From the NCBI GenBank assembly GCA_016217925.1, contig JACRFK010000004.1, positions 133,869 to 197,868 on the forward strand: DNA of 64,000 nt. Reading direction: 5' to 3'. The notes beneath the pieces are model-generated. The model worked only from the letters and a program-made list of their open reading frames with translations. It made no database searches and was not told where the DNA came from. This DNA comes from Candidatus Kaiserbacteria bacterium. Lineage in GTDB: Bacteria > Patescibacteriota > Minisyncoccia > Phycocordibacterales > UBA2100. Numbering within the stretch: position 1 is the first letter of the stretch; each line of letters starts with the position of its first letter. Shown here in pieces: positions 1 to 64,000 of the stretch. Both the position numbers and the translations under genes were made by a program.

Positions 1-2
1 CC

Positions 3-185
3 AAGACCCTCGACGAGCTGCCGTACCTCGAACACGGCGCGCACTACGCGATTTTCGGCTTGGCCCTCGCGATGCTTCTCGGTATTTTCGTCCACGTCCC
101 CGAAGCAATCACCGGCCTCATCGGCTTGGTGATAATTATCTTCGCCTACATTTCTTCTCGCAGAGAGATTCGAAAGGATGCTTAA
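3..185 (+). CDS. C-terminal fragment of a membrane protein (5' end lies outside the window)
   Basis: open frame from the window edge to TAA at 183-185; hydrophobic TM-like stretch ...AIFGLALAMLLGIFV...GLVIIIFAYI; no family recognised. Confidence 0.3.
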   Translation, partial: KTLDELPYLEHGAHYAIFGLALAMLLGIFVHVPEAITGLIGLVIIIFAYISSRREIRKDA

Positions 186-230
186 AGGTCCATGTGTTCC
201 TTATTCTTGCGACCGCGCGAATAAGGAATA

Positions 231-998
231 TCACTTGCTCGATAGTTTCCACAGGGATTCGAAGAAATCGCGGTAGCCGTCGGCGACCTCTTTGCTTGAT
301 AGGGTGAAACAGAGAATCTCGTCGCCATACACGACGAACGAAACAGATTCGGGGAATATTTCAATGCCTATAATCCCGACACCAAGCCCGGGAAGGATTT
401 TGTATGTCCAGTTGAACCAGTTTTTTTCACGTTCTGATAAATCTACTCTTCGTGATTCGACGCCGAGGTAGCGAATGGTGATATTTTTTTCTCTTCGCAA
501 CGTATCAAGTTCTTCAAGGAAGCCGAGGTTCTCAACGACCTGTCGATACCTGTCGGCAGCACTTGCGATCGCACACCAAACTGTGTTGTTCGGCATGTTT
601 CGGAGGATGTTCATTTGGTGCGACATGAATGCGACGTCACCTTGATATACTTCAAAATCCTGTTCGTGTTTCCCGGCGAAGCGATCTTGCAACTCCCTAA
701 CGATCGACTGCGTTGTGAGCCTTTTTTCTTCTACCAGACTCAAAAGCCGATTTGGAGTGTTCGCACTGAATTTCTTACGGCCGTTTTTTATAACGTGTCT
801 CGCAAGTCCCAACTCCTCAAGCCGCGTGAGCGCATTGTAGACAAACTGCCCATGCAATCCTGTGGCGCGTATCAATTTTGAAGAGCCGATGTCGCGATAT
901 GGAAGGAGAGACAAGTAGACCTTCGATTCTTTTTCGCTCAAACCGAGACCCTCAAGTTTTTTTGTGAGCTGCAGACTATCATCAAACTTTTTTGACAT
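231..998 (-). CDS. TrmB-family winged-HTH transcriptional regulator (paralog 1 of 4 in this window)
   Basis: 255 aa; N-terminal L..LGLSEKESKVYLSLL motif typical of the TrmB HTH. Confidence 0.75.
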   Translation of the reverse strand: MSKKFDDSLQLTKKLEGLGLSEKESKVYLSLLPYRDIGSSKLIRATGLHGQFVYNALTRLEELGLARHVIKNGRKKFSANTPNRLLSLVEEKRLTTQSIVRELQDRFAGKHEQDFEVYQGDVAFMSHQMNILRNMPNNTVWCAIASAADRYRQVVENLGFLEELDTLRREKNITIRYLGVESRRVDLSEREKNWFNWTYKILPGLGVGIIGIEIFPESVSFVVYGDEILCFTLSSKEVADGYRDFFESLWKLSSK

Positions 999-1057
999 AT
1001 AGCAACAAAACGCCTTGTTTCATTGCTATTTTATCACAATAATATCATCAACAAAGA

Positions 1058-1085
1058 TTGACAATATAATACGACGTGGTATGAT
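1058..1085 (+). promoter_or_regulatory. sigma70-like promoter TTGACA-16bp-TATGAT upstream of the 1205 operon
   Basis: TTGACA at 1058-1063, TATGAT at 1080-1085; followed by the 7-bp-stem hairpin GGTGGGGaggtacaCCCCACC in the 5' UTR. Confidence 0.4.
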
Positions 1086-1204
1086 TCGTGGGAAGTTCTT
1101 TGAAAATCTTGGGAAGTGGTCATAGCGCAGGTGGGGAGGTACACCCCACCTATGCTGTGACTACTATCTAACTCAACCCCGCTACAACGCAGAAGGAGTA
1201 AATC

Positions 1205-1543
1205 ATGTCGATTGCTTGGGATGTGTTACATGAGCATGCCGCTGAGGCATTGAGCAAAGGAGAACGCCCTACCTTTACCGTCGATGAGGGCAGCGTTTTC
1301 CGAGTGTTTGACGAAGTCTTCACGTTCAAGGAATCCCCTGTCGATGCCGATTGGTTCCGACGATTTCAGTCGCGAATCTCGGAACTTAGCGGAGGTCGGG
1401 TCACACTGACCCTTGGCGACGTTCGGCAATTCAAAAGCCGCGTGAGAGGGCCTGCGGAATATCTCCTTCTTACCGTCAATGGAATTGCTCACCGTGTGAT
1501 CTTCGGTCCATACGGTACGCCGTTCTCTTTCGACAGCGATTAG
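1205..1543 (+). CDS. hypothetical protein (first of three small co-oriented genes)
   Basis: 112 aa ORF; strong SD GAAGGAG 8 nt upstream of the ATG; no homolog recognised. Confidence 0.55.
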   Translation: MSIAWDVLHEHAAEALSKGERPTFTVDEGSVFRVFDEVFTFKESPVDADWFRRFQSRISELSGGRVTLTLGDVRQFKSRVRGPAEYLLLTVNGIAHRVIFGPYGTPFSFDSD

Positions 1544-1613
1544 GTGACGGACTTCATGAGTACGTCGGGATTCAACGCAGATCAAACCGCGCTTCGGCGC
1601 AAAGGAGGGACTC

Positions 1614-1952
1614 ATGGGCTGGAGAATGTCGTTCGGTACGTTCGCTTCGGGTGACGCGATGCTTCACCACTTCAGAATGCTGGAACGTAACAGGCCAGAG
1701 GCACTCAAGCGGATTGATGAGCTTGTGGTCGAGGCTAAAATCATCAACCATCCTCTCTTCAGGCGGGTGGTCAAGAAGATAAGACAGGCCCGCGATGCAG
1801 GCGAGTTCTATATCTACAGTGGGGACTGGTGGTTCGGTGTTTATGCGGAGTCCGAGGTCCACATACTGCGCTGCTGCCTCAAGCCTCTCAAGGTGATTCA
1901 CTGCGACCAAAACTGGACAACCGGATACGGACACATCGCGGTGGAGTGGTGA
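1614..1952 (+). CDS. hypothetical protein
   Basis: 112 aa; SD AAAGGAGGG upstream; no homolog recognised. Confidence 0.55.
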   Translation: MGWRMSFGTFASGDAMLHHFRMLERNRPEALKRIDELVVEAKIINHPLFRRVVKKIRQARDAGEFYIYSGDWWFGVYAESEVHILRCCLKPLKVIHCDQNWTTGYGHIAVEW

Positions 1953-2121
1953 CAGGCTAAAAGCTCTGAACCTGGGAGGTTAAAACTCCCCTCTTTTGAG
2001 CCCACGACTCATTCGCGGTCTCATCGAGAAAGTGTTCTTTGAAAAATGATAGTTGCAGCGGAGAGATGCGTTGAGAGTACGCGTTTGTCGGCTGTGACTA
2101 TCAACCAAGAGGAGCCGTCTA

Positions 2122-2508
2122 ATGACCAAGCTGAGCAAAATCCCGACGCTAATCAATCTACCTGAAATCGTGGGAGGCCATTTCTTCAAGGCGGAGTTTC
2201 CAAAATATATTGTCGCGAAAATCTCACTAGGGTCGGAGTCAAAATACGTTCTGTACGTCAATCCAGGCAGTGAAGATGACCACTTGACGCTGGAAGAGGA
2301 GCTGAAGGGCCTGGTCGCGAATCAAGTGAGCGGCGCTGTCATCGAGTGTGTCGGCGGTGGCAGAATCGCATACGCCCCTGGTGCCAGTGATTCGTGCATT
2401 ATCGGCATCACGGGAAAGAGTTCGTTATTCGGAACCGAAAACAAAGACAACACCGTAGCGATGCTCAAGGCTGCGTTCCCACATGCCGAGAAGATCGTTG
2501 CATTCTGA
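2122..2508 (+). CDS. hypothetical protein
   Basis: 128 aa; SD AAGAGGAG upstream; followed by a rho-independent terminator. Confidence 0.55.
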   Translation: MTKLSKIPTLINLPEIVGGHFFKAEFPKYIVAKISLGSESKYVLYVNPGSEDDHLTLEEELKGLVANQVSGAVIECVGGGRIAYAPGASDSCIIGITGKSSLFGTENKDNTVAMLKAAFPHAEKIVAF

Positions 2509-2523
2509 CGTGTCTTTAGATAA

Positions 2524-2557
2524 ACGGCCGACTGAAAAGTCGGCCGTATTCTTTTTC
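2524..2557 (+). terminator. rho-independent terminator
   Basis: hairpin CGGCCGACTgaaaAGTCGGCCG followed by TATTCTTTTT. Confidence 0.7.
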
Positions 2558-2565
2558 CGATTTTT

Positions 2566-3240
2566 TTATTCCACCCCCGTTATTTTTCCCGCTTCGGCGG
2601 CGCCTTCGGCTGCCTGTTCGGCTATCGAGTCGTCGGGTGCAGAGACCTGGATGTCGCGACCTGCGGGCCTGGTGGCCGGTCCACGGACGTTACGTCCGCT
2701 GCCGCGTACGGGGCGGTAGTTCAAGAGGTAGCGGCGCGGGTCTTCGTCTAGGTCGAGGAAGTTGTCGGTCGCTTCGCGGAGTTTGCCCGAGGTCGAGCGG
2801 CCGAAGGAGACGACCTCCACCTGGCAGCCGGCGTGCATTTGTAAGTACTGAACGAGCGGGACGAAGTCGCCGTCGCCTGTGATGAGGATGACTGCGTCGA
2901 GGTTTGGTGATGCGGTGATGGCATCTACCGCCATACCGACGTCCCAATCCGCTTTTTTGGCACCGCCGTAGAAGACCTGGAGCTCTTTGGTCTTTGGTTC
3001 GATGCCGACTTTCGTAAGCGCTTCGATGAAGGCCGTCTCTTCACCGCTCTCGGTGGTCACCATGTAGGCGCGTGCGCGGATGAGGCGACGGCCGGCGACT
3101 GAATCCTTGAGGACGTTGCCGAAATTCACGCGCGCATGATAGATATTTTTCGCGCTGTGGTAGAGATTTTGCGTATCGATAAATACACCGACGCGCTGTT
3201 CTGAGTGTTTGATTATGGCCATATGATTTTGCGAAATCAT
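2566..3240 (-). CDS. NYN-domain (LabA/DUF88-like, PIN-fold) protein
   Basis: motifs VGVFIDTQN and ILITGDGDF typical of the NYN domain; the track ORF starts at a TTG, first ATG is at 3240. Confidence 0.6.
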   Translation of the reverse strand: MISQNHMAIIKHSEQRVGVFIDTQNLYHSAKNIYHARVNFGNVLKDSVAGRRLIRARAYMVTTESGEETAFIEALTKVGIEPKTKELQVFYGGAKKADWDVGMAVDAITASPNLDAVILITGDGDFVPLVQYLQMHAGCQVEVVSFGRSTSGKLREATDNFLDLDEDPRRYLLNYRPVRGSGRNVRGPATRPAGRDIQVSAPDDSIAEQAAEGAAEAGKITGVE

Positions 3241-3282
3241 GTCGCGTCCCGTCAATTGTTACGCGACCCGCTTTCTGTTAAT

Positions 3283-3306
3283 AGCCACTAGGGATTAGCC
3301 ACTAGT
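3283..3306 (+). promoter_or_regulatory. tandem TAGCCACTAG-GGAT-TAGCCACTAG motif (copy 1 of a recurrent motif)
   Basis: near-identical double motif also at 39214-39240 and 58884-58907, single copy at about 62337. Confidence 0.4.
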
Positions 3307-3383
3307 GAAATTTATTAAAATATCCGCTAATCGGAGTATAGCTTACAAAACGAAGGGTTTGTATGAAGAAAACCGATGGAGGT

Positions 3384-3650
3384 TTACTTCTTGAGACCGA
3401 GCTTCTTCACCAAAGTGCCGTACGAACGCTTGTTGGTCGCTTCCAAGTACTTCAAATGCTTGCGACGGTCGGCGACAAGACCCAAAAGCCCGCGGCGACT
3501 GTGCTTATCCTTGCGATTTTTATCCAAATGGACCGAGAGTTCCTCGATTCTACGCGTCAACACAGCCACTTGGACCTCCGGAGAGCCCGTATCAGTGTCG
3601 TGGCGGCGCGCTTTACCGATCTCGTTTTGCTTCTTACGCTTCGTAAGCAT
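3384..3650 (-). CDS. rpsO: 30S ribosomal protein S15
   Basis: 88 aa; HDTDTGSPEVQVAVLTRRIEELSVHL...HSRRGLL matches the S15 signature. Confidence 0.9.
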   Translation of the reverse strand: MLTKRKKQNEIGKARRHDTDTGSPEVQVAVLTRRIEELSVHLDKNRKDKHSRRGLLGLVADRRKHLKYLEATNKRSYGTLVKKLGLKK

Positions 3651-3743
3651 CGCGGAATCGTATCATATTCCTCGCCATTTAGCAAGAGGGCGGCCCGTAT
3701 TCATCAACAGGGGCCGCCTCTCTTCCGTGGCTTGTTTGCGGGT

Positions 3744-4271
3744 TTATTGGGTCGCCGCCGGGGCCTGTGTGGTAGCGGGCGTCGAGGTGCCGGGCTGTAC
3801 CTTCACGAGCTGAACCTGGAAAATAAGCGTCGAATTGGCTGGAATTATGACTTTTCCGGAAGCTGGGTCTTTCACGTCCTGATCCCCGTAGGCAAGGCTC
3901 GGGGGAATCGCGAGGAGACGCTCTCCACCTTCTTTCATGGTGTTGATACCGATCTGGAAGCCGGGAATAAGGCCCTGAGAACCGAGTACGAAGGTAAGCG
4001 GCTTGTTGTCGTGAGCAGCGGAACTGTCAAAGACGGTACCATCGGTAAATTTACCTACGTAGAGGACGGAGACGGTGTCTCCGGGCTTTGCTTCAAGGCC
4101 CGTGCCCACCTTCACGTCTTGGCCCTGTACCTGATTAGCCTGATCTGGAGTCGTGGTTGCAGTTTGTTGCGCAGGCGCTGCCGGAAATATCTTTGACTTG
4201 TAAACGAAATAACCACCAATAAGGATTACAATAATAACGACGAACGCGATAACCATTGCTTTTGTATTCAT
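3744..4271 (-). CDS. FKBP-type peptidyl-prolyl cis-trans isomerase, membrane-anchored
   Basis: N-terminal TM helix; GDTVSVLYVGKFTDGTVFDSS...LIPGFQ...GGERLLAIPPSLAYG FKBP motifs. Confidence 0.8.
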   Translation of the reverse strand: MNTKAMVIAFVVIIVILIGGYFVYKSKIFPAAPAQQTATTTPDQANQVQGQDVKVGTGLEAKPGDTVSVLYVGKFTDGTVFDSSAAHDNKPLTFVLGSQGLIPGFQIGINTMKEGGERLLAIPPSLAYGDQDVKDPASGKVIIPANSTLIFQVQLVKVQPGTSTPATTQAPAATQ

Positions 4272-4315
4272 AGCTTGTACAGGATAACTCTTCAGAAGAA
4301 TCGTGCAAGGGTTGC

Positions 4316-5569
4316 ATGAGACGGGTAGAGCGTATACTGGGAATTATGGAACCGCTCGCGTCAAAGATACGACCGAAAACGCTCGACGAGTTCGTCGGTC
4401 AGGAGCACTTGACGGGCGCGGGCAAGCCTCTGCGCGTGGCCATCGGGAAGAAAGAGCTTTTCTCATTTATTTTGTGGGGGCCGCCGGGGAGCGGCAAGAC
4501 GACACTCGCGCGCATCTACGCAAATGCGGTCGGCGCGGATTTCTATGAGCTCTCAGCGGTCGATTCGGGCAAAGAAGATATAAAAAAAGTGGTCCGCCTT
4601 CGCCAAGGCTTCGGCGGACAAGTCGGCTTGCCTCTAAAAGAAAAACCGCGCGTGCTGTTTGTCGACGAGATACATCGCTTCAACAAAGCTCAACAAGATT
4701 TCTTACTTCCCTTCGTCGAGCGCGGCGACATCACGCTCATCGGTGCGACCACGGAGAATCCCAGCTTCGAGATTATTTCGCCGCTGCTTTCCCGTTGCCG
4801 CGTCTTCGTATTGAACGAGCACTCAGAAGGAGAAATGAGGTTGATTATTGACCGTGCATATGCGGCGGTACAGAAAAACGCCCGCCCCGTCAGAGATAAG
4901 AACGCAAAGCGTTCTGGCGACGCAAGTCGCATCTCTAACGGGGCAAGCGAGTGGCTCGTGCGGATGGCAAACGGCGATGCCCGCCAAGCGATAACCACAC
5001 TCGAAACGACGCAGGCGCTCTATGGAAAGATTTCACTTGAGAATCTCAAAGAAGCCATTCAATCAAAACATCTTCGCTACGACAAAAAGGGCGAAGAGCA
5101 CTACAACACCATATCCGCGTTCATTAAGAGCATGCGCGCTTCACAGCCGGATGCTGCGCTCTACTACCTCGCGCGCATGGTGGATGCGGGCGAAGACCCC
5201 AAATTCATTGCGCGGCGCATGGTGATATTCGCAAGCGAAGATATCGGGCTCGCACAACCGACCGCGCTGGTCGTCGCCAATGCGGTGTTTGAGGCAGTCA
5301 ACAAAATAGGATATCCCGAGGCGACGATAAACCTTGCGCACGGCGTCGCATACCTCGCCCAGTGCAAAAAAGACCGCCGCTCATACGATGCGGTCTTTGA
5401 AGCGCTCGATGATGTAAAAAGATTCGGCAATCTCCCCATCCCGCTTCACATCCGCAACGCACCGACGAAGCTCATGAAAGAATTGAAGTATGGAAAAGGC
5501 TACAAGCAATACGACAAAGAATCCTATCTGCCGGAAAAACTAAAAAAGAAAAAGTATTTGAAAGGTTGA
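4316..5569 (+). CDS. rarA: replication-associated recombination protein A (AAA+ ATPase RarA/MgsA)
   Basis: Walker A GPPGSGKTTLA, FVDEIHRFNK, sensor motifs; a second in-frame ATG at 4346 is also a possible start. Confidence 0.85.
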   Translation: MRRVERILGIMEPLASKIRPKTLDEFVGQEHLTGAGKPLRVAIGKKELFSFILWGPPGSGKTTLARIYANAVGADFYELSAVDSGKEDIKKVVRLRQGFGGQVGLPLKEKPRVLFVDEIHRFNKAQQDFLLPFVERGDITLIGATTENPSFEIISPLLSRCRVFVLNEHSEGEMRLIIDRAYAAVQKNARPVRDKNAKRSGDASRISNGASEWLVRMANGDARQAITTLETTQALYGKISLENLKEAIQSKHLRYDKKGEEHYNTISAFIKSMRASQPDAALYYLARMVDAGEDPKFIARRMVIFASEDIGLAQPTALVVANAVFEAVNKIGYPEATINLAHGVAYLAQCKKDRRSYDAVFEALDDVKRFGNLPIPLHIRNAPTKLMKELKYGKGYKQYDKESYLPEKLKKKKYLKG

Positions 5570-5570
5570 A

Positions 5571-5605
5571 AATAAAAAAGGCGGCCGCGCTGGCCGCCTT
5601 TTACT
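5571..5605. terminator. bidirectional rho-independent terminator
   Basis: A-run, hairpin GGCGGCCGCGCTGGCCGCC, T-run; serves rarA (+) and the small gene on the minus strand. Confidence 0.7.
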
Positions 5606-5624
5606 CTCCGTTCCCCTCTGTGGA

Positions 5625-5798
5625 TTACGGGTTGTGTCGCCGGCGGTCTTCCGGGGGGACTACGATGAGCGTCGTCCCGGTACGTTCGTCGCTCGAACGC
5701 TCCGTAACGCGGGTGCCCACTGGTCGCTCGGTTTCGAACGCTTGACGACGACGATCGGTAGCTGCCATCTGGTCGATATGACCATGGTCGGTAGCCAT
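5625..5798 (-). CDS. small hypothetical protein (57 aa)
   Basis: ATG preceded by perfect SD AAGGAGGTG; upstream TTGATA-18-TAATAT promoter-like pair; terminator immediately downstream; no homolog recognised. Confidence 0.4.
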   Translation of the reverse strand: MATDHGHIDQMAATDRRRQAFETERPVGTRVTERSSDERTGTTLIVVPPEDRRRHNP

Positions 5799-5880
5799 GC
5801 CCACCTCCTTCATGCAAAGAGTCATCTTTGCGTTCTTATATTATGCCACTGGTTCGGCAATTATCAAGCTCTCCAAGACC

Positions 5881-6807
5881 TCAATCCATCAGGGGCTTTT
5901 TCACGTCCACGTTGGTCGTCTGATACACCCAGTTTATCCAGTTGGAATAGAAGACCTGGCCGTTCGCCCCCCAATTTTTGAGCGGCGTTTTCCGGGGGTC
6001 ATCGCCCGGGAAGTAATTCTTCGGAAAGTCTATCGGCAGGCCTAGCGATTTGTCCCTGAGATATTCGCCTGCTATATCATCGCGATCATATTCAGGATGT
6101 CCTTGTATGTAGATTTCTCGCCCTTTTCGTCCGGAAATCAAGTGCAATCCTGCGTCTTTGCTCTTAATGAGAATCTCGAAGCCGCGGAGGCCCAACAGAT
6201 CTTCTTCCCTGATTCCCCGTTGTCGCGCGTGGGGTACTAATATCTCGTCGTCCATTCCTTCTACGAACGGCGAACCCGAAGCGTGGTTGACCTGATGCCT
6301 GAAGACGCCGAACTTTTTCCTCTTATATGCATGTGGGCGGATGCCGTGACGGTGATACAGCATGGCGTGGGCGGCCCAGCAGCAGTAGACGGTCGATGTC
6401 ACTTGCTCGCGTGCCCAGTCGAAAAGGTCGGTGAGTTCTTTCCAAAAGAAGATTTCCTCGAATACGTGGTGCTCGAGATTTCCTCCGGTGACTATGAGTC
6501 CATCGAGGCCGCTCTTTTTTACGTCACGTAGCGACTTATAGAATGCATCGAAGTGGTCCTGTTTGGACGCCGATTTATGTTCATCGAAACGAATGAACGT
6601 CGGTTTTATCTGAAGAGGTGTATTTGCAAGGGGACGTAAGAACTGCACCTCTGTCCGCTCGAGGGTGGCGCTAGGCATGAGATTCAAGATCCCGATTTCC
6701 AGCGGACGAATGTCTTGCTTCTCTGCGCGCTCGGTAGATATCTCGGCCACCTGCTCGCGCTTGAGGTATGCGAATGCCGGGAGTTTCTTGTTGATGATGA
6801 GTGCCAT
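5881..6807 (-). CDS. metA: homoserine O-acyltransferase (MetA/HTS family)
   Basis: LPAFAYLKREQV...IRPLEIGILNLMP...GLIVTGG aligns with the MetA N-terminus; start refined to MALIINKK. Confidence 0.8.
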   Translation of the reverse strand: MALIINKKLPAFAYLKREQVAEISTERAEKQDIRPLEIGILNLMPSATLERTEVQFLRPLANTPLQIKPTFIRFDEHKSASKQDHFDAFYKSLRDVKKSGLDGLIVTGGNLEHHVFEEIFFWKELTDLFDWAREQVTSTVYCCWAAHAMLYHRHGIRPHAYKRKKFGVFRHQVNHASGSPFVEGMDDEILVPHARQRGIREEDLLGLRGFEILIKSKDAGLHLISGRKGREIYIQGHPEYDRDDIAGEYLRDKSLGLPIDFPKNYFPGDDPRKTPLKNWGANGQVFYSNWINWVYQTTNVDVKKPLMD

Positions 6808-6939
6808 AGCGAATCCTAAAAATACCATCTACGCCGCCAGAAGCAAAAAAAGAAGAAAGTTTAAGGCAAGTTGTGTTTACAAATGAATAGCTATAGAGTT
6901 GGCTCAGTCCTAGGTGCCACATCGTGATTGGAGGCGTCG

Positions 6940-7281
6940 ATGATCCCATTCCCGTTCCAAAAAGGGATGCCGTTCAGAGAAATGATCTGCAAGGAGAAGG
7001 ACCAGATGGACCGGCTCATCATCTTTCTCTGTCGCAACGGGCTTGATCCCTTTAAGGCAGCCAAAAAGATCAATACTGCGGTCGGCCGCACGATCTGCGA
7101 AGTGCATACTGGGAGCCTCGTTGAGTACGAGGATGTCGGTTCCCCGAAGCACGTCAACGTCAACGGCATTCATAAGTTTGCCCTGGTTAAGATTGTAGTC
7201 GTACGGGTCAAGTATGCGGACGGCTACGAAGGCTACACTTGGCGAACTCAAACCGAGGTGCAACCGAACCGAAAACAGTAA
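6940..7281 (+). CDS. hypothetical protein
   Basis: ATG with GGAGG 5 nt upstream; terminator hairpin directly after the stop; an antisense ORF of equal length was rejected. Confidence 0.45.
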   Translation: MIPFPFQKGMPFREMICKEKDQMDRLIIFLCRNGLDPFKAAKKINTAVGRTICEVHTGSLVEYEDVGSPKHVNVNGIHKFALVKIVVVRVKYADGYEGYTWRTQTEVQPNRKQ

Positions 7282-7294
7282 TTGATCGTTTCAA

Positions 7295-7321
7295 GTGCGC
7301 CCTCACGGGGGCGCATTTTGA
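7295..7321 (+). terminator. rho-independent terminator
   Basis: TGCGCCCtcacGGGGCGCA followed by TTTTG. Confidence 0.55.
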
Positions 7322-7331
7322 TTCGGTGCAT

Positions 7332-7415
7332 ATGTTGCACAACGCAGATTATCCAACACAAGGTGTCGGATAATCTCAAAATATTGTGCAACGTAAATAC
7401 GTCGCACAATATTTT
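7332..7415. promoter_or_regulatory. cluster of TTGTGCAAC motifs plus a 13-bp inverted repeat upstream of the xer gene (candidate operator or dif-like site)
   Basis: GTTGCACAA 7334-7342 (rev), TTGTGCAAC 7384-7392, TCGCACAAT 7402-7410 (rev); inverted repeat GATTATCCAACAC-aagg-TGTCGGATAATC 7347-7375. Confidence 0.35.
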
Positions 7416-7431
7416 CTGATACAATTCAGTG

Positions 7432-7512
7432 ATGGCGGCAGATTTGAAGGGGCTTAAGACGCAATTTCTCCCCGCCGGAGGCGGGTCCTCCTCCGGAGGA
7501 GAATACTTATGA
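7432..7512 (+). CDS. upstream ORF (26 aa) mimicking the Xer N-terminus; its TGA stop overlaps the xer ATG (ATGA)
   Basis: [26 protein letters not shown]; residues [10 protein letters not shown] match Xer residues 3-12 (9/10) with 8 of 10 codons synonymously different. Confidence 0.4.
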
Positions 7513-9686
7513 AAGACTTAAAGGGTTTGAAAACCGAGTTTCTGGAGTATATAGAAATTGAAAAAGGGCGGAGCGTGAAGACGGTCGAGAATTATGACCG
7601 CTATCTCATGCGGTTCCTCAATTTTGCAAAGGTGAAGTCCCCTGCCCAGATAACCGAGCAGATGGTGCGTGAATTCCGTATCACACTCAATCGTTCCGCA
7701 GGGGTTACAGGCACGATGAAGAAGAATACACAAAATTATCACCTCATCGCGCTGCGCGCGTTCCTCAAGTTCCTCCGCAAGCGTGATATCGAATCGCTCA
7801 ATCCCGAGCGTATCGAACTTGCCAAGGTCGGTGGACGCGATTTGGATCTCATTACCGCCGATGAGCTCAACAGGATCATGCGTGCGCCCACGGGTGACGA
7901 GCTAGGGGGTCTGCGCGACCGCGCGATCCTCGAACTTTTGTTTTCTACCGGTTTGCGCGTCTCGGAACTCTGCAATTTGAATCAGGATATTGACCTCTCT
8001 CGCGATGAGTTCTCGGTGCGCGGCAAAGGAGAAAAGGTGCGCGTGGTATTTCTCTCGGCGTCCGCGAAAAAAGCGGTGGCCGAATATTTGAAAAAGCGCG
8101 GTGATATGAGCAAGGCGTTGTTCGTCAGTTACGGCAAAGGCGGCACGAGCAAGGGAAAAGATTTACCGCGCATCACTCCGCGCTCCGTCGAGCGATTGGT
8201 AAAACAGTACGCGATAAAAGCGGGCATCACGCGCAAAGTGACGCCGCATGTCATTCGTCACTGTCTCCACGCGGAAACGCGAATAATGGGAAACCCTTCG
8301 CTCACAACGGCGAAGGAGTTGTTCGCATCCGAAAAGCAAAAGAAGGTCCTTGGATTTGATTGGAAAAACAATCGTCTCATGCGGGCCTCGATTAAGAGAC
8401 GTGAAACACATTCCACACAACGCCTGATTTCTTTATGGGCGGACGGCCGGGAAATTTGCTGCACCCCGTACCACAGCTTTTTCACCCCGAGCGTTAACGG
8501 TATTGTGCCGATACAAGCACAAGACCTGAAAGTTGGGGATTATGTAGCGGGAGTTCGCAGTGTTCAATGGTCCCAGGGAAGTAGACCCGAAAGCGAATCC
8601 ACGGACTTTTGGAGATTGCTTGGATATATTCTTGGTGATGGAACGCTTAGTGAGGCACGGCGAGGTATTATCATAAATGATAAAGAACGTCGCCACATTG
8701 ACCTATACAACGAAATTGTTTTTCGTGTGACGGGCAGGTGCGGAACCGTCACTAAATTGTCAGGCGGCAATGGGTACGCGCTCAATATCTACAATGTTGG
8801 TTTTCTGAAAAAGGTACGAGCTCTTGGAATTACACAGCGTTCAAAAGAACGGCGTGTCCCCGCGGGCCTGTTTCAGGAGTCCGAGACCGCGATCCGAGCC
8901 TTTCTTGCAGGCTATTACGATGCCGAAGGAAATAACGGCAGGATTAAGATGTTCTCCGCAAGTAAGGAACTTCTGAAAGACATACAAATGTTGCTGCTCC
9001 GGTTGTCTATCGAGAGCATACTGCTCCGCCGAGAGCGGCGAGTGAAACTTCCCCAAGGTCGGGTCATTGACCACGTCATATACATACTGCATGTGACGTA
9101 TCCACCAAGCGAGAATCGCTTTGTGGAACTCATACCAACATTCAAACAACGCATACGACCGAAAAAAGAGTGGCAGCGACTCGATATTGCATTACCTACG
9201 CAACCACTGATTCGAGGACTCTACCCCCTTTTGCTTGCCAAGAGGGGTTTCATCCATTGGCTCGGTAACCGTTATGGCATACGGTACCTGAAACGTTATA
9301 CAAGAATATGTACAACACCGCTGCTGCTCTCTGTGTTTCTTAAGGCCTGCAAAGAAAAAAGAATTCGAAATCCATTTATCAAGCAACTCGAGGTTCTCAA
9401 CCGACTCGATTCGATTCGATGGCTCCGAGTGAAGAAGCTGGAGATGGTCGGCGGTGTATCGAAAGTTTACGATTTCACGATAGAACCAACGCACAATTTC
9501 ATCACAGATGGTTTTATCTCGCACAACTCATTCGCGACTGACCTACTCGAAAATGGTGCCGATCTGCGTAGCGTGCAAGCGCTCCTCGGCCACGCCAACA
9601 TCGCAACGACCCAAGTCTACACGCACGTGACCGACAAACACCTCCGCGAAGTCCATCAGGCATTTCACGGCAAACGCCGCAAATAA
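7509..9686 (+). CDS. XerC/XerD-family tyrosine recombinase containing an in-frame intein
   Basis: N-terminal SAM-like domain; ...TPHVIRH then a 422-aa insertion then [34 protein letters not shown] (R-H box and catalytic Tyr region). Confidence 0.85.
8262..9527 (+). mobile_element. intein with LAGLIDADG homing-endonuclease domain inside the xer gene
   Basis: starts with Cys right after HVIRH; ends with His-Asn before Ser+1 (SFAT); block B TPYH; LAGLIDADG motifs [11 protein letters not shown] and [11 protein letters not shown]; C-terminal blocks [12 protein letters not shown]...ISHN. Confidence 0.8.
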
Positions 9687-9689
9687 CCT

Positions 9690-10427
9690 ATGAACGAGAA
9701 AATCGAAAATAATGAGACGAACACTATTCGCGGACCCGAACCGCTGCACGAGCAGAATATTTCCGTCATCGGCATGGGGCGTTTGGGCACCAAGCTCGTA
9801 GAGCGCTTGCAGGAAATAACGCCCCAGAACACGCATATCCGGCCGGTCGGAAATCGCGAGGAGAATAAACTCGCCGCATCGGTCTCCGACCTCGTTATTC
9901 TCACGGTGCGGCACGAACAAGTATCGGACACACTATCGGATATCGGACTGAAGCTCAGTATAGACGCGCAAGTACTTTCGTTTGCGACGCATGTTCCCGT
10001 AACGCTCCTCGAGCGCATCGGTGGCAAACCCTCCGCACGTTTTCTGTGCGATCCGTGGTTCCAAATGGGCGCGTACGTGCTCGGCGAGGGCTTTTCCACG
10101 AAGGGAATCGAGTTTATCTTCGATAATTTGACGGCAGTGAAGCCGGTACGCCTGCGCTCTGACGAGGAGCTGGAACAATACACGCACGAAATCTGCCATC
10201 TCTATGCGACGCTCTTTCTCAAAGCGCTCGGCGAGTTTCCGAACGCTGACGCACACCTGCAATTCCTCGCCGGCAAAATGAACGTGCGAGTTGAAGATCT
10301 ATTGAGTATTAATACAGGAGAGACTCCGCAGCAGGCGATAGCGCTTTTTGCCACACCAGGTGGCGTGACCGAGGCGATGATGAAGAAGTTACGCGAGAAT
10401 CCGGACATCGCACCTTCGGAGCTCTAA
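9690..10427 (+). CDS. pyrroline-5-carboxylate reductase-like NAD(P)-binding protein
   Basis: Rossmann ISVIGMGRLG at the N-terminus; C-terminal TPGGVTEAMMKKL resembles the ProC SPGGTT motif. Confidence 0.45.
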   Translation: MNEKIENNETNTIRGPEPLHEQNISVIGMGRLGTKLVERLQEITPQNTHIRPVGNREENKLAASVSDLVILTVRHEQVSDTLSDIGLKLSIDAQVLSFATHVPVTLLERIGGKPSARFLCDPWFQMGAYVLGEGFSTKGIEFIFDNLTAVKPVRLRSDEELEQYTHEICHLYATLFLKALGEFPNADAHLQFLAGKMNVRVEDLLSINTGETPQQAIALFATPGGVTEAMMKKLRENPDIAPSEL

Positions 10428-10436
10428 TTACCGAGA

Positions 10437-10465
10437 TTGACAAACGGCGCGGAATGATTTATAAT
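10437..10465 (+). promoter_or_regulatory. consensus sigma70-like promoter TTGACA-17bp-TATAAT
   Basis: perfect hexamers with a 17-bp spacer; a TTGTGCAAC motif lies 16 nt downstream (10481-10489). Confidence 0.55.
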
Positions 10466-10514
10466 TACGAACTGTTCTCATTGTGCAACCCGTGTTAAGG
10501 CACGAGAAAGGTCG

Positions 10515-11342
10515 TTGAAAATGTTCAAACGTCTAGTCGCGATGCTGCTCGCGGTTTCCCTGTGTATGCCCCATGTGGCGTTCGCAGACCCGCTTGGCGG
10601 TATGAGCGCTTCGTATAAGGCGCTCTTCAGCAAGTACATCACTCCCGACTTCGTCCGCGGTGTCTACATCGACAAGTCACTGTCGGTCGACAGTTGGTGC
10701 ATGCGCGACCAGTGGGTCAACCCACAAACCGGCAAGCGCTGTCGGGACGGGACCGAAAGGCCGCTCTACAAGTTCGTGATTCCGCAAATCGTCTACCAAT
10801 CACAAGGCGGCACGAACTCTACGGCGGCTGCGGTGCGGAATCGCCGCTCTGCGTCGCCTCTCGGCGCCGGTCAAGAAATCGGCGTCGAAGAGCTTGAGCC
10901 GAGCTACTATCCGGCCGAGTTCTACCTGCGCGGTCCGCCTCGTGAGAAGAACGCCTACGGAGTGTTTCCGTGGACGTCATTCATCGAGCGGGTCGTCGTG
11001 GAGGCGGGCTCGTTCGTCCCCAACAAGGCGCCGGCGCTCGTTGCATTCGATGTCGCGGGTCGTGCGTATGATTCCGACATCAAACGAGCGTTGCCAGCAC
11101 ATCACGAGTTCGGTGAGAGCGAAGTATGCTGGGTCATAGCCCAGCTTTCGAGCGCACAGCGCAACGGTGAGACCGGTGCACTCGTCGCTAATGGCCACGC
11201 GAACGTGTTCTACACCGCCTCCCATGCCGTACTTCTGATTTGGTGCGGCGCGAAGATCGGGTGGGGCATCGGAGCGTGGCAAAGCGGGAATAACCGGTGG
11301 GAAACCGGTGACCGGGTCTTCATTCCGAAACCGGCGACCTGA
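10515..11342 (+). CDS. secreted hypothetical protein with signal peptide
   Basis: 275 aa; N-terminal MKMFKRLVAMLLAVSLCMPHVAFA signal peptide; no domain recognised. Confidence 0.55.
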   Translation: MKMFKRLVAMLLAVSLCMPHVAFADPLGGMSASYKALFSKYITPDFVRGVYIDKSLSVDSWCMRDQWVNPQTGKRCRDGTERPLYKFVIPQIVYQSQGGTNSTAAAVRNRRSASPLGAGQEIGVEELEPSYYPAEFYLRGPPREKNAYGVFPWTSFIERVVVEAGSFVPNKAPALVAFDVAGRAYDSDIKRALPAHHEFGESEVCWVIAQLSSAQRNGETGALVANGHANVFYTASHAVLLIWCGAKIGWGIGAWQSGNNRWETGDRVFIPKPAT

Positions 11343-11380
11343 TCGCGTCGTTTTGAGAACGCGACGCGACACCAAACTGA

Positions 11381-11416
11381 GAAACGGCGGGCCTTGTGTC
11401 CGCCGTTTTGTTTTTC
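11381..11416. terminator. bidirectional rho-independent terminator
   Basis: AAACGGCGGGCCttgtgtCCGCCGTTTTGTTTTT. Confidence 0.7.
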
Positions 11417-11421
11417 CTCCG

Positions 11422-12141
11422 CTAGCTTTGTCCGAGAAAGACACGATGCAGCGCCTCGCTGTCTATCGAATCGGGCGAGCCTTCAAGCACCACAGAACCC
11501 CGCGAGAGTACAAACACGCGTGTCGCTATTGCAAGCACCGATTTTATAGAATGTTCGACCACGACGACGGCGATGCAGCGCTCGCGATGAATTTCGGCTA
11601 TTTTTTCGAACACTTCTTTCACGACCTTCGGTGCAAGTCCGAGGGAAGGCTCGTCGAGGAGCAGTATCTTTGGGTCTGCAACAAGGCCGCGTGCGATGGT
11701 CAGCATTTGCTGCTGCCCGCCCGAAAGGAGCCCCGCTTTGTGCGAGAGTTTCTCTCGAAGCGATGGAAAGAGATGAAGCACTGATTCGATATTTGCTTTT
11801 GTAGCGGAACGGTTGTTGAGGGTGTAGCCGCCGAGCTCCAGATTCTCCAGCACGGTGAGGCTCTTGAACACCTGCCTGCCCTGCGGCACGTATGCGATTC
11901 CGCGCGCGACCATTTCATGGGTCTTCGGTTTTATCGCAACACCGTGCCAACGAACCTGCCCGCGTGAAAGTGGTGCAAGGCCAATGAGCGCTTTGAGCAC
12001 GGTCGATTTGCCCGCGCCATTTGGGCCCATGAGCGCGATGAGCTCATGTTCATCGACCTTAAGCGTCACATTGTCAATCGCCCGTACACCACCATAGTGG
12101 ACCGATGCGTTCTCGAGCGAAAGTAGTGTTTCCTTTGCCAT
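11422..12141 (-). CDS. livF: branched-chain amino-acid ABC transporter ATP-binding protein
   Basis: Walker A GPNGAGKST, LSGGQQQML signature, LLLDEPSLGLAP. Confidence 0.85.
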   Translation of the reverse strand: MAKETLLSLENASVHYGGVRAIDNVTLKVDEHELIALMGPNGAGKSTVLKALIGLAPLSRGQVRWHGVAIKPKTHEMVARGIAYVPQGRQVFKSLTVLENLELGGYTLNNRSATKANIESVLHLFPSLREKLSHKAGLLSGGQQQMLTIARGLVADPKILLLDEPSLGLAPKVVKEVFEKIAEIHRERCIAVVVVEHSIKSVLAIATRVFVLSRGSVVLEGSPDSIDSEALHRVFLGQS

Positions 12142-12143
12142 AG

Positions 12144-12875
12144 TTATTTTCCGAGATATGCCTCAATGACGTGTGGCTCTTTGAGCACCTGCTCGGGAGT
12201 CCCCTCGGCGATGACCTTTCCGCTGTCGAGCACATAGCAGAAATCGGCGAGATCGCGGATAAGGTCCATATCATGCTCGACGAGCACGACCGCAGCACCG
12301 CCCGCGCGCAGTTCGCGGAGGATTTCTGCGACCACCTTGCGCATTTCGGGGAAGAGACCCGCGAACGGTTCGTCGAAAAAGTATATGCGCGAACGCATAG
12401 AGAGCGCGCGTGCTATCTCGAGGAGTTTCCGCTGCCCGTACGAAAGTTCTTCGGCGTTCGCGTGCCGTTTCTCGGAGAGCCCGACGCGTCGCAATACCGC
12501 CTCTGCGGCGTCGAGGTGAGATTGCCCTTGCCGCTCAAATAGAGCCCTCCACACCGAACGCTCCGTCAGCGCGAGGAGGATGTTGTCGAGCACGCTCATC
12601 TGACCTATGAGCCGTGTGTTTTGAAATGTGCGCGCGATGCCGAGCCCTGCCGCGTCGGTAGGCCGCACGCGCGTAAGTGTCCGCTCCCCTACGCGGATCT
12701 CGCCGCCGTCCATCGGAAGGATGCCTGTGATGGTGTTGATAAGCGTTGTTTTTCCGGAGCCGTTGGGACCGACGAGTGCGGTAATAGAGCCGTCCTTACA
12801 TGCAATGTCGACGTGATCGACCGCGTGGACTCCGAGAAAACGCTTCTCTAATTTTCGTGTGACAAGAGCGGTCAT
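12144..12875 (-). CDS. livG: branched-chain amino-acid ABC transporter ATP-binding protein
   Basis: GPNGSGKTT, LSYGQRKLLEIARAL, FFDEPFAGL. Confidence 0.85.
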   Translation of the reverse strand: MTALVTRKLEKRFLGVHAVDHVDIACKDGSITALVGPNGSGKTTLINTITGILPMDGGEIRVGERTLTRVRPTDAAGLGIARTFQNTRLIGQMSVLDNILLALTERSVWRALFERQGQSHLDAAEAVLRRVGLSEKRHANAEELSYGQRKLLEIARALSMRSRIYFFDEPFAGLFPEMRKVVAEILRELRAGGAAVVLVEHDMDLIRDLADFCYVLDSGKVIAEGTPEQVLKEPHVIEAYLGK

Positions 12876-12878
12876 ATA

Positions 12879-13745
12879 TCAAATGCGGAATTTTCCAAAA
12901 AGCCCGCGCGGCAGATAGAGCATGAAAAGAATGAGGATCAATCCATAGAATACCTGGCGCATGTCGCCGGCAATGCTCGCGGGGAATCCGATGAATCGCA
13001 ATGCCTCGAACGCGCCGACGAGCATACAGGTGCCGACAATCGCCCCGTACGCGGAACCCAATCCGCCGAGGATGACGATTGCGAGGATGAAAATCGAGTC
13101 GTTCACCGTGAATGCGGACGGATTGATATAGGAGAGGTAGGTCGCGTAGAGCGATCCGGAGAATGCGACGAGCGCAGCGGAGATTACGAAGATGACGATC
13201 TTATACACCTCGGTTTTGTAGCCGAGGACGGCGATGGCCTCTTCGTCTTCACGCACCGCATGCAGGACGCGTCCGAAGTTCGATTTCATGATGGCATAAT
13301 GCGCGGCGAAAACGGCGAGGAGAACGACGGCGCAGAGAATAAGAAAGGCCGTGTTATCCGCAAACGATATGCCGAGTACCTCGGGTCGGGTAATGCCGGG
13401 GATGCCAAGCGGTCCGCGGGTGAGGCTGTCCCAATTTAGGAGAATCGCCCAGACGATCATATTGAGGCCGACCGTACCGAACACGTAGTACACCTCCCGA
13501 AGAGACAGGAATATCGCGCCGATGATGAGCGCGATCGCGCCCGCAATGAGCGCGGAGAAGAGTGCCGCCGCGAGAAATGGGATGCCCGCGTGGAGCATGA
13601 GGAGTGTCATGCCGTAAGCGCCGATGCCGGCAAAAGCGGCTTGGGCGACGGAGACGAGGCCCGTTTCGCCGATAAGGAGGTTGAGCGAGACGGCCGCGAT
13701 GCCGGTAATCGCAATCATGGTGAGAATGTGTACCGCGTAGTCCAT
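12879..13745 (-). CDS. livM: branched-chain amino-acid ABC transporter permease
   Basis: polytopic membrane protein; start set to the ATG at 13745, 1 nt after the livH stop (the track ORF extends further). Confidence 0.75.
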   Translation of the reverse strand: MDYAVHILTMIAITGIAAVSLNLLIGETGLVSVAQAAFAGIGAYGMTLLMLHAGIPFLAAALFSALIAGAIALIIGAIFLSLREVYYVFGTVGLNMIVWAILLNWDSLTRGPLGIPGITRPEVLGISFADNTAFLILCAVVLLAVFAAHYAIMKSNFGRVLHAVREDEEAIAVLGYKTEVYKIVIFVISAALVAFSGSLYATYLSYINPSAFTVNDSIFILAIVILGGLGSAYGAIVGTCMLVGAFEALRFIGFPASIAGDMRQVFYGLILILFMLYLPRGLFGKFRI

Positions 13746-13746
13746 A

Positions 13747-14658
13747 CTACTTGGGCAAGATTCCCTGCGGGCGGTAGAGCAAGAAGAGGATGAGGACAGC
13801 GAACGCAAAGGCGAATTTCCATTCGCCACCGAATTGCCACGCGCCGATATTTTCTACGAGCGCGAGAAGAAATCCGCCGAGCACCGACCCGTACATGTTG
13901 CCGATGCCGCCCACGACGGCGGCGATTACCGCCTCGAGGAGGATTGTCATTCCGAGCGGTTGCAGACCCATATCGAAGCCGACTGCAATGCCTGCAATGC
14001 CTCCTACGGCGGCACCGATGAAATAGACGGCGCCGATTACGCGCTCGCTGTCGATCCCGACGGTCTGCGCCACTTCTTCATCGTCGGCAATCGCGCGCAC
14101 CGCTCTGCCGAACTTCGTATAGCGCCATACGACGACAAGGATCCCCATCACGGCGAAAGCCGCCGTAAGTATGAGAAGCTGCGTCGCTGTGATGACGCCG
14201 CTTTCGATGCTGAACAAGCGCTGTGAAGCGATATCCCGCGAGAGCGACTGGAACTGGCTCGAGAAGAAAATCGCGAGCGCCGCTTGCCCGAGCGTGAAGA
14301 CACCGAGCGATGCGATGAGGAGGACCGTGTTCGATGCGCGCCGCGCGCGCAATGCGCGATACACGATTTTTTCCGTCAGAAAACCGGTGAGGCCCGCAAT
14401 GAGGACGCCGAGCAACAGTGACAGCTCAAGATTGATCCCGACCCATTTGTACAAACAGAGCACTGCATATCCGCCGACGAGCGCGTATGCACCGTAACCG
14501 AGATCGAAAAAGCGCGTGGTACTGTAGAGTACGTTGAATCCGAGCGCCGCAAGACTGTAGATTCCACCCGCGATCACAATGTTGAGGACAATTTGCGGCA
14601 CTGCGTCCATAGGGTCTTCGGCAAAAGCCACGAGAGGTATTCGGGGCTTTTGCCGCAA
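13747..14658 (-). CDS. livH: branched-chain amino-acid ABC transporter permease
   Basis: polytopic membrane protein with LivH-like signature; alternative start at 14610. Confidence 0.75.
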   Translation of the reverse strand: MRQKPRIPLVAFAEDPMDAVPQIVLNIVIAGGIYSLAALGFNVLYSTTRFFDLGYGAYALVGGYAVLCLYKWVGINLELSLLLGVLIAGLTGFLTEKIVYRALRARRASNTVLLIASLGVFTLGQAALAIFFSSQFQSLSRDIASQRLFSIESGVITATQLLILTAAFAVMGILVVVWRYTKFGRAVRAIADDEEVAQTVGIDSERVIGAVYFIGAAVGGIAGIAVGFDMGLQPLGMTILLEAVIAAVVGGIGNMYGSVLGGFLLALVENIGAWQFGGEWKFAFAFAVLILFLLYRPQGILPK

Positions 14659-14664
14659 TTCTCG

Positions 14665-15786
14665 CTACTGCACGACCGTAGCCGTGCCGTTTGCCATGCG
14701 CTTCACAACGTAGTCCGCCACGGTGAGGTCGCCGTTTTGGTCGAACTCGATGTGCCCTGAAACGCCATCATATTTCGTAGCGCGGATCGTGTCGGCGAGT
14801 TTGTCCGGATCGGTTCCGGCACTCTTCATTGCGTTCGCGAGGATGTACACCGCGTCATACGCCTGCGGAGCGCCAACCGGCACATCCGGGCTCTTCGTCT
14901 TCTGCTGGAGCTTTTGCTTGAATGCGTCGGTCGTCCCCGTTTTCCCCGTAGTGTAGAGGATGTCGAGGCCGAGATTTTTCGCATCTTTCGCGAGCTGCGG
15001 GTCGTCCCACCCGTCGGCCCCGAGGATTTTCGCCTTGATGCCTAGCTCGCTCGCTTGCTTCATGAGCGCGGTGTCGCCCTGCGGATACATGGGCGTGTAG
15101 ATGTAATCGGGGTTCGCAGCCTTCGCTTTCGTGAGGTCCGTGCGGTAATCGGTCGCGGTCTGCGGTTCTCCGCTCTCCGAGACTATCTCTCCGCCGAGCT
15201 CCTTGAAGCGCGTCTCGAAGACGTTCTTAATGCCGGTGCCCCAGTCGCTTATATGGTAGATGACAGCGACCTTGCGCGCGCCGAGGGTGTTGTACGCGTA
15301 TTCCGCAGCGAATTTGCCTTGGAACGCATCAGACGGGTAATCGCGGAAGAAGTATTTGCCGGTCTGGCTAAGATTCGGCGCAGATGATGCAGGTGAGATG
15401 ACAACGACTTTCTTCTGCATTGCCGCCGGCGCGAATGTCGCCGTTTCGGTCGAACACAATCCGCCGATAATCGCGATTACGTTGTCGGCATTCATAAGCT
15501 TGTTCGCCGCGTTCGATGCCGCCGTCGATGCGCACTGCCCGTCTTCATATATCATTTCGAGTTGGCGACCGTTCACGCCGCCTGCCGCGTTGATCTCCGC
15601 GACGGCAATCTCTACTGCCGCTCGGTCGATCGTACCAATCGACGCGGCGTCTCCGGTAAGCGGAAGCACCGAGCCGATCTTGATGGGCCCTGTCCCGCTC
15701 TGGGCGGAATTGCCTGAGAAGCCAATCGCCCACCAGCCGAGACCCACGATGATAATGACTATCAGTGCCCAGATCCACTTGTTCAT
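14665..15786 (-). CDS. periplasmic amino-acid-binding protein of the Liv ABC system
   Basis: signal anchor then IKIGSVLPLTGDAASIG...AAVEIAVAEINAAGGVNGRQLEM typical of LivJ/LivK-type binding proteins. Confidence 0.8.
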   Translation of the reverse strand: MNKWIWALIVIIIVGLGWWAIGFSGNSAQSGTGPIKIGSVLPLTGDAASIGTIDRAAVEIAVAEINAAGGVNGRQLEMIYEDGQCASTAASNAANKLMNADNVIAIIGGLCSTETATFAPAAMQKKVVVISPASSAPNLSQTGKYFFRDYPSDAFQGKFAAEYAYNTLGARKVAVIYHISDWGTGIKNVFETRFKELGGEIVSESGEPQTATDYRTDLTKAKAANPDYIYTPMYPQGDTALMKQASELGIKAKILGADGWDDPQLAKDAKNLGLDILYTTGKTGTTDAFKQKLQQKTKSPDVPVGAPQAYDAVYILANAMKSAGTDPDKLADTIRATKYDGVSGHIEFDQNGDLTVADYVVKRMANGTATVVQ

Positions 15787-15852
15787 AGTTAGATTGCTAC
15801 GTTAGGTATAACGCGCGCATCATGGCTTCTTTTTTAGAAAGTTGTCAATCGG

Positions 15853-16647
15853 TCATTTCTTTTCGTGTCCGATTTCGCCGACAGTGGAACTATGATCGCG
15901 CATGAAATCGAACATCATGCGCAGCGTATGTGCTATCGTCGCGTCTTCGATAAGTACTGCGATCGGTCTCTCTTGTGCAAAAGAAAATATTGCTACCGTT
16001 TCTCCGTATATCGCGAATTCAGTGTCCATCGCGTAGCGCGCAGGAATGAACGAGGCTGTACGGCGGAATTTCTTGTCGTGTTTCGCCGCTTCGCGCGCCA
16101 CAGCCGAGTCAGGCGTTACATAGGCAACGTCTATACCGAGCCTTGTGCGTTTGCGCATGTAGTGTTCGATAAATCCCGGACGCAATTTCGTAAACACAGA
16201 TTCGAAGCCAGTGATCTCATATATCCGCTTCTGCGGATTGTTCTCCAGGGTGTCCTCAAAGGCCTTCTCTACGCCCTCAGGTCCTTCAAAGTAGCGTATC
16301 TTGGGAAGTGCGCGTCCCCTCTCCCGCAAGAGTCGCAGCTGTGGCAGCGTATCCGCCACCTCGTCTTTTGCGTCGAGGAGCTCTTTGCCGCGCCGCTCGA
16401 TATAAGAAGGAAGCAGGCCCGGATCGATTGACCGGAACATCGCTACTCCCTGGCGCCGTTCTTCAAAAGCGAGCCCCTTCCGCTTCAGCTCTTCAAGAAT
16501 CCCGTACGTCGTGGTGCGGTTCAGTCGCGCCTCCCGGGCGATCGCCGAAGCGTAGAGCGGGCCACTCGGAAGAAGCGCAAGCATCACACGCGATTCTTTC
16601 TCGGAGAGACCGATGCTCGTGAGGGCTTTTCTGATGGCAGGGGGCAC
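15853..16647 (-). CDS. TrmB-family transcriptional regulator (paralog 2)
   Basis: LTSIGLSEKESRVMLALL N-terminal HTH. Confidence 0.7.
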   Translation of the reverse strand: MPPAIRKALTSIGLSEKESRVMLALLPSGPLYASAIAREARLNRTTTYGILEELKRKGLAFEERRQGVAMFRSIDPGLLPSYIERRGKELLDAKDEVADTLPQLRLLRERGRALPKIRYFEGPEGVEKAFEDTLENNPQKRIYEITGFESVFTKLRPGFIEHYMRKRTRLGIDVAYVTPDSAVAREAAKHDKKFRRTASFIPARYAMDTEFAIYGETVAIFSFAQERPIAVLIEDATIAHTLRMMFDFMRDHSSTVGEIGHEKK

Positions 16648-16761
16648 GACACCAGTGTAACAATTTGTCGGGAATTCTCAACAGTATTTTTGTATACGCC
16701 AATTTCATCCAATTTAGGGGGATATTTCCCGTCAATTCATTCAGACACCGTTGGCATCACA

Positions 16762-16788
16762 CACGAGCCGCCGGCGGGGCCGGCGGCT
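16762..16788. promoter_or_regulatory. perfect palindrome GAGCCGCCGGC-GGGG-CCGGCGGCTCG upstream of xth
   Basis: 11-bp arms with a 4-nt loop and no flanking T-run, so more likely an operator than a terminator. Confidence 0.25.
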
Positions 16789-16844
16789 CGTGCTCTCAGA
16801 GGGCCTGATATTCCCGTGAAGCGGCTTGTGGTATCGTTCTTCGT

Positions 16845-17642
16845 ATGAAACTGATCTCATGGAATGTAAACGGTATCCGGAGCGTCCATCGCAAAGGTGT
16901 GCTCGCGCCATTTCTCGACAAGGTGAAACCGGATATTGTGTGCCTGCAAGAGACCAAAGCAGAGGAGCATCAGTCCGAGGTGGACTTGCCAGAATATGAA
17001 GAATATTGGAATTCTTCAAAAGGGCGCAAAGGCTATGCCGGCACGGCCATCTTCTCAAAAACCAAGCCGTTGAGCCTTATTTTCGGATTTCCGGAGGATA
17101 TTCTCAAGAGATACAAGCTGAAGGACGGCTACGGCGACCCGAATGAGGAGGGGCGGGTGGTCACGGCTGAATACGAGGATTTTTATGTTGTGAATGTGTA
17201 CACCCCTAATTCGAAGCCCGATTTGAGCAGGCTTGCGCTGCGCCATAAACACTGGGACCCGGCATTTCTCGCCTTCTGCAAGCAATTGGAGAAGAAAAAG
17301 CCTGTTATCTTCTGCGGCGACTTGAATGTAGCGCATACGCCGGACGATTTGGCCAATCCCAAAGCAAACGAGGGCGAACATGGTTTTACAAAGGAGGAGC
17401 GGGAGGGGATCGATACGATCATCAAGGTCGGATTCGTCGATACGTTTAGGATGTTCACGAAAGGCAACGGGAACTACAGCTGGTGGGCCCACTTCGCCAA
17501 TGCACGAGAGCGCAACGTGGGCTGGAGGATAGATTATTTCTTTGTGAGCAAGGCCTTAGCGCCCAAAGTGCGCTCGGCGAAGATTCACGCCGACGTTATG
17601 GGTTCAGACCACTGCCCCATCTCGATAGAGCTAGATATATAG
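16845..17642 (+). CDS. xth: exodeoxyribonuclease III (AP endonuclease)
   Basis: MKLISWNVNGIR...CLQETK...GDLNVAH...IDY...SDHCPI matches ExoIII along its full length. Confidence 0.9.
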   Translation: MKLISWNVNGIRSVHRKGVLAPFLDKVKPDIVCLQETKAEEHQSEVDLPEYEEYWNSSKGRKGYAGTAIFSKTKPLSLIFGFPEDILKRYKLKDGYGDPNEEGRVVTAEYEDFYVVNVYTPNSKPDLSRLALRHKHWDPAFLAFCKQLEKKKPVIFCGDLNVAHTPDDLANPKANEGEHGFTKEEREGIDTIIKVGFVDTFRMFTKGNGNYSWWAHFANARERNVGWRIDYFFVSKALAPKVRSAKIHADVMGSDHCPISIELDI

Positions 17643-17644
17643 CG

Positions 17645-17699
17645 CCGACGTAAAGTCGGCGTCCCGACCGAAGCGTCGGGACCATATTTTAAGCCATAT
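17645..17699 (+). terminator. tandem hairpins and T-run after xth
   Basis: GCCGACgtaaagTCGGCG and TCCCGACcgaagcgTCGGGA followed by ccatatttt. Confidence 0.5.
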
Positions 17700-18138
17700 C
17701 TTGGCTTGTCCGATAGAGGACAGGGTTTATCCCCATGTATGTCCTTTACTCTGTCCTATAGGGGGCTACTATTCACCTTGGCCGCTCTTTCTGTCTCTCG
17801 TAACTCTAATCAGTTAACGAGTACATACATTACAAAGTACTCTCGCTACTAAATTAAACGGCACCTCTGTGTCGATTGGATGCAAAGGTACTTCGTGTAT
17901 AAACTCAAGTTCTTTTGGAGGAACGGAGATAACGCTAAAAGCCGCTTCACGGCGGCGACAGGTTAAAAGAGAAAGAAACCCGTCGCCAGGTGAGGCGGCT
18001 TTTTCTATTCCGGTTCGCTAGCTGCCTGTATCCCCTCAGAGCACGGACTTTTCTACTGAAAAGTCCTCAATCCTCGCCTCATCGGCTGCGGGGGCTCTTC
18101 GAGGACACAAGCAGCTCTCGAACGGCCCTCTTTTGTTG
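17700..18138 (+). other. 440-bp low-GC, highly structured non-coding region (candidate ncRNA locus)
   Basis: no ORF of 60 aa or more; extended stem-loop at 17941-18005 flanked by A-run and T-run; perfect 9-bp hairpin 18043-18070; hairpin plus T-run at 18090-18135. Confidence 0.25.
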
Positions 18139-19608
18139 TTATGAAACGTGATGCTTCTCCCTCAATTTCTGTATGGCCGCTTCGTCCTCCTCTTCGCGGC
18201 GGTCTTTGCCTGCTTCGCCAAGCTTGCGCAGTTCGGCATCCTCAATTTTCATAAGTTCAGAGGCTTTCTTTTCCAGGTATTCCTCGGTGTTTTTGGCGGG
18301 CTCGTCGAGCACTTCTTCGAGGAGCGCGTGCAATATCCAACCGATGCGGGGGCCGGGCTTCTCGCCGAGTTCGATGAGTTTTGTGCCGTCGATCTTGAGC
18401 ATGCCGACGGAAACTGGATCGCGCATTGCTTCGTCCACCATCGACATGTATTTACGCAAACGGAACGGGTGCGCCTTGGGACGGCCGGTACCGATGCGAT
18501 CGCAGACACGCAGATTGAGAAGGTCGTTAATATTTTCCTTGCCCACACGCGCTATCACCCGGCGCACTGCCGAGAGTGTGACGACTTCCGGGTCCGAGAA
18601 AAACATATGCGTGCGTACGAGTGTCGCCACATTATGTGTCGTCTCTTTTGGAAACCTGAGCTCATTAAGTATCTTCTTGGTCATACGTGCCGAGACGACG
18701 TCGTGACCGTGAAATGTCCAATCTTTCTTCTCGTCCGACCATACACGGGTCGCCGGCTTGCCCACGTCGTGCAAGAGTGCGGCAAGGCGCACGTCGAGCG
18801 GCCAGTCCTTGTCTGCGGCGTGTTGGAGGCTTCGCATCAGGTGTTCGAATACATCGAATGAATGCGCCTGGTTTTGCGCACAACCGATACCCTCTTCTAA
18901 TTCCGGAATAACGTATTTGAGAATGCCGAGCTTTTGAGCCACATACAGAGCTTGCAGCGGGCGGGGACTTAATACGATGCGCACGAGCTCGTCGCGCACG
19001 CGCTCACGCGAGATTTTCGCAAGCTGTGCCGCTTGTGCATTGATACCTTCGGCCGTCTGCGCATCAATAACGAAATCGAGCTCGGCGGCGATGCGCACTG
19101 CGCGCAGCATACGCAACGCGTCTTCTTCAAATCGCTCGTGCGGATTTCCGACGGTCTTGATGCGTTTCGCCGAGAGATCTTCACGGCCGCCGTGCTCGTC
19201 GACGAACTCCCCCGTTGAGGCGTCATAAGCGATAGCGTTGATTGTGAAGTCGCGCCGCTTCAAATCTTCCGACAACGTATCGCTGAAGGTGACTTCGTCC
19301 GGATGGCGGGCGTTTGAGTACTTCCCTTCCGTGCGATACGGCGTCACCTCGATGACCTTGAGCCGCGGGTCTTCGGATTTTGTGACGACGCCGACGGTGC
19401 CGTACTCATTCTCATAAAAAGTGTCTTCGAAAAGTCCCTGGATTTTCTCCGGCGTCGCATCTGTCGTGATGTCCCAATCCTTCGGCTCGCGGCCGATGAC
19501 AAGATCGCGCACGCATCCGCCGACGAGGTACGCTTGGAATCCGGCAGTCTGCAGGGCGTCGGAAACGGACTGTACTTCTTTGGGGATGGCCAGCTTTACG
19601 GACTTCAT
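18139..19608 (-). CDS. cca: CCA-adding tRNA nucleotidyltransferase with HD domain
   Basis: GGCVRDLVIGREPKDWDITT, RRDFTINAIAYD, HD-domain LLHDVGKP; start set to MKSVKL because the upstream in-frame ATG overlaps tRNA-Arg. Confidence 0.85.
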   Translation of the reverse strand: MKSVKLAIPKEVQSVSDALQTAGFQAYLVGGCVRDLVIGREPKDWDITTDATPEKIQGLFEDTFYENEYGTVGVVTKSEDPRLKVIEVTPYRTEGKYSNARHPDEVTFSDTLSEDLKRRDFTINAIAYDASTGEFVDEHGGREDLSAKRIKTVGNPHERFEEDALRMLRAVRIAAELDFVIDAQTAEGINAQAAQLAKISRERVRDELVRIVLSPRPLQALYVAQKLGILKYVIPELEEGIGCAQNQAHSFDVFEHLMRSLQHAADKDWPLDVRLAALLHDVGKPATRVWSDEKKDWTFHGHDVVSARMTKKILNELRFPKETTHNVATLVRTHMFFSDPEVVTLSAVRRVIARVGKENINDLLNLRVCDRIGTGRPKAHPFRLRKYMSMVDEAMRDPVSVGMLKIDGTKLIELGEKPGPRIGWILHALLEEVLDEPAKNTEEYLEKKASELMKIEDAELRKLGEAGKDRREEEDEAAIQKLREKHHVS

Positions 19609-19634
19609 TTTGGTATTGTAACTCACAAGTGTGT

Positions 19635-19709
19635 TGGTGCTCCCGCCAGGATTCGAACCTGGAACGTCAGTTCCGAAGACTGATGTGATATCCATTTCAC
19701 CACGGGAGC
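19635..19709 (-). tRNA. tRNA-Arg (anticodon TCG), CCA encoded
   Basis: hand-folded cloverleaf: acceptor GCTCCCG/CGGGAGC, anticodon loop CTTCGGA, T-loop TTCGAAT, 3' ACCA. Confidence 0.8.
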
Positions 19710-19825
19710 TAGCGAGGGGCAAAATGAAAGCTTGCTTTCACTTTTCCCGAGCGACGATTCCGTATGCTCCAGACCTACGGGAGCGTTCACGCATAATACG
19801 CGGGCATGCCCCTGAATACAATCTG

Positions 19826-19896
19826 TGCGGATACGGGGAATCGAACCCCGATCTGTACCTTGGCAAGGTACCGTTCTACCACTAAACCATATCCGC
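19826..19896 (-). tRNA. tRNA-Gly (anticodon GCC)
   Basis: acceptor GCGGATA/TATCCGC, anticodon arm GTACC-TTGCCAA-GGTAC, T-loop TTCGATT; CCA not encoded. Confidence 0.8.
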
Positions 19897-19903
19897 GAGC
19901 GTC

Positions 19904-20584
19904 TCACATACTCGCATAATACTTCCGGTCCATCAACTCTTTTGGCAAGAGACTCATCCATTCGAGTATTTTCGTCTTAAAGTAACTGCTCGAAACCACA
20001 ATTATGCAAACGCCGTTCGGAAGTCGCTTCGTCTTGTGTCGTCCGGAAATCCTAATGCATTTCGTAAAGCTGTTCTTGTCGAGCGCGGAGTTTCTGGACC
20101 AATAAGTAAGGCACTCAGCGGCATTCAAGTCAGGATAAACGAGAACAGATGCCTTTATCTGTTTGCGCGGTATACGACATGCACGTGTCAGGAAAAATAC
20201 GAAGAGCCGTATCATCTCAGGATCAGTGTTCGTAAGGCGTGTATTATGCCGCGTAACCTTATCCCCCTCGCCCCAGTACAACATGAGTCCTGCTATAAAA
20301 AGAGGGTTGTATTTCAATTCTATGAACTCCTCCCGTGCTTCCCTCCGCGCCTCGTCGTAGGCGTTTTTTAGGTTGTTGCCGCGTATTTGATTAAGCTCGC
20401 GTAGCCTCTCTGTGCTCAACGTTGTGGCGGTCTTTGCGAGCCTCTTCCGGACACCTTGGGACCAATTCGCTTTACCAAACCAGCCCGAAAGGGTGGCTTT
20501 CGGAATCTTGAGAGCCTTGAGTATCTCGGAATAACTTTTCCCTTCACGGCGCATCGTGGTCGCAGCTTTCTTGTCGGCCCGCAT
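19904..20584 (-). CDS. HTH-domain protein with a single LAGLIDADG-like motif (possible homing-endonuclease-like mobile gene)
   Basis: N-terminal HTH-like GKSYSEILKALKIPKATLSGWF; motif GLMLYWGEGDKV; start set after the terminator hairpin at 20641-20668. Confidence 0.3.
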   Translation of the reverse strand: MRADKKAATTMRREGKSYSEILKALKIPKATLSGWFGKANWSQGVRKRLAKTATTLSTERLRELNQIRGNNLKNAYDEARREAREEFIELKYNPLFIAGLMLYWGEGDKVTRHNTRLTNTDPEMIRLFVFFLTRACRIPRKQIKASVLVYPDLNAAECLTYWSRNSALDKNSFTKCIRISGRHKTKRLPNGVCIIVVSSSYFKTKILEWMSLLPKELMDRKYYASM

Positions 20585-20595
20585 ATATACAGGAT

Positions 20596-20628
20596 AACAC
20601 GGGAGTTCGATTCTCCTCGCTCGCTCTA
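20596..20628 (+). other. tRNA 3'-half-like fragment (T-arm plus acceptor 3' strand without a 5' partner)
   Basis: ACGGGAGTTCGATTCTCCTCGCTCGCTCTA; no complementary acceptor 5' strand found within 700 bp upstream. Confidence 0.3.
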
Positions 20629-20640
20629 AGAACCAACGAA

Positions 20641-20668
20641 GAAAAACGCCGGGCATCCAGCGTTTTTC
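20641..20668. terminator. bidirectional terminator
   Basis: AAAAACGCcgggcatccaGCGTTTTTC. Confidence 0.5.
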
Positions 20669-20690
20669 TTTGTGCAGAAGCTAATAAATC

Positions 20691-21683
20691 TTACTTCTTT
20701 GGCGGCGGAGTGATGATCGTTGCGGAAGTCGTTTTTGTCTCTTGGATGAGGAGCAGTTGGGTTACGCGCGGATGATTCCAGAACGCTGCAAGTAAGCCCA
20801 ATACGGCGATAAGGAATGCGGCGAGAGGCATCCAGAGAGCTGCTCTGCACGAGATAGAGAAGTACCAGAACGCGAGAAGAAGGAGCAGAAGACCAAGGAT
20901 TATGGTCGCAATTCGCTCAGGAGTGCGGGCCCATGTCGCAGCCATCGGGAATTCAGCCCAGAGGGCAGCGCCAACGATAAGCGTGTACAGCACGAGTAAG
21001 ACGAGCCACAGACGGTATGCACCCACGTCCGTCGAGCATATGTTGCGCAAAGGATTGGACACGGTCTTCACGACAGGGGCCGGAGCGACGTTTGTAATGG
21101 CGGGAGCTTGGGTCGCGGCTGTCGTAGAAGGAGCCACGGTTGGTTTGACAGCCGGGTTCACGACAGTGGTTATAGGTGCGACCGATGGCGCAGCAGTTAC
21201 GGTGCTTACTGGCTGGCTCGGAATCACCACGGGCCCTGAGCCCACGCTCATGGATACGACGGTCATACATACCGGGCTGCCAGTGCGCGCCGAGAGCAAG
21301 GTGACCGAGAGCGGAAGTGTGCCTACTATGGGCGTCGTCCCGATGTCAACGTGAACGCGGAGCATTCCCGAAGCGTCTACGCGGCGGGTCATAAGGTTGA
21401 AGGATATTGACGTGTTCCCTACTGAACCGAGAAGAGCAACATAAGAAGGATCAGAGACGGTGAATTCAAATGAATGAAGAGCCCCATCGTACATGTACGG
21501 AGTAAAGTTTGACACTGATATCGGCGCACAGGAATTACCGCCGACGGGCAATACCTGCGCCGTTTGCGCGGCGACCTCAAGTGCCGAGGCGTTCGTCGGG
21601 AAGGCCGTGAGAAAGAAGGTAAGAGCAGTCGAAGCAAGAGCAAGAACGAACAATTGATAAGTTGTAACTCCGACCTGTTTCAT
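20691..21683 (-). CDS. hypothetical secreted/membrane protein with Pro/Thr/Val-rich linker
   Basis: signal peptide, low-complexity PTVAPSTTAATQAPA linker, C-terminal TM helices. Confidence 0.55.
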   Translation of the reverse strand: MKQVGVTTYQLFVLALASTALTFFLTAFPTNASALEVAAQTAQVLPVGGNSCAPISVSNFTPYMYDGALHSFEFTVSDPSYVALLGSVGNTSISFNLMTRRVDASGMLRVHVDIGTTPIVGTLPLSVTLLSARTGSPVCMTVVSMSVGSGPVVIPSQPVSTVTAAPSVAPITTVVNPAVKPTVAPSTTAATQAPAITNVAPAPVVKTVSNPLRNICSTDVGAYRLWLVLLVLYTLIVGAALWAEFPMAATWARTPERIATIILGLLLLLLAFWYFSISCRAALWMPLAAFLIAVLGLLAAFWNHPRVTQLLLIQETKTTSATIITPPPKK

Positions 21684-21869
21684 ATGAGCGAAACGTAGTA
21701 TACGAGTGGCATTGGCGTCAAGGAGAAATCGTGTTGTAAATGGACGTTTTTACCGCTCTTCTGAGCCAAGAATTCTAAAGGACAAACGTTAATTATGCAC
21801 TTCAATCACGTGGTGTTTCTTGTTGGGCAAGAAAAGCGAGCAACGACAGAGATATTTTGTGCATGAAAC

Positions 21870-22070
21870 TGTGGACAACTCTGTGGACATGTGGATAACG
21901 GACAGAGCTCTTTGCGTTGATGTCCGTTCTATGTGCAATATATCCATATAAGAAGCCATATATCTGGAAGAGCAGCTATCGGGCATAAAAGACAAATAAT
22001 GTTACTTAAGAAACACAATAGAGATGTTTCGCGTGAAATCCTCTTCATAATATGGCGTATACTGTGGATA
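21870..22070. promoter_or_regulatory. cluster of DnaA-box-like 9-mers in a low-GC intergenic region
   Basis: TGTGGACAA 21870-21878, TGTGGACAT 21882-21890, perfect TGTGGATAA 21890-21898, TGTGGATAT 22062-22070, with AT-rich sequence between. Confidence 0.4.
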
Positions 22071-22071
22071 T

Positions 22072-22464
22072 ATGGTTGGTGACGCAGCGAGAAAAGAAGT
22101 TGGTCGCCTCGGGGAAGACATCGCCGCTCAGTTTCTTCTAAGGAAGGGTTTCAGTATCCTTGCCAGGAATTATCGGAAGCCGTGGGGCGAGATCGACATC
22201 ATTGCGGAAAAGGACGGGATTGTGCGGTTCGTGGAGGTAAAGGCAGTTTCACGTGAACCTCTGTCGAGTATTTCGGATGAGATATCCAACTACAGGCCTG
22301 AAGAGCAGGTGCATCCCACGAAGCTCAAGAAGATCTGCCGGACAGCTGAGCTCTACATGGCTAATAACAAAGACGAAAGGGAATTTCAGGTTGATGTAGT
22401 AGGCGTATTTCTGGACATGAGGGGCCGCAAGGCCCGCTGCCGGCTCCTGGAGCAAGTCCTGTAG
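22072..22464 (+). CDS. UPF0102/YraN-family endonuclease-like protein
   Basis: GEDIAAQFLLRKGFSILARNYR...GEIDIIA...RFVEVKA matches the YraN family. Confidence 0.7.
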   Translation: MVGDAARKEVGRLGEDIAAQFLLRKGFSILARNYRKPWGEIDIIAEKDGIVRFVEVKAVSREPLSSISDEISNYRPEEQVHPTKLKKICRTAELYMANNKDEREFQVDVVGVFLDMRGRKARCRLLEQVL

Positions 22465-22512
22465 CCCCACAGCGATAAAGGACACACTGTCCGATAGGAT
22501 GTCCCTTAGAAG

Positions 22513-23247
22513 CTAGACGGCCTTCCACATGAGTGAATGCATATTCCTGAATAAATCAGCAATATCTTTGTTCTCGATAACGACCGCAGAGAGATCCCGC
22601 AAGCTAATGAGGGCAACCTTTTCACTATAAATAAGCACGTCCACATTACTGTCGAACCAATCCGGGAGTTTTTTAGAGACCTTGTTTGAGGGCCCGTTCT
22701 TTTTACGTATCTCCTGTAGCGTTTTGTAGTGTTTGTCTGCGACGAACAGGTCGCGGCTCGCTATCGCGTATTGGGTTATAGATTTGTCAAAATCGTCGTA
22801 GTCTTGTTCGGTGAAATTCTCGAAGAATGTCGTAGGTGGGAAAATCGAATACACTACCCCGACTGTCTTGAAGAGATCCTCGTAGATGAGTTTCAGTTGC
22901 CGTTTCCCCTCGAAATACGTCACTCGCGGCCTATTTACGGCATACTCGTGAATAGTACCCATTTCAAGGATTGCGCCCTCTATATTGGCCATATTTCTAC
23001 GAAAGGTGGTGAAAACTCTCTGGGGGGCCACGGCGGAGTAATAGGTGCGTTTACCGGAGGGTTCACGTGTAACGTAGTCTTTTGCGAGCAGTTGGTCTAT
23101 GTACTCATAGCAAGATGCCCGTTTTATGCTGGTTTCTCGGGAGATCTGAGAAACGGTCATCCGTGGTCGTTTCAGTAGGGCGAGATATATATTTGCCTCT
23201 TTTTCATCCAGACCCATTGTCCGGAGTGCCTCCAGTGAGCGCTGCAT
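22513..23247 (-). CDS. TrmB-family transcriptional regulator (paralog 3)
   Basis: LRTMGLDEKEANIYLALL N-terminal HTH. Confidence 0.7.
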   Translation of the reverse strand: MQRSLEALRTMGLDEKEANIYLALLKRPRMTVSQISRETSIKRASCYEYIDQLLAKDYVTREPSGKRTYYSAVAPQRVFTTFRRNMANIEGAILEMGTIHEYAVNRPRVTYFEGKRQLKLIYEDLFKTVGVVYSIFPPTTFFENFTEQDYDDFDKSITQYAIASRDLFVADKHYKTLQEIRKKNGPSNKVSKKLPDWFDSNVDVLIYSEKVALISLRDLSAVVIENKDIADLFRNMHSLMWKAV

Positions 23248-23441
23248 GAGGGCAGTATCTCAGATACACAGAATATGTCAATAAATCCGACACATTTGTG
23301 CTAATAAGTATTCAGGAAGGGCTTAGAGTATAGATTTGATAGTCTATGATGTCGCATATTACAGCATATTATCTGAACTTCGTCCATAATGCTGCCAACT
23401 GGAGAAGGGCTCCAGAGTTCATTGAAAGGGAGACAAAGGCT

Positions 23442-23657
23442 ATGCGCAAGATTATTGGATGGTTGCTCATCGTCATTCTGCTCATTGGAGCAGGATATCT
23501 GGTTGTGAATCCCCCGAAAGCTGCCTGCTTTATAGGGTCGGGCCACTACACGAATCGTTGGAGAGGGCCACTTGAGGGCCGCGAACAGTGGATAGCTGAT
23601 CGTATGTCCAACGCGGCAGTTCGTGACGGTTGCTACGGCTGGGGGAGGGATCCATGA
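23442..23657 (+). CDS. small membrane protein (71 aa)
   Basis: ATG preceded by AAGGGAGA; TM helix IIGWLLIVILLIGAGYLVV. Confidence 0.4.
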   Translation: MRKIIGWLLIVILLIGAGYLVVNPPKAACFIGSGHYTNRWRGPLEGREQWIADRMSNAAVRDGCYGWGRDP

Positions 23658-24136
23658 TCACTAATGCTTGCCACTTCAAAACCAAGTTCGGAATGTTCGA
23701 TCTAACGCTCCATAAGCGGTTCTGGTGGAGTAAAGGTTATCTAGCGCTCACCTACGGCGATACTGCAAGCGGCATACCTATAATCCGCCTGCAGTCAACT
23801 TGTCTCTTCGGAACGGCACTTCACTCGATTGAGTGTGATTGCAAACGCCAACTCAATGATGCGTTCAGGCAAATCAAGAAACATGGTCGAGGAGTCGTTG
23901 TGTATGCGCTCGAAGAAGAGGGAAAGGGGAACGGACTTGAAGACAAAATTGACTCGATGCTAGACAAATGCGGTCATCCTTACCTCGATAGTCTGTACGT
24001 TCTGGTGGATAAACGTAGGTATTCGGGTGCCGCGCGTGTTCTTACAGAACTTTCTGTTAGTAAACGCATCCACGTGCTTACCCAGAACGAAGAAAAGTGT
24101 GAAGCCCTTCGGAAAGCGGGTTTCGTTATTCTCTGA
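23654..24136 (+). CDS. GTP cyclohydrolase II (RibA)-like protein, short form
   Basis: zinc-site pattern C..(9)..CDC and GRGVVVYALEEEGKGNGLEDKI resemble RibA; start ATG preceded by GGGGGAGGG. Confidence 0.5.
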   Translation: MITNACHFKTKFGMFDLTLHKRFWWSKGYLALTYGDTASGIPIIRLQSTCLFGTALHSIECDCKRQLNDAFRQIKKHGRGVVVYALEEEGKGNGLEDKIDSMLDKCGHPYLDSLYVLVDKRRYSGAARVLTELSVSKRIHVLTQNEEKCEALRKAGFVIL

Positions 24137-24152
24137 AAGATGAGTTGTTCTC

Positions 24153-24187
24153 AGCCTCCGGTTTGACCCGGAGGCTTTTCTTTTGTC
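24153..24187 (+). terminator. rho-independent terminator
   Basis: AGCCTCCGGtttgacCCGGAGGCT followed by TTTCTTTTG. Confidence 0.75.
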
Positions 24188-24212
24188 TTGTGGTAGCATG
24201 CGCAACGAAGGA

Positions 24213-24283
24213 CGGGGCGTAGTATACCGGTAGTACGTCTGCTTTGGGAGCAGATAGACCGAGTTCGATTCTCGGCGCCCCGA
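24213..24283 (+). tRNA. tRNA-Pro (anticodon TGG)
   Basis: acceptor CGGGGCG/CGCCCCG with C1-G72, anticodon arm TCTGC-TTTGGGA-GCAGA, T-loop TTCGATT. Confidence 0.8.
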
Positions 24284-24421
24284 ATGCAATGAGGAAGAAC
24301 AGGCAAACTGCTTTGCCTGTGTCCGGAATCGAAAGGCGGAGCGCTGCCGCTTTGCGGCCGCGAGCCCGGGCCGGCGGTACTTATGAACAAAGCGAATTAG
24401 TAACCGTGGCCGATTCTCGGC
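24267..24421 (+). repeat. 20-21 bp direct repeat of the tRNA-Pro 3' end flanking a ~115 bp GC-rich palindromic segment (att-like)
   Basis: GATTCTCGGCGCCCCGAATG at 24267-24286 (inside the tRNA) and again at 24402-24421. Confidence 0.6.
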
Positions 24422-24449
24422 GCCCCGAATGTTGTGCGCAGCCGCAGTC

Positions 24450-25694
24450 CTACTTTCCGAGCTGCGCTACGTAGAGGTCTATCAATCTTGGCGCGGTGTG
24501 TGTATTAAAATCGAGTGCTTCAGCGACGATATCACCGCCGAGCGTGGTCGCGATGTCGAATTGTGTTTGGGTTGCGAGATCGCGATTGATGTAACTTAGA
24601 GTAACGGCGCGGAGGTCGCGCGTGGCGGTGGTTTCGCCCTCGCTCGTCGTTGATATGAGGGCGATGAGCCTGCCCCAGGCATTCACGACGGCGCCGCCCG
24701 AAGAGCCACCTTGCGCCTCGATGATGCCGCCGAGGGAGATGAGGTCGACCGTTTTTGTGGCGAATGTCATGAGCGCTCCTATCGTGGTCACCGAGGATGC
24801 TGGATACATATTGAATTGTGCCGCCGCCGCAAGGAATTCTGCGGGATAGGTGGCCACCAAGACCTGGTCGTCCTTGAAGCCGATGGCCTCTCGCGTGTCC
24901 ACGGGGAGATGGGGGAAGTAGCTCGGGAGCGGCGTACTGTCGACCGTGCCAGTTATGCGCAGTAGGGCGTAGTCGTGTTCACCGGTGCCGACCGGATTCT
25001 TCATCTCAATCTCGGGGGCGTGGACCTCGACCCATACGGGCGGGATGTAGAGGATCTCGGCGTGCCACCGTGGGGTCGCCGGTGCCCCCGTGCGAATAAC
25101 ACAAGATAGGTTAATGCGCGAGCTCTGAGAGAGGAGCACGTATTGCGCGACGTGTGCATTGGTGAGTATGACTCCTCGCGGGTCAATGATTACTCCGGAA
25201 CCGGAAATAGGGGATAGAGACGCCGCGCCGCGCGGCGTGCAAAGGATATTTACAAGTGCGGGTCGCGTAATCGCATTTATGGATTCAAATGAAACTGGCG
25301 CGAAGGAATAGGGGTTCTTGATACGCAAGGCCTGGTTGTCGGGCGGCCTCTGTTGTGCGACCGGCTGTTTTACCGTCACTTTTTTTACAACGGTTTTCGC
25401 TGAGGTAGTTGCCTTGGTCTGCTCGGTAGTTGAGGTCGCCAGGGGGAGGGGTGCGTCGGTCCCGATATTCACCGCTGCTGCCTGTGCCTCGCCCGTCGGT
25501 CTCGCCCCGCCGCCCGCGGGGCTCGTCTCGGGCTCTGCGACTATCGGAGTTATCGTAGGTGTCGGCCATTGGTAGAGAACGAGAAAGAAACCGCTCGCGA
25601 TCAGGGCGAGTGCCGCTATGTTGACTAAAAGTGAGGAGAGGCCGGATTTCATTTGCTTGAATATACGCTGTCTGGGTAGTTTTCGCAAAATCAC
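24450..25694 (-). CDS. membrane-anchored trypsin-like serine protease (HtrA/S1 family)
   Basis: TM anchor; His-site GSGVIIDPRGVILTNAHV; Ser-site GGSSGGAV. Confidence 0.7.
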   Translation of the reverse strand: MILRKLPRQRIFKQMKSGLSSLLVNIAALALIASGFFLVLYQWPTPTITPIVAEPETSPAGGGARPTGEAQAAAVNIGTDAPLPLATSTTEQTKATTSAKTVVKKVTVKQPVAQQRPPDNQALRIKNPYSFAPVSFESINAITRPALVNILCTPRGAASLSPISGSGVIIDPRGVILTNAHVAQYVLLSQSSRINLSCVIRTGAPATPRWHAEILYIPPVWVEVHAPEIEMKNPVGTGEHDYALLRITGTVDSTPLPSYFPHLPVDTREAIGFKDDQVLVATYPAEFLAAAAQFNMYPASSVTTIGALMTFATKTVDLISLGGIIEAQGGSSGGAVVNAWGRLIALISTTSEGETTATRDLRAVTLSYINRDLATQTQFDIATTLGGDIVAEALDFNTHTAPRLIDLYVAQLGK

Positions 25695-25719
25695 GAATTC
25701 AGTGTATTCTTCTCTAAAA

Positions 25720-25790
25720 GCGGGATTAGTTTAGTGGTAAAACGTCAGTTTTCCAAACTGAAGTTGGGAGTTCGATTCCCCCATCCCGCA
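25720..25790 (+). tRNA. tRNA-Gly (anticodon TCC)
   Basis: acceptor GCGGGAT/ATCCCGC, D-arm GTTT-AGTGGTA-AAAC, anticodon arm TCAGT-TTTCCAA-ACTGA, T-loop TTCGATT (one A-C mismatch in the T-stem). Confidence 0.7.
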
Positions 25791-25961
25791 TTAAAACTGC
25801 CGACGCCACAGCGACGCTGTGGCGTCGTGCTGGTTTTTGCGGGTGGGTGATGAGAAAGACGGAGGCGGGGCCCCCGCGAGCTCGCGGGGAGCCGAGTCGG
25901 GGTCGCGGAAATTCGCGAGCGGCGGCGAACGAATTACCGTGACCGATTCCCCCATCCCGCA
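25773..25961 (+). repeat. 18-bp direct repeat of the tRNA-Gly 3' end flanking a ~150 bp GC-rich segment (att-like)
   Basis: CGATTCCCCCATCCCGCA at 25773-25790 and 25944-25961; the second copy is preceded by CGAATTAccgtgaCCGATTC, as in the tRNA-Pro island. Confidence 0.6.
25801..25838 (+). terminator. rho-independent terminator after tRNA-Gly
   Basis: CGACGCCACAGcgacgCTGTGGCGTCG followed by tgcTGGTTTTT. Confidence 0.65.
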
Positions 25962-26060
25962 CATTTCGACAGGTTCGACGAGCTCACCGCAAGCAAGTTC
26001 AGTGCAAGCGAAACAAAATCCCGCCACTACGGCGGGATTTTGTGTAGAAATGCTAAAAAG

Positions 26061-26336
26061 CTATTTCACCGCATCCTTCAAAGTCTTGGAAGCGCGGAAC
26101 TTCGGCACCCGCATCGCCTTAATCTGAATGGTAGCGCCCGTGCGTGGGTTTCTACCCGTGCGGCCCGCTCGTACCTTCGCCTGGAAGATACCCAAACCTG
26201 CTATCGAGACCTCCTGACCGGCCTTGAGCGTATTGGTAATCATGTCAATGATCGCCTCTACTGCGCGCTCACCGTCGGCCTTCGTGCAGCCGATTGTTGC
26301 TGCCACTTTCTCAACCAAATCCATTTTATTTGCCAT
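26061..26336 (-). CDS. hup: DNA-binding protein HU
   Basis: 91 aa; MANKMDLVEKVA...GLGIFQAKVRAGRTGRNPRTGATIQIKA is the canonical HU/IHF fold. Confidence 0.9.
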   Translation of the reverse strand: MANKMDLVEKVAATIGCTKADGERAVEAIIDMITNTLKAGQEVSIAGLGIFQAKVRAGRTGRNPRTGATIQIKAMRVPKFRASKTLKDAVK

Positions 26337-26497
26337 ATATTTTTGTTATACGTCTATTAAATAATAACCGTCATGCGCACTCGACCTCCCTCCAGACCAT
26401 TTTGAGCCGTATTTTCGGCGTGTCAATTGACAAAAGCCCATTTTCCACAGCTTTTGAGCCGCGGAATAACTACCGAAAATATGGCTCAACAGAAGCC

Positions 26498-27238
26498 TCA
26501 GACTCCCTTCTCCCACACGATATTGAATATCTGCCGCATCGCCTCAGCCGTCTGCTTATCGTCGATTATGGTCGTTTGAAGCTCGCGTTCATTGGTAATA
26601 CGGATGAAATTCTCGGCTATTTCAATCGATTGCGTCGGCGGGTAGGTGTAGTCCTTCAGGTATTTGACTTTTATATCATCGTTATTCTTTGCCAATTTGA
26701 CCATGTCATTCTCAGTGTTACCTTTCTCCACGATAACCTTGAAAGATATTCCGTCGGCAACAGCTTTCCTGTCCCATCTTTCGTACAGATGAAGGACCTT
26801 CTCGTCAACCCCCTTAAGATTGCTATAGAAGCAGCACAGCGTTTTACCGAGAAGTTCCCGATACTTGTAATCGCATGCCTGCGCGACACCGCTCATGCCG
26901 CTAAAGTACAGCACATCGGGTCTCCGGCCACCGAGCGAGTGCAACTGTGGCACTATAGCTCGCACCGATTTGAGCCGCGATTCCTGTTCGGTGAGGAATT
27001 CATTGATATCTCGTGCCGAAAAAAGGGCTTTTTTCGCATGTGGGACCTTGAGCACCAACCCTTTCTTGCGTAAATCTTCCAAAGTCACATACACAGTAGG
27101 TTTTTTAACGTCGCATGTTTCCGCGATACGGTATGCAGTACCCGTACCAAGCGATAAGAGAGCAAGGTATACGACGGACTCTTTTTCGGTAAGCCCGATT
27201 TCCTCCAACTCCCGAACAAAACCCGATTCTTTAACCAT
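26498..27238 (-). CDS. TrmB-family transcriptional regulator (paralog 4), divergent from the transporter gene
   Basis: LEEIGLTEKESVVYLALLSLG N-terminal HTH. Confidence 0.7.
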   Translation of the reverse strand: MVKESGFVRELEEIGLTEKESVVYLALLSLGTGTAYRIAETCDVKKPTVYVTLEDLRKKGLVLKVPHAKKALFSARDINEFLTEQESRLKSVRAIVPQLHSLGGRRPDVLYFSGMSGVAQACDYKYRELLGKTLCCFYSNLKGVDEKVLHLYERWDRKAVADGISFKVIVEKGNTENDMVKLAKNNDDIKVKYLKDYTYPPTQSIEIAENFIRITNERELQTTIIDDKQTAEAMRQIFNIVWEKGV

Positions 27239-27374
27239 GAACGCATCCTAGTCCAATTCTTAGAAAAGTCAATTTTTCTGACTAATATTTAGTGATACAT
27301 AAATACTCCAATCTTTAGAACATATTATCAAGTTTTATATAGTAGAACAGGTCAGGATTTTTATCTTTCTTTGA

Positions 27375-28808
27375 TTGAGTGCTCAAATCATGGCACTTAT
27401 GAGAATAGAGATTCTTCTGGCCGCTTCGGTTGCCTTGCCGATTCTTCTCTCGATCGGACTAACTTTATTACGGAAGTACCAAAGTCATAGCGCCAACCAA
27501 TTTTTTTATGCTGGCGGCACTTTGAACGCTAGATGGGGAGCCGAACTCTTTATCTCAACATCACTTGCGCTCGGAAACGCAGTCGTTTATTTCGCGTACC
27601 TCGGCTACATTGCAGGCGCAAGCGGGATTTGGTTTCAAATTGCCTGGTGCGCTGGGTTTGTTTTCATCGCCTTTTTTGCAGAACGCATTGCCGCGCGCGT
27701 AAGAAACAGGACCATCCACAGTGTGCTAGGAGAAGCATTCGGTACCCGAGCGGCACAAGTTGCCGCGCTTGCAACTGTGACGGGCTTTACCCTCAACCTC
27801 GGCTGGGAGTTGGTTGCGGGTTTTTCAATTTTCTCGGTACTCAACCTCTCTCCTTGGGTAAGCGTTGTCTGCATTCTACTTCTCGCGGGCGGTGCTGCGT
27901 TTTATACGGCGCATGGCGGGATGCGGGGTAATTTGCTCCCCAATCGGGCGTTCAATATCATGTCCTATGTTTCACTCGTTTTACTCGTTATTTTTCTTGC
28001 GCTCCAAAACAGCGCACAAACGGGTCAACTTGTTTCGTTCTTTTACCCGTCACTCAACAGCCTTGTCGTTGCTGTGGGGCTCGGCGGGGTTTTGACGAAC
28101 ATCCTCTTCAGTATTCTTTGGCAGTTCGTTGATATGTCTGGATGGCAAAACCTCGCCGCGACGACCACCGAACACAAAGCACCTGTTAGATCACTCCTGT
28201 GGTCGTCGCTTGTACTTCTATTTATTCCTGGAGTCGCCGGCATTTCGATTGGTATGCTTTTGAGGAATATCTCCGGCGTGACGGCAGATAACCTATTGCC
28301 GTCGGTTGTTACATTATTGTCTGCCCACCCGATTTTATTTGTCGTCATTATCTCTGGTCTAATCGCGGCAATGCTCTCAACAATAGACGGGTTTCTTCTT
28401 GCGTCGGCAAACACTATCGTTCAAGATATTTTTGGCCTGTCTGAACAGGAATCTGAGAAAGGTCTCAAAATTGCGCGCACCTCAATCGTTCTTTTGGCGC
28501 TTTTAGGTGCCACAATAGTTTTTTTCCTCAATACCTATGCAAAAATCAACCTCTACAATCTTGTATACGTCACATACTCCGCGCAGCTCGCACTTTTTCC
28601 AGCCGTTATGGCGATTCTTCTCGGAAAAAAGATTCATGCCGGTGTTGGAGCAACCGCGCTCATCGCCGGCATTTTCGGGGGTCTTGGTGTCGCGCTTTAT
28701 GCCTCATTCACCGGTCTTTCTGATTTACTAACATGGGCGCCACTGATCGGCCTCGCGATTTCCGGGCTGTTGGTTGTAGCGGGTTGGTTCAAAGCAAGAA
28801 CCACGTAA
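27375..28808 (+). CDS. sodium:solute symporter (SSS) family transporter
   Basis: about 13 TM helices; FYTAHGGMRGN and AAMLSTIDGFLLASANTIV resemble SSS-family signatures. Confidence 0.55.
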   Translation: MSAQIMALMRIEILLAASVALPILLSIGLTLLRKYQSHSANQFFYAGGTLNARWGAELFISTSLALGNAVVYFAYLGYIAGASGIWFQIAWCAGFVFIAFFAERIAARVRNRTIHSVLGEAFGTRAAQVAALATVTGFTLNLGWELVAGFSIFSVLNLSPWVSVVCILLLAGGAAFYTAHGGMRGNLLPNRAFNIMSYVSLVLLVIFLALQNSAQTGQLVSFFYPSLNSLVVAVGLGGVLTNILFSILWQFVDMSGWQNLAATTTEHKAPVRSLLWSSLVLLFIPGVAGISIGMLLRNISGVTADNLLPSVVTLLSAHPILFVVIISGLIAAMLSTIDGFLLASANTIVQDIFGLSEQESEKGLKIARTSIVLLALLGATIVFFLNTYAKINLYNLVYVTYSAQLALFPAVMAILLGKKIHAGVGATALIAGIFGGLGVALYASFTGLSDLLTWAPLIGLAISGLLVVAGWFKARTT

Positions 28809-28811
28809 ATT

Positions 28812-30341
28812 CTATCTCGCGTACTCGATGACCCTCGTTTCTCTTATCACGCTGATCTTTATCTCTCCGGGATACTGCATGTCTTTCTCTATCTTGTCCG
28901 CGATGTCGCGCGCGAGTTTGCGGGCTTCGAGGTCCGAAATTGCATCAGGCTTCACGATAACGCGCACTTCGCGGCCGGCGGCGATGGCGTAGCTCTTCTC
29001 GACGCCCGGTTGGCCGTTGGCGATGGCTTCCAATTCGGTGAGGCGTTTGATGTAGTTCTCTACAGAGTCGCGGCGAGCACCCGGGCGGGCACCGGAAATG
29101 GCGTCGGCGACCTGGACTATCATCGATTCGGGGGTTTCGTACGGGTATTCCTCGTGGTGCGCCTGCATCGCCTTGACCACCTCCTCGCTCACACCGAATT
29201 TCTGCAAGATACGGCGGCCGATCTCAACGTGCGTACCAGGGACCTCGTGGTCCACCGCCTTGCCGATGTCGTGGAAAAGGGCTCCCGCGCGAGCGACTCC
29301 TTCGTCGGCGCCGAGTTCGGCGGCCAACATCCCTGCCAAATGCGCGACTTCGACAGAGTGGTCGAGCACGTTCTGGCCGTAGCTCGAGCGGAAGTAAAGC
29401 CGCCCGAGGATCATGATGAGTTTGGGGTCGAGATTCGGGACTTTCGCCTCAAATGCGGCTTCTGCGCCCTTCTTTTTGATGATGGTATTTATTTCCTGCT
29501 CGGCTTTTTGCACGGACTCCTCAATCTTTGCAGGTTGGATGCGACCGTCGAGAATGAGATTCTCAAGTGCGATGCGCGCGATCTGGCGCCGTATCGGATC
29601 GTAGGAAGAGAGGGTAATCGTGCCGGGGGTGTCGTCCACAATGACGTCGACGCCGGTCGCGCGCTCGAAGGCGCGGATGTTGCGGCCTTCCTTGCCGATT
29701 ATTTTGCCTTTTATTTCGTCGTTGGGAAGTGAAATGGTCGTCGCCAAGACGTCGGAGACGACGGAATTGCCGAGGCGGTGCACCGCGGTCACGAGTATTT
29801 CGTTGGCGCGGTGCTCGAGCTTCTCATTGCCGGTTATTTCGAGCTTACGCATACGGCTCTCGATGTCGCTCTCGTTCTGTTGCTCGACGGATTTCAGGAG
29901 GTCAACCTTCGCTTCTTCCGCGGTAAGGCCGGCGATTTTCTCCAGTTTTACTTGCTCCGCTCGGCTGAGCTCATCGAGCTTCGCCTTGGCGACGATGATC
30001 TCCTCGCCTTTCTTCGCAAGATTTTCCTGTTCGAGATCGAGGTTGGTCTGACGCTTGTCCAGGAGCTCTTCCTTGCGCACCAAACGCTCCTCGACCTGTT
30101 TCAAATCGAGTGCGCGCACTTTCAGCTCGTCGGTGACGCGGCCTTCGGTCGCTTTTGCGCGGGCCTCGGCTTCTTCGGTGATTCTCTTCGCGCGCTCTTC
30201 GGCGTCGAGCTTCATTTTGCGAATCTCGAGTTCCATCGAGCCGCGCTTACCCAACGAAATAATAAGTCGGAGGAAATATCCGATGGCAATACCTGCTGCA
30301 CCCGAAAGGCCGAGCAGGAGGAGGATGATTTTTAATGACAT
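28812..30341 (-). CDS. rny: ribonuclease Y
   Basis: N-terminal TM, coiled-coil, KH domain (GKIIGKEGRNIRAFE), HD domain (LFHDIGKAVDHE). Confidence 0.9.
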   Translation of the reverse strand: MSLKIILLLLGLSGAAGIAIGYFLRLIISLGKRGSMELEIRKMKLDAEERAKRITEEAEARAKATEGRVTDELKVRALDLKQVEERLVRKEELLDKRQTNLDLEQENLAKKGEEIIVAKAKLDELSRAEQVKLEKIAGLTAEEAKVDLLKSVEQQNESDIESRMRKLEITGNEKLEHRANEILVTAVHRLGNSVVSDVLATTISLPNDEIKGKIIGKEGRNIRAFERATGVDVIVDDTPGTITLSSYDPIRRQIARIALENLILDGRIQPAKIEESVQKAEQEINTIIKKKGAEAAFEAKVPNLDPKLIMILGRLYFRSSYGQNVLDHSVEVAHLAGMLAAELGADEGVARAGALFHDIGKAVDHEVPGTHVEIGRRILQKFGVSEEVVKAMQAHHEEYPYETPESMIVQVADAISGARPGARRDSVENYIKRLTELEAIANGQPGVEKSYAIAAGREVRVIVKPDAISDLEARKLARDIADKIEKDMQYPGEIKISVIRETRVIEYAR

Positions 30342-30552
30342 ACGCGGTGGCTTCAGCCGCGTGAGTGTTATGTGCGCGTCAAACTGACTTCGATTGAGAA
30401 ATCACGAATAAGTGCTTGGAGCGCATCCATTGGCTCACTGGTCGAAACAAAATTGAATTTCTTGAACATACTAATAGGTACAGGGGCACTATACCACGGG
30501 CACAGAAAAAGGAAATATGAAGGGCTGGACCTGCCTTGTTGATCATCTATAG

Positions 30553-30786
30553 ATGTGTTGTAATGCCTTCTCGCAGAGAGAGGGTGTGACCGTGGTCTTT
30601 TGGACGATTTTGCTCACATGTCTTATGGGGGCCGTCTCACTGGGGGCTCTCATACTAGGGATGCGTCTTGTTTGGCGGTTGTGGCGTCTCAGCCGTATAC
30701 CAAATCTTGCCGACTTGCCGGTTGTGTGTAGGCTTGTAGCGCGATACGAAGTTGAGCGGCTTATGCGCCAAACTCACATAAAATAA
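30553..30786 (+). CDS. small hypothetical membrane protein
   Basis: TM helix WTILLTCLMGAVSLGALILG; hairpin plus T-run terminator directly downstream (30787-30828). Confidence 0.3.
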   Translation: MCCNAFSQREGVTVVFWTILLTCLMGAVSLGALILGMRLVWRLWRLSRIPNLADLPVVCRLVARYEVERLMRQTHIK

Positions 30787-30828
30787 CCACCGGACGACGC
30801 GAATCGTTGCCCGGTGGCCCGCTTTTTC
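30787..30828 (+). terminator. rho-independent terminator
   Basis: CCACCGGacgacgcgaatcgttgCCCGGTGG followed by cccgCTTTTTc. Confidence 0.5.
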
Positions 30829-30941
30829 AGACGGGTACCTTGCCGATAACGTCGCTCAAGGGGATTTAATCGCTGAACCTTGCCGAAGCATAAAGGCCAT
30901 GCTACGACTACGGCTGGCAAATCTTATAGGGGAAGACACAC

Positions 30942-31316
30942 ATGGCAAACGCCAAACAGCCTATCGCTCGCTTGCGCGGACTGTTCGCCGAATCTGCGTA
31001 CTACGCCCTTCCCATTGCGAAGCGGTTTCGCATCAGGACGGGAGACTTCGTACTCGTGCCCAAGAGCCGAGCTCTGCTCCCGACCCCGTTCCTCGTGGTC
31101 CGGGCAAGGTCTCACGGCGCGATCGAAGTCAGGCCGTTCGGCATTCCGGGCGTGCACCAGGTCGCTCAGGAGATTATCGAGCGTGCCCGGACACATCACC
31201 ATATCTCGGTTGTGTGGAATCCGAAGTCGTTCTGGCCGCAGCGCAGGAACCTTCGCCTTGAGCACGTCCTCGCACCTGAAGGGCAAAAAGAGCTCCGAGG
31301 ACTCGGCGAACCATGA
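30942..31316 (+). CDS. hypothetical protein
   Basis: 124 aa; GGGGAAGA 6 nt upstream of the ATG; several overlapping ORFs in this GC-rich stretch make the call uncertain. Confidence 0.3.
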   Translation: MANAKQPIARLRGLFAESAYYALPIAKRFRIRTGDFVLVPKSRALLPTPFLVVRARSHGAIEVRPFGIPGVHQVAQEIIERARTHHHISVVWNPKSFWPQRRNLRLEHVLAPEGQKELRGLGEP

Positions 31317-31424
31317 AGCAGCCCCGACCGAAAGGCCGGGGTTGCACTCTACGCAGACTAGTCATCTGCTGGCGTATTTTCAAGATTAGATTTGACTCGG
31401 CCTCCTCGAGGCCATCACCCTATG

Positions 31425-32039
31425 TTACACCAACACCTTGTCGACGATGCCGTATTTGACGGCCTCTTCGGCTGTCATGAAGAAGTCGCGGTCCACGTCG
31501 GCGGCGATTTTCTCGATCTTCTGACCTGTATTTTTTGCGAGTATCTTATTGAGGCGCTCGCGGAGTTTTAATATTTGTTTTGCGGTTATCTCGATGTCCG
31601 CCGCCATACCTTCGGCGCCGCCGCTCGGCTGGTGGATCATCACCTCCGCATTCGGAAGCGCGAAACGTTTTCCCTTCTGTCCGGCAGAGAGCAGTACGGC
31701 ACCCATCGAGGCCGCCATACCGACACAGACAGTGGAGACATTCGGCTGGATGTGATTCATCGTGTCGAGGACAGCAAGGCCGGCCGAGACGTGTCCGCCC
31801 GGGGAGTTGATGTAGAAAGAGATATCCTTTTTCGGATCTTCGGATGCGAGGAAGAGGAGTTGGGCAACGACGAGATTTGCCACGTCGCTATCAATAGGCC
31901 CACCGAGAAAGACGATACGCTCTTTGAGAAGGCGCGAATAAATATCGTATGCTCGCTCGCCCATCGAGGTCTTCTCGATGACCATAGGCACGAGCATTTG
32001 CGAACGTGATGCGCCAGATTGCGATTTTGGAGTGTTCAT
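31425..32039 (-). CDS. clpP: ATP-dependent Clp protease proteolytic subunit
   Basis: [11 protein letters not shown], active-site regions [11 protein letters not shown] and HQPSGG. Confidence 0.9.
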
Positions 32040-32092
32040 AAGGGAGAGTGTACCCCAGTAGCAATTTTTCTCAAAATGTACGGTCTCTGTTG

Positions 32093-33127
32093 TTAGAATT
32101 TGCGGCCGGACTTGTCCTCATCTGAGTCGTTCGAATCGGAAATAAGGTCCTCTATCTCTGTCGCGGACTCGAGGGCTGAATCGAAATGCGAGGACGCCTC
32201 CTCTTTTTTGCCGTGTGCGACATCGTCATCTCCGGAAGAAAATGACTCTGTAGCTTCCTTGAGGCGTTCCTGTGCCTTCTCACGCGCCTCAATTTTCAGA
32301 TCTCGGGAACGTTCGAGGAATTTCTTCGTTGCCTCGATCCGCACTTTTGCGGCCGTTCGATGACCTCGCGCCACGGTCTCCGGCTCATCAGAGACTTGCG
32401 GGCTTTCCTGCGTCAATTGGACGAGAGCCTCCGTCGTCGAGCTCGTTGCGGTGGTGTCGGCGGCGGCTTTTGCCTGTAGCGCCGCCACAACGACACGTGC
32501 CCCTCTGCGCGTGCCGTCAAGAATGTTCCTGCGTGCAACGCGTACCGCGCCGATATTCTTCTCGATCTCAGATGCGTCCGATGAGTCGCTGTCGTTCTCA
32601 AGCTGTGTACGGTTTTCATCCGCGCGCTGCATGTGCTCGTCGAAGTTGGCATCGAGTGCCGTGCGCGTAGCATCGTCGAGTCTCCCTGCAAGTGCGAGCA
32701 TGGCGGCTTCCTCAAGGCGGCGTTCTGCACGCGCGACAGCCCAATCGGCTCGCGCTTTTGGAGTGGTCGCGATCGAGGCCCGTATTTCTTCGGTGATATG
32801 CACTTTCACGGGATAGAGTGTGTCGCCGGGAAGCGAGGTTTCCGCAGCGGCAACCGTGCCGCCGCTCACTGCGACAATGAGCACCGCCGTGAGGACAGGT
32901 ATTGGGCGTATGTGCGCAGTGAGGTTTGCTAAGAATCCATAATAGTGGGACGCCGACGTTCGAGAAACGCGCCCCGCGTGCATCGGCCGGAGTTGGGTGT
33001 ATTCAAAAAGGTGCGCGCGCATGCGCTCGCGCGAATCCTTGTCCATAGAGATGTTCGTAGCGGCTTTGATCTGCGCCGCGACATCATCCTGGTCGTTATT
33101 TCGTTTAAATATGTCGGTGAATTTCAT
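32093..33127 (-). CDS. anti-sigma-factor-like single-pass membrane protein (DUF5667-like)
   Basis: immediately downstream of the ECF sigma gene; one TM helix [15 protein letters not shown]; charged coiled-coil C-terminal region. Confidence 0.45.
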
Positions 33128-33132
33128 ATATT

Positions 33133-33660
33133 TTATGTTGCGCTTGGCCCGAGCAGTGTCCGGAGTTTTTCAACGCCGCGATGAATGCGCACCGACACGA
33201 CATTTTCCGAGAGTCCTGTTATACGCGCGATCTCTTTGGGCGGCAAGTCCTCGGTGAACCTAAGGAGGATAATATCTCGGTAGGTCAGGTCAAGCTTGTC
33301 TATCGCCTTGCGCACTCGCGACACCTCGGCCTGTTCGACCGTGCTCCTTTCCCCCACGCTATTATCCGTCATCGCAAACCCGTCATCCTCCAGAAGCGCG
33401 TCGAGAGAGACGGATTTCTTTTTTCGATAGACATCAACGACCAAATTGTAGGCTGTGCGATAGAGGAACGGCCGCCACTCGCGAATTTCTCCGCCCTCAA
33501 CGCAAAAATCCCACGCGCGAGTGAACGTCTCTTGCGTAAGGTCTCTCGCTGTCTCCCGGTCGGCTATCTTCATAGAGAGAAAACGGAAAATTGCATCGCC
33601 GAATTCGTCATATGCGGCAAGGAACTCTTTTTCCCTCTCTTGCTCTGACGTTTTATCCAT
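33133..33660 (-). CDS. RNA polymerase sigma-70 factor, ECF subfamily
   Basis: region 2 ARDLTQETFTRAW; region 4 DIILLRFTEDLPPKEIARITGLSENVVSVRIHRG; start set to MDKTSEQ. Confidence 0.8.
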   Translation of the reverse strand: MDKTSEQEREKEFLAAYDEFGDAIFRFLSMKIADRETARDLTQETFTRAWDFCVEGGEIREWRPFLYRTAYNLVVDVYRKKKSVSLDALLEDDGFAMTDNSVGERSTVEQAEVSRVRKAIDKLDLTYRDIILLRFTEDLPPKEIARITGLSENVVSVRIHRGVEKLRTLLGPSAT

Positions 33661-33879
33661 AGGTTTCTTACTGGCGACGTAGGACGAGTGAAATGCGTCT
33701 GCTCCCAGATGCATCTCCGAGTCGAGGAGCCAGAAACTGGCCGGACGCCAGTTTACCCACCATACCATAATTGAGGCAGTACATAACTGGGGGCCAATGT
33801 AAGACATTCCGCCCCGGTTCGTCATACGAACACGGGGAGAGCAATCCGCCCCATTATCATCTAATACAGAATAATCATC

Positions 33880-34668
33880 ATGAAACTAGCAACGCAATTC
33901 GGCATAGGCGCCGCATCAGTCGCGGTAGCTTCTGCCCTCGCATTCCTACCGATCATCGCGGCTGCGGATGAAGGTCGCGGCACGAGGGACATCCGTGATA
34001 CCCGCCCGCTTGCACAGCGCGTGGAGATTGCCATCACCGACTCGGGCAATGTCTTAGTGCGCGGCGCGAAAGTGACCGGCATCACCGGCAGTACGCTCAC
34101 TGTGACGACGACCGCAGGGTCCTCGACACTCTCGTGGGCGGTCACGACAAACAGCTCGACCGTGTTCGTCACATCGACCGGCTCGGGATCTTCCCTCGGT
34201 GCGATCTCGGTGGGCGACACCGTGAGCTTTGTCGGCGTGCTCTCGGGCAATGGGCTGAGCGTGAACGCAACGGCAGTCAAAGATTGGACGCTCGGTGTGA
34301 GGGAGCGCTCTATCACCGGGCCGGTGCAAAACATAAACAGCACCAGTACGTCGCTCATACTCGGCAACGGGACTGGAAAGGACAATGACAACGACAAGGA
34401 CAACAAAACCCGCGCGACCGTCCAATTCACCGGCAGCACAGTCATCATGCTAAACGGCGCGACGACGACCTTCGCCTCCATCCAGATAGGCGACAAGATA
34501 AAGGCGACGGGCACCATGAATGAGAGCGGCACAGTATTGACGGCGACTTCGGTCTCGGTCACTCGTCCCACCGTGCGGCTCGATACCGACGAGTTCAGAA
34601 AGAAAGTGAGAGAGTGGTTCTCGGGCCACGGCTTCAGCGTCTTCGGTAAAAGCGGAAAGGGGAACTAA
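33880..34668 (+). CDS. secreted beta-rich repeat protein (possibly DUF5666-like, sigma/anti-sigma associated)
   Basis: signal peptide; three internally repeated units (VLVRGAKVTGITGSTLTV / VSFVGVLSGNGLSVNATAV / DKIKATGTMNESGTVLTATSV). Confidence 0.5.
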   Translation: MKLATQFGIGAASVAVASALAFLPIIAAADEGRGTRDIRDTRPLAQRVEIAITDSGNVLVRGAKVTGITGSTLTVTTTAGSSTLSWAVTTNSSTVFVTSTGSGSSLGAISVGDTVSFVGVLSGNGLSVNATAVKDWTLGVRERSITGPVQNINSTSTSLILGNGTGKDNDNDKDNKTRATVQFTGSTVIMLNGATTTFASIQIGDKIKATGTMNESGTVLTATSVSVTRPTVRLDTDEFRKKVREWFSGHGFSVFGKSGKGN

Positions 34669-34685
34669 CGTAAGTCCTAGAGGAA

Positions 34686-34720
34686 CAAAAACGGCACGTT
34701 TGACGTGCCGTTTTTGTTCG
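34686..34720. terminator. bidirectional rho-independent terminator
   Basis: AAAAACGGCACGtttgaCGTGCCGTTTTTG. Confidence 0.75.
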
Positions 34721-34800
34721 GGACGGTGTACTTCAAAGTTAAATGCGTCTCGTTTCCCATGGACTTTTTACGCGTATTATGGTACTGTATCGGGCAGTAA

Positions 34801-34840
34801 AGTTGCGTTTTGTTGCGTCGTGTTGCGTATGCGTGCGTTG
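34801..34840 (+). promoter_or_regulatory. helically phased direct repeats TTGCGT x3 (plus one degenerate) at exact 10-bp spacing
   Basis: TTGCGT at 34803, 34813, 34823 and TGCGTT at 34834; resembles response-regulator-type direct-repeat sites. Confidence 0.3.
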
Positions 34841-34875
34841 TCGAAAACACCTATAACCAAGAGGCTTCGCACATC

Positions 34876-35166
34876 ATGCAAATCGATGAAAATAACTTAA
34901 CCGCGAGGTTAAGTCTTGCTGCAGAGCACGTCGTCAGCCGCCATCCAAAGCTCGACGCCGTCCCGCTCGCAGTTTGGCGGGAAGCAGCTAGCGTTGGCGA
35001 ACTTCCTGAAGTGAAAGATGAGCACAGTCCGTTGGCGCTGGCGATCCACAGCTTCGCGGTCGAGCTCATCATCCGTCGTCTCGGTAAGAGGCCGAGTCGG
35101 CGTCTGGTGCAAGCCCAGCAGCGTCTTTTCTCTGCTGCGCACCAGCATGTCTGCGCGGCTGCGTAA
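34876..35166 (+). CDS. hypothetical protein
   Basis: ATG with AAGAGG upstream; terminator-like hairpin downstream; no homolog recognised. Confidence 0.3.
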   Translation: MQIDENNLTARLSLAAEHVVSRHPKLDAVPLAVWREAASVGELPEVKDEHSPLALAIHSFAVELIIRRLGKRPSRRLVQAQQRLFSAAHQHVCAAA

Positions 35167-35224
35167 CGCGTTTGTTCGCTACACGTTAATTTCGAGGGCG
35201 CCCCGGTCGGGCGTCCTCTTCGTT

Positions 35225-36331
35225 TTAATGCTCGTGGTCGTGTCCCGTATGGGCGACGGGCGCGGCATTTCCTTCCAAGAAACGCAGCGTCGCGTCGTTG
35301 CGCATCGCATGCGAGATGTGTGCGCGCAGCGCGATGGGGTCAGCTTGCGGGTAATGCTTCTTTGCATGTTCAAGCTCGTGCTCGAGCGACTTTTCATCCG
35401 GTTCAATATGTTCCTTACGCGCTATTTCGGTCAGTATCAGGCGTACCTTTGCGCGCTTGTCGGCGGTGTCTTTCCAATCGGCACGGACCTGCTCACGCGT
35501 TTTCTTGGTCTGTGTGAAATACGATTCGAGCGTCTGGCCGATGCGCGAGAGGTCGTCCTTGAGGCGCGCCTCCATGTCGTCGAGCTCGTATTCGCGCAGT
35601 GCCGAGGGGTACGAAATCTTCGATTCTTTGACGAGCTCGTCGAGGATAAGGGCGCGGCGCTTCTCGGCAGCCTGCATTTCTTTTTCGGTCTTGATGTTTA
35701 CGCGAAGTGCTTCGGTGAATTTCTCCGCACTTTCGTACCCGAGTGATTGCACAAATGCGTCGTCGAGCTCAGGCAGGTCCTTCAATTCGGCGGCGCGCGA
35801 TTCCTCCGCCGCCTTTTGTGCATCGGTGCCGCCTTCAATTTTATCAATACGTGCCCGCTCACGGCGCAGATGTGTAAGCGCCTGTGTATGCTCCTCGTCG
35901 GACACGGAGATTTCTTCTTTTTTGTCGGTATGCTTCTTGGCGATTTTCTTGTAATCCGGCAGTTCCACGGAAGGAGCAAGCGCGGCGCGTGCGGTAAATT
36001 TGACGGGCTTGCCCAATTCCGGCGTATCGGTCGTCACGCGCGGGGACTCGATAATAAGAAGCTTTTCTGCCGCAAAAAGCTCGGGAAGCTCATGCTGTAT
36101 CGCCATTTGCACGGCCTCACGCAAAATCGCGCCTTCTCCGTATACGCGTACAATTTCTTCTTCCGGCGCTTTGCCCGGACGGAAACCGTCGAGCTTTGCG
36201 GTCTTCGTTATTTCTTTCAACGCTTCAGCCCGGTAGTGGGCAAGCGCTTCTGCGGTAATCTGCGCTTGTACTTCGGCTTCCCACGCCGTCTCGTCGCGCG
36301 AGGTTTTTACGTCCGTAAGATAATTTGACAT
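35225..36331 (-). CDS. tig: trigger factor, apparently lacking the central PPIase domain
   Basis: ribosome-binding signature KLDGFRPGKAP in the N domain; acidic C-terminal chaperone domain; 368 aa versus about 430 for full-length Tig. Confidence 0.65.
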   Translation of the reverse strand: MSNYLTDVKTSRDETAWEAEVQAQITAEALAHYRAEALKEITKTAKLDGFRPGKAPEEEIVRVYGEGAILREAVQMAIQHELPELFAAEKLLIIESPRVTTDTPELGKPVKFTARAALAPSVELPDYKKIAKKHTDKKEEISVSDEEHTQALTHLRRERARIDKIEGGTDAQKAAEESRAAELKDLPELDDAFVQSLGYESAEKFTEALRVNIKTEKEMQAAEKRRALILDELVKESKISYPSALREYELDDMEARLKDDLSRIGQTLESYFTQTKKTREQVRADWKDTADKRAKVRLILTEIARKEHIEPDEKSLEHELEHAKKHYPQADPIALRAHISHAMRNDATLRFLEGNAAPVAHTGHDHEH

Positions 36332-36376
36332 TGGGCGAGTGTAACAGAAAAAGATCCAGGACCCAAGATTGGACTT

Positions 36377-36592
36377 TTACTGCGACACCGCCGACCCGTC
36401 TCCTGGAATAAGTGGCAGCTGGTCTTCCGGGTCTTGCGCATTCAGATGTGCGCCCCAGAAATATAATGCACCGATGACGAGCAGTATCACGATGATGATG
36501 ATGCCGACGACCGGCCCCATTGAAGACTTCGGTGCCGGCGGAAGCAGATGGTCGGCCGGATTGAATGGTACGGGGTTGGAAGGGGGAGGCAT
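36377..36592 (-). CDS. small Pro-rich membrane protein (hypothetical)
   Basis: 71 aa; TM helix VVGIIIIVILLVIGALYFW; no clear SD. Confidence 0.25.
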   Translation of the reverse strand: MPPPSNPVPFNPADHLLPPAPKSSMGPVVGIIIIVILLVIGALYFWGAHLNAQDPEDQLPLIPGDGSAVSQ

Positions 36593-36661
36593 GACATTAG
36601 TATAGCTGGAAGCAGCCAGCCCGCGGCCACCCTAAAAGGGGACAACTGATGAGGCACGCGC

Positions 36662-37198
36662 CTAGCCCTCCTGACTCTTCTTGTACATCGCTACCGATTT
36701 CTTGACGGCCTCGATGGCCTCTTTGCGACCCTTGATGCCGCCGATGGAGACGGGCGACGGCTTGCCTTTGAGCGCTTTGTACGTTTCGAAGAAGTGCGTG
36801 TACTCCTTGAGCGCGTGTTTGTTGAGGTCATGCAGATCCTTCACATCGTCCCAACGCTTGTCGTCAACGGGTACTGCGAGGATTTTGTAATCGCTCTCGC
36901 CGCTGTCTATCATTTCCATAACCGCGATCGGCCGCACAGCGACGAGAATGCCGGGGTGCAGCGGATAGCTCGTTAGTACGACGACATCAAGCGGGTCGTT
37001 GTCGTCCCAGAGCGTCTGCGGTGCAAAGCCGTAATCAAAGGGGTACGGTGCTGCGGAATAATTCACGCGGTCGAGTTTGATGAGTCCGGTCGCCTTGTCT
37101 ATCTCATATTTATTCGGCGAGCCTTTCGGTATCTCGATGATGACGTTTATCTCGTCGGGCGCATTTTCGCCGAGCGGTATGTCGTGCCAAAGGTTCAT
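36662..37198 (-). CDS. ppa: inorganic pyrophosphatase (family I)
   Basis: NVIIEIPKGS.NKYE, DPLDVVVL, DYKILAV; start set to MNLWHDIP. Confidence 0.9.
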   Translation of the reverse strand: MNLWHDIPLGENAPDEINVIIEIPKGSPNKYEIDKATGLIKLDRVNYSAAPYPFDYGFAPQTLWDDNDPLDVVVLTSYPLHPGILVAVRPIAVMEMIDSGESDYKILAVPVDDKRWDDVKDLHDLNKHALKEYTHFFETYKALKGKPSPVSIGGIKGRKEAIEAVKKSVAMYKKSQEG

Positions 37199-37236
37199 GG
37201 GAAAGAGTGTAGCAAATTGACAGGAGCAGCGGAAGG

Positions 37237-37713
37237 GTGTTAGCTGTCGCGCAGTGGGCATCCCGCCCCGGAGTACATGCCATGAACCTTAAGCAGGCGT
37301 ATCGAGTGGACGGCTGCGGTCGCCCATTCGTGATCACAATCCCTGCACACGCGAATACGTCGTCGGAGGATCTTCTGCGCAATGCAGAAGATGCGGTTCG
37401 ACCGCTACGCAGGCCGACACAGATTGCGCTCCGTCCCGCCGTCGGATATGCCGGTGAGCCGGGCGCCTCTGCCCCCAGTATTATTTTCACTGGCCAGATT
37501 CAAGCGGGGCAGAATCACGAACTCTACAATAATCCAGGTGCTGCGATGCAGGCACTGGTCAAGATTGCAGAGGAGGTCGCGCAATACTTGCCGGCGCATC
37601 TGTCGGTCGACGGGAAAAAGCGACCGTCGATTCGAATCCAGTATGACGATCAAGACGTCTATCTCGATCGCGATGGTGCGGTCACGAAGGCGCACCAGGC
37701 GGTGGAAGCCTAA
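37237..37713 (+). CDS. hypothetical protein
   Basis: 158 aa; GC-rich hairpin downstream; no homolog recognised; alternative start at 37282. Confidence 0.35.
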   Translation: MLAVAQWASRPGVHAMNLKQAYRVDGCGRPFVITIPAHANTSSEDLLRNAEDAVRPLRRPTQIALRPAVGYAGEPGASAPSIIFTGQIQAGQNHELYNNPGAAMQALVKIAEEVAQYLPAHLSVDGKKRPSIRIQYDDQDVYLDRDGAVTKAHQAVEA

Positions 37714-37861
37714 GGCAGTTGTTCGGACTTGCGCATTAACAAGCGGGGCGGCCAATCGGCCGCCCCGCGAAGAATTTATGACAGGCGCTTACTCAGCGTC
37801 TTTTTCTCCCGACGCTCTGAAGGAGGTCGGGACCCCGACCACTCCGTGCGTCGGGGTTTAT

Positions 37862-39202
37862 CTATTCAGCGTCCTTCTCCTTGTCTGTTGCAACTTCCTC
37901 CTGCTGCTCTTCGACCTTTTCTGATGCGATGTCACGGTCCTGGGCGACGGGGTCGATATTCTTCTCGCCGATGTCGGCCGGCTCTTCACCCGCAGTCATC
38001 TCCTTCTCGGTTTCTTCGAATGCACTTTCTTTTTGCGTGATGTCTTCCACTTGTGTGTCCTGGATTTTGGGAGCCTCAGTGCCGTCAGTCGCGGCGATTT
38101 GTTCACCGCCTGTCGAGCGGATATCTATCTTCCAGCCTGTGAGGCGTGCGGCGAGGCGGACGTTCTGCCCACCGCGGCCGATGGCGAGCGATTGCTGATC
38201 TTCGGCGACTTGGACAGTCGCGCGATTCTCTTCTTCGTTGAGTTCAATCGACAGTACTTGCGCGGGCTTCAGCGATTCCTTGACGAAGTCTTCCGGTTTC
38301 TCGGACCATTCCACGACGTCGATTTTCTCACCACCCAATTCGGAAGTAACGACTGCGACGCGCACACCGCGCTGGCCGACGAGTGCGCCGACCGGATCGA
38401 TGTGATCATCTTTGGAAAATACCGCAATCTTGGCACGGCTACCCGGTTCGCGGACGATGCCTTTGACCTCGACGATGCCACTGGCCATTTCCGGTACTTC
38501 GGCCTCAAACAATTTCGTGAGGAATCTAGGGTGCGAGCGCGAAAGGCGGATGAAGGTACCGCGCACGCCCTCGTCGACGCGCAAGAGAAGCGCACGCACG
38601 CGCTCGCCTTGTCGGTAGCGCTCGCCAGGGATCTGTTCGTCGTAGGGAAGTATGGCGGTCGCGCGGCCAAGGTCGACAAAAAGGTTGCCGCGCTCAAAAC
38701 GCTGCACGTGGCCCGTAACGATGTCGCCTTCTCGCTCCCCGTATTCTTGGATGATGCTCGCGCGCTCCGCTTCGCGCACTTTCTGCATGATTACCTGTTT
38801 AGCGGCTTGCGCGGCGATACGCCCGAAATCCTCGCGCGTCTCGAGCGGGAAGGAAATTTCCTCGTCGAGCTGTGAATCTTTCTTGATGCGGCGCGCGTCG
38901 GCGATCATGATGTGCTGCTCCGGATTGAAGCGCGAGCGGTGGTCGTCGTCACCCGTCGATTCTTCGCCCTCTTCGCGTACGAGCGTCTTGTCCACGACTA
39001 TTTTCGCCTGACGGAATTCCATGTCGCCTGTCGCGGGATTAAAGGTGGCGCGGATTATTTGTCCGCGCTTGCCGTATTCGCGGCGGTATGCGGCAGCAAG
39101 CGCTGTTGCAAGGGCATCGACAACAGATTCGCGTGAAATACCGCGCTCCTGCTGGAGCTCGTCGAGGGCTGAGTTGAGGGATTTGAGGTCAAATAGAGCC
39201 AT
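37862..39202 (-). CDS. nusA: transcription termination/antitermination factor NusA
   Basis: N-terminal domain, S1 domain (GDIVTGHVQRFERGNLFVDLG), KH domains (LAIGRGGQNVRLAARLTGWKIDI), acidic tail. Confidence 0.9.
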   Translation of the reverse strand: MALFDLKSLNSALDELQQERGISRESVVDALATALAAAYRREYGKRGQIIRATFNPATGDMEFRQAKIVVDKTLVREEGEESTGDDDHRSRFNPEQHIMIADARRIKKDSQLDEEISFPLETREDFGRIAAQAAKQVIMQKVREAERASIIQEYGEREGDIVTGHVQRFERGNLFVDLGRATAILPYDEQIPGERYRQGERVRALLLRVDEGVRGTFIRLSRSHPRFLTKLFEAEVPEMASGIVEVKGIVREPGSRAKIAVFSKDDHIDPVGALVGQRGVRVAVVTSELGGEKIDVVEWSEKPEDFVKESLKPAQVLSIELNEEENRATVQVAEDQQSLAIGRGGQNVRLAARLTGWKIDIRSTGGEQIAATDGTEAPKIQDTQVEDITQKESAFEETEKEMTAGEEPADIGEKNIDPVAQDRDIASEKVEEQQEEVATDKEKDAE

Positions 39203-39213
39203 AGGAATAGTAG

Positions 39214-39240
39214 TTAGCCACTAGGATTTAGCCATTAGTA
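39214..39240 (+). promoter_or_regulatory. tandem TAGCCACTAG motif (copy 2), 12 nt upstream of the nusA start codon
   Basis: TTAGCCACTAGGATTTAGCCATTAG; in gene orientation the nusA leader ...CTAGTGGCTAACTACTATTCCTATG matches the rpsG leader. Confidence 0.4.
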
Positions 39241-39304
39241 AGGTCTTTTAAAAAAAGCGTCCGCCAGAGGCGGAACGAATGAGAAGAGTTTAGCAGATGT
39301 TACG

Positions 39305-39673
39305 ATGATGTCAATGATAGATAATTCAGATGAAGTGTTCGAAAAATACGATAAACCCTTGCTTGCCTATGAAGAATTCGTACAGCGTTGCAGCAATTTT
39401 GCGAGTTTTTTTGCTCCCATAGGCAGCATGGTTGGTGACATGAATAGAAGCAAGCCTGTTTACCAAAGCTGCCTTGCGGACCATCCAGAACTCGCGGCGT
39501 TGGCAGCAGAACTTCAGGCGTATGATTTTTACAAATTTGATATAGATGAAAAAACGGGAAGGCCGATTATTAAGCCGCCCGACCCTCAAAGGCCCGTGAT
39601 GCTACGCAAGTTATATGATGCATACCTTTTAATAAGACCTTACGCAAAGAAAAAACAGGATTTGCCTATCTGA
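39305..39673 (+). CDS. hypothetical protein
   Basis: 122 aa; lower GC than its surroundings; immediately upstream of pilB. Confidence 0.4.
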   Translation: MMSMIDNSDEVFEKYDKPLLAYEEFVQRCSNFASFFAPIGSMVGDMNRSKPVYQSCLADHPELAALAAELQAYDFYKFDIDEKTGRPIIKPPDPQRPVMLRKLYDAYLLIRPYAKKKQDLPI

Positions 39674-39701
39674 ACTTTCGTGGGCGCGCTATAATTGACG
39701 C

Positions 39702-41444
39702 ATGTACATCTCCGACACACATTTGAAATCATTTCTCGCCGATGCGGGGCTTGTCTCGGCAAAAGATTTTGATACCGCAGAAGTGGAGGCCAAGCAGACC
39801 GGGCAATCGGTCGGCGACATCCTAAAAGCGAAGAGCGCCATCGGGGAGGACGAACTGCGCCGCACCTATGCGTACATCCTCGGCATTCCATTTGTATCGC
39901 TTGTGGGGACCACCATCCAGTACGACGTGCTCTCTCTTCTTCCCGAACCCGTTGCGCGCCGCAACAACATCATCGCCTACAACCATCGCGGCGAAGAGTT
40001 GGAGGTCGCGATGCTCGATACTGATGACCTGGCGGCGATAGATTTCATCAAGAAGAAGACGCATCTCAAGGTCTTGCCGCGGCTCACCGATGTCGCATCT
40101 ATCAAAGCAGCACTCAAACAGTACCAACAGGGGCTCAAAGATAATCTCGGTGACGTCATCGGCCGTGAGACCGCCGCGCTCGAAAAGACCGCTCTCGGAG
40201 AGGGAAAAGAAACAGACCTCAAAGAGATCGCGGAAGGGACACCCACAGTACGCATCGTCGATACGCTTATAAGGCACGCCAATGCCCAGAACGCATCCGA
40301 CATCCACATCGAACCGCTCGAGCAGGCTCTCCTCATCCGCTACCGCATAGACGGTATTTTGCACGACGCGATGGAATTGCCGAAGCATGCCGCGGCCGCC
40401 ATTACCGCGCGCATTAAGGTGCTCGCCAACATGCGCCTCGACGAGCATCGTTTGCCGCAAGATGGACGGTTTGGCGCGGAGAGCGGAGGCGAGAAGATAT
40501 CGTTCCGTGTTTCTATTTTGCCGACCTACTACGGCGAGAAGATCGTTATGCGTCTTTTGCGTGACTCGATATCGGGATTCACTCTCGAGAGTATCGGATT
40601 CCATGGCGTAGGACTCGAGCGCATGCACGAAGCAATGCGCAAGACGACCGGCATGATCCTCTCCTGCGGCCCGACGGGTGCCGGAAAATCAACGACGCTC
40701 TATACATTGCTCGATATCGTGAATACTCCGGATGTGAATATCTCGACCATCGAAGACCCGATAGAGTATCAGATGCCGCGCATCAATCAGACCCAAGTGC
40801 GGCCCGATATCGGATTTACTTTTGCCAACGGCCTCCGCAGCCTCGTGCGTCAGGATCCGGATATCGTGATGGTGGGTGAAATACGCGACAAAGAGACAGC
40901 CTCGCTCGCGGTGAACGCCGCCCTCACGGGCCACCTAGTACTCTCGACACTGCACACGAATTCGGCGGCGGGTGCCGTCGCGCGATTACTCGACATGGGC
41001 ATCGAGCCGTTCCTTCTCGTTTCCACGCTGCGCGTCATCATCGGTCAGCGCTTGGTGCGCAAACTCGCTCCCGATAAAGAAAAGTACGAACTTTCACGCG
41101 ATGAGCAGGCACAGCTTGAGCATGTGGTAGACCAAGGCGTCGTCCTGAAAGCACTCAAAGACGAAAAAGCCCTTCCTCCCGAAGCGACGTGGAAGAATAT
41201 GTCTTTCTTCAAACCAAAAGAAAACGGAAAGACTCCCTCTGGCTATTCCGGACGCGTCGGTATTTACGAGGTCTTACCGGTAACTTCAACCATCAAAGAG
41301 CTCGTGATGAAAAATGATACCGGCGATGCGATAGAGCATCAGGCGCGGAGCGAAGGAATGCTCACGATGAGCGAGGACGGCATTTTTAAATCGGTGCAAG
41401 GCGTCACGACAATAGAAGAAGTACTCCGAGTCATTACGGAGTAG
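39702..41444 (+). CDS. pilB: type IV pilus assembly ATPase (GspE/PilB family)
   Basis: N-terminal GSPII_E domain; Walker A GPTGAGKST; Asp box and His box regions. Confidence 0.9.
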   Translation: MYISDTHLKSFLADAGLVSAKDFDTAEVEAKQTGQSVGDILKAKSAIGEDELRRTYAYILGIPFVSLVGTTIQYDVLSLLPEPVARRNNIIAYNHRGEELEVAMLDTDDLAAIDFIKKKTHLKVLPRLTDVASIKAALKQYQQGLKDNLGDVIGRETAALEKTALGEGKETDLKEIAEGTPTVRIVDTLIRHANAQNASDIHIEPLEQALLIRYRIDGILHDAMELPKHAAAAITARIKVLANMRLDEHRLPQDGRFGAESGGEKISFRVSILPTYYGEKIVMRLLRDSISGFTLESIGFHGVGLERMHEAMRKTTGMILSCGPTGAGKSTTLYTLLDIVNTPDVNISTIEDPIEYQMPRINQTQVRPDIGFTFANGLRSLVRQDPDIVMVGEIRDKETASLAVNAALTGHLVLSTLHTNSAAGAVARLLDMGIEPFLLVSTLRVIIGQRLVRKLAPDKEKYELSRDEQAQLEHVVDQGVVLKALKDEKALPPEATWKNMSFFKPKENGKTPSGYSGRVGIYEVLPVTSTIKELVMKNDTGDAIEHQARSEGMLTMSEDGIFKSVQGVTTIEEVLRVITE

Positions 41445-41489
41445 GGGAAAAGAGAAAAAGTATTCGTTCCGCACGCTATACTTACGTGA

Positions 41490-42707
41490 ATGGTGAAGTT
41501 TACCTACACCGCTGAAAAGAGCGATGGCGAAGTATACAAGGGTGTCGCCGAGACGGCCGACCGTTTCGAACTCTACGGCATCGTGCGGCAAGAGGGCGGC
41601 AGGATTATTTCGATGGAAGAAACGGGCGGAAGCGGCTGGCTCTCGATGAGTTACTGGAACGCGAAAATGTCGCGCATTACCGAATACGAAAGGATACTCC
41701 TTGCGCGCAACTTGGGCGCCATGTTGGGCGCAGGATTGGCACTTGCGCGCGCTTTGGCCGTAATAGAACGGCAGACCAAAAATCCGAAAATGTCGTCGGT
41801 AATATCGCAAATATCTTCGGATGTGCGCCGCGGAGATACCCTGCATGATTCACTTGCAAAATATCCAAGCGTGTTCTCCAAGTTGTTCGTCGCGATGGTA
41901 CGCGCCGGCGAAGAGGGTGGAGATCTCGCGGCATCCTTGCAGGTCATATCGGATCAGATGGAGCGAATGTACTCCTTGAAAAAAAAGATACGCGGCGCAC
42001 TCATCTATCCGTGCATCATCCTCATCGCAATATTCGGTATCGGCATACTCATGATGATAGAGGTGGTGCCGACGCTCGCGCAAACATTCGAAGAAATGAA
42101 TGCAGAGCTCCCAGCATCAACGCAATTCGTCATCAGCGTCAGCAACTTCCTCGTGGAGTACACATTCTTGGCGCTCGGGGGTCTCGTCGGCTTCGGCGTC
42201 CTTATCTATGTTGCCGCGCATACAAAAGTGGGAAAGCGCGGATTGGATTTTTTCTTCCTGCACTTGCCGCTCATCGGACCGATGGTGCGCGAAGTAAATG
42301 CTGCGCGTACGGCTCGTACGCTTGCGTCGCTCCTATCATCGGGTGTTGATGTCATCACCTCGCTCGATATCGTGGGCGAAGTCGTCCAGAATTCCTATTT
42401 CCGTGCTGTCGTCAAGGATGCCGCACTCGGTGTGAGCGGAGGGCAATCGCTCGCGGCCGCATTCGTGCGGCGAGAGGACTTGTATCCCGCCTTCGTTGGC
42501 GAAATGATGGCGGTCGGCGAAGAGACCGGTCAAGTTTCCGAAATGCTGAAACGTCTCGCGGTGTTCTATGAGGACGAAGTGGACCGCAAGACCAAGGACA
42601 TGTCCACCATCATCGAGCCGTTCCTCATGCTTCTCATCGGGGGCGCCGTCGGATTCTTTGCAGTCTCGATGATAAGCCCGATCTATTCGCTTTCTCAAAA
42701 TATCTGA
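41490..42707 (+). CDS. pilC: type IV pilus inner-membrane platform protein (GspF/PilC family)
   Basis: duplicated T2SS-F domains with 3 TM helices; 405 aa. Confidence 0.85.
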   Translation: MVKFTYTAEKSDGEVYKGVAETADRFELYGIVRQEGGRIISMEETGGSGWLSMSYWNAKMSRITEYERILLARNLGAMLGAGLALARALAVIERQTKNPKMSSVISQISSDVRRGDTLHDSLAKYPSVFSKLFVAMVRAGEEGGDLAASLQVISDQMERMYSLKKKIRGALIYPCIILIAIFGIGILMMIEVVPTLAQTFEEMNAELPASTQFVISVSNFLVEYTFLALGGLVGFGVLIYVAAHTKVGKRGLDFFFLHLPLIGPMVREVNAARTARTLASLLSSGVDVITSLDIVGEVVQNSYFRAVVKDAALGVSGGQSLAAAFVRREDLYPAFVGEMMAVGEETGQVSEMLKRLAVFYEDEVDRKTKDMSTIIEPFLMLLIGGAVGFFAVSMISPIYSLSQNI

Positions 42708-42713
42708 TACGGA

Positions 42714-42741
42714 AGTATGGAGTATGAAGTATGGAGTATGG
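42714..42741 (+). repeat. heptanucleotide tandem repeat AGTATGG x4 (one copy AGTATGA) spanning the pilin-1 start codon
   Basis: 28 bp; each unit contains an ATG; it is the reverse complement of the CTCCATA repeat in pilin-3. Confidence 0.7.
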
Positions 42742-44534
42742 CGGAAAAGAAAATCTTAGATTCCCCTCTCCACACACGATACGCTATAGGCTATACACGC
42801 CGCGCTTCGCGCGGCGTCACGCTCATGGACACAGTCGTTGGTACTGCCCTCATGCTCGTGATATTCCTAGGTATATGGGCAGCATTCCAACTTTCCATCG
42901 ATGTCGTAACAAATAACAAAGCGCGCGGAAGCGCTATTGCGCTTGGGAATGAACGCATGGAATATATCCGGAGCATCACCTATGCCTCGATCGGGACCTC
43001 GGGCGGGATTCCCTCCGGGTCGATAGCGCAGTCAGAGTCCACCACGCTCAATGGTGTCACATTTACACGCCGCACCGTGATCGAATATGCCGATGATCCC
43101 AAAGATGGGACCGGCGGAGCTGATACAAATGGCATCACGTCCGATTACAAGGTCGCAAAAGTTGACGTCTCATGGACTTCACGCACGGGGGTGCGGCACA
43201 TCATACTTGTCTCTCGATTCGAGCCGCCTGCCGGCATGGAGATCGCATGTACCCCGCCGTGCGGCACGCTTACCGTGGATGTCGTCAACGCGAATTCACA
43301 GCTGCTCTCCGGCGCGTCTGTCTCCATCGTGAATTCTTCGACCGTGCCGACGATTTCCATCAACACGTTTACCAACGCGAGCGGCACGGCCTCGTTCATC
43401 GGAGCGCCAGCCGCTTCCGGCTACCAGATAGTGACAACGAAAAGCGGCTATTCGACCGCACAGACATACAGCGTCACGGCGCAAAACACGAATCCGGACC
43501 CCGGGCATCTGACCGTTTCGAATAATCAGACGACCACGGGGACCTTCGCGATAGATGTCCTTTCTTCTCTCGCCGTCAGTACGTACTCACGTTCGACGAA
43601 CACCTGGTCGGACTCTTTCTCGGATGAGAGTAAAATAGGCGCTTCGACGGACAACATTGAAGTGAGCGGCAACCGTGCGCGCTTTGAGGGTATCCAGCCG
43701 TGGACCGCACCCGCCAATCTCTATTCGCAGACGATTACCCCCATCGCACTTTCGCGCTGGGGGACTTTTTCTTGGAATGATACACAGCCTTCCGAGACGA
43801 CCATCACCTACCACGTCTACTATCCGTCGGGCGGTGGACTCACGCTCGTCCCCGATTCGGTCCTTTCGGGCAACAGTACGGGTTTTTCGTCCAGCACGTC
43901 TCTCGACGTAAGCGGCATACCCGCAGATACCTACCCGAGCCTCGTTCTTCACGCGTATCTCGTCGCTCAAAATCCCAACGCCCCTTCGCCCTCTATCGAG
44001 GAATGGAGCCTGACGTATGAAAGCGGACAGGGGATAGCGATCCCGTTCACCATGCGAGGGGCAAAGGTGATCGGCTCGGGACCGAGCGGAACCGTCTACA
44101 AATACGACCAGTTACTCACGACGAATTCTTCGGGGGCGTTGACGATCTCGAATCTCGAGTGGGACGCATATACGCTCTCCGTCGCAGCTTCCACCGGATA
44201 TGACATTGCGTCGTCATGCGCACCGCAGCCGATAGTGATCGCGCCGAACACGTCCCGCTCCGTCCAGCTCTTTCTTGCCGCACAAACGGCCAATTCTCTT
44301 CTCGTGGACGTGAAGAATAACTCCGGCACGACGATCTCGGGAGGATCGGTACGCCTCACGAAAGGCGGGTCATACGACGCGACGGTAACAACCGACGCAT
44401 GCGGGCAAGCGTTCTTCGGCGGCCTCACGAACGGCAACTATTCTGTCTCCGCTTCGTCGACCGGATATCAAACGTACTCTGCGGATGGGATTGATGTCAC
44501 CGGCACCACCCGATTCTCTATAGTACTCAACTAA
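42717..44534 (+). CDS. large type IV pilin-like protein with prepilin-type N-terminal domain
   Basis: leader ...YTRRASRG followed by the hydrophobic VTLMDTVVGTALMLVIFLGIWAAF class-III signal; 605 aa Thr/Ser-rich body. Confidence 0.7.
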   Translation: MEYEVWSMAEKKILDSPLHTRYAIGYTRRASRGVTLMDTVVGTALMLVIFLGIWAAFQLSIDVVTNNKARGSAIALGNERMEYIRSITYASIGTSGGIPSGSIAQSESTTLNGVTFTRRTVIEYADDPKDGTGGADTNGITSDYKVAKVDVSWTSRTGVRHIILVSRFEPPAGMEIACTPPCGTLTVDVVNANSQLLSGASVSIVNSSTVPTISINTFTNASGTASFIGAPAASGYQIVTTKSGYSTAQTYSVTAQNTNPDPGHLTVSNNQTTTGTFAIDVLSSLAVSTYSRSTNTWSDSFSDESKIGASTDNIEVSGNRARFEGIQPWTAPANLYSQTITPIALSRWGTFSWNDTQPSETTITYHVYYPSGGGLTLVPDSVLSGNSTGFSSSTSLDVSGIPADTYPSLVLHAYLVAQNPNAPSPSIEEWSLTYESGQGIAIPFTMRGAKVIGSGPSGTVYKYDQLLTTNSSGALTISNLEWDAYTLSVAASTGYDIASSCAPQPIVIAPNTSRSVQLFLAAQTANSLLVDVKNNSGTTISGGSVRLTKGGSYDATVTTDACGQAFFGGLTNGNYSVSASSTGYQTYSADGIDVTGTTRFSIVLN

Positions 44535-44535
44535 T

Positions 44536-45135
44536 ATGGAACGCTCATCACCTTCTAGCGGCATGGGTCTCCTCGAGGCAGTGGTATGGGTCGCGGTCTT
44601 CACTTCAGCGATGCTCGCTCTCACGTCTTCCGTCCTCTATTTCTATCGCACAAGCAATTATGCGATACAGCAAGGGTCAGCGACCGCTTCAGCGCAACGC
44701 GGCATTGACCTTATGATCCGCACTATCCGCGAGGCCTCGTATGCAAGCAACGGCGCGTATCCGATCGTCTCTATGGGAAACAACGACCTGAAATTTTATT
44801 CAGAAATTGACGGCGATCCTGCAATCGAGCGGGTGCACTACTATTTCTCCGGTACGGCGCTTGTGAAGGGAGTCATCGATCCGACGGGGGATCCGGCCGT
44901 CTACAGTGGAGTCGAAACGATCTCGACCACATCTGAGGACGTGAGGAACGTTGCTCAGGGCACATCACTTTTTTCCTACTATGATAAGAATGGCGCGCTC
45001 CTGAGCGATCTAACGAAGATCGGTGACGTGAGATACATCTCGGCGACCTTGCTCGTCGATGTCGACCCCGTCCGCTCTCCGACGCCGCTTTCGCTCCGCT
45101 CTTCCGCCGCGATGCGCAACTTAATAGGGAAATAG
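44536..45135 (+). CDS. pseudopilin / minor pilin
   Basis: short leader MERSSPSSG then MGLLEAVVWVAVF with Glu at +5. Confidence 0.7.
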   Translation: MERSSPSSGMGLLEAVVWVAVFTSAMLALTSSVLYFYRTSNYAIQQGSATASAQRGIDLMIRTIREASYASNGAYPIVSMGNNDLKFYSEIDGDPAIERVHYYFSGTALVKGVIDPTGDPAVYSGVETISTTSEDVRNVAQGTSLFSYYDKNGALLSDLTKIGDVRYISATLLVDVDPVRSPTPLSLRSSAAMRNLIGK

Positions 45136-45136
45136 T

Positions 45137-46642
45137 ATGGCGTATAGCGTATCGCGTATGGCGGGAGAAAGAAAAAGAGCAGATGCACGCTCTCTCCATA
45201 CTCCATACTCCATACTCCATACGCGCGCGCAGCGCGGCGTGACGACGATGCTCGTCATCGCGTTTATGGGGATTTTCCTCCTCATCATGGGCACTATCAC
45301 AAGCTACATATTCGAACAGGCGAAGTATGGGCGTGCTCTCTACAGTCGTGAACAGGCCCTGAGCATCGCCGAGGCGGGGCTCGAATATTATCGATGGTTC
45401 CTCGCGCACAATCCCAACAATCTGACCAATGGCACTGGTCTACCTGGTCCGTATACCTATACGGTGAGCGACCCCGAAGGTGGCACGCTGGGCTCGGCAT
45501 CAATATCGGTGGCGGGCAACTCGCAGTGCGGCGTCATCCAATCAATAGATATAACCTCGCAAGGCGCCTCGGACAGCAATACAACCTTCAAACGAACGCT
45601 TCTCGGGCGATACATGCGCAGATCTGTCGCTGCGTATTCGTATTTGTTGAATAGCAACGTATGGGCGGGAGCGGACCGCGCGATTACAGGCCAGTATTTT
45701 TCCAATGGCGGTATCCGTATGGACGGCAGTAACAACTCAGATGTCTCAAGTGCTCTTACCACCTGGAACTGCACGTCGAGTTACGGTTGTTCTCCTGCCG
45801 TGAATCCCGCAGCGGGGGTACTCGGGAGCGGGTCGGGGTCGGCGCTCTGGCACAATTCGGCCGCATCGATAGATTTTGCCGGTATCGCGACCAGCCTTAC
45901 GAACCTGAAGACCTACGCGCAAACAGGCGGCGGATTGTATTTCGCACCCTCTACCGGATCGGTCAATAGTCGCGGGTACCACATGATCTTCAAGTCGAAC
46001 GGGACGGTCGACGTGTACCGCGTGACGGGAACGACGGGCATAACAGGCTATCCGGATGGCAGCACAGCCACGACCGAATACAATATCATCGCAACGCAGA
46101 ATTTGCTCGGCAACTACACGGTACCTTCGGGCTGCCGCTTGATATTCGTCGAGGATCGCGTGTGGGTCGAAGGTGTCGTAAGCGGCAAGGTTACCATCGT
46201 CGCTGCGACACCGAGTGACACAGGCACGACTCCGTATGTGATCCTCCCCAACAACCTTACGTATGCGACCAATGATGGAACCGCTGGCTTTACCGCCATT
46301 TCGGAATCGGATGTGCTCATACCGCTCAACTCACCGAACGTGATGGAGATCCACGGTATCTTCGTCGCGCATAATGGCCGATACGGTCGCAATCATTACA
46401 CGACCTCGAGCCTGATTTCGCAATGGGACCCGTACGTCCTACGCTCGCAGCTGACAACCGTCGGCACAATTGTTTCCAGTGGCCGCACCGGTACGAAGTG
46501 GATTAATACTTCCACAGGAGTTACCACGTCGGGCTACCAAACACGCATTGATGCATACGACCAATTGCAGGCGACCGATCCGCCGCCGTTTACCCCTTCT
46601 GCCTCTACCGACTACAGTTATGTGCTGTGGAGAGAACAATGA
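45137..46642 (+). CDS. large type IV pilin-like protein with prepilin-type N-terminal domain
   Basis: leader ...HTRAQRG followed by VTTMLVIAFMGIFLLIMG; the leader is paralogous to pilin-1 (LHT.Y.I..TR.A.RGVT). Confidence 0.65.
   Translation: MAYSVSRMAGERKRADARSLHTPYSILHTRAQRGVTTMLVIAFMGIFLLIMGTITSYIFEQAKYGRALYSREQALSIAEAGLEYYRWFLAHNPNNLTNGTGLPGPYTYTVSDPEGGTLGSASISVAGNSQCGVIQSIDITSQGASDSNTTFKRTLLGRYMRRSVAAYSYLLNSNVWAGADRAITGQYFSNGGIRMDGSNNSDVSSALTTWNCTSSYGCSPAVNPAAGVLGSGSGSALWHNSAASIDFAGIATSLTNLKTYAQTGGGLYFAPSTGSVNSRGYHMIFKSNGTVDVYRVTGTTGITGYPDGSTATTEYNIIATQNLLGNYTVPSGCRLIFVEDRVWVEGVVSGKVTIVAATPSDTGTTPYVILPNNLTYATNDGTAGFTAISESDVLIPLNSPNVMEIHGIFVAHNGRYGRNHYTTSSLISQWDPYVLRSQLTTVGTIVSSGRTGTKWINTSTGVTTSGYQTRIDAYDQLQATDPPPFTPSASTDYSYVLWREQ
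45194..45221 (+). repeat. perfect heptanucleotide tandem repeat CTCCATA x4 inside the pilin-3 leader coding region
   Basis: 28 bp encoding LHTPYSILHT; not a multiple of three per unit. Confidence 0.75.
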
Positions 46643-46656
46643 TACAATCCGTCAAT

Positions 46657-46722
46657 GAATCCCGCCCTTTCTCGTTTCTCACGTTGCGCGCAACCGATTA
46701 TTCAGATAGAAAGAGCGGGATG
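46657..46722 (+). promoter_or_regulatory. hairpin element pairing the tpiA putative RBS (AAAGAG) and start codon
   Basis: GAATCCCGCCCTTTCTC ...(35 nt)... GAAAGAGCGGGATG: the arms are complementary (1 mismatch); the same element occurs at pgk. Confidence 0.5.
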
Positions 46723-47475
46723 AAATCGATTGTCGTTGCCAATTGGAAGATGAATCCGGGGACGATGCGCGAAGCAAAGAAGCTTTTTGATGCAACGAGA
46801 GAGGCGGCCGAGTCCGCGAAGCATGTATCGGTCATTGTGGCACCTCCCGCGATCTTTTTGCGCGAGTTGCGAGCGCGGTACAAAGGAAAGCGCCTTGGGT
46901 TTGCGATACAACAAGCAAGTGCGGAGGGAAGCGGTGCGTACACCGGAGATATTTCTTTGCCGCAAGCAAAGGACGCGGGTGCGCAGTACGTGATAGTGGG
47001 CCACTCCGAGCGGCGCGCCAAAGGCGAGTCGAATGAAGATGCCGGGAAGGTCGTCGCTGCCGCGCTCGAAAGCGACATGACCCCCATCCTGTGTGTCGGA
47101 GAAAAGGCGCGCTCACACGAAGGTGAACATTTCAATGTAGTAAAGGAACAGTTGCGTACGGGATTTTCCGGTGTGGAGCCGGGGAAGATCTCGAAAGTAC
47201 TCGTCGCATACGAGCCTGTGTGGGCAATCGGCGGTGAGAAAGCCATGAGCCCGCGCGATATGCACGAAATGGCGATATTTATTCGCAAGACGATAATCGA
47301 ACTTCACGGCGAAAAAGGAATGGGCGTCCGAATCATTTATGGCGGCGCAGCGACCGAGTCGAATGCGGCAGAGATGTTGCGCGATGGTGATGTCATCGGG
47401 CTTCTCGTGGGACACGTGAGTATCAACGAGGCGCGTTTTGCTGCACTCTTACAAGCATTAGAGAACGCACGATGA
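46720..47475 (+). CDS. tpiA: triosephosphate isomerase
   Basis: VVANWKMN, IVGHSERR, AYEPVWAIGG, GGA signature; start set to MKSIVV. Confidence 0.9.
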   Translation: MKSIVVANWKMNPGTMREAKKLFDATREAAESAKHVSVIVAPPAIFLRELRARYKGKRLGFAIQQASAEGSGAYTGDISLPQAKDAGAQYVIVGHSERRAKGESNEDAGKVVAAALESDMTPILCVGEKARSHEGEHFNVVKEQLRTGFSGVEPGKISKVLVAYEPVWAIGGEKAMSPRDMHEMAIFIRKTIIELHGEKGMGVRIIYGGAATESNAAEMLRDGDVIGLLVGHVSINEARFAALLQALENAR

Positions 47476-47536
47476 ATCCCGCCCTTTCGCACCCAAGATA
47501 CTCATTCAGGTTTATTAGCATAGAAAGAGCGGGATG
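47474..47536 (+). promoter_or_regulatory. second copy of the start-codon-pairing hairpin element, upstream of pgk
   Basis: GAATCCCGCCCTTTCGC ...(31 nt)... ATAGAAAGAGCGGGATGAAAT; the left arm overlaps the tpiA stop codon. Confidence 0.5.
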
Positions 47537-48658
47537 AAATGCATCGATGAGGTACCGGCAAGCGAATTAAAAGGGAAGCGCGTACTTCTGCGTCTCGATA
47601 TCAACTTGCCCATTGGAGATGATGGCGAGGCTTCCGACGTTTTTCGTATCGAACAAGCGTGGAAGACCATACGCTATCTTGCCGAACGCGGTGCCCGTGT
47701 GATCATCGTTTCCCACTTTGGACGCGAAGGCGATTCCATCGAGCCGGTTGCGCGCGCTATGAAAAAATTCGGTGCCGCCGTATTTATTCCCGACCTTGTT
47801 GGCCCCATTGCCCGTGGTGCCGCGAAGTCCATGAAAGACGGCGAAATTGCACTCCTTGAGAATGTCCGCCGTGATGTGCGCGAGACCGAAAACGACGAAG
47901 GGTTTGCAAAAGAACTTGCCGCGCTTGCAGATATATACGTTGACGACGCGTTTGCCGCCGCGCACCGTGCTCACGCATCTATCGTCGGGGTGCCGAAATT
48001 CCTTCCTTCATACGCGGGATTGTTGATGCGGAACGAGGTAAGAGAGATTGATGCCGCCCGCGCGCCCGGGCACCCGTCACTCGCCATTCTTGGTGGTGCG
48101 AAATTCGAGACGAAAGCACCGCTCATTAAATTATTGCTCGAAAAATATGACCACGTGTTTATCACGGGCGCGCTTGCCAACGATGTCTTCAAGGCACGCG
48201 GACTTCCGGTCGGCCGCTCGCTCATTTCAAAGGAGCAGCCTGGTGAGGATATACTTTCGAATCCGCATTTCCTTGCTCCCGTCGATGTGACGACAGAAGC
48301 ATCCGACGGGCAGGCACGTGTAAAGAAACCGCAGGACGTGCAGCCTGACGATAAGATAGTAGACATCGGCCCCAGTACCGTCGCCATGCTCGCTCCGCAC
48401 ATTGCGGGTGCAAAATTCATTCTCTGGGCCGGCCCGACGGGCATGTACGAGAACGGTTACATCCACTATACACAAGCAATTGCGGAGCTCATTTCAAAAA
48501 ACGAAGGGAAAAAAGTCATCGGGGGCGGTGACACCATCGCCGCCATCGAAGCGACCGGCGTATCGCAAAAAGACCTCGGCTTCCTTTCGACCGGCGGCGG
48601 CGCCATGCTCGAATACTTGCTAAAGGGAACATTACCGGGAGTCGAGGCTCTTGGCTAG
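47534..48658 (+). CDS. pgk: phosphoglycerate kinase
   Basis: RVLLRLDINLP, VIIVSHFGR, GGGA..EYL C-terminal motifs. Confidence 0.9.
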   Translation: MKCIDEVPASELKGKRVLLRLDINLPIGDDGEASDVFRIEQAWKTIRYLAERGARVIIVSHFGREGDSIEPVARAMKKFGAAVFIPDLVGPIARGAAKSMKDGEIALLENVRRDVRETENDEGFAKELAALADIYVDDAFAAAHRAHASIVGVPKFLPSYAGLLMRNEVREIDAARAPGHPSLAILGGAKFETKAPLIKLLLEKYDHVFITGALANDVFKARGLPVGRSLISKEQPGEDILSNPHFLAPVDVTTEASDGQARVKKPQDVQPDDKIVDIGPSTVAMLAPHIAGAKFILWAGPTGMYENGYIHYTQAIAELISKNEGKKVIGGGDTIAAIEATGVSQKDLGFLSTGGGAMLEYLLKGTLPGVEALG

Positions 48659-49071
48659 TGCAAAACTGCGCGGATTTTTTCTCCCGTTGCTTCGAATTCT
48701 CCCTCGGCATACGGCTTGCCGGGCCAGAGTGAGTGCGGGTCGCCCTTGAATCGCGGCATCACATGCACATGCGCGTGGAATATCACTTGCCCCGCGCCGG
48801 CGCGGTTGTTCATACCGAGATTAATGCCGTCAGTTTTCAGCGCTTTCTCCAGAGCATGCGCGACGATGCGCGATGTGCGCATGACGGCTACCCAATCAAG
48901 GTCGTCGATCTCAAAGACGTCGGTCGAGTGTTTTTTTGGAATGACAAGCGTATGACCGGGATTCACCGGGTTGATATCGAGAAATGCGAGCGTCTCATCG
49001 TCTTCATAGACGATCTGCGCGGGAAGTTCCCGTGCAACGATTTTGCAAAAAAGGCAATCTGCAGCACTCAT
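48655..49071 (-). CDS. HIT-family (histidine triad) protein
   Basis: CLFCKI..., NPGHTLVIPKKH, HAHVHVMPR triad. Confidence 0.85.
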   Translation of the reverse strand: MSAADCLFCKIVARELPAQIVYEDDETLAFLDINPVNPGHTLVIPKKHSTDVFEIDDLDWVAVMRTSRIVAHALEKALKTDGINLGMNNRAGAGQVIFHAHVHVMPRFKGDPHSLWPGKPYAEGEFEATGEKIRAVLH

Positions 49072-49157
49072 GTATCCAGTATACCCTGTGAGGTATGGAC
49101 TTTCACATGTCGCACAGGCCCGAACATCTTATCGCATGGGGTATACAATAGGACATC

Positions 49158-50861
49158 ATGCATGACCTTGTTGTAAGACTTCTTGCAAAACGGGGGATTA
49201 CCGAAGCCGCTGCGGTCGCGGCGTTTTTGAATCCGGATTATGAGCTGCACACGCACTCGCCTTTTTTGTTACGGGGAATGGATGTTGCCGTCGCCCGCGT
49301 GTTTGACGCGATGGAGAAAAACGAACGGGTTGCGGTGTATGCAGACTTTGATTGCGACGGGATTCCCGGTGCGGCCCTCCTTTCAGACCTTTTCAACAAA
49401 ATAGAGTACAAGAACTTCGAAGTGTATCTGCCACATCGCGACAGGGAAGGATACGGGTTTCATACGGAAGCAATTGAAACGCTTGCGGGGCAGGGAGTAA
49501 AACTCATCATCACCGTCGACGTCGGCACGACCGCATTTGACGCGGTCGCGTTCGCCAAGGAAAAAGGAGTTGATGTCATTGTGACCGACCACCACGAGCC
49601 CATTAGAGAGCCTTCGGCCTCTAACGGGCCAGGAATACCCGGGGCACTACCGGGTGCAGTTGCGATGCTTAATCCAAAACTGGCACCGTACCCCTTTCCG
49701 CATTTGTGTGGCGCGGCGGTCGCCTTCAAGCTCGCACAAGCAATTCTTGCGGAGGGCCACAAGAGGGAATTGAAACAATTCGAAGCAATTCCCCAGGGCT
49801 GGGAAAAATGGCTCCTCGATATGGTCGCGATCGCGACTGTTGCAGATATGGTCCCGCTCGTCGGAGAAAATCGTGCACTCACACACTGGGGCTTGCAAGT
49901 CTTGCGCAAATCACCGCGGCCGGGGATACAAGCGCTTTGTGCAAAATTGCGATTACGTCAGTCAGAACTTTCCGAAAGTGATATCGGCTTCTCTATCGCT
50001 CCGCGCGTGAACGCCGCATCCCGGATGGATGAGCCCGACTTGGCACTACAGCTTCTCATCACGCGCGACGTTGCCGAAGCCGAGCATCTGGCGGCGCAAC
50101 TTGAAAAATTGAATACACGCAGGAAAAGCGTGGTCGCAAGTTTGGTAAAACAGGCGCGCACACATGTGAAAGAGCGGTACAAAGATGATGAACGTGTCGT
50201 CGTCGTGGGCAATCCCGAATGGAAACCGGCGCTCCTCGGCCTTGCCGCCAACTCCGTCATGTCGGACAGAGGCGGCGTCGTGTGCATGTGGGGACGCGAT
50301 GTGAACGGAAAATTGAAAGGCTCGTGCCGCTCGGACGGCGACGTTTCGGTTCTCGAACTTTTTGAGAATGCCGGAGATGTGTTCGAGGAATACGGAGGAC
50401 ATGCTGCATCCTGTGGCTTCACCGTTTCACACGAGCGCGTGCATCAATTGGGGGAGGCGCTTGCGCGTGCCGCAGAAAAATTGCCGCCTCGCGTAGATGG
50501 AGTCGCACTCGAACACGACGTGTCCGTCACCCTTTCCGATATTTCGTCGGCGTTCTTTAAAGAGGTTTCGAAGCTTGCCCCATTCGGCATCGGCAATCCG
50601 AAACCCATCTTTCTTTTGAACAACACGACCATCGTCGGGGTGAAACGTTTCGGCAAGGAAAATAATCACGTAGAGGTTATGCTCGAATGCCGCGCGAGCG
50701 GGAACTCCGCTCGCGCGTTCGAATTTTTCAAATCACCCGGCGATTTTTCTCTTGAGCCAGCTCCGGGACAATTTGCGAGCCTCCTTGCGACCATCGAGCG
50801 CGACTCCTACCGCGGTGGGCTTGCGCTCAGGATTGTTGATATCGTTCCCGTGTCGGTATAA
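49158..50861 (+). CDS. recJ: single-stranded-DNA-specific exonuclease RecJ
   Basis: DHH motifs VYADFDCDG and VIVTDHH; DHHA1 domain; 567 aa. Confidence 0.85.
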   Translation: MHDLVVRLLAKRGITEAAAVAAFLNPDYELHTHSPFLLRGMDVAVARVFDAMEKNERVAVYADFDCDGIPGAALLSDLFNKIEYKNFEVYLPHRDREGYGFHTEAIETLAGQGVKLIITVDVGTTAFDAVAFAKEKGVDVIVTDHHEPIREPSASNGPGIPGALPGAVAMLNPKLAPYPFPHLCGAAVAFKLAQAILAEGHKRELKQFEAIPQGWEKWLLDMVAIATVADMVPLVGENRALTHWGLQVLRKSPRPGIQALCAKLRLRQSELSESDIGFSIAPRVNAASRMDEPDLALQLLITRDVAEAEHLAAQLEKLNTRRKSVVASLVKQARTHVKERYKDDERVVVVGNPEWKPALLGLAANSVMSDRGGVVCMWGRDVNGKLKGSCRSDGDVSVLELFENAGDVFEEYGGHAASCGFTVSHERVHQLGEALARAAEKLPPRVDGVALEHDVSVTLSDISSAFFKEVSKLAPFGIGNPKPIFLLNNTTIVGVKRFGKENNHVEVMLECRASGNSARAFEFFKSPGDFSLEPAPGQFASLLATIERDSYRGGLALRIVDIVPVSV

Positions 50862-50870
50862 TGCGGACTC

Positions 50871-51281
50871 ATGGCTAAACAAGTCGTTATCTACACTGAT
50901 GGAGGTGCCCGAAATAATCCGGGGCCCGCGGGTGCCGGCGTCGTCATCATTGATGAAAAGAAGAAAGTCACACTGAAAAAATATCTCGGAAGTCAGACCA
51001 ATAATTGGGCAGAGTACGAGGCCGTAGTACTCGCGCTTTCAGAGGCGAAGAGGCTCGGGCTCGGCGGGCGCCCTCTAGAAGTGCGTATGGATAGCAAGCT
51101 CGTCGTTGAGCAAATTCTCGGCAATTGGAAAATAAAAGAACCGACGCTCAAGCCACAGGCTGCGAAAGTTCGCGCGCTGCTCGCGGCAGATTTTCCAAAA
51201 TATCATTTCGTACACATTCCGCGCGAGGAAAACGCCGAGGCGGATGCGCTCGTCAATGAGGTGCTAGATTCATCCCGTTAG
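50871..51281 (+). CDS. rnhA: ribonuclease HI
   Basis: VVIYTDGGARNNPGPAG, TNNWAEYEAV, C-terminal EENAEADALVN. Confidence 0.85.
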   Translation: MAKQVVIYTDGGARNNPGPAGAGVVIIDEKKKVTLKKYLGSQTNNWAEYEAVVLALSEAKRLGLGGRPLEVRMDSKLVVEQILGNWKIKEPTLKPQAAKVRALLAADFPKYHFVHIPREENAEADALVNEVLDSSR

Positions 51282-51282
51282 A

Positions 51283-51345
51283 AATAGCGCGCCCCAAAGG
51301 CCCGTCGGGCGTGCAAGCACGGGCGCGATTTCTAACGGGACGGGG
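51283..51345 (+). terminator. long GC-rich hairpin after rnhA (terminator-like)
   Basis: GAAATAGCGCGCCC ... GGGCGCGATTTC outer stem enclosing inner hairpins. Confidence 0.4.
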
Positions 51346-51369
51346 TGGTGTATTTTTCTTGATAATCTC

Positions 51370-52866
51370 ATGAACATGTCTGTCAATGTCTTATGGGCAC
51401 TCGTCGGAGGATTCTTGGTGGGAGTCTTTGCGCGCTCATTCTTTTTGGTGCCGTGGCCATTTGCGGCTTTTTTATTCTTACTTTCCCTCGGCGCGCTCGC
51501 CCTCGCATACTTCGAAAGGTCAAAATGGCAGCAGTTGGTAGTCGTTTCGGTCGCGCTCACCGCATGTGCCGCAGGGATTTTTCGCATGGATCTGGCCTCG
51601 TTGCGCGGTGCTCCGGAACTCACCTCGCATCTCGGGGAGACGGTGACCGTCGAAGGTTTGGTCGTTGACGAGCCGGATGTTCGCGAAAGCAACATGCGGC
51701 TGCACATACGCGTTGGGGAAACCGGCGTACTCGCCACGGTGCCGCCGCATACGGAAGTGCACTACGGCGACATCGTCCGCGCTAAAGGCAAGCTCGGATT
51801 GCCGGAGAATTTCGACACAACTCTCGGTAGGCAATTTAATTATCCGATGTATCTCGCCAAAGACGGGATCGTATACACGCTCTCGTTTGCGCAAGCCGAT
51901 ACGGTAGCGAAAGGGCACAGCAACTTCCTGAGAACGGCGGCGATTTGGACAAAGCAGCAGTATCTGAAAGGGTTGCAAGTAGTTTTGCCGGAGCCGGAAT
52001 CGGGACTTGCCGGTGGCATTACGGTGGGAGACAAGCGCGGAGTGGGAAAGGAGTACTCGGACATTTTTATTGTCGTCGGGCTTGTGCACATCATCGTGCT
52101 TTCCGGATACAACATAACCGTCGTGATGAACTTGGTCGGGAAGTTGCTCGCGGGCGCATCGCGCGTGGTACAACTCTCGACGAGCGTACTCATCGTTGTG
52201 TTCATTGTGCTCATGACGGGCATGGCGCCAAGTGCGACACGTGCCGGCGCGATGGCGCTCCTCCCGCTCGTCGCGCGCATGACGGGGCGCATGTATCTGG
52301 CGCTCCGCGCGCTTGGGGTCGTCGCACTCGTGATGGTGCTTTGGAATCCGTATATCCTCGCGTTTGACCCGGGATTCCAATTATCCGTACTCGCAACACT
52401 CGGACTCGTGCTTTTCTCGCCCGTATTTGCGCAGTGGCTGTATTGGATACCGGAAAAATTCGCACTGCGCGAGATCGCCGCCTCGACACTCGGTACGCAA
52501 ATGACGGTATTGCCACTCTTGTTGTATCAAAATGGGCTTCTCTCGCTCGTCGCATTGCCCGCGAACCTCCTTGCGCTCATCGTGGTGCCGCTCGCGATGG
52601 CACTCTCTGTCATCTCCGCGATGGCGGGGATATTGTTCGGCTTGCCCGCCCTGAGCGCAGTCGAAGGGTTTGGGACGTTCATCGCATTTCCTGCATATGT
52701 ATTGCTCGCGTATATCATCAAAGTTGCTGAACTTTTCGCCGCGTTGCCATTTTCCGCGGTATCGGTCGCCGCGTTCAGCGCGTGGTGGATGTTTGGAGCG
52801 TACGCGCTCATGTTCGGCGGGTTGTGGTCCATGAAAAAAGGCACGACCGATGGTCGCGCCTTTTAA
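51370..52866 (+). CDS. comEC: ComEC/Rec2-family DNA-internalisation channel protein (membrane domains only)
   Basis: DUF4131-like N-terminal region plus competence domain GITVGDKRG...IVVGLVHIIVLSGYNIT; no C-terminal MBL domain (encoded separately at 55500). Confidence 0.8.
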   Translation: MNMSVNVLWALVGGFLVGVFARSFFLVPWPFAAFLFLLSLGALALAYFERSKWQQLVVVSVALTACAAGIFRMDLASLRGAPELTSHLGETVTVEGLVVDEPDVRESNMRLHIRVGETGVLATVPPHTEVHYGDIVRAKGKLGLPENFDTTLGRQFNYPMYLAKDGIVYTLSFAQADTVAKGHSNFLRTAAIWTKQQYLKGLQVVLPEPESGLAGGITVGDKRGVGKEYSDIFIVVGLVHIIVLSGYNITVVMNLVGKLLAGASRVVQLSTSVLIVVFIVLMTGMAPSATRAGAMALLPLVARMTGRMYLALRALGVVALVMVLWNPYILAFDPGFQLSVLATLGLVLFSPVFAQWLYWIPEKFALREIAASTLGTQMTVLPLLLYQNGLLSLVALPANLLALIVVPLAMALSVISAMAGILFGLPALSAVEGFGTFIAFPAYVLLAYIIKVAELFAALPFSAVSVAAFSAWWMFGAYALMFGGLWSMKKGTTDGRAF

Positions 52867-52939
52867 CGTTAGCTTTTAGAGACGATTACCCAGTAGGCGA
52901 ATCAGCTGATTCGTGGCTAGGCCATAACCTTGTACTCAA

Positions 52940-53365
52940 TCACATCGAGGACCCCTTCGGTTGCATGTACCAACCCAAGGCTGCTGCGGGAATTATCCAG
53001 TAGCCGGCCAAGACGAGGGTGGACCAATTAGCGAGGAATGGCCAGAAGTTGGGGAGTACCCCCGCGACCGCCGAGAGCGAGCCCGTTTGTGCCAAAACTC
53101 CTGCGACGCCGGTAATGAAGGCGGCTGCAATCGTGACGACAAACCCTGTAGCACCGAAAATGGCACCACTCTTTAGATCGCGTGCGCCGTACCACCAGGT
53201 AAGGAGCCCCACGAGGACAGCCGAGAGGACGACGAACGTTATGTATTGAGGAGTGAGCATTCCTCCGCTTGCCGATGCCGGAACGAGCGCGACCAAGGCC
53301 GCAATGACCGTATTTATCAAATAATTGCCCAAAAACGCCACTAAAATCGCTCTATCAACGTTCAT
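52940..53365 (-). CDS. hypothetical integral membrane protein (4 TM)
   Basis: 141 aa, uniformly hydrophobic helices. Confidence 0.45.
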   Translation of the reverse strand: MNVDRAILVAFLGNYLINTVIAALVALVPASASGGMLTPQYITFVVLSAVLVGLLTWWYGARDLKSGAIFGATGFVVTIAAAFITGVAGVLAQTGSLSAVAGVLPNFWPFLANWSTLVLAGYWIIPAAALGWYMQPKGSSM

Positions 53366-53553
53366 AATGTATATATGATTATCCTAATGTCCTAAGGATA
53401 CCATGTATCCAGGGGCGCAAGCCCCTTCTCCACACAGGCAAAAAACGGGCCGGCGTCGCCGCCGGCCCGATGGATTCGCGACTGATGACATCGCCGCGTC
53501 GTATTTTGTGGGCTCCGCCTGCCCATTGCTGTCTGACTCATCGGCCGCTCAGG

Positions 53554-53958
53554 TCAAGCAATCGGCAGTACTTCGGCCTTGGAATTGCCGATGCCGGAGT
53601 CGTCCATCGGTGGGCTGCCGCCGACCTCGTCCGGTTTCTTCGGCGGCCAAACGTCCTCAACCGTGTAGGACTTCTTCGGTTCAGCGTTGCGCTTTTGCTC
53701 CGACGCGACCCACGTGAGCGCGGCTTGAACATCTGCCTCGTTGCCGAGTCCAATCAGATCGGCACTGACGACGATGCTCTTGGCGAAGGCCTCGTGCTCC
53801 TTCGGAACAGCCGTCCCTTTTAGCAGCTTGCAGGCGCCGCGAAACTCATCCTGCACGGTCTGCAAATTATTGCCGCCGTTGTACTGGGCGGCGATATCCT
53901 CGAACACGTCGCTGCGTTCGTGCAACGGCGGAGGCTTCGTCTGATTGGTTTCGGCCAT
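53554..53958 (-). CDS. hypothetical protein
   Basis: start set to MAETNQ; no homolog recognised. Confidence 0.3.
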   Translation of the reverse strand: MAETNQTKPPPLHERSDVFEDIAAQYNGGNNLQTVQDEFRGACKLLKGTAVPKEHEAFAKSIVVSADLIGLGNEADVQAALTWVASEQKRNAEPKKSYTVEDVWPPKKPDEVGGSPPMDDSGIGNSKAEVLPIA

Positions 53959-54055
53959 GGCCGTATCCTCTCTAGCTAGCGAGAACAACCCATGTCGACA
54001 TGGGGCTTCACAGGATGCGAAGCCCAAAGACTATATGCCCGCGGCAACCGACTGT

Positions 54056-54646
54056 CTATTTCTGCGCTTCATCGAACCGTTTTTCTATCACGCTCCAATT
54101 GAGGTTTTTGAAGAACGCGTCTATATATTTGCCCTTGCCCGTCGCACCGTAATCGAGGAGAAATGCGTGTTCCCATACGTCGAGCGCAAGGAGTATGGGA
54201 AGCGTCACGAAATGTCCCTGGTGCTGCTCGCCGGAAAATCCCGAGAGGAGCTCGTCTCCTTTTTTGTCGTAGTACAAAATCGCCCAGCCGGGCCCGCGCA
54301 TGTTGCCAATCTTCGTCATGACCTCGACGACGTCTTTCGGTTTGTATGTCTTTTGGAGCGCCTTCCCGAGCGCGCCACCCGCCGCAAGCTCTTTGGCGCC
54401 ACCCTCAAACTGCTCGAAGTAGTGCTCATGCAGCCGCATGCCGTCGAATTCAAATGAACGGCGGCGGATGAGCTCGGCGACGGGATGCATATTTTTCTCC
54501 CAATCTTCCATAGCGAGTTCCGCAATCTGTTTGGATATCGCATTAAAATTCTTTACATAGCCTTCGTAGAGCCCGATGTGCTGCTTCACGGATTCATCCG
54601 AAATGCCTTCGAGCGAGGGGAGAGTAAACTTTTTTGCTTCGTACAT
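54056..54646 (-). CDS. Fe/Mn superoxide dismutase
   Basis: metal ligands in HH..YV and DVWEHAF motifs; 196 aa. Confidence 0.85.
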   Translation of the reverse strand: MYEAKKFTLPSLEGISDESVKQHIGLYEGYVKNFNAISKQIAELAMEDWEKNMHPVAELIRRRSFEFDGMRLHEHYFEQFEGGAKELAAGGALGKALQKTYKPKDVVEVMTKIGNMRGPGWAILYYDKKGDELLSGFSGEQHQGHFVTLPILLALDVWEHAFLLDYGATGKGKYIDAFFKNLNWSVIEKRFDEAQK

Positions 54647-54719
54647 ATACGGCTAGTATATCATCGCGGTCCGTGAAGGCACGCTGAAAAAGAAGAAACC
54701 CGGGGCGGCCGGCCGGGTT

Positions 54720-55451
54720 TCAAGCAGAAAGGATCATTTTTTGAAGTTTTCCATTCTCCGCACCGAGGTCGAACGGCTTTTCGACCCGATACGGCTCATG
54801 TCCGAAGTAGACGGTCATCCGGCGCCCGCGTTTTGCGAAGAGGTGGAAAATACTTCCCCAGAAATGGAGTTTCCGTTCCACTCCCGGCACGTCGATCCAC
54901 ACAGGAAGCACAAGCGCCCCGCCCAGCGAAGCAAGCAACGGTAGGCCGGTTTCCCTCACCGGCCGCATACGACGCCCGTTCATTTCGACGAACACAACTT
55001 CTGAATTGTCGTCGTCGAACGTTCGCGTGCCTTCCGCAAATATGAGAATGTTGCCACCCGCTTTCAACACGCGGGCAGCCGCAGCGGCAGCGTGCACCTT
55101 CTTCACCGTGCTATCGCGGTCGACTTGGATACATCGCAGTCTCCTACGAAGCAGTGCCGTCGGGACAAGTCTTTCCCGGGGCATGTTCCAGACGAAGAAG
55201 CGCGGGTTCACGAAATAGTGACGATGAAATATCGCTGACATCAGGAAGGGACTGAGCCCCTCCGGATGGTTGGCTGCGATAATGACGCCACCTTCACGCA
55301 GCGCCCGCACAGCAGGTCCGTATCCTTCGACGCGCACCTTGCCGCAGGCGCGCAACAGGATGTATCCAATGGCCAGAAACAAGCCGAACGTCCACGCAAT
55401 CGCGTAGCCGTTCAGCCAATCGGGGCCGAGTAGCTTTTTCATGCGAAGCAT
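54720..55451 (-). CDS. lysophospholipid (1-acylglycerol-3-phosphate) acyltransferase family protein
   Basis: N-terminal TM; NHPEG and FAEGTRT acyltransferase motifs. Confidence 0.55.
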   Translation of the reverse strand: MLRMKKLLGPDWLNGYAIAWTFGLFLAIGYILLRACGKVRVEGYGPAVRALREGGVIIAANHPEGLSPFLMSAIFHRHYFVNPRFFVWNMPRERLVPTALLRRRLRCIQVDRDSTVKKVHAAAAAARVLKAGGNILIFAEGTRTFDDDNSEVVFVEMNGRRMRPVRETGLPLLASLGGALVLPVWIDVPGVERKLHFWGSIFHLFAKRGRRMTVYFGHEPYRVEKPFDLGAENGKLQKMILSA

Positions 55452-55499
55452 GACGTTCTCCTAAGACCTCTATGGTCCGACGGGCATAGTAGCAACCAG

Positions 55500-56393
55500 A
55501 TGTCGACGGTCAACGATAGTGCGGGCTATACTTTGGCCATGCGAAAAAGCGTGCGGATAAAAGGGGCGGCGATAGTTGTACTTCTCCTTGCCACGCTCTG
55601 CATCTGGTACGCGGCAATACAGGAAGACCACCGCGGCTTTCTCGCTGTTTCTTTCCTTGATATCGGCCAGGGCGATTCCATTTTCATCCAAGTGCCTTCA
55701 GGCAGGCAGGTCCTTGTCGACGGCGGCGCGAACACAAGCGTGTTGCGCCAGCTTTCGCGTGTGATGCCTTGGTACGACCGTTCAATTGATGTCGTTATTT
55801 CTACTCACCCGGATGCCGACCACATCGGCGGACTCATAGATGTGCTCGCGCGGTATAAAGTGGATACCGTCGTTCACTCAAGCGTCGAAGGGGATACGAA
55901 AACATTCGCCGCCTTCAACCGCGCGATGGTGGACGAGCACGCACAAGAGGTTGTCGCTATCCGCGGACAAATTGTTGACCTCGGTAGAGGGGCGTACCTC
56001 CAAATACTTTCTCCCGACCGGCCCGTGCCACATGAAGATACCAACGATGGTTGCGTCGTGGCGCGGCTCGTCTACGGAACGACCGCATTCATGCTTTCGT
56101 GCGACGCGCCGCAATCTATTGAAAATTATCTCGTAGCCCTCGGCACGTCTACCCTCAAATCAAATGTCTTGAAAGCCGGACACCACGGCTCTAAGACTTC
56201 TTCGTCACCGCTTTTCCTCGGATATGTCGCGCCTGAGTACGGCGTATTCTCCCGCGGCTGCGACAACAGCTACGGGCACCCCGCGCCGGAAATCGTCGCG
56301 CGCTTCGCGCAATTCGGCATCCCGACATTCGATACCTGCAAAGACGGCACGGTTACATTCGTGTCCGATGGAAAGACCGTGAGGAGGAATTAG
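55500..56393 (+). CDS. standalone metallo-beta-lactamase-fold hydrolase of the ComEC C-terminal-domain type
   Basis: LDIGQGDSIFIQ...VLVDGG...HPDADHIGG...GHHGS motifs; N-terminal TM. Confidence 0.7.
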   Translation: MSTVNDSAGYTLAMRKSVRIKGAAIVVLLLATLCIWYAAIQEDHRGFLAVSFLDIGQGDSIFIQVPSGRQVLVDGGANTSVLRQLSRVMPWYDRSIDVVISTHPDADHIGGLIDVLARYKVDTVVHSSVEGDTKTFAAFNRAMVDEHAQEVVAIRGQIVDLGRGAYLQILSPDRPVPHEDTNDGCVVARLVYGTTAFMLSCDAPQSIENYLVALGTSTLKSNVLKAGHHGSKTSSSPLFLGYVAPEYGVFSRGCDNSYGHPAPEIVARFAQFGIPTFDTCKDGTVTFVSDGKTVRRN

Positions 56394-56632
56394 ACGAGGC
56401 CGGCTTTCTTTAAGGTCTGGAAGGCGCCGCGCTTCTGCATCGTCTTCAGGCCTTTGGCCGAGACGCGCACGGTGATTTTCTTTCCGAGTTCGGGGATAAA
56501 AAGCGTTTTTGTCTGAAAATTGACCTGGCGGCGGCGTTTGCCCGTCGGGTTGAATTTGGTCGCGCGGACGCGGTTGGAATACCCGCCTCCCACTTGAGAC
56601 TTTTTGCCTGTTATGTCGCAGACGCGTGCCAT
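56390..56632 (-). CDS. rpmB: 50S ribosomal protein L28
   Basis: MARVCDITGKK...VRVSAKGLKT matches L28; start set to MARVC. Confidence 0.85.
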   Translation of the reverse strand: MARVCDITGKKSQVGGGYSNRVRATKFNPTGKRRRQVNFQTKTLFIPELGKKITVRVSAKGLKTMQKRGAFQTLKKAGLV

Positions 56633-56672
56633 AAGAAGACGCATGCTAGCATGGGGAAGCTAAAACGCAAAA

Positions 56673-56712
56673 TAATTTACAATTTTGCAATTTACAATTT
56701 TCAATCAATTTC
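56673..56712 (+). repeat. left AT-rich inverted repeat flanking the four-helix-bundle gene
   Basis: AATTTACAATTTTGCAATTTACAATTTTCAATCAATTTCC; partner at 57102-57130. Confidence 0.5.
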
Positions 56713-56714
56713 CA

Positions 56715-57092
56715 ATGGAACAAGCTTCAAACAAGAAGCAATACGACCTCGAGGAGCGGACGGCCGTTTTTGGTGAATCTGTCATCGGTCTGTGCAAACA
56801 GGTGCGACATGATGCGGTTACGAAGCCGATCGTTAATCAGTTGATCAGGTCCGGTACCAGTATCGGGGCAAACTACATGGAAGCCAACGGTGCCAGCTCA
56901 AAGCGGGACTTCATCAACAAAATCTTTATCTGCAAAAAAGAAGCTCAAGAAACGAAACACTGGCTCCGCATGCTTGCGAGTTGTTTGCCGGAAAAGGGCG
57001 TGGCGATACGTACTCTGTGGAAAGAGTGTCAGGAGCTCACCCTCATTTTTCAGAAAATTGCCGCTTCCTCGCGTTTGAAAATTGAGCCTTGA
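56715..57092 (+). CDS. four-helix-bundle protein (23S rRNA intervening-sequence protein family)
   Basis: GTSIGANYMEANGASSKRDFINKIFICKKEAQETKHWLRML is the family signature. Confidence 0.8.
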   Translation: MEQASNKKQYDLEERTAVFGESVIGLCKQVRHDAVTKPIVNQLIRSGTSIGANYMEANGASSKRDFINKIFICKKEAQETKHWLRMLASCLPEKGVAIRTLWKECQELTLIFQKIAASSRLKIEP

Positions 57093-57101
57093 GCCTTCAA
57101 T

Positions 57102-57130
57102 GAAAATTGTGAATTGTAAATTGAAAATTA
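57102..57130 (+). repeat. right AT-rich inverted repeat flanking the four-helix-bundle gene
   Basis: GAAAATTGTGAATTGTAAATTGAAAATTA, about 80% complementary to the left repeat. Confidence 0.5.
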
Positions 57131-57143
57131 ATATTCTGGTATA

Positions 57144-57773
57144 GTGTCTGTCATGGGCTTGGATACTATTTTTCTCGTCGCCGTTATCATGTTCTCCGCG
57201 ATCATCCATGAGGTGATGCACGGTGTCGCGGCCGACAAGCTCGGAGATCCGACGGCGCGCTATGCGGGGAGGCTCACGCTCAACCCCATTCCGCACCTTG
57301 ATATGTTCGGCTCTATCATCTTGCCGCTCGTGCTCGCGCTTTCGCAGTCACCGTTCTTCTTCGGCTGGGCAAAGCCGGTGCCGTACAACCCGTACAACCT
57401 TCGTCCCGGCCGTTTCTCAGAAGCCATCGTCGCCGGTGCCGGGCCTGCATCCAATCTCGTCATCGCTCTCATCGGGGGCCTCATCATTCGCTCGGGGCTT
57501 CTCTCTGCGGGGAACGACATCGTATTTCTCATCGTTGTCGTCAACGTCATGCTCTGCTTCTTCAACCTCATTCCCGTGCCGCCGCTCGACGGCTCGAAGG
57601 TACTCGCGGCGCTTTTGCCCAGGCCCTTGTCGCATGGCTACGAGGGGTGGCGGACGCGCATGGAGATGAACCCGTTCATTGGCATAGGCGTCGTTCTACT
57701 AATCGTATTCCTGCTCGGAGGGGCATTCAGCACCTTTATCTATTCAATTGCGCAGGCCATTGCGGGGGTATAA
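57144..57773 (+). CDS. site-2 protease (peptidase M50) family membrane metalloprotease
   Basis: HEVMHG zinc motif and NLIPVPPLDG second motif. Confidence 0.75.
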   Translation: MSVMGLDTIFLVAVIMFSAIIHEVMHGVAADKLGDPTARYAGRLTLNPIPHLDMFGSIILPLVLALSQSPFFFGWAKPVPYNPYNLRPGRFSEAIVAGAGPASNLVIALIGGLIIRSGLLSAGNDIVFLIVVVNVMLCFFNLIPVPPLDGSKVLAALLPRPLSHGYEGWRTRMEMNPFIGIGVVLLIVFLLGGAFSTFIYSIAQAIAGV

Positions 57774-57780
57774 TACCGCT

Positions 57781-58287
57781 ATGAGTGAAATAGATAACGA
57801 GAAGAACTTCACCAGGCGAGGGCTGTTTGCAGCGGGTGCCGCGGGCGTTGCTGCGGGCGTTCTCGGTACAAGAGCAGTTGACGCCGTGCAAAACGCAACG
57901 TCGGGGTCAACCATCCAAGAGATTCCGCAAGCGATAGGCTCGCGCGAGGAGATCGAAGGTGAGTGGATAAACGAGAAGGTCTTCATGCAGAAAGGTGTGC
58001 GGGAATTGATCGCAGCGCAACCCGAACGGATACGTTTTAATGAAGCGACAGGAGAGATACACCTCAAGGGTGATGATGGATACGAATTCGAACTGCTCCC
58101 CAAGAGTGAACTTAAGCAAGTGCGTGTCACCATGCCCGATTCCTCGACAGTTGAGTTTGCGCATGTAGACAGGAAAGGGGATGCTGAAACGGTGAGTATT
58201 CGCAGGATTTTTGATGGTACGTTCACATCGGAATCGGGCGGTTGGATGAATCGTTTTGAAGACGAAACTCTCCAAGAGAAGACTTAA
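57781..58287 (+). CDS. Tat-signal secreted hypothetical protein
   Basis: twin-arginine motif TRRGLFAAGAAGVAAGVLG; start ATG at 57781. Confidence 0.5.
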   Translation: MSEIDNEKNFTRRGLFAAGAAGVAAGVLGTRAVDAVQNATSGSTIQEIPQAIGSREEIEGEWINEKVFMQKGVRELIAAQPERIRFNEATGEIHLKGDDGYEFELLPKSELKQVRVTMPDSSTVEFAHVDRKGDAETVSIRRIFDGTFTSESGGWMNRFEDETLQEKT

Positions 58288-58469
58288 GACAAAGAGCCGC
58301 CGCCCAGTTTTCTTTCTCGAGCCATCCCTAGTACACCCCGTGAGATAAGCTAACGCGTGTTATGACGTACGTTTGAAAATACAGAATCTTTTTGAGTGCC
58401 CACAAAAACTGGACTTTTTTATCTCATGGGGTACACTCCTCGGACTCCCTTCGGGGATTTTTAATTGTC

Positions 58470-58886
58470 ATGTCGACCATAAATCAACTTACGCGTAAGG
58501 GCCGGGCAAAAAAGACCTGGCGCACGAAGACCATCGCGCTTTCGCGCGGTTTCAACACGCTCGAAAATCGCCCTTCTTTCTACTCCGCACCCTTCAAACG
58601 CGGTGTTTGCACCCGTGTGACGACTAAGACTCCCCGCAAACCGAACTCCGCTATCCGCAAAATCGCGCGCGTACGCCTCACCAACGGTATGGAAGTCACG
58701 GCCTACATTCCGGGCGAGGGCCACACTCTGCAAGAACACTCGGTCGTTCTTATCCGCGGTGGACGCGTGAAAGACATCGGTGTGCGCTACACGATAGTGC
58801 GCGGCAAATTAGATGCGACAGGCGTCGAGAAGCGTCGTCGCGGCCGCTCTAACTATGGTGCCAAGAAGCCCAAGGCTAGTAAATAG
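58470..58886 (+). CDS. rpsL: 30S ribosomal protein S12, with an ~10-aa insertion near the N-terminus
   Basis: [12 protein letters not shown] ... [58 protein letters not shown]. Confidence 0.9.
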
Positions 58887-58907
58887 CCACTAGGGACTAG
58901 CCACTAG
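58884..58907 (+). promoter_or_regulatory. tandem TAGCCACTAG-GGAC-TAGCCACTAG motif (copy 3) between rpsL and rpsG
   Basis: begins at the rpsL TAG stop codon; inverted-complementary CTATTGGCTA lies at 58946-58955 just upstream of rpsG. Confidence 0.4.
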
Positions 58908-58968
58908 AAAATACATTCAAATTCAGAATTCACTAATCACTAACCACTATTGGCTAACTACTATTCCC

Positions 58969-59430
58969 ATGCGACGCCCCACAAAAAACAGAAAACAGCC
59001 GCAGCCGGACGAAGTGTACGGTTCGTTCAAAGTCGCGAAGCTCATCAACTACGTAATGGAACGCGGCAAGAAAGACACCGCCCGCAAAATCGTATACAAG
59101 GTGATGGAAGAATTGAAGAAAGAAGGCGATCCCGTAACTGTTCTTGAAGATGCGCTTGAGAAGGCCTCGCCATCGGTAGAGGTGCGCTCTCGCCGCGTCG
59201 GCGGTGCCAACTATCAGGTACCTCGCGAGGTGAATCCCGCCCGCAGAATGGCGCTCGGTATGCGCTGGATAGTGGAGGCCGCCGAAGGCACTAAGGGCAA
59301 GCCGATGAACGAATCTCTTCTCGCCGAAATCCTCGCCGCACACAAAGGAGAAGGCGCCGCCGTCACCAAAAAAGAGACGACGCACCGCATGGCCGAGGCC
59401 AACAAAGCCTTCGCCCACTTCGCTTGGTAA
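58969..59430 (+). CDS. rpsG: 30S ribosomal protein S7
   Basis: KFVNYVMERGKK..., VEVRSRRVGGANYQVP. Confidence 0.9.
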   Translation: MRRPTKNRKQPQPDEVYGSFKVAKLINYVMERGKKDTARKIVYKVMEELKKEGDPVTVLEDALEKASPSVEVRSRRVGGANYQVPREVNPARRMALGMRWIVEAAEGTKGKPMNESLLAEILAAHKGEGAAVTKKETTHRMAEANKAFAHFAW

Positions 59431-59436
59431 TTTTCC

Positions 59437-59946
59437 ATGCATGTTACGCGTGAGGATGCGCAGATTCTCGCCGGCAAACTGAAAGAGGCAAGTCCTCATA
59501 TTCACCATATTGAATTGTTTGGAAGCGTGCTGCGGAATGGTTTGGGGAATGATGCCGACCTTGTTCTCATCGTCGACGAAGGCATTGCACGACGGTGGTG
59601 GAATGAGATGGGGGACGAGCTGCGTGTCCGTATGGGTACGCGCTGGCTTCCTCTCAGGCGATTCATAAAAACGTACCTCACGTGGCTCGACACGATGAGC
59701 ATTCGGGGGAGGAAACATCGCCGCATCGCACGCGCGTCGGAATTACTCGGCGTCAACATCGAGAAATTGGTCACTGAGTACAAGCCCGGCGCGATGGTCG
59801 ATATCTTCCTTTTCCCTGAAACGTGGCGTACCGAAAAAACACCAAATATGTCGGTTCTATGCTCGCTTGCCGGCGTCATCCGGGACCACAAGGAAACTCG
59901 GCTTTTTTTGGAACGTACCGCGCACAGTGCTATTCGGCTCAATTAA
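59437..59946 (+). CDS. minimal nucleotidyltransferase-domain protein inserted between rpsG and fusA
   Basis: ELFGSVLRNGLGNDADLVLIVD is the GS..D.D nucleotidyltransferase signature; 169 aa. Confidence 0.55.
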   Translation: MHVTREDAQILAGKLKEASPHIHHIELFGSVLRNGLGNDADLVLIVDEGIARRWWNEMGDELRVRMGTRWLPLRRFIKTYLTWLDTMSIRGRKHRRIARASELLGVNIEKLVTEYKPGAMVDIFLFPETWRTEKTPNMSVLCSLAGVIRDHKETRLFLERTAHSAIRLN

Positions 59947-60013
59947 TCTTGCATTTCTTCGAATTTCCGTTACATTACTGAGACGCGCACAGCGCGTTTT
60001 TGTTTAAATCACT

Positions 60014-60118
60014 ATGGCACGGGATTACCCACTCGAAAAAGTCCGCAACCCCGCAGGAAAGCGCTATGCACTTCCGACGGGGCATGCTTCGGTAGCTAAC
60101 TTCGCATTAAATATATGA
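60014..60118 (+). CDS. upstream ORF (34 aa) mimicking the EF-G N-terminus; its TGA overlaps the fusA ATG (ATGA)
   Basis: [34 protein letters not shown]; 11 of its first 12 residues are identical to EF-G, with all nine compared codons synonymously different. Confidence 0.4.
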
Positions 60119-62256
60119 GTAGAGATTACCCGTTAGAGAAGGTGAGAAATTTTGGGATAGTAGCGCACGTGGATGCTGGCAAGACGACCACATCCGAGCG
60201 TATTTTGTATTACACGGGCGAGAGCCACAAAATCGGCGAAGTACACGAGGGCAACACGGTGACCGACTGGATGGAACAGGAGCGCGAGCGCGGCATCACC
60301 ATCACCGCCGCCGCCATTACTTGTTTCTGGAATCCTTCGTACATGGGCACCGACCTCTCGGCGAAAGTGCGCTTCAACATTATTGATACCCCCGGACACA
60401 TCGACTTCACTTCCGAAGTGAAGCGTTCCATGCGTGTGCTCGATGGCGCGGTCGTCGTCTTCGACGGCGTCGCCGGTGTCGAGCCGCAATCGGAGACCAA
60501 TTGGCGCTATGCCGAAGAAGCCAACGTGCCGCGCATCTGCTACATCAACAAACTCGACCGCACGGGCGCGTCATTCGAAAAGTCATACGCCTCTATTCTC
60601 GACCGCCTTTCCACGAAAGCCGTGCGATTCCAAATCCCCATCGGACTCGAAGAAAAATTCGAGGGCATCATTGATTTGCTTTCCATGAAGGCGTATCACT
60701 TCGAAGGCGAAATGGGAAAGAACGTCGTCGCCGGAGACATCCCCGCAAACATGATGGACGAGGCCAAGAAATATCGTCACGAACTCGTCGAACGCATCGT
60801 TGAAAATGACGATGCGGTCATGGCGGACTTCTTGGACGGCAAAGAAATTCCGCTCGACGTCCTGAAGTCGACGCTCCGCAAGGGCGTTATCGCGAATAAG
60901 ATTTTTCCCGTACTCACGGGCAGCTCTCTCAAGAACAAAGGCGTGCAGCTCGTCCTCGACGCGGTTGTCGATTATCTCCCGTCACCGAAAGACATGCCGG
61001 AATCAAAAGGAGTCAACACAGATACAGGCGCGGAGGAAACGCGTCCCGCATCCGATGAAGCACCATTTGCTGCGCTCGTTTTCAAAATTCAGACAGACCC
61101 GTTCGTCGGACAGCTCTCGTTCTTCCGCGTCTATTCGGGTACCTTTACCGCGGGCGACACAGTCTACAATTCCGCCAACAATAAGAAAGAGCGCGTCGGA
61201 CGCATCGTGCGCTTGCAGGCGGATAAGCGCGAGGACGTGAAAGAGGTCTACGCAGGCGAAATCGCCGCCGCGGTCGGCATGAAAGAAGTGAAAATCGGAC
61301 ACACACTCTGTGATGTAGCGCACCCCATCGCGCTCGAATCCATCGTCTTCCCGGAGCCCGTCGTCTCGATGCGCATTGAGCCCAACACAAAAGCCGACCA
61401 GGAAAAAATGGGTATGGCGCTTTCAAAGCTTTCTGACGAAGACCCGACCTTCCGCATCAAGTCGGACCCCGAGACGATGGAAACTATCGTATCGGGAATG
61501 GGTGAGCTCCACTTGGAAATTATCGTCGACCGCATGAAGCGCGAATTCGGCGTGCAGGCGACGACCGGCAAGCCGCAAGTCGCATACCGCGAGACCATTC
61601 AGGGTACAGCGGATGTTGAATACAAACACATCAAGCAGACGGGCGGTCGCGGTCAGTATGGCCATGTGAAAATCCGCGTGAAGCCGCTTGAGCCGGTAGA
61701 AGAAGGCAAGAAGGTCAAGAACAATGTAGAGCGCGACGACCATTTCGAGTTCATCAACAACATCAAAGGAGGCGTCATCCCGCAGGAATACATCCAGCCG
61801 GTGAAGAAGGGTCTCATCGAGGCGATGGAGCGCGGCATTCAAGCAGGATTCCCCGTTGTCGATATTTCCGTCGAGCTCTACGACGGCTCGTACCACGATG
61901 TGGACTCATCCGAAATTGCGTTCAAGCTCGCCGCCATCAACGCAATGCAGGAGGCGATGCAGAAGGCGAAGCCCGTCATCCTCGAACCGATAATGAAATT
62001 GGAGGTCGTCGTCCCGGAGAAATTCATGGGCGACGTGACGGGTATGATAAACAGCAAACGTGGCGCCATCGAGGCGATGGGCGAGCGCGGTCAGGCGCGC
62101 GTCATCACCGCGAAAGTTCCGCTTTCAGAGCTTTTCGGCTTTACCACTCAGCTCCGAAGTTTGACGGAGGGAAGAGGAGTACCGAACTTGGAGTTCTCGC
62201 ACTACGCAGTCGTACCGAAGACCGCAGCAGACGCTGTCATCGCAAGCAGGAAGTAA
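60115..62256 (+). CDS. fusA: translation elongation factor G
   Basis: G domain [21 protein letters not shown]; domains II-V; 713 aa. Confidence 0.95.
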
Positions 62257-62356
62257 CCGCCCATTTTCTTAACAAAACCCGACATGTGCACACGCCGCGT
62301 TTTGTGCATCGGTAGGGGTGTAAGATATAGGTATTACCACTAGGGGCTAATTCTCT

Positions 62357-64000
62357 ATGCTTAAAAAAATCGCGTTCACTGCAGCCGGCATCGCGTTACT
62401 CGCTTCTCCCCTCATCACGTCGGCCGACACGCTCTCCGACGTGCAAGAAAAGATCGCAGCGCTTCTTCGACAAGTCGCGCAACTCCAAGATCAACTAAGG
62501 TCGCTCAAAAGGGCGGATCCGATACCATTTGCCCGCCCCTGCCCGCAAATCCTCCGTACGCTCGACCAGGGAATCTCTGGTTCTGATGTAAAAGAATTGC
62601 AAGCGTACCTCGGCGTCTCGGAGACGGGCTACTTTGGGCCCATGACCGCCCGTGCGGTTGCCGCATTCCAAGCCGAAGAAGGACTCACGCAGGCCGGCAT
62701 CGTTGGCCCCATGACACGCGCTGCCTTCGCGCGCCGCTGCGGATGGGGCAACCGGACGTTCACCGCCTCGCCGACTTCCGGCGCGGCACCGCTTACGGTT
62801 ACATTCTCGGCGCGTGGCGGAAAGGATGCTCCTATCGACTTCGGTGACGGCTCAACGGGAACGATGACTGTGACGGGTCCGATGATGGGGTGCCCGAACG
62901 ATCAGACAGATCAGAATAATTCCGCGTGCGGCACATACGGACTTTCGGCGACGCACATCTACGCGACGGCCGGCACGTATACGGCAAAACTTAGAAAGAT
63001 TGTTGGGGTCAAGGAACTGTTCGGAGGGGGAGATCCAAATATCTACGAAGTCGTCAGCACCGTGACGATCCGGGTCGGCGGAACGGATACGTGGCCGGAG
63101 TTCTCGGTCTCGCCGACATCCGGCGTCGTCCCCCTTACTGTTACGGCAACGTTTTCACTCGGCTCGTCGTGCTCGCCGTTTACCCTCACATGGGGGGACG
63201 GTTCGAATAGCAACTATGCCGGCCCGCCGGCCGGCATGACGTGTGCGGCCGTAGTCGTATCCGGGGTTCAAAAATCGCACACCTATACAGCAGCCGGCAC
63301 ATACACCGTTACGTATCAGACGGGAGGTTCTACAGCAAAAACCGCGACGGTTACCGTCGGTCCTCGAACGGCATGTCCGGGTGCCGGATGTCCAGACCTT
63401 CCCCCAAACACACCGGGAGCTCCGGTCGTAAACGGTATTGACGGTCCGGCATCGCTCGGGGCAGGTGCGACGGGCCTATGGACCGTACGCGCGTCCGTAC
63501 CGAACAACACGAATACACAGCTTCGATACTCAGTCATCTGGGGCGACGAAGGTGTCCTCGACCAGATACGAGCATTCGGTAACGCCGCCGCGGGCGTGCT
63601 CCAGACGACAGGCACGTTCACACATGCATACGCGCGGGCGGGTACGTTCCGTCCGACATTTACAGTCTCCAACACCTTCGGCAGCGTGCAGACGGGCATG
63701 AGCGTCGTTGTTGGAGGCGATGGCGATGGCATCTGCGAACATGCAGCACCTCCCGCAGGATGCTACTGGAAGAGTGGGAATACGTGCAGTCTGGATACGC
63801 TGGTATGCGACGGCGACAACTCAACATTCTCTGCCTCGCCGACTTCAGGCGCGGCACCCCTCACCGTTATTTTCCGGTCAAGCATTGTCAACGGACTGGA
63901 AGCGTACTCGATTAATTTCGGTGACGGGGCAAGCGGCACATTCCAGAATAACTGTGCGTTCGGACTCGGCGGCTGCGGCATGCCAACCGCCATGCACACC
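62357..64000 (+). CDS. large secreted protein with peptidoglycan-binding domain and multiple PKD-like repeats (3' end outside the window)
   Basis: hand-translated: signal peptide MLKKIAFTAAGIALLASPLITSA; PG_binding_1-like LQAYLGVSETGYFGPMTARAVAAFQ; four or more repeats beginning SPTSGAAPLTV.F with DFGDG; not in the ORF track because it has no stop in the window. Confidence 0.6.
   Translation, partial: MLKKIAFTAAGIALLASPLITSADTLSDVQEKIAALLRQVAQLQDQLRSLKRADPIPFARPCPQILRTLDQGISGSDVKELQAYLGVSETGYFGPMTARAVAAFQAEEGLTQAGIVGPMTRAAFARRCGWGNRTFTASPTSGAAPLTVTFSARGGKDAPIDFGDGSTGTMTVTGPMMGCPNDQTDQNNSACGTYGLSATHIYATAGTYTAKLRKIVGVKELFGGGDPNIYEVVSTVTIRVGGTDTWPEFSVSPTSGVVPLTVTATFSLGSSCSPFTLTWGDGSNSNYAGPPAGMTCAAVVVSGVQKSHTYTAAGTYTVTYQTGGSTAKTATVTVGPRTACPGAGCPDLPPNTPGAPVVNGIDGPASLGAGATGLWTVRASVPNNTNTQLRYSVIWGDEGVLDQIRAFGNAAAGVLQTTGTFTHAYARAGTFRPTFTVSNTFGSVQTGMSVVVGGDGDGICEHAAPPAGCYWKSGNTCSLDTLVCDGDNSTFSASPTSGAAPLTVIFRSSIVNGLEAYSINFGDGASGTFQNNCAFGLGGCGMPTAMHT

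Follow-up and report, generated by a model that had tools for sequence, protein, structure and literature searches.

Heptamer arrays set against start codons have been described in detail once, as the TAACTGA repeats in 2015; elements of this kind have rarely been studied. TAACTGA repeats were found in marine Beggiatoaceae, in some cyanobacteria, and in Bacteroidetes, and ribosomal protein (r-protein) operons are among the places where they occur (MacGregor 2015, PMC4679880). They comprise two to six copies, include "split" sets, and mostly end 1 nt before the start codon, with no Shine-Dalgarno (SD) sequence; approximately 87% of the sets face start codons (147/170), with a single inverted case (PMC4679880). 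A further precedent comes from the Bacillus hut leader, where the hexameric protein HutP recognizes XAG triplets on both sides of a terminator stem, with 4 nt of any sequence separating one triplet from the next (PMC2425495).

Here, we analyzed a 64,000-nucleotide stretch of Candidatus Kaiserbacteria DNA (the window), which carries an element of the same kind as the TAACTGA repeats, its closest described analogue, but of a different family. In both, 7-nt units are repeated in tandem, sets are split with a related heptamer (here TAGCCAC with TAGGGAT), and the sets are almost all intergenic; those oriented toward a start codon most often leave a 1-nt gap, with no SD. In both, sets may overlap the upstream stop codon, place stops in all three frames, occur in r-protein operons and at translation genes, and are patchily distributed among lineages. 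The number of units, the split sets, the small gap to the start codon, and the lack of an SD were thus all found here; the unit TAACTGA was not. Instead of that fixed word, the Patescibacteria arrays follow CTANNNN, with only CTA invariant, and nearly half of them face stop codons; many arrays are paired, inverted and facing outward on either side of a hairpin. That a second, independent system exists in another superphylum, with a different unit and the same geometry (1 nt before the AUG, no SD, all-frame stops, ribosomal genes), suggests a general principle and not a curiosity. Gene expression signals in Patescibacteria are almost unstudied, and the arrays matter for gene calling, start-codon choice, and expression tools.

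The likeness to HutP and TRAP sites lies in the invariant XAG every 7 nt, with three triplets per protein face and two sites flanking a terminator stem; TRAP sites are (G/U)AG repeats. The stop-facing arrays read as TAG-N4 repeated four to five times, where a HutP-type site has at least three XAG triplets with 4-nt spacers, and next to hairpins they have the exact look of a HutP site. However, the two hut sites share the same RNA polarity, whereas the second array is inverted here; start-facing arrays read CUA-N4 in the mRNA; and many genes are concerned instead of one operon. Two sites of the same polarity were not found, and a Pfam analysis of the window proteins returned no HutP, TRAP, Csp, or CsrA-type protein. 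HutP is, by analogy, a mechanistic precedent and not a claim of membership.

Heptanucleotide arrays in the window

A sequence-only reading of the window had reported a recurrent tandem motif near several genes. The tandem, TAGCCACTAG-N4-TAGCCACTAG, is real at three sites: 3282-3305 (N4 = GGAT; the earlier placement was off by 1 nt), 39215-39238 (N4 = GATT; second copy TAGCCATTAG), and 58884-58907 (N4 = GGAC). On the minus strand, the 10-mer also occurs singly, in inverted orientation, at 58947-58956 and at 62340-62349. With up to one mismatch allowed, TAGCCACTAG has eight matches in the window versus 1.39 expected, and 0 of 100 dinucleotide shuffles had eight. As had been proposed, the 10-mers lie near start codons (7-61 nt), and their distribution is strongly non-random relative to genes. 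Every copy, when oriented toward its closest gene, reads CTAGTGGCTA(A).

The earlier reading had missed that the 10-mers are the most regular stretches of longer, CTA-phased heptamer arrays. The arrays are CTA/TAG-phased heptanucleotide repeats, (CTANNNN)n, usually of 4-5 units (28-35 nt). Because CTAGTGG is their most frequent unit, TAGCCACTAG corresponds to two unit boundaries on the opposite strand. The 22-nt leader said to be shared by nusA and rpsG, TGGCTAACTACTATTCC-N-ATG, was recovered as 17 identical nucleotides, then N, then ATG, and consists of the last two array units, CTAACTA CTATTCC. Phased runs of at least four units occur four times in the window versus 0.01 expected, and period 7 yields nine runs, compared with 0-2 for periods 5, 6, and 8-11. 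The arrays and their neighboring genes, the latter assigned by Pfam and by reading the open reading frames, are as follows.

3222 (ATG), minus strand: NYN-domain gene, true ATG by alignment with locus L035
3278..3305, minus strand: 4-unit array CTAGTGG CTAATCC CTAGTGG CTATTAA, in the spacer from the rpsO end (3384) to the NYN gene
3384-3650, minus strand: rpsO
37862-39202, minus strand: nusA
39204..39238, minus strand: 5-unit array CTAATGG CTAAATC CTAGTGG CTAACTA CTATTCC in the nusA 5' leader (nusA ATG, 39202-39200)
39250..39314, minus strand: predicted nusA promoter, leader hairpin, and T-run (context, outside the array), an architecture kept in the relatives L210-L217
58392-58886, plus strand: rpsL
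58873..58907, minus strand: stop-facing 5-unit array CTAGTGG CTAGTCC CTAGTGG CTATTTA CTAGCCT at the rpsL end
58877-58911, plus strand: TAG-phased reading of the rpsL-end array, TAGTAAA TAGCCAC TAGGGAC TAGCCAC TAGAAAA
58933..58967, plus strand: start-facing 5-unit array CTAATCA CTAACCA CTATTGG CTAACTA CTATTCC before the rpsG ATG (58969)
58969-59430, plus strand: rpsG
60115-62256, plus strand: fusA
62340..62353, plus strand: 2-unit remnant CTAGGGG CTAATTC before the ATG (62357) of the PKD gene
From 62357, plus strand: gene for a secreted PG-binding/PKD-repeat protein

The gap between array and ATG is 1 nt at nusA and rpsG, 3 nt at the PKD gene, and 55 nt at the NYN gene. At rpsL, the stop codon TAG (58884-58886) is itself the first triplet of the tandem copy, and the array overlaps the stop. 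An Rfam search of the window returned tRNAs only. The tetranucleotide CTAG is scarce in the window, with 45 sites where base composition predicts 246, and the arrays, ~200 nt in all, contain 8 of these sites; this scarcity is real, yet it does not discriminate among the hypotheses considered below.

Other heptamer families were also observed. At 42714-42741, four copies of AGTATGG, with ATG in all three frames, stand at the start of a 605-amino-acid CarboxypepD_reg-domain gene of the pilus operon; four copies are also present at the orthologous site in L210. An inverted heptamer pair (GTATGGC-type x4 at 45135-45163 and CTCCATA x4 at 45194-45222) occupies the first ~90 nt of the open reading frame 45137-46642, and this arrangement is kept in L210, but with swapped words (GTATGGA... 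/ CACCATA...). Such a pair might fold into a hairpin or make a pilin-like leader prone to frameshifting. Finally, inverted arrays (AATTTAC x4.4 at 56674-56705 and AAATTGT x3.7 at 57104-57129) flank a 23S-rRNA-intervening-sequence (IVS)-protein gene (PF05635; 56715-57092) located between rpmB and an M50 peptidase gene. The IVS-protein gene looks like an inserted cassette, because rpmB and the M50 gene are adjacent without it in L220, whose spacer cannot be aligned to that of the window.

Geometry and distribution of the arrays

A pattern scan of 185,579 species genomes returned at least 119 loci. Most of the matches listed were plain (TAGCCAC)n microsatellites in unrelated phyla, which appear because N4 = CCAC satisfies the pattern, while approximately 25 among the matches listed were window-like (CPR-type) loci; these came from MAGs labeled Kaiser-, Nomura-, Harrison-, Yanofsky-, and Roizmanbacteria, Paceibacterota, "Saccharibacteria," and Patescibacteria group. 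The same heptamer word recurs in CPR MAGs with a GC content of 33-58%. Identified by reading their N termini, the genes behind the arrays are mostly highly expressed housekeeping genes, including those for r-proteins L17, L13, S9, S4, L7/L12, and S7, as well as nusA, ssb, adk, pyrG, serS, and ppa. One genome (L090) carries a near-identical module twice, and another (L089) carries three related ones. The viral contigs scanned contained only microsatellites. A metagenome scan with S7 serves as a negative control only, the best relatives being merely 63% identical and without the motif, and no period-7 enrichment as a general CPR feature was seen in 757 kb of S7-derived loci. In the literature searched, the exact sequences matched only unrelated primers and tRNA fragments, and no report of such arrays in Patescibacteria was found. 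The array element is lineage-restricted, found hard against start and stop codons in one sublineage of Kaiserbacteria.

The geometry was examined in a sample of 72 runs from the window, L210, L220, and 24 loci from the pattern scan, nearly all CPR-labeled. The median distance to a gene boundary is 1.5 nt for the CTA-> end of a run, versus 46 nt for the inward end, and in 57 of the 72 runs the CTA-> (outward) end is closer to a boundary than the other; read as CTA->, the arrays point out of the intergenic region. Thirty-two runs face start codons and 27 face stop codons. Start-facing arrays end ~0-10 nt before the ATG, and stop-facing arrays begin at or just past the stop codon. For the 22 unambiguous start-facing arrays, the gap to the ATG was at most 3 nt in 11, and an SD-like sequence was seen in one. 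Arrays contain 3-6 units, with a mode of 5 in both classes, and unit composition is identical between the classes; within sets, TAGCCAC alternates with TAGGGAT, TAGGATT, or TAGGGAC. UAG or UAA occurs in ~81% of start-facing units and 100% of stop-facing units, and all three mRNA frames are covered. The constants among arrays are the CTA triplet, the 7-nt phase, the length of ~5 units, and the position hard against a codon. In its fullest form, the module runs from the stop codon of gene A through a TAG-phased array, often a long hairpin, and a CTA-phased array to the ATG of gene B 0-10 nt further on, as between rplQ, rplM, and rpsI in L089. The two arms of a pair often differ in build, one having a 14-nt and the other a 7-nt period.

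Two further patterns were noted in passing. The rpsL-rpsG spacers of five S7-related metagenome contigs (L134, L137, L138, L143, and L152) contain other short words as forward and then inverted copies: GAATGAA; ACGAAT/ATTCG; TCAGCTA/TAGCTGA; CGCTGA/TCAGCG; TTCTAAT/ATTAGAA. In Acidobacteriota, Chloroflexia, Armatimonadota, and other phyla, (GTGGCTA)n is followed within ~20-50 nt by (TAGCCAC)n, forming long potential hairpins (L037, L050, L074, L099, L101, L118, L119, and others).

Arrays and promoters at nusA, ppa, and pilB

On the nusA strand, the order of elements is promoter, hairpin, T7 run, array, and ATG. The predicted promoter is sigma70-like (10/12; TTGACA-16-TGnTAAACT, with TTGACA at 39314-39309 and TAAACT ending at 39287, minus strand). 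It is followed by a terminator-like leader hairpin (39274-39260, minus strand) and then by CGC and the T7 run, all upstream of the array. The predicted fold of the nusA leader consists mostly of this hairpin (z = -2.13), which is likely a transcription attenuator, possibly serving NusA autoregulation. Using NusA homologues, eight Kaiserbacteria neighborhoods (L210-L217) were collected. The promoter, hairpin, and T-run were kept in all eight (TTGACw-17-TATACT, then hairpin and T-run, at about 9830-10000), while the array was found in one, L210. In the other seven relatives (79-87% NusA identity), no CTA-phased run was present in 21 kb each. The L210 array (91% NusA identity) reads CTAACAA CTAATAA CTACCAA CTAACAA CTGCTTA t ATG; its words differ from those of the window, and the phase, the five units, and the 1-nt gap are shared.

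Two further arrays were found in L210, before ppa and pilB, and all three L210 arrays are solo. In the window, ppa and pilB are leaderless-looking, with TACACT or TATAAT 6-7 nt before the ATG. L210 has the same -10 boxes with a 35-nt array inserted before the ATG. Since these arrays sit between a conserved -10 box and the ATG, start-facing arrays appear to be transcribed, SD-less 5' leaders. The window and L210 offer natural alleles "with" and "without" the array, a leaderless gene versus a 35-nt array leader behind the same -10 box, which makes the question directly testable with reporters.

At the other sites, the evidence also spoke against a promoter or operator. No promoter or terminator was predicted in the rpsL-rpsG spacer. 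The motif at rpsG was absent in L219 and among the 40 more distant S7 loci listed, and degenerate in L220; an array was retained at the orthologous site only at the NYN gene in L035, where it lies 7 nt from the ATG versus 55 nt in the window. The sequence-only reading had proposed a lineage-specific promoter/operator element or leader RNA structure. A lineage-specific, gene-linked element in leader or intercistronic RNA agrees with these data, while the promoter/operator part does not: separate conserved promoters stand upstream of the arrays, and the motif is missing upstream of most orthologues, an outcome that the sequence-only reading itself had named as refuting. We conclude that the element is very probably a transcribed heptamer array and not a promoter or operator.

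Two ideas about initiation signals were set aside. Alternative SD/anti-SD pairing was ruled out by the normal GGAGG-type SDs of other window genes, and the tandem 10-mers, tried by hand as -35/-10 elements, had spacings unfit at NYN and rpsG before the upstream promoter evidence overtook the idea. As a separate observation, TAnAnT boxes lie 6-8 nt before the ATG of many window genes (e.g., at 22072, 39702, 41490, and 50871 and, on the minus strand, 22513-23247, 31425-32039, 35225-36331, and 54056-54646), suggesting widespread leaderless mRNAs.

Candidate functions and alternative explanations

As a whole, the data are best explained by a heptamer-array element with a post-transcriptional role, a reading to which we give a probability of about 0.45. 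In this proposal, the arrays would act after transcription, in mRNA. An invariant triplet every 7 nt with free 4-nt spacers could form a platform for an oligomeric or multi-OB-fold single-strand-binding protein, as suggested by HutP, which reads XAG-N4, and by Csp/S1-type OB folds, which bind approximately one heptamer each. Beside an SD-less AUG, the platform would set translation initiation, and where a stop codon and a hairpin are its neighbors, read-through or the stability of the mRNA. UAG or UAA in all frames before the start and after the stop may further favor termination-reinitiation at SD-less starts. We hold this function, as described, tentatively and at somewhat less than even odds. 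It is favored by several signs of constraint. The NYN arrays of the window and L035 agree at 28 of 29 positions, within a spacer that has otherwise diverged and carries indels (adjacent coding regions, ~78% identity); the nusA arrays keep phase, five units, and a 1-nt gap despite changed words; the same word recurs across CPR MAGs of GC 33-58%; and the array-preceded genes are mostly highly expressed housekeeping genes.

Other findings count against a post-transcriptional role. The 55-nt gap between array and ATG at the NYN gene is one. Arrays are gained, lost, and re-worded between close relatives (79-92% protein identity), and this rapid turnover speaks against an array being essential to the regulation of any individual gene. 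L100 has canonical -10 boxes downstream of the array and before the ATG, so some arrays may be outside the mature mRNA, and the presence of other heptamer words in the same genome fits a general repeat-generating process. Moreover, because both classes share the same composition, transcripts carry CUA-N4 in one class and UAG-N4 in the other; to read both, one RNA-binding protein would have to recognize a shared YUAR core, or else the reader would act on DNA. In its most extended form, which we consider a long shot, the proposal is that some Patescibacteria possess a so far unrecognized post-transcriptional system of "punctuation." Its reader, an oligomeric single-strand-binding protein of HutP/TRAP-like or multi-OB-fold (S1/Csp) type, would recognize a YUAR triplet every 7 nt; five-unit arrays between transcription start and AUG would turn leaderless genes into factor-controlled, SD-less leadered genes; and post-stop arrays would tune read-through or stability at hairpins, jointly coordinating ribosomal, NusA, and growth-related genes.

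The main rival is that the arrays are selfish or near-neutral repeats, microsatellite-like or MITE/REPIN-like insertions that grow in 7-nt steps, are tolerated in non-coding DNA, and have no function. Kaiserbacteria spacers are tiny, with 7 nt between rpsL and rpsG in L219 and 6-8 nt between -10 box and ATG, and insertions must touch start or stop codons. Turnover at rpsL-rpsG is fast: the spacer is 7 nt with no array in L219, 43 nt with one degenerate array in L220, and 82 nt with two arrays in the window (L218, the closest relative by EF-G, is rearranged upstream of fusA and uninformative here). The re-wording among close relatives, the identical composition of start- and stop-facing arrays, the outward-facing, terminal inverted repeat (TIR)-like bracket layout, the near-identical modules within L090 and the related ones in L089, and the other heptamer families of the window, one of them a pair around the inserted IVS-protein gene, all fit such repeats. 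(TAGCCAC)n microsatellites are also widespread in unrelated phyla and on viral contigs; like the short tandemly repeated repetitive (STRR) sequences of cyanobacteria, they are intergenic 7-nt repeats that sometimes form inverted pairs, and Pirellulaceae, Brevundimonas, Chamaesiphon, Acidobacteriota, and others have long arrays of TAGCCAC itself. Those arrays are, however, long (up to 15 or more units), homogeneous, and untied to start or stop codons at 0-10 nt, whereas the CPR arrays are short (~5 units), heterogeneous at the four spacer positions, and hard against a codon.

Similarly, the layout recalls MITEs and REPINs (Correia, REP/BIME) in its inverted ends around a short hairpin interior and its intergenic, multicopy occurrence, and such elements can supply terminators or processing sites. 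The L090 and L035 modules are TIR-like, the latter with an additional stop-facing array after rpsO. In contrast to MITEs, the ends are phased heptamers with variable words and many arrays are solo; in the window, the rpsL-rpsG arms are too dissimilar for TIRs, no conserved interior or target-site duplication was seen, and no transposase associated with the arrays was identified. The strong orientation bias of non-palindromic units, with CTA on the sense strand before ATGs, the bounded length with its mode of five units, the NYN array conserved as an island, the nusA phase, length, and gap kept while words change, and the same word in CPR lineages of very different GC also weigh against functionless repeats. 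We consider this explanation unlikely on balance, yet a serious competitor.

According to a second alternative, inverted arrays pair over the spacer to form an RNA structure that couples stop and start in translation or serves as an RNase III-type processing stem. In the predicted minimum free energy (MFE) fold of 58875-58975, the two sides of the rpsL-rpsG spacer do pair, as the sequence-only reading had suggested: UAGCCA with UGGCUA and UAGUA with UACUA (z = -2.45; 2 of 200 shuffles folded as well). Many CPR modules have the form array, hairpin, inverted array, and the inverted arrays around the IVS-protein gene recall IVS stems, which are processed by RNase III. However, the predicted pairing is modest and not conserved: the two arms share only one good 10-mer, and the upstream arm is missing in L219 and L220. 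Because most arrays are solo (nusA, NYN, and PKD in the window, and all three in L210) and arms are dissimilar, often with different periods, pairing cannot be a general role, and we regard it as an improbable explanation of the arrays.

Slightly less probable again is that the arrays act only as an all-frame stop "reset," releasing ribosomes at gene borders through stop triplets in every frame on both strands and with no dedicated factor. A TAG every 7 nt gives stops in three frames, and CTAG and CTAA, which as CTA(A/G) account for 75-81% of units, give stops on both strands. TAACTGA arrays share the all-frame stops (PMC4679880), and a 34-codon upstream open reading frame (uORF) that ends in ATGA at the fusA start suggests that stop-start coupling is used here. 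This reading accounts neither for the CCAC/GTGG that different lineages conserve, nor for the C that never varies in CTA, nor for the antisense-strand position of the invariant triplet in start-facing arrays, and some arrays, such as that of L210 ppa, have almost no sense-strand stops.

Promoter or operator DNA, with the tandem 10-mers as -35/-10-like elements or transcription factor sites for ribosomal and transcription genes, is largely refuted and very unlikely. The sites do lie upstream of nusA, rpsG, NYN, and a secreted-protein gene, the window encodes an ECF-type sigma factor and four TrmB-family regulators, and TTAGCCACT bears what we take to be a superficial likeness to CIRCE (TTAGCACTC) and the DnaA box (TTATCCACA). 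Against this, the arrays have independent promoters upstream of them and stand at varying places relative to -10 boxes, and half of them face a stop codon. The phase is kept even where words change, most orthologous upstream regions carry no array, and 2-6 copies at a 7/14-bp period are atypical of operators. A DNA uptake sequence for natural transformation is the least likely of all: ComEC and a type IV pilus (competence genes) are encoded in the window and Neisseria uptake sequences often occur as inverted pairs near terminators, but instead of one conserved word at ~1/kb, also within genes, we found five sites in 64 kb strictly at gene borders, a word that differs even in the closest relative and is not shared with L210-L217, and an unexplained polarity toward genes.

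Several resemblances were also rejected. A CIRCE/HrcA operator is an inverted repeat (TTAGCACTC-N9-GAGTGCTAA) found upstream of chaperone operons, whereas the copies here are either direct, with a 14-nt period, or inverted and separated by 20-90 nt, and the genes are not chaperones. Likenesses seen by eye to the tRNA D-loop, a 16S h18 segment (GGCTAACTAC), the DnaA box, sigma54 sites, and the TrpR operator were dropped as coincidental.

Some further features of the window were observed alongside the arrays. Between rpsG and fusA lies a 169-amino-acid open reading frame with no assigned function (59437-59946), and the same slot holds different cargo in each of L218-L220 (DUF5765 and glyoxalase, PaaX_M, CMAS and FabA). 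The first 12 codons of EF-G are repeated, in different coding, at the beginning of the 34-codon uORF (60014-60118), where fusA starts in relatives, and the final ATGA of the uORF overlaps the real fusA ATG (60115); it looks like a recombination remnant now serving as a coupled uORF. At 7509-9686, a tyrosine recombinase (Phage_integrase with a SAM-like N-terminal domain) is interrupted by an intein with a LAGLIDADG domain. The four TrmB-family HTH regulators (~245-265 amino acids; 231-998, 15853-16647, 22513-23247, and 26498-27238, all on the minus strand) are paralogous, and such paralogues are also carried by relatives.

Follow-up and report, generated by a model that had tools for sequence, protein, structure and literature searches.

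Why should a gene be preceded by a short reading frame that spells out the start of its own protein in different codons? The question is raised by xer in a genome of Candidatus Kaiserbacteria, of which we analyzed a contig stretch of 64,000 nucleotides (the window). An upstream ORF (uORF) of 26 codons extends from the ATG at 7432 to the TGA at 7510–7512, its stop overlapping the xer ATG at 7509 as ATGA, and two palindromes at 7471–7485 and 7486–7501 each fold into a 6-bp hairpin; an earlier note had described these features, and all are present as it stated. The uORF repeat and the Xer N terminus agree at 9 of 10 residues and have a nucleotide identity of 67%, with 2 of 10 codons identical. 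The count of eight differing codons given in the note was right, while its term "synonymous" was inexact: all eight differ at the third position, but the pairs CTT/TTG and CAA/GAG also change the first.

Duplicated Gene Starts in the Window

We scanned all window ORFs of at least 100 aa against their own 300-nt upstream regions and found convincing repeats only at xer and fusA, so the repeats are not due to chance. At xer, the terminal repeat consists of 7432–7470 (displaced) and 7509–7544 (contiguous with the gene body). That the same architecture recurs at fusA, as had been noted before, was borne out by a twin uORF at 60014–60118, in which all 10 residues are repeated, 2 of 10 codons are identical, and stop and start again overlap as ATGA; the repeats lie at 60014–60049 and 60115–60150, with 65 nt between the copies. 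Over the two genes, the copies share 63–67% of their nucleotides vs. 90–100% of their amino acids. The xer locus is identical in sequence in an independent assembly (L001; Logan SRR12113407), and the arrangement is therefore no assembly artifact. The features of both loci are listed in Table 1.

Table 1. Features of the xer and fusA loci, in window coordinates
Feature	Position	Strand	Basis
Inverted pair of conserved operator-like boxes, ATATTGTGCAACG and CGTCGCACAATAT	7381–7393 and 7400–7412	+	Same boxes upstream of xer in most of 80 relatives
–10 box TACAAT, 6 nt 5′ of ATG 7432 (putative leaderless promoter)	7420–7425	+	Native-locus comparison
Displaced native xer 5′ end, codons 1–13, now the uORF start	7432–7470	+	Matches relatives' start MAADLK.LKTQFLEY
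One copy of 30-nt double-hairpin repeat, in frame after codon 13	7471–7500	+	Folding; repeat family; covariation
GAATACTT, displaced native copy resumed (codons 14–16, E-Y-L/I); SD-to-ATG spacer	7501–7508	+	Natives have GAA TAC ATC
ATGA, uORF stop TGA 7510–7512 over xer start ATG 7509–7511	7509–7512	+	Sequence; kept across insertion loci
Replacement xer 5′ end, recoded, AT3-rich, codons 1′–19′	7509–7565	+	GC3 0.39 vs. 0.65 in gene body
Functional xer ORF, 725 aa, tyrosine recombinase split by intein with LAGLIDADG domain	7509–9686	+	Pfam Phage_int_SAM_1/4, Phage_integrase, Intein_splicing, LAGLIDADG_3
–10-like TTTAAAT, 4 nt 5′ of native fusA ATG 60014	60003–60009	+	Promoter architecture conserved in fusA relatives
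Displaced native fusA 5′ end, codons 1–12	60014–60049	+	Identity 0.83 to native starts L204, L207, L208; 0.63 to window functional copy
48-nt GC-rich hairpin insert, stem CCCCG..GGAA / TTCC..CGGGG at ~60049–60082	60050–60097	+	Fold
AACTTCG (native codons 12–14 resumed), AT-rich spacer with TTAAAT, ATGA at 60115–60118	60098–60118	+	Sequence comparison
Functional fusA ORF, 713 aa, recoded 5′ end (AGT AGA GAT TAC CCG TTA GAG AAG GTG AGA AAT)	60115–62256	+	Sequence comparison

The two xer hairpins occupy 7471–7485 (CCCGCC-GGA-GGCGGG) and 7486–7500 (TCCTCC-TCC-GGAGGA). A Shine–Dalgarno (SD) sequence, GGAGGAG (7495–7501), stands 7 nt 5′ of the xer ATG and corresponds to the 3′ arm of hairpin 2 plus the next base, consistent with the earlier proposal that the palindrome supplies the SD. 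The folding energies of the whole xer and fusA leaders were not unusual in comparison with shuffled sequences (z = +0.8 and +0.6), and folding stability alone is thus no evidence; the hairpin structure is backed instead by covariation across the copies of the repeat. When the window and 80 loci were scanned generically for GC hairpins in tandem, the output was too noisy for use. Among Rfam covariance models, only tRNAs reached the gathering score in the window, and a search of 7250–7650 at E ≤ 1 gave just two chance-level eukaryotic/archaeal matches; the fusA leader was covered solely by the whole-window search at the gathering threshold.

The Native Start of xer

We compared the locus with xer in 80 Kaiserbacteria/Paceibacterota relatives. 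In 74 of them, the gene begins straight at the sequence of the upstream type, behind a –10 box. A TANNNT box ends 3–9 nt 5′ of the start in 64 of the 74 native loci (mode 6 nt, n = 46), compared with 6% at random positions, and a –10-like box lies 6–7 nt 5′ of the start in 57, while an SD-like motif was found in just four. A strict consensus scan for sigma-70 promoters at xer gave no full –35/–10 match. From these sequence patterns, native xer genes are apparently leaderless, and by the same comparison, the operator-like boxes mark the native xer promoter region. A literature search for leaderless genes in Patescibacteria returned nothing relevant.

The upstream copy is also the one that resembles the relatives. 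Compared with locus L003, it has an identity of 0.80 and the downstream copy 0.60; in 53 comparisons, the upstream copy was nearer to the native sequence, and in 17, the downstream copy was. The same values, 0.80 for the displaced and 0.60 for the contiguous copy, were obtained for the insertion locus L065 and its sister L067, all these comparisons resting on short 30-nt segments that give moderate support. From about codon 20 on, the window gene resembles close relatives such as L012. With 74 of 80 relatives starting at this sequence behind a conserved promoter and with its closeness to their 5′ ends, the upstream copy is, by comparison, the native start of xer. One option of the earlier note, that the upstream copy came from a diverged allele, was half right: two diverged alleles are joined here, but the polarity is the opposite, the upstream copy being the native one.

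The uORF is missing in ~75 of the 80 relatives. The xer insertion loci are that of the window and L006, L020, L030, and L065. On the Xer tree, they are spread over at least four separate clades, and each has a sister that lacks the insertion. All five have the ATGA overlap, reached in two different uORF frames. The junction in L006 differs, lying inside codon 19, and the hairpins are there read in another frame (ARRRRVRLWRKKV). The arms of hairpin 1 vary in a paired manner among the xer loci (CCCGCC/GGCGGG, CCGGCC/GGCCGG, and CCAGCC/GGCTGG). Native codons resume after the L006 insert (AAAAAG, codons 19–21), as they do after the xer and fusA inserts of the window.

The replacement starts share several properties. 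Codon 2 begins with G in 65 of 74 native starts and with A in all insertion-type starts, where it has changed from GCN to an A-starting codon. As in the window, GC3 of the replacement 5′ end is below that of the gene body in L006, L020, L030, and L065 (0.28–0.44 vs. 0.48–0.73). The recoded copies have identities of 0.69–0.78 between loci and the gene bodies 0.66–0.82; as the former are no more alike than the latter, no common recent donor is visible. In the window and in L065, a residue rarely seen in natives (G and N, respectively) is common to both copies, a hint of local origin or of later adaptation. The motif LKTQFL is kept in the upstream copies through many synonymous changes.

A Dispersed 30-nt Repeat Linked to GIY-YIG Genes

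The earlier note had seen the palindromes, and both fold, but it did not recognize them as a dispersed repeat. The 30-nt hairpin unit is found in at least 120 metagenome contigs with GC contents of 0.31–0.70, against a rough estimate of ~30 contigs expected by chance, for which the size of the collection was assumed. The left arm, which was outside the search pattern, is complementary in 112 of 127 copies, the variable pair being C–G in 59 and A–T in 54. The unit sits mostly in frame inside ORFs and is also found in intergenic DNA. Within through-ORFs of at least 150 aa, we found 79 copies, of which 35 read SAxGGPAxG[GW] and 16 PAxG[GW]SAxGG. The Pro-Ala-Gly junction pointed out earlier is present, but it is just the repeat's first three codons as read in the most common of the forward-orientation coding frames (PAxG[GW]SAxGG). 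To the left of the copies, T-rich flanks are common, and to the right A-rich ones, with no consistent target-site duplication. One match to the hairpin pattern, in L014, was dismissed as chance; it lies inside an ORF that, by reading of its translation, may encode exonuclease III. A literature search for a description of the repeat returned nothing relevant.

The unit is linked to a nuclease family. In 1.41 Mb of sequence, five of six small ORFs of the M.Y.VYIL type stand 16–30 nt from a hairpin unit, and these five are GIY-YIG proteins (PF01541, E values 1e-15 to 1e-18) of 80–85 aa with the catalytic domain only and no evident DNA-binding domain. Full units at tRNA-Asn and tRNA-Ser genes consist of a displaced 5′ fragment (11–27 nt), the hairpins, a GIY-YIG gene, and a complete tRNA; L082, L085, and L191 have the nuclease ORF between the copies. 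At the 3′ ends of the genes for SOD (L162) and GrpE (L194), we found mirror-image duplicates with the 30-nt unit, the copies having identities of 59–73% in nucleotides and 76% in amino acids. The total GC of the functional copy was lower than that of the displaced copy in all four protein cases (0.40/0.43, 0.40/0.53, 0.37/0.43, and 0.31/0.39). Duplication and insert occurred together in every case (5 of 5 at xer, 4 of 4 at fusA, 2 at 3′ ends, and at least 3 tRNA genes), and the insert was always located between the displaced and the functional copy, 2–11 nt from the copy boundary. The 64 kb of the window contain no GIY-YIG match, and there is no nuclease ORF between the copies of xer (30 + 8 nt) or fusA (65 nt); action in trans or past loss must be assumed for these loci.

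Insertions in fusA

We compared nine fusA loci, four of which are intact. The hairpin inserts differ in sequence and place: the one in the window follows codon 12, that in L202 codon 20, and that in L203 codon 4 (MARD). The window insert is unrelated in sequence to the 30-nt unit of xer, contains no SD, and had no second copy in the sequences compared. The insert of L202, a frameshift-prone assembly, belongs to a second hairpin repeat family common to L202, L021, and L022. In L206, a GIY-YIG ORF follows codon 3 (MSR) and is bracketed by a perfect 19-nt inverted repeat. Compared with relatives, the window gene is 0.70–0.77 identical over codons 2–20 and 0.79–0.87 over codons 21–80, a mosaic signal of only ~0.10 in identity over 57 nt, the test being weakened by indels in L202 and L209. 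Ser instead of Ala at residue 2 was discarded as a marker of insertion-type fusA: L207 is of the MS- type yet intact. An exact look-up of the window EF-G sequence gave no match.

The ATGA overlap is doubled in series in L203, and L202 has TAAtATG. L206 has no stop–start overlap, and fusA must there start independently. In the window, fusA may have a promoter of its own in the AT-rich spacer.

Origin of the Duplicated Starts

We think it probable that the uORF is the displaced native start of xer, a scar left behind by a mobile cassette of the homing type when it replaced the gene terminus, and that the remnant now relays ribosomes to the gene. A small cassette consisting of the 30-nt double hairpin, the 8-nt spacer, a new ATG, and recoded codons 1–12 (to ~19) would have been installed after xer codon 13. 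Full-length members of the family would carry a gene for an 80- to 85-aa GIY-YIG nuclease beside the hairpins and sit in conserved gene termini, with the displaced terminus on one side and a complete functional terminus on the other; the xer and fusA loci of the window would be nuclease-less derivatives. For the spread, an empty allele may be cut close to the gene end by a nuclease made elsewhere in the genome, with a cassette-bearing allele then serving as the template for repair. Such repair would leave the recipient's first codons upstream, copy the hairpins and the donor's recoded terminus, and rejoin the recipient's gene body; under this proposal, the upstream copy looks native because it is the recipient's own. 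Nuclease activity and homing of the cassette are steps that we infer from the sequences.

The arrangement could also have arisen locally, by a duplication in tandem of the first ~16 codons. The hairpin repeat would then have landed in the upstream copy, which was dispensable, and the functional copy would have diverged in place under selection for AT-rich, unstructured codons near the reinitiation site; only those alleles would have survived whose repeats had diverged enough to escape deletion. The rare residues common to the two copies in the window and in L065 would fit such a history, divergence of the recoded copies on a par with the gene bodies is expected of old in-place evolution, and AT3 richness is expected near start sites. 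We nevertheless consider it unlikely. At both xer and fusA the synonymous differences are saturated, yet the upstream copy has stayed near the relatives' starts and kept LKTQFL, which is unexpected for a long-dead copy, and none of the 74 native xer loci shows a duplicated start without a hairpin or nuclease insert. The lower GC of the functional copy extends to the 3′ ends of the SOD and GrpE genes, beyond the reach of selection on translation initiation, which cannot explain those cases. Finally, a mobile element is implicated in the duplication by the GIY-YIG cassette in L206 fusA and by the full units found at tRNA genes. We rejected a plain tandem duplication of leader and N terminus, as the spacer is similar neither to codons 13–35 nor to the promoter region; an origin of the type created by diversity-generating retroelements was rejected, as the differences between the copies are not A-specific, and a link to the xer intein, as the insertion is present in L006, L020, and L030, which lack the intein.

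A single event without any mobile element, either illegitimate recombination or replacement of the gene start by horizontal transfer, with the hairpins an incidental repeat that landed later in a neutral spacer, seems improbable to us. Hairpin repeats are abundant and found in many places, including intergenic DNA, and the window lacks a nuclease gene, as a one-off event would have it; the invariable co-occurrence and constant placement of duplication and insert, the several independent junctions, and the presence of two affected genes 52 kb apart in one genome speak against it. The earlier note had seen in the codon differences a sign that both copies may be under protein-level selection, which would make the uORF a selected regulatory element whose peptide must mimic the downstream N terminus. 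The conservation of LKTQFL despite synonymous differences and a frame open to the ATGA overlap in every xer insertion locus agree with this, but the comparative data largely refute it, and we give it very little credence. The check that the note itself had suggested, conservation of the uORF among relatives, found none at xer in the great majority, and the uORF is also missing in the four intact fusA loci; the retained native stretch is 3, 4, 12, 13, 18, or 20 codons long; the stretch encoded by the hairpins is read in another frame in L006; and the same architecture is found at tRNA genes and at the SOD and GrpE 3′ ends, where no upstream peptide is made.

Proposed Translation through the Displaced Start

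On the reading that the uORF is the displaced start, transcription would still begin at the old leaderless ATG. A ribosome would translate the 26-codon remnant through both hairpins, which otherwise would sequester the GGAGGAG SD, terminate at the UGA of AUGA, and reinitiate on xer. The displaced leaderless start probably hands ribosomes on via stop–start overlaps; we infer both leaderless transcription and reinitiation at xer from sequence patterns. The keeping of the overlap in independent variants strengthens the idea of coupling, and the serial overlaps of L203 are consistent with a two-step relay.

Termination–reinitiation coupling at AUGA and the leaderless short uORFs of mycobacteria are established. 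As in AUGA coupling systems, the uORF stop lies over the main start, and the SD is inside the upstream ORF and within a hairpin that a translating ribosome would open. In contrast to them, the uORF here would be a by-product of start displacement, a truncated copy of the gene that it precedes, and not evolved as a sensor. An attenuator of the erm/cat type was rejected: the hairpins abut without an intervening loop, the central position mismatches, and a minimal 3-nt loop is sterically impossible. Programmed bypassing or frameshifting at the GGA codon and stem-loops, as in T4 gene 60, was rejected as well, since the downstream copy has its own ATG and complete N terminus and the uORF ends in a stop.

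Discussion

Short GC-rich mobile repeats with one or two hairpins, dispersed and able to sit in coding sequence, are known as double-hairpin elements (DHEs) and GC clusters of fungal mitochondria and as Rickettsia palindromic elements (RPEs), the last being translated in frame within protein genes. The unit described here is likened to them by form, and a relationship in sequence is not expected. It differs in being exactly 30 nt (10 codons), with 51 of 79 ORF copies in two frames rich in Gly/Ala/Ser/Pro, and in being linked to small GIY-YIG genes and duplicated recoded termini. Prophages and islands in gene ends, such as phage 21 and e14 in E. coli icd and the elements of tRNA-targeting integrases, carry their own diverged terminus with largely synonymous differences and displace the original terminus to the other side, the gene staying intact. 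Those elements are kilobases long, integrase-driven, and usually at 3′ ends, whereas the inserts here are of 30–300 nt, at 5′ ends, and without an integrase.

In host and nuclease, there is a likeness with the GIY-YIG ORFs in insertions of CPR rRNA genes, which are neither group I nor group II introns and for which homing was doubted (Tsurumaki et al. 2024; PMC11270868). The bacterial group and the nuclease family are the same, but that work deals with rRNA genes alone and describes neither a hairpin repeat nor a terminal duplication (PMC11270868), whereas our insertions are at the termini of protein-coding and tRNA genes. Of known systems, the arrangement is most like the mitochondrial gene hybrids of Glomus (atp6, atp9, cox2, and nad3) and Allomyces macrogynus (atp6), where a mobile element with a LAGLIDADG or GIY-YIG nuclease sits in a conserved gene end. 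There, the gene body continues into the inserted terminus, which is strongly diverged in nucleotides but not in protein, the displaced native remnant resembles close relatives, and the distribution is patchy (PMC3630166). In the Glomus atp6 hybrid, the termini are 63.5% identical in nucleotides and 91% in amino acids, and the native remnant matches relatives (PMC3630166); the values here are 59–73% and 76–100%. In distinction to those hybrids, the host is a Patescibacteria chromosome and tRNA genes are also targets; the window cases are at 5′ ends, where the remnant keeps promoter and start and would become a translated uORF; and the insert can be as short as 30 nt without an ORF, with stop–start overlaps that would relay translation.

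We suggest, tentatively and with somewhat less than even confidence, that Patescibacteria harbor an undescribed class of mobile elements. Its members would be small GIY-YIG genes with hairpin ends, together with very abundant 30-nt nuclease-less derivatives, many of them tolerated in frame within proteins, that home into conserved gene termini (EF-G, Xer, SOD, GrpE, and tRNAs) with a recoded replacement terminus, turning the old leaderless start into a ribosome-relay uORF. They would be the bacterial-chromosome counterpart of mitochondrial gene hybrids and would, in these reduced genomes, generally give rise to mosaic gene ends and to short insertions in frame. If this is wrong, the locus remains a well-documented example of a repeat insertion displacing a gene start. 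If it is true, annotation and phylogenetics of Patescibacteria need care, as the first or last 10–20 codons of markers such as EF-G possibly come from another lineage, and insertions of 10 Gly/Ala/Ser/Pro residues in proteins may represent selfish DNA and not an adaptation. Leaderless initiation followed by termination–reinitiation could be studied comparatively at these natural loci, independent lineages having arrived at single or serial AUGA overlaps as solutions to the same problem. Bacteria with tiny genomes are commonly supposed to have little mobile DNA, rRNA insertions apart; the widespread but obscure GIY-YIG proteins consisting of the catalytic domain only would gain the life cycle of a mobile element, from invasion through loss of the nuclease to a hairpin scar.

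Duplicated gene starts at xer and fusA

We found the uORF, the repeated residues with differing codons, the palindromes and the ATGA overlap at xer all to be present as an earlier note had described them. Residues 4–13 of the uORF agree with Xer residues 3–12 at nine of the 10 positions, with two of the 10 codons identical (67% nucleotide identity), and folding gives a 6-bp hairpin for each of the two palindromes, CCCGCCGGAGGCGGG and TCCTCCTCCGGAGGA, between the copies. The leader is identical in an independent assembly (L001). When each window ORF of at least 100 aa was compared with its own upstream 300 nt, one other convincing terminal duplication emerged, the claimed recurrence at fusA (10/10 residues and 2/10 codons identical, again with an ATGA). 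The duplication at xer is confirmed as neither chance nor artefact. The fusA repeat is uninformative about origin, as the EF-G N-terminus (14 residues) is nearly invariant in the clade.

Features of the terminal duplications and associated sites
Locus	Feature	Position	Size or content	Remark
Window, xer	Inverted box pair	7381–7393 / 7400–7412	ATATTGTGCAACG / CGTCGCACAATAT	Upstream of xer
Window, xer	TACAAT box	7420–7425		6 nt 5' of ATG 7432; same promoter as native xer loci
Window, xer	uORF	ATG 7432 to TGA 7510–7512	26 codons	Stop overlaps xer ATG 7509
Window, xer	30-nt unit	7471–7500
Window, xer	Added segment	7471–7544	Two hairpins, 8 nt, new ATG, 12 recoded codons
Window, xer	ORF	7509–9686	725 aa
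Window, xer	Intein	8260–9480		LAGLIDADG homing-endonuclease domain
Window, fusA	Upstream layout	59960–60013
Window, fusA	uORF	60014–60118	34 codons	ATGA overlap with fusA start
L208, fusA	ORF	1022–1204	60 aa	ATGA overlap on fusA start
L202, fusA	Second hairpin family	1398–1500		fusA 5' end
L021	Second hairpin family	5473–5506		Just after stop codon
L022	Second hairpin family	4213–4247		Just after stop codon
L018	GIY-YIG gene	6546–6746		About 3 kb downstream of xer
L106	tRNA-Leu cluster	~2370–2817, minus strand
L082, tRNA-Asn	Displaced fragment		21–27 nt
L085, tRNA-Ser(GGA)	Displaced fragment		GGAGAGATGGC
L191, tRNA-Ser(GCT)	Displaced fragment		GGAGAGGTGGCT
L162, SOD	3' end		...YQNRRPEYIDAWWKVLKLL, stop, unit, NKRPDYIAAWWNVLKLL, stop
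L194, GrpE	3' end		...YRLHGKTIRPSKVKVSK, stop, unit, YKLHNKVIRPSKVKVGK, stop

The upstream copies resemble native gene ends

In a reference-genome scan, MAGs of Candidatus Kaiserbacteria, Adlerbacteria and other Paceibacterota gave 80 xer orthologues, and in 74 of these the gene opens ATG GCN GCN GAY CTN AAR. A TANNNT box ends 3–9 nt before the ATG in 64 of the 74 natives, and exactly 6 nt before it in 46 (random positions, 6%). With the box so close to the ATG and an SD-like motif almost absent (4/74), native xer genes look leaderless. The natives' promoter and operator-like boxes are present in the window too; because its TACAAT box is followed, after the same spacing, by 13 native-start codons, we read the upstream copy as the original 5' end of xer. 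Past the unit, the uORF continues GAA TAC TT, matching native codons 14–16 (GAA TAC ATC), so the upstream copy is a native start that contains the unit and breaks off 8 nt beyond it. The Pro-Ala-Gly junction is indeed there and consists of the first three codons of the unit, which in one orientation is read PAxG[GW]SAxGG within ORFs, in frame after xer codon 13. A 13-mer upstream of xer, ATATTGTGCGACG, is found in one to three copies in most of the 80 relatives, and these conserved boxes look like a putative operator or recombinase site.

Compared with the downstream copies, the upstream xer copies are nearer to the relatives' native 5' ends. For the window against relative L003 the values are 0.80 upstream and 0.60 downstream, with the upstream copy closer in 53 comparisons and the downstream copy in 17; L065 against its sister L067 gives 0.80 and 0.60 as well. 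The downstream copies are AT3-rich (GC3 of codons 2–19, 0.28–0.44; gene bodies, 0.48–0.73), and the window gene resembles its relatives again from about codon 20. At fusA, the upstream copy has 0.83 identity to the native L204, L207 and L208 and 0.63 to its own functional copy, while the functional 5' end has 0.70–0.77 to relatives and codons 21–80 have 0.79–0.87, suggesting a modest mosaic signal. The earlier note had offered a diverged allele as the source of the upstream copy; two diverged copies there are, but the upstream one is native and the downstream one the outlier.

The same gene ends have been hit repeatedly

Additions like the window's were found in four xer relatives (L006, L020, L030 and L065). 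In a Xer tree built with the duplicated residues left out, the five insertion loci are spread over at least four clades, each one having a sister that lacks the insertion. The L006 insert lies inside codon 19, as against after codon 13 in the window, and is read in another frame (ending ...EYIEIARRRRVRLWRKKV and a stop); despite this, its uORF ends in ATGA at the new xer start. The overlap is present at 5/5 loci in two different uORF frames. Hairpin 1 shows compensatory changes across the xer loci (CCCGCC/GGCGGG, CCGGCC/GGCCGG and CCAGCC/GGCTGG). Codon 2, of GCN type in natives (first base G in 65/74), starts with A in every insertion-type start, which created the TGA of the ATGA.

We compared the fusA DNA of eight relatives, L202–L209. 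The start is intact in L204, L205, L207 and L209. L202 has 20 native codons, another double hairpin, TAAtATG and a full restart; L203 retains only MARD, then a hairpin and two serial ATGA overlaps (MARDPVKKR and stop, MTLSRDKLPKLKRL and stop, fusA); and L206 has MSR, a small hairpin, a stop, an 84-aa GIY-YIG ORF flanked on both sides by a perfect 19-nt inverted repeat, and a complete fusA start. The ORF before fusA in L208, without EF-G similarity, may be what is left of an earlier, decayed insertion, or else a small gene of no relation. Across the window and these relatives, the fusA end has taken at least four separate hits, which differ in codon and in insert, one insert still having its nuclease gene. 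The conserved Kaiserbacteria fusA upstream layout (window and L202–L209) comprises CTACATTAC, then a GC hairpin carrying a run of T, and TTTAAAT 3–4 nt before the ATG; fusA lies apart from rpsL-rpsG in the window and several relatives, and not in L205.

An intein also interrupts Xer in the window, between ...VTPHVIRH and a following 13-residue stretch, by our reading within the catalytic region; xer thus hosts a second, unrelated selfish element. The L065 xer (714 aa) is close in length to the window's and probably carries the intein too, which is absent from L006, L020 and L030 (~304 aa).

A dispersed repeat associated with GIY-YIG genes

We scanned metagenome contigs for the conserved core AGGCNGGTCCGCCNNNGGCGGA only, with the left arm of hairpin 1 outside the pattern, and obtained matches in at least 120 contigs, where about 30 would be expected by chance on a rough estimate with an assumed collection size and no computed control. 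Among the matches listed, contig GC ranges from 0.31 to 0.70 (median 0.44), the left arm is fully complementary in 112 of 127 copies, and the variable pair of hairpin 1 is C–G in 59 and A–T in 54. The unit is exactly 30 nt long, and 79 of the 127 listed copies lie inside a through-ORF of at least 150 aa, reading SAxGGPAxG[GW] in one orientation (35) or PAxG[GW]SAxGG in the other (16). Four listed copies directly follow an ATG (L119, L200, L096 and L156), which suggests that the unit either favours gene starts or is tolerated at them; L119 reads M-PAQGGSASGG-KIYIGTDHAGY and by eye looks RpiB-like. We interpret the xer palindromes as this mobile repeat. The L202 hairpin represents a second dispersed family (...TGAGAACCCTCGGTTCTCA... 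CACGGGAAAACTACAGTTTTCCCGACCCCTTTCG), as copies identical over 34–35 nt (100%) occur at unrelated sites in L021 and L022, the three being different Kaiserbacteria genomes.

Contig L106 has an intact tRNA-Leu(UAA) and, after it, two tRNA-Leu-like copies, each with the double hairpin within the anticodon loop (CTT/unit/AAAA), probably disrupted copies retained beside a restored gene. The whole 1260-nt contig L115 holds three units in a tandem array interleaved with a AAACCTGAGTT[TA]G satellite.

Five of the 127 listed units have, 16–30 nt downstream, an 80–85-aa ORF starting M.Y.VYIL, a type found only six times in the 1.41 Mb examined; Pfam identifies all five as GIY-YIG catalytic domains (E 1e-15 to 1e-18). 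Three of the five show a full layout at tRNA genes: displaced tRNA 5' fragment, double hairpin, GIY-YIG ORF, stop, 4–5 nt and complete tRNA. The mirror image is found at the 3' ends of two protein genes, SOD and GrpE, whose terminal copies share 59–73% nucleotide and 76% amino-acid identity. Total GC is lower in the functional than in the displaced copy in 4/4 protein cases, and at SOD and GrpE, being 3'-end cases, selection on initiation is not the cause. The xer arrangement has the tRNA-type layout without the nuclease ORF, and no nuclease gene was found in the 64-kb window. In L018, an insertion-free Kaiserbacteria relative, a small GIY-YIG gene near xer matches the unit-associated nucleases (tblastn E 1e-14 to 1e-16), placing the family in the clade.

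Origin and present role

Among known systems, the nearest is the replacement of gene termini in fungal mitochondria by mobile endonuclease elements; integrative elements bringing their own gene end are farther analogues. Mitochondrial mobile endonuclease ORFs bring a foreign C-terminus into atp6, atp9, cox2 or nad3, and the native one persists as a remnant resembling close relatives, with 63.5% nucleotide and 91% amino-acid identity (PMC3630166). The divergence at xer, fusA, SOD and GrpE matches these cases, whereas the endonuclease ORF between the copies, one defining feature of the mitochondrial family, is absent at the window loci and present in relatives. In behaviour, the basis of the comparison, the 30-nt unit is like the double-hairpin elements of mitochondria and the palindromic elements of Rickettsia. 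GIY-YIG ORFs in CPR rRNA insertions have been described (PMC11270868); our literature search gave no account of the 30-nt repeat, of duplicated termini in protein genes of CPR bacteria or of leaderless relay uORFs.

On balance we favour, with some reserve, the view that the duplications mark the passage of a mobile, terminus-replacing element. An empty allele would be broken near the gene end, presumably by a GIY-YIG enzyme in cis or in trans, and repaired from a cassette-bearing allele; the recipient would keep its first codons, which would pair with the displaced copy of the donor, would gain the hairpins and the recoded donor terminus by copying, and would have its gene body rejoined. If the nuclease ORF were lost, a hairpin scar would remain as in the window. 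Such copying would account for the patchy phylogeny, for a gene body that is native and a downstream copy that is the outlier, and for the native look of the upstream copy with its signature of purifying selection. It does not explain each gene's very first cassette. Between loci, the recoded xer copies resemble one another no more than the gene bodies do, so that a recent common donor is not visible. A local duplication as the source of the second terminus would fit the rare residue common to both xer copies in the window and likewise in L065, but we consider it unlikely.

The uORF as a peptide mimic of the downstream N-terminus is essentially excluded, and the earlier note's option of protein-level selection on its peptide is not supported: the uORF is missing in most relatives, the retained native stretch varies from 3 to 20 codons, L006 reads the hairpins in a changed frame, and tRNA genes and 3' ends carry equivalent duplications. 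We also rejected erm-type attenuation, translational bypassing and known RNA families for the xer leader, and DGR activity as the source of the copy differences.

Under the terminus-replacement reading, the old leaderless ATG would remain the site of transcription and initiation; from it the ribosome would translate through both hairpins, the second of which may otherwise sequester GGAGGAG, halt at the UGA of AUGA and reinitiate on xer. Reinitiation is supported by the ATGA in five xer insertion loci, in the window fusA and twice serially in L203, and by the A-starting codon 2 of all insertion-type xer starts. In L206, the lack of a stop/start overlap makes an independent fusA start possible, perhaps with a promoter in the AT-rich spacer, and the same may hold for the window. 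The SD within a hairpin and the ATGA are best read as keeping an interrupted leaderless gene expressed. The xer finding is more than an ordinary uORF, though not for the reason first given.

Follow-up and report, generated by a model that had tools for sequence, protein, structure and literature searches.

A Xer-type tyrosine recombinase gene of Candidatus Kaiserbacteria probably carries an active, mobile homing intein with a LAGLIDADG endonuclease, for which protein splicing and DNA cleavage are both predicted from the sequence. The gene lies in a window of 64 kb, by which we mean the whole stretch of DNA that was analyzed (Table 1). Its product is identical to an NCBI protein (P0001) that is encoded on a 217-kb contig and annotated as 'tyrosine-type recombinase/integrase [Candidatus Kaiserbacteria bacterium]'.

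The xer gene would be translated as an inactive 725-aa precursor, in which 422 residues part Arg250 from His695 and Tyr704. Class-1 splicing would start with an N-S acyl shift at Cys1, after which the thioester would be passed to Ser+1. Cyclization of Asn422, aided by His421 and Asp404, and an O-N shift would then finish splicing and yield the free intein and a 303-aa Xer protein with the native …TPHVIRH-SFATDLL… sequence. The free intein may in turn cut intein-less xer alleles site-specifically around the junction of …CCGCACGTNATCCGCCAC and TCNTTCGCNACCGAY…, and repair of the cut allele from an intein-bearing copy would spread the element. Such homing could also cross from one species to another, including from CPR bacteria to DPANN archaea or the reverse.

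Table 1. Features of the intein-containing xer gene, with positions given in nucleotides of the 64-kb window.
Feature	Position	Strand	Evidence or details
Precursor ORF, Xer-type tyrosine recombinase plus intein	7509..9686	+	725 aa plus stop
N-extein, aa 1-251	7509..8261	+	Pfam Phage_int_SAM_1; Phage_integrase 3-135/172
N-extein catalytic residues	R150 7956-7958; K173 8025-8027; H247 8247-8249; R250 8256-8258	+	
Intein, 422 aa (precursor aa 252-673)	8262..9527	+	PF14890, TIGR01443, AF2 model, Foldseek
Hint N-lobe, intein aa 1-110	8262..8591	+	Block A Cys1 8262-8264; block B T68-P-Y-H71 8463-8474
LAGLIDADG homing-endonuclease domain, intein aa 111-300	8592..9161	+	PF14528
LAGLIDADG motif 1, intein aa 119-129	8616-8648	+	Asp126 8637-8639; LLGYILGD126G
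LAGLIDADG motif 2, intein aa 214-224	8901-8933	+	Glu222 8925-8927; FLAGYYDAE222G
Helical region, intein aa 301-384	9162..9413	+	Helices 314-381 in AF2 model
Hint C-lobe, intein aa 385-422	9414..9527	+	Block F VYDF, Asp404 9471-9473; block G His421-Asn422 9522-9527
C-extein, aa 674-725	9528..9683	+	Phage_integrase profile positions 136-172 restored by in silico splicing
C-extein key residues	Ser+1 9528-9530; His695 9591-9593; nucleophile Tyr704 9618-9620	+	

Host Gene and Insertion Site

Translation of the ORF gives a frame of 725 codons without internal stop. The N-extein contains a SAM-like N-terminal domain (aa 10-92; Phage_int_SAM_1, 56.8 bits in a Pfam profile search), followed by most of the catalytic domain. 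After splicing in silico, the 303-aa extein matches the Pfam model Phage_integrase over positions 3-172 of 172 in one stretch (150 bits) and the XerD model over 2-288 of its 290 positions. The alignment to Xer profiles that the first-pass annotation had proposed as a check thus runs end to end once the insert is removed. All six Xer catalytic residues (R-K-H-R-H-Y) are present as R150, K173, H247, R250, H695 and Y704, and each is kept in at least 119 of 120 homologues: those of the N-extein in 119-120 of 120, and His695 and Tyr704 in 119, the remaining homologue having a gap.

The extein passes the cut-off of the equivalog model NF040815 XerA_Arch (238.9 vs. 220) but misses those of XerD (TIGR02225, 248.9 vs. 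329.6) and XerC (TIGR02224, 247.3 vs. 335.15). Therefore, we file the protein as XerA-like or Xer-related and not as XerC or XerD. Among solved structures, XerA of P. abyssi comes closest to the extein (E 1.6e-41), followed by Thermoplasma XerA (E 1.8e-38), and both rank above E. coli XerD. The upstream gene order in the window is NYN…MgsA-HTS-Xer, and this housekeeping neighborhood of xer is conserved (NYN and MgsA; in relatives also S15 and FKBP), which argues for a chromosomal gene rather than for the integrase of a mobile element. The latter identity therefore seems unlikely. Neither a second tyrosine recombinase nor a second intein was found within the 64-kb window. We regard the host gene as the chromosomal XerA-like tyrosine recombinase of Candidatus Kaiserbacteria (CPR/Patescibacteria), which apparently has a single Xer protein.

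The insertion is precisely 1266 bp long and in frame between the codons for His251 and Ser674, so that it separates TPHVIRH (ending at aa 251) from SFATDLL (starting at aa 674); the coordinates first assigned to it are correct to the base. It is bounded by Cys at its start and His-Asn at its end, with Ser as the next residue. Among the homologues, this +1 residue is Ser in 107 of 120 and Cys in the other 13, and thus one of the two in 120/120. The splice junction lies one residue past the catalytic Arg of the H-x-x-R box (…H247-V-I-R250-H251/S674…, the slash marking the junction). Since it directly follows this Arg and its neighboring His, the active site is split, yet H247 and R250 stay together. 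The earlier description of an insertion in the catalytic box is therefore right as to the split active site, but the box residues H247 and R250 themselves are not separated.

Splicing Domain of the Intein

The insert scores above the curated cut-offs for Intein_splicing (PF14890, 73 bits vs. 35.8), whose profile spans the whole Hint domain, and for the C-terminal intein model (TIGR01443 intein_Cterm, 25.5 bits vs. 15.6), which matches intein residues 401-422. The N-terminal splicing model TIGR01445 gives 18.9 and stays under its cut-off of 24.5. The splicing features recognized by the first-pass annotation, namely the initial Cys, the His-Asn before Ser+1 and block B (TPYH, intein 68-71), are all there. 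Cys1, His71 and Thr or Ser at position 68 are each found in 120/120 homologues, as are Asp404 and Asn422, while His421, and with it the His-Asn pair, is found in 119/120.

The AF2 model of the intein has a pLDDT of 90.6 and a pTM of 0.90, and beta-strands cover residues 7-98 in this model. Mean identity across the 120 homologues is 0.38 for the Hint N-lobe vs. 0.49 for the endonuclease domain. No other part of the intein varies as much as the helical region at aa 301-384 (mean identity 0.30 in the homologue alignment). Part of it aligns with PI-PfuI, up to residue 359 of the latter, and the region is presumably an accessory DNA-recognition region. The intein also differs in GC3 from the exteins (0.50-0.53 vs. 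0.64-0.66; 0.50 vs. 0.64 in the window).

Judged by its sequence, the insertion is a canonical class-1 intein with a Hint fold and all splicing residues. It is predicted to splice, since its catalytic residues are intact and both the intein and the extein are under purifying selection.

LAGLIDADG Endonuclease Domain

Two LAGLIDADG motifs with acidic residues had been noticed at the outset, and we locate them at intein residues 119-129 and 214-224, with Asp126 and Glu222, respectively. The domain that holds them matches LAGLIDADG_3 (PF14528) with 45.6 bits, above the curated cut-off of 22.5. In both motifs the acidic residue is followed by Gly. Asp126 is present in 119/120 homologues and Glu or Asp at position 222 in 120/120. 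The AF2 model shows the pseudo-symmetric alpha-beta-beta-alpha-beta-beta-alpha fold. In Foldseek it matches I-DmoI and I-Tsp061I (E 1e-7 to 1e-6, target TM 0.59-0.70), and it also resembles the endonuclease cores of PI-PfuI and TliVMA. These features point to a double-motif LAGLIDADG endonuclease that would cleave its target site-specifically.

Empty Sites and Distribution

The 120 best relatives of the extein (85-93% identity, all of about 303 aa) have no insertion and read TPH..RH/SFATDLL without exception. One of these intein-free loci (L083) has the same upstream neighbors as the window (NYN…MgsA-HTS-Xer), and the sequence of the empty site, as in L083 or L001, is …ACGCCGCACGTCATCCGCCAC joined directly to AGCTTCGCAACCGACCTACTTGAG…. 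The search for intein-free alleles of the same xer gene, suggested along with the first annotation, has therefore succeeded in close relatives and defines the empty site.

The same intein site is occupied elsewhere. The intein is found at exactly this position in over 250 database proteins, whose sequences come from independent assemblies (NCBI, JGI, ENA and Logan), and in all 61 of the 61 verified loci in species-representative genomes. A two-motif pattern scan found the intein in about 69 of 185,579 species-representative genomes, which is a lower bound because the scan was keyed on the endonuclease motifs and endonuclease-less variants at the site would escape it. The hosts comprise many CPR lineages as well as DPANN archaea. 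Down to about E 1e-34, every intein relative examined interrupts a tyrosine recombinase at Pfam position ~135/172, and the next-nearest sequence relatives include RadA inteins (P0277). A shortened variant with an intein of about 290 aa was also seen (P0351). The intein-bearing 'tyrosine recombinases' run to 700-790 aa.

In the full-text literature, in which the main intein survey (PMC4760082) was covered as the article without its supplements, we found no paper on a natural intein in a tyrosine recombinase, and none that reports inteins in Xer or XerA proteins. The first-pass annotation, too, named no earlier report of an intein at this site. The intein is however not unique to this genome, given the more than 250 proteins across CPR and DPANN, and some JGI pipeline annotations already name such homologues 'XerD/intein/homing endonuclease'.

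The sequence comes from a metagenome-assembled genome, and this fact, with nothing further beside it, could lead one to take the insert for an assembly chimera, or otherwise for an accessory domain native to CPR Xer proteins or a bacterial intein-like (BIL) domain. We give these readings a negligible probability. A chimera is ruled out because the same architecture recurs in more than 250 proteins from assemblies that are independent of one another, and in 61 verified genome loci. A native accessory domain is ruled out because the majority of orthologues lack it; none of the homologues examined has a non-intein domain of its own at the insertion position. BIL domains are Hint domains without a +1 nucleophile or nested endonuclease and occur in variable, non-conserved hosts. 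Here, a terminal His-Asn, an invariant Ser or Cys +1 nucleophile and a nested endonuclease are all present, and the insertion occupies a conserved site in an essential-type enzyme, which rules out a BIL domain.

Mobility and Selection

In pairs of CPR and DPANN sequences, the inteins are more similar (identity 0.409) than the exteins (0.315), although conserved motifs alone may keep intein identities from falling much below 0.3-0.4. The intein is more similar than the extein in 281 of 282 CPR-DPANN pairs, vs. only 20 of 1081 CPR-CPR pairs. Bootstrapped trees, which are simple neighbor-joining (NJ) trees, recover DPANN as monophyletic in 97% of replicates for the exteins and in 0% for the inteins. 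The intein phylogeny is incongruent with that of the host gene, which, like the sporadic distribution of the intein and its lower GC3, indirectly favors homing. The element seems to spread among ultra-small members of both Bacteria and Archaea, a cross-domain inference that rests on the binning and taxonomy of metagenome-assembled genomes, among which several records have implausible titles. The only locus examined for archaeal neighbors (L018) has S9 and L13 as a pair, next to an ORF whose L18e-type matches are weak.

Compared with the intein of locus L004, the whole intein has a pN of 0.092 and its endonuclease domain one of 0.053, with pS saturated at about 0.68-0.69. Synonymous sites are saturated even in the closest intein pair (pS 0.68-0.9), so that the usable measures are pN and a rough upper limit for the ratio, and no recent homing event is caught. 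Still, pN/pS is far below 1 in every intein region. The intein is under strong purifying selection, and its endonuclease domain most of all.

Co-conversion of flanking extein codons was compared in four intein-bearing and four intein-free alleles. Within ±12 codons of the junction, the fraction of identical synonymous codons is 0.51 between intein-bearing alleles vs. 0.40 farther away, and 0.43 vs. 0.47 in pairs of a bearing and a free allele. This trend is in the expected direction, but it is small and weak and comes from few, non-independent pairs.

It could be argued that the insertion is decaying, with xer effectively a pseudogene, or that the endonuclease is dead and the intein inherited vertically. 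The score of TIGR01445 under its cut-off and the lack of visible recent transfer fit such a view, although nothing in the sequence favors decay specifically. However, the frame is open across 725 codons, the window copy lacks none of the catalytic residues for splicing or endonuclease activity, and these are conserved throughout the family. The extein catalytic residues are intact as well, and pN/pS lies far below 1 in each region of the intein. We consider an inactive insertion highly improbable, and its pseudogene version is rejected on the open frame, the intact catalytic residues and the low pN/pS.

The same conservation raises another possibility, namely that the intein is domesticated. 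Its splicing could be conditional, on redox state via Cys1 or on DNA or stress, and gate Xer, or the endonuclease could have taken on a host function. The endonuclease motifs have stayed intact in nearly all homologues (119-120 of 120), the endonuclease domain is better conserved (0.49) than the Hint N-lobe (0.38), and its pN of 0.053 stands against a saturated pS. Moreover, the insertion adjoins the catalytic Arg250, which makes splicing an obligatory activation step, and conditional splicing is documented for recombinase inteins (PMC4513877). However, the 120 nearest Xer orthologues do without the intein, only about 69 of the 185,579 species-representative genomes have it (a lower bound), at least one shortened variant exists and the intein phylogeny is incongruent with the host gene. 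Sporadic presence and incongruent phylogeny form the pattern of a selfish element that depends on recurrent homing and not that of a host-beneficial trait. Domestication therefore seems improbable, and we prefer the reading as an active homing intein.

Implications

The element is a typical selfish intein, in a host protein and at a site that we found in no paper. With it, tyrosine (Xer) recombinases join the proteins that host inteins, and the H-x-x-R-H/S active-site box joins the insertion sites. Inteins are known to favor conserved catalytic sites in enzymes of DNA metabolism, a bias that this case extends. As the intein occupies the same site in CPR and DPANN and its phylogeny is decoupled from that of the host gene, it can be used as a tracer of DNA exchange between these uncultivated, co-occurring radiations. 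Its sharing by CPR and DPANN implies that foreign DNA is taken up and recombined. The modest interpretation, under which this one intein allele connects the two radiations of ultra-small symbionts by gene flow across the boundary of Bacteria and Archaea, is largely supported. A bolder one is that the intein acts as a post-translational switch, responding to redox, DNA or stress, that gates dimer resolution or other Xer recombination in CPR and DPANN organisms with an apparently single XerA-like recombinase, and that the endonuclease is kept for a DNA-binding or cleavage role in the host; this we think unlikely.

The intein also provides a new predicted LAGLIDADG endonuclease, whose candidate target site is defined, and a natural recombinase, likewise new, that is predicted to be intein-gated. 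Protein and genome engineering makes use of both kinds. In annotation, 'tyrosine recombinases' of 700-790 aa that belong to this intein family should be read as Xer plus intein.

Comparison With Known Systems

The top PDB matches of the intein model in Foldseek are all endonuclease-bearing inteins: TliVMA (7qss, E 1.6e-26), PI-PfuI (Pfu RIR1-1; 1dq3, E 4.4e-24), PI-TkoII (2cw7) and PI-SceI (1vde). By sequence, PI-PfuI is nearest (E 3e-9). All four share with the Xer intein a Hint domain split by a double-motif LAGLIDADG endonuclease and an accessory region, and the junction chemistry of Cys1 … His-Asn followed by Ser or Cys +1. Across these matches E ranges from 1.6e-26 to 1.6e-11 and TM reaches 0.67, but identity in the structural alignments is only 11-21%. 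[quoted passage not shown]

Inteins are biased toward replication, recombination and repair proteins, according to the article text of the main survey and a further paper (PMC4760082; PMC4513877). The inteins of Pho RadA and Mtu RecA resemble the Xer intein in that they, too, interrupt a DNA-recombination enzyme at a conserved catalytic site, which makes the activity of the enzyme depend on splicing. In RadA and RecA, both ATP-dependent strand-exchange proteins, the intein sits in the P-loop ATPase domain, whereas here the host is a site-specific tyrosine recombinase split at the H-x-x-R-H/S box. Conditional splicing is known for RadA and RecA inteins but not for the Xer intein. The host protein itself can be compared with single-recombinase Xer systems. 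These are the archaeal XerA proteins of P. abyssi (4a8e) and T. acidophilum (5hxy) and, among simple tyrosine recombinases, the 'Cand' subgroup (PMC8138268); for none of them did we find a paper that reports an intein. With the XerA systems it shares the complete R-K-H-R-H-Y set and a score above the XerA_Arch cut-off.

Lastly, LAGLIDADG endonucleases have been described from insertions in CPR rRNA genes (PMC11270868). Where that paper uses the word 'intein', it does so in passing and with other host proteins (COX1, cytochrome b). The rRNA-gene elements it describes are located in introns or insertion sequences and removed as RNA, whereas the Xer intein lies in a protein-coding gene and would be removed as protein. 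Still, since the endonuclease family and the host group are the same, both kinds of element point to a CPR-wide reservoir of LAGLIDADG homing elements.

Identity of the Insertion in the Xer Recombinase

The first-pass annotation had proposed an in-frame intein in the Xer recombinase of the window, with block B (TPYH) and two LAGLIDADG motifs. The junctions, the intein motifs and the Xer catalytic residues were checked again at base level, and the coordinates proved exact on translation, base by base (see table). The insertion begins with Cys and ends with His-Asn, TPYH is found at intein residues 68-71 and the LAGLIDADG-type motifs at residues 119-129 and 214-224. The junction lies one residue past Arg250, the catalytic arginine of the H-x-x-R box, so that in the precursor the whole intein stands between R150, K173, H247 and R250 on one side and H695 and the nucleophile Y704 on the other. 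Within the 64-kb window this is the only tyrosine recombinase. An NCBI entry from Candidatus Kaiserbacteria bacterium (CPR/Patescibacteria; 217-kb contig) matches the window protein in every residue.

Coordinates of the xer precursor, its intein and neighboring genes in the window (residue numbers from translation of the window ORF)
Feature	Position (nt)	Strand	Size	Remarks
HTS/MetA gene (homoserine O-succinyltransferase)	5881-6828	-		347 bits; between mgsA and xer
xer precursor ORF	7509-9686	+	725 aa	
Intein insertion	8262-9527	+	422 aa	between TPHVIRH (aa 245-251) and SFATDLL (aa 674-680)
ORF downstream of xer	9690-10427	+	245 aa	no Pfam match; starts 4 nt past xer stop codon
Second ORF downstream of xer	10515-11342	+	275 aa	no Pfam match

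Profile searches likewise bore out both halves of this reading. The insert scored above the curated Pfam cut-offs for Intein_splicing (73 bits vs. 35.8) and LAGLIDADG_3 (45.6 bits vs. 22.5), and its C-terminal splicing region above that of NCBIfam (25.5 bits vs. 15.6); the NCBIfam N-terminal splicing model stayed below threshold on the insert (18.9 vs. 24.5). With the insert deleted in silico, the spliced 303-aa extein matched Phage_integrase (3-172/172) and the XerD model (2-288/290), each in one unbroken stretch. The insert was modeled in AlphaFold2 from an alignment with 13 homologs; the model was confident (pLDDT 90.6, pTM 0.90) and its top PDB matches were all endonuclease-bearing inteins, namely TliVMA (7qss, E 1.6e-26, TM 0.67), PI-PfuI, PI-TkoII and PI-SceI, while the central domain resembles I-DmoI.

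Against the archaeal-type XerA model NF040815 (XerA_Arch) the spliced extein scores above the curated cut-off (238.9 vs. 220), but it misses the XerC and XerD curated equivalog cut-offs. Among solved structures, those of Pyrococcus abyssi XerA (4a8e, E 1.6e-41) and Thermoplasma XerA (5hxy) come nearest, followed by E. coli XerD. The CPR Xer may be a single-recombinase, XerA-like system, for which the ‘Cand’ subgroup of tyrosine recombinases (PMC8138268) is the comparison.

Conservation of the Element and Its Empty Site

A search with the window protein gave 254 matches at E ≤ 1e-5. All of the 120 matches listed combine Phage_integrase, Intein_splicing and LAGLIDADG_3, and all but three partial entries among them are 700-795 aa long; their sources include Kaiser-, Nomura-, Brenner-, Lipton-, Wolfe-, Azam- and Yanofskybacteria as well as Kazan. 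In the alignment of these 120 homologs the insertion point is the same throughout. No sequence departs from Cys1, His71, Asp404 or Asn422, and 119/120 have His421; position +1 is occupied by Ser (107) or Cys (13). Of the two acidic endonuclease residues, one is retained in 119/120 and the other in 120/120, while for the Xer catalytic residues the count is at least 119/120. Mean identity to the window is 0.60 for the exteins vs. 0.43 for the intein, within which the endonuclease domain (0.49) exceeds the Hint N-lobe (0.38) and the helical region (0.30). Compared with the closest intein relative (locus L004), pN comes to 0.092 for the entire intein and to 0.053 for its endonuclease domain, with pS at about 0.69 and saturated. 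GC3 of the intein is 0.50-0.53 vs. 0.64-0.66 for its exteins. At the sequence level the whole element is under strong purifying selection, strongest on the endonuclease. Such selection, together with intact splicing, endonuclease and Xer residues, makes it very improbable that the insertion is an inactive remnant.

The first reading had also called for intein-free alleles, and these were found in close relatives, which defines the empty site. The best 120 relatives of the spliced extein (85-93% identity, about 303 aa, many from Kaiserbacteria) are all intein-free and all read TPH..RH↓SFATDLL (↓, junction); extein identity to the nearest intein-bearing relatives is only 79-87%. Upstream genes for NYN nuclease, FKBP, S15 and MgsA are common to intein-free and intein-bearing loci. 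Downstream, Exo_endo_phos and the CCA enzyme are common to the relatives’ loci; neither gene was identified downstream of xer in the window. One intein-free locus, L083, has the window’s own upstream order (NYN…MgsA-HTS-Xer) and the uninterrupted site …CCGCACGTCATCCGCCAC↓AGCTTCGCAACC…. Judged from these intein-free relatives and the common upstream neighborhood, the host gene is chromosomal and of housekeeping type, the 1266-bp insertion in it is precise, and close lineages have the unoccupied target. A non-intein domain, a BIL domain or an assembly artefact, each of negligible probability, is ruled out by the junction chemistry, the empty orthologs and hundreds of independent assemblies.

Gene content varies locally in the slot immediately upstream of xer: the HTS/MetA gene occupies it in the window and in L083 but not in three other loci (L001, L002, L084). 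The window’s organism group usually has minimal biosynthesis.

Distribution across Hosts and Domains

An intein-only search of 1.84 billion cluster representatives gave 29 clusters at E ≤ 1e-30, and all ten divergent members checked were tyrosine recombinases split at Pfam position ~135/172. Outside the Xer-intein family, the next relatives share 28-34% identity and are inteins of mostly archaeal-type hosts (RadA, aRF1, sugar dehydratases, beta-CASP nucleases). When one genome for each GTDB species was scanned with an intein alignment, about 69 loci proved to have a near-full-length copy, which is a lower bound for occupancy as the pattern scan is blind to mini-inteins. All 61 loci readable over both junctions follow …H-x-x-R-H↓C…H-N↓(S/C)-(F/Y)-A-(T/I). 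The hosts comprise bacteria (Parcubacteria/Paceibacteria, Saccharibacteria, Microgenomates, Peregrinibacteria and Kazan), DPANN archaea (record titles Nanoarchaeota, Pacearchaeota and Woesearchaeota) and two short non-Xer integrases.

DPANN contigs carry the intein family at the same site of archaeal XerA genes (L018, L019, L021, L028, L029 and L044). The archaeal host Xer proteins score highest with the XerA_Arch model, and at L018, the only one of these loci checked for archaeal neighbor genes, an S9-L13 gene pair lies next to the site, with an ORF with weak L18e-type matches after it. Other record titles are Nevskiaceae, Pseudomonadales or Gammaproteobacteria (L027, L030, L043, L045, L062, L067), Chloroflexi (L034) and Desulfobacterales (L066). 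In the extein tree the ‘gammaproteobacterial’ loci fall inside a CPR Microgenomates-like clade and L034 adjoins the DPANN clade; the bins or taxonomy labels of these non-CPR-titled MAG records are probably wrong.

Shorter tyrosine recombinases (loci L056, 2261-3499, and L066, 872-2140; proteins P0255, P0256, P0262, P0265) carry the intein likewise at the H-x-x-R-H↓S box. They have no SAM-like N-domain and another C-extein (SFAINWIK…, SFAIHCIK…), and may represent extein switching to non-Xer integrases. In the 586-aa Xer protein P0351 the intein at this site measures only ~290 aa and gives a single, weak match to LAGLIDADG; it may be a degenerating copy.

Subject to MAG binning and taxonomy, with several MAG titles doubtful, CPR-CPR pairs (n = 1081) have a mean identity of 0.52 for exteins and 0.40 for inteins, the intein exceeding the extein in 20, and CPR-DPANN pairs (n = 282) of 0.315 and 0.409, the intein exceeding the extein in 281. 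In bootstrap NJ trees on identity-derived distances, DPANN are monophyletic in 97% of replicates for exteins but 0% for inteins. L018 and L029 pair as sisters in all replicates for exteins (100%) and in none for inteins, and L018 and L021 share 54% extein and 75% intein identity. The DPANN inteins form two separate groups, one nested among CPR inteins, which suggests repeated cross-domain transfer between CPR and DPANN. This apparent sharing is the most interesting aspect of the Xer intein.

Proposed Homing Cycle

By analogy with established intein biology, xer would be translated as an inactive precursor. Class-1 splicing would then proceed from the Cys1 thioester via transfer to Ser+1 to Asn422 cyclization, and would yield the active Xer of 303 aa together with the excised intein (~48 kDa). 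As known for homing endonucleases, the latter could cut xer alleles that lack the intein at the conserved sequence encoding the active site, and the intein would be copied into the cut allele during repair. Rare occupancy, endonuclease motifs intact almost everywhere and decoupled intein and extein histories together fit such a cycle, which is probably kept going by horizontal transfer, also between CPR and DPANN. A domesticated, regulatory intein would likewise account for the conserved endonuclease; it agrees poorly with the sporadic distribution, however, and seems improbable.

Comparison with Known Inteins

In full-text searches of the literature and term look-ups in the main surveys, reviews and the tyrosine-recombinase classification, no natural intein in an Xer or other tyrosine recombinase was found, and the two occur together only in engineered split-intein recombinases. 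The sequences themselves are already public and partly auto-annotated; JGI pipelines label some matches ‘site-specific recombinase XerD/intein/homing endonuclease’. Inteins are biased to conserved catalytic sites of DNA-recombination-type enzymes (PMC4760082), and the window intein, in the conserved catalytic box of such an enzyme, follows the same bias. Its build and chemistry are those of ordinary endonuclease-bearing inteins of the type of PI-PfuI and TliVMA. Its tyrosine-recombinase host family and its insertion site appear to be new.
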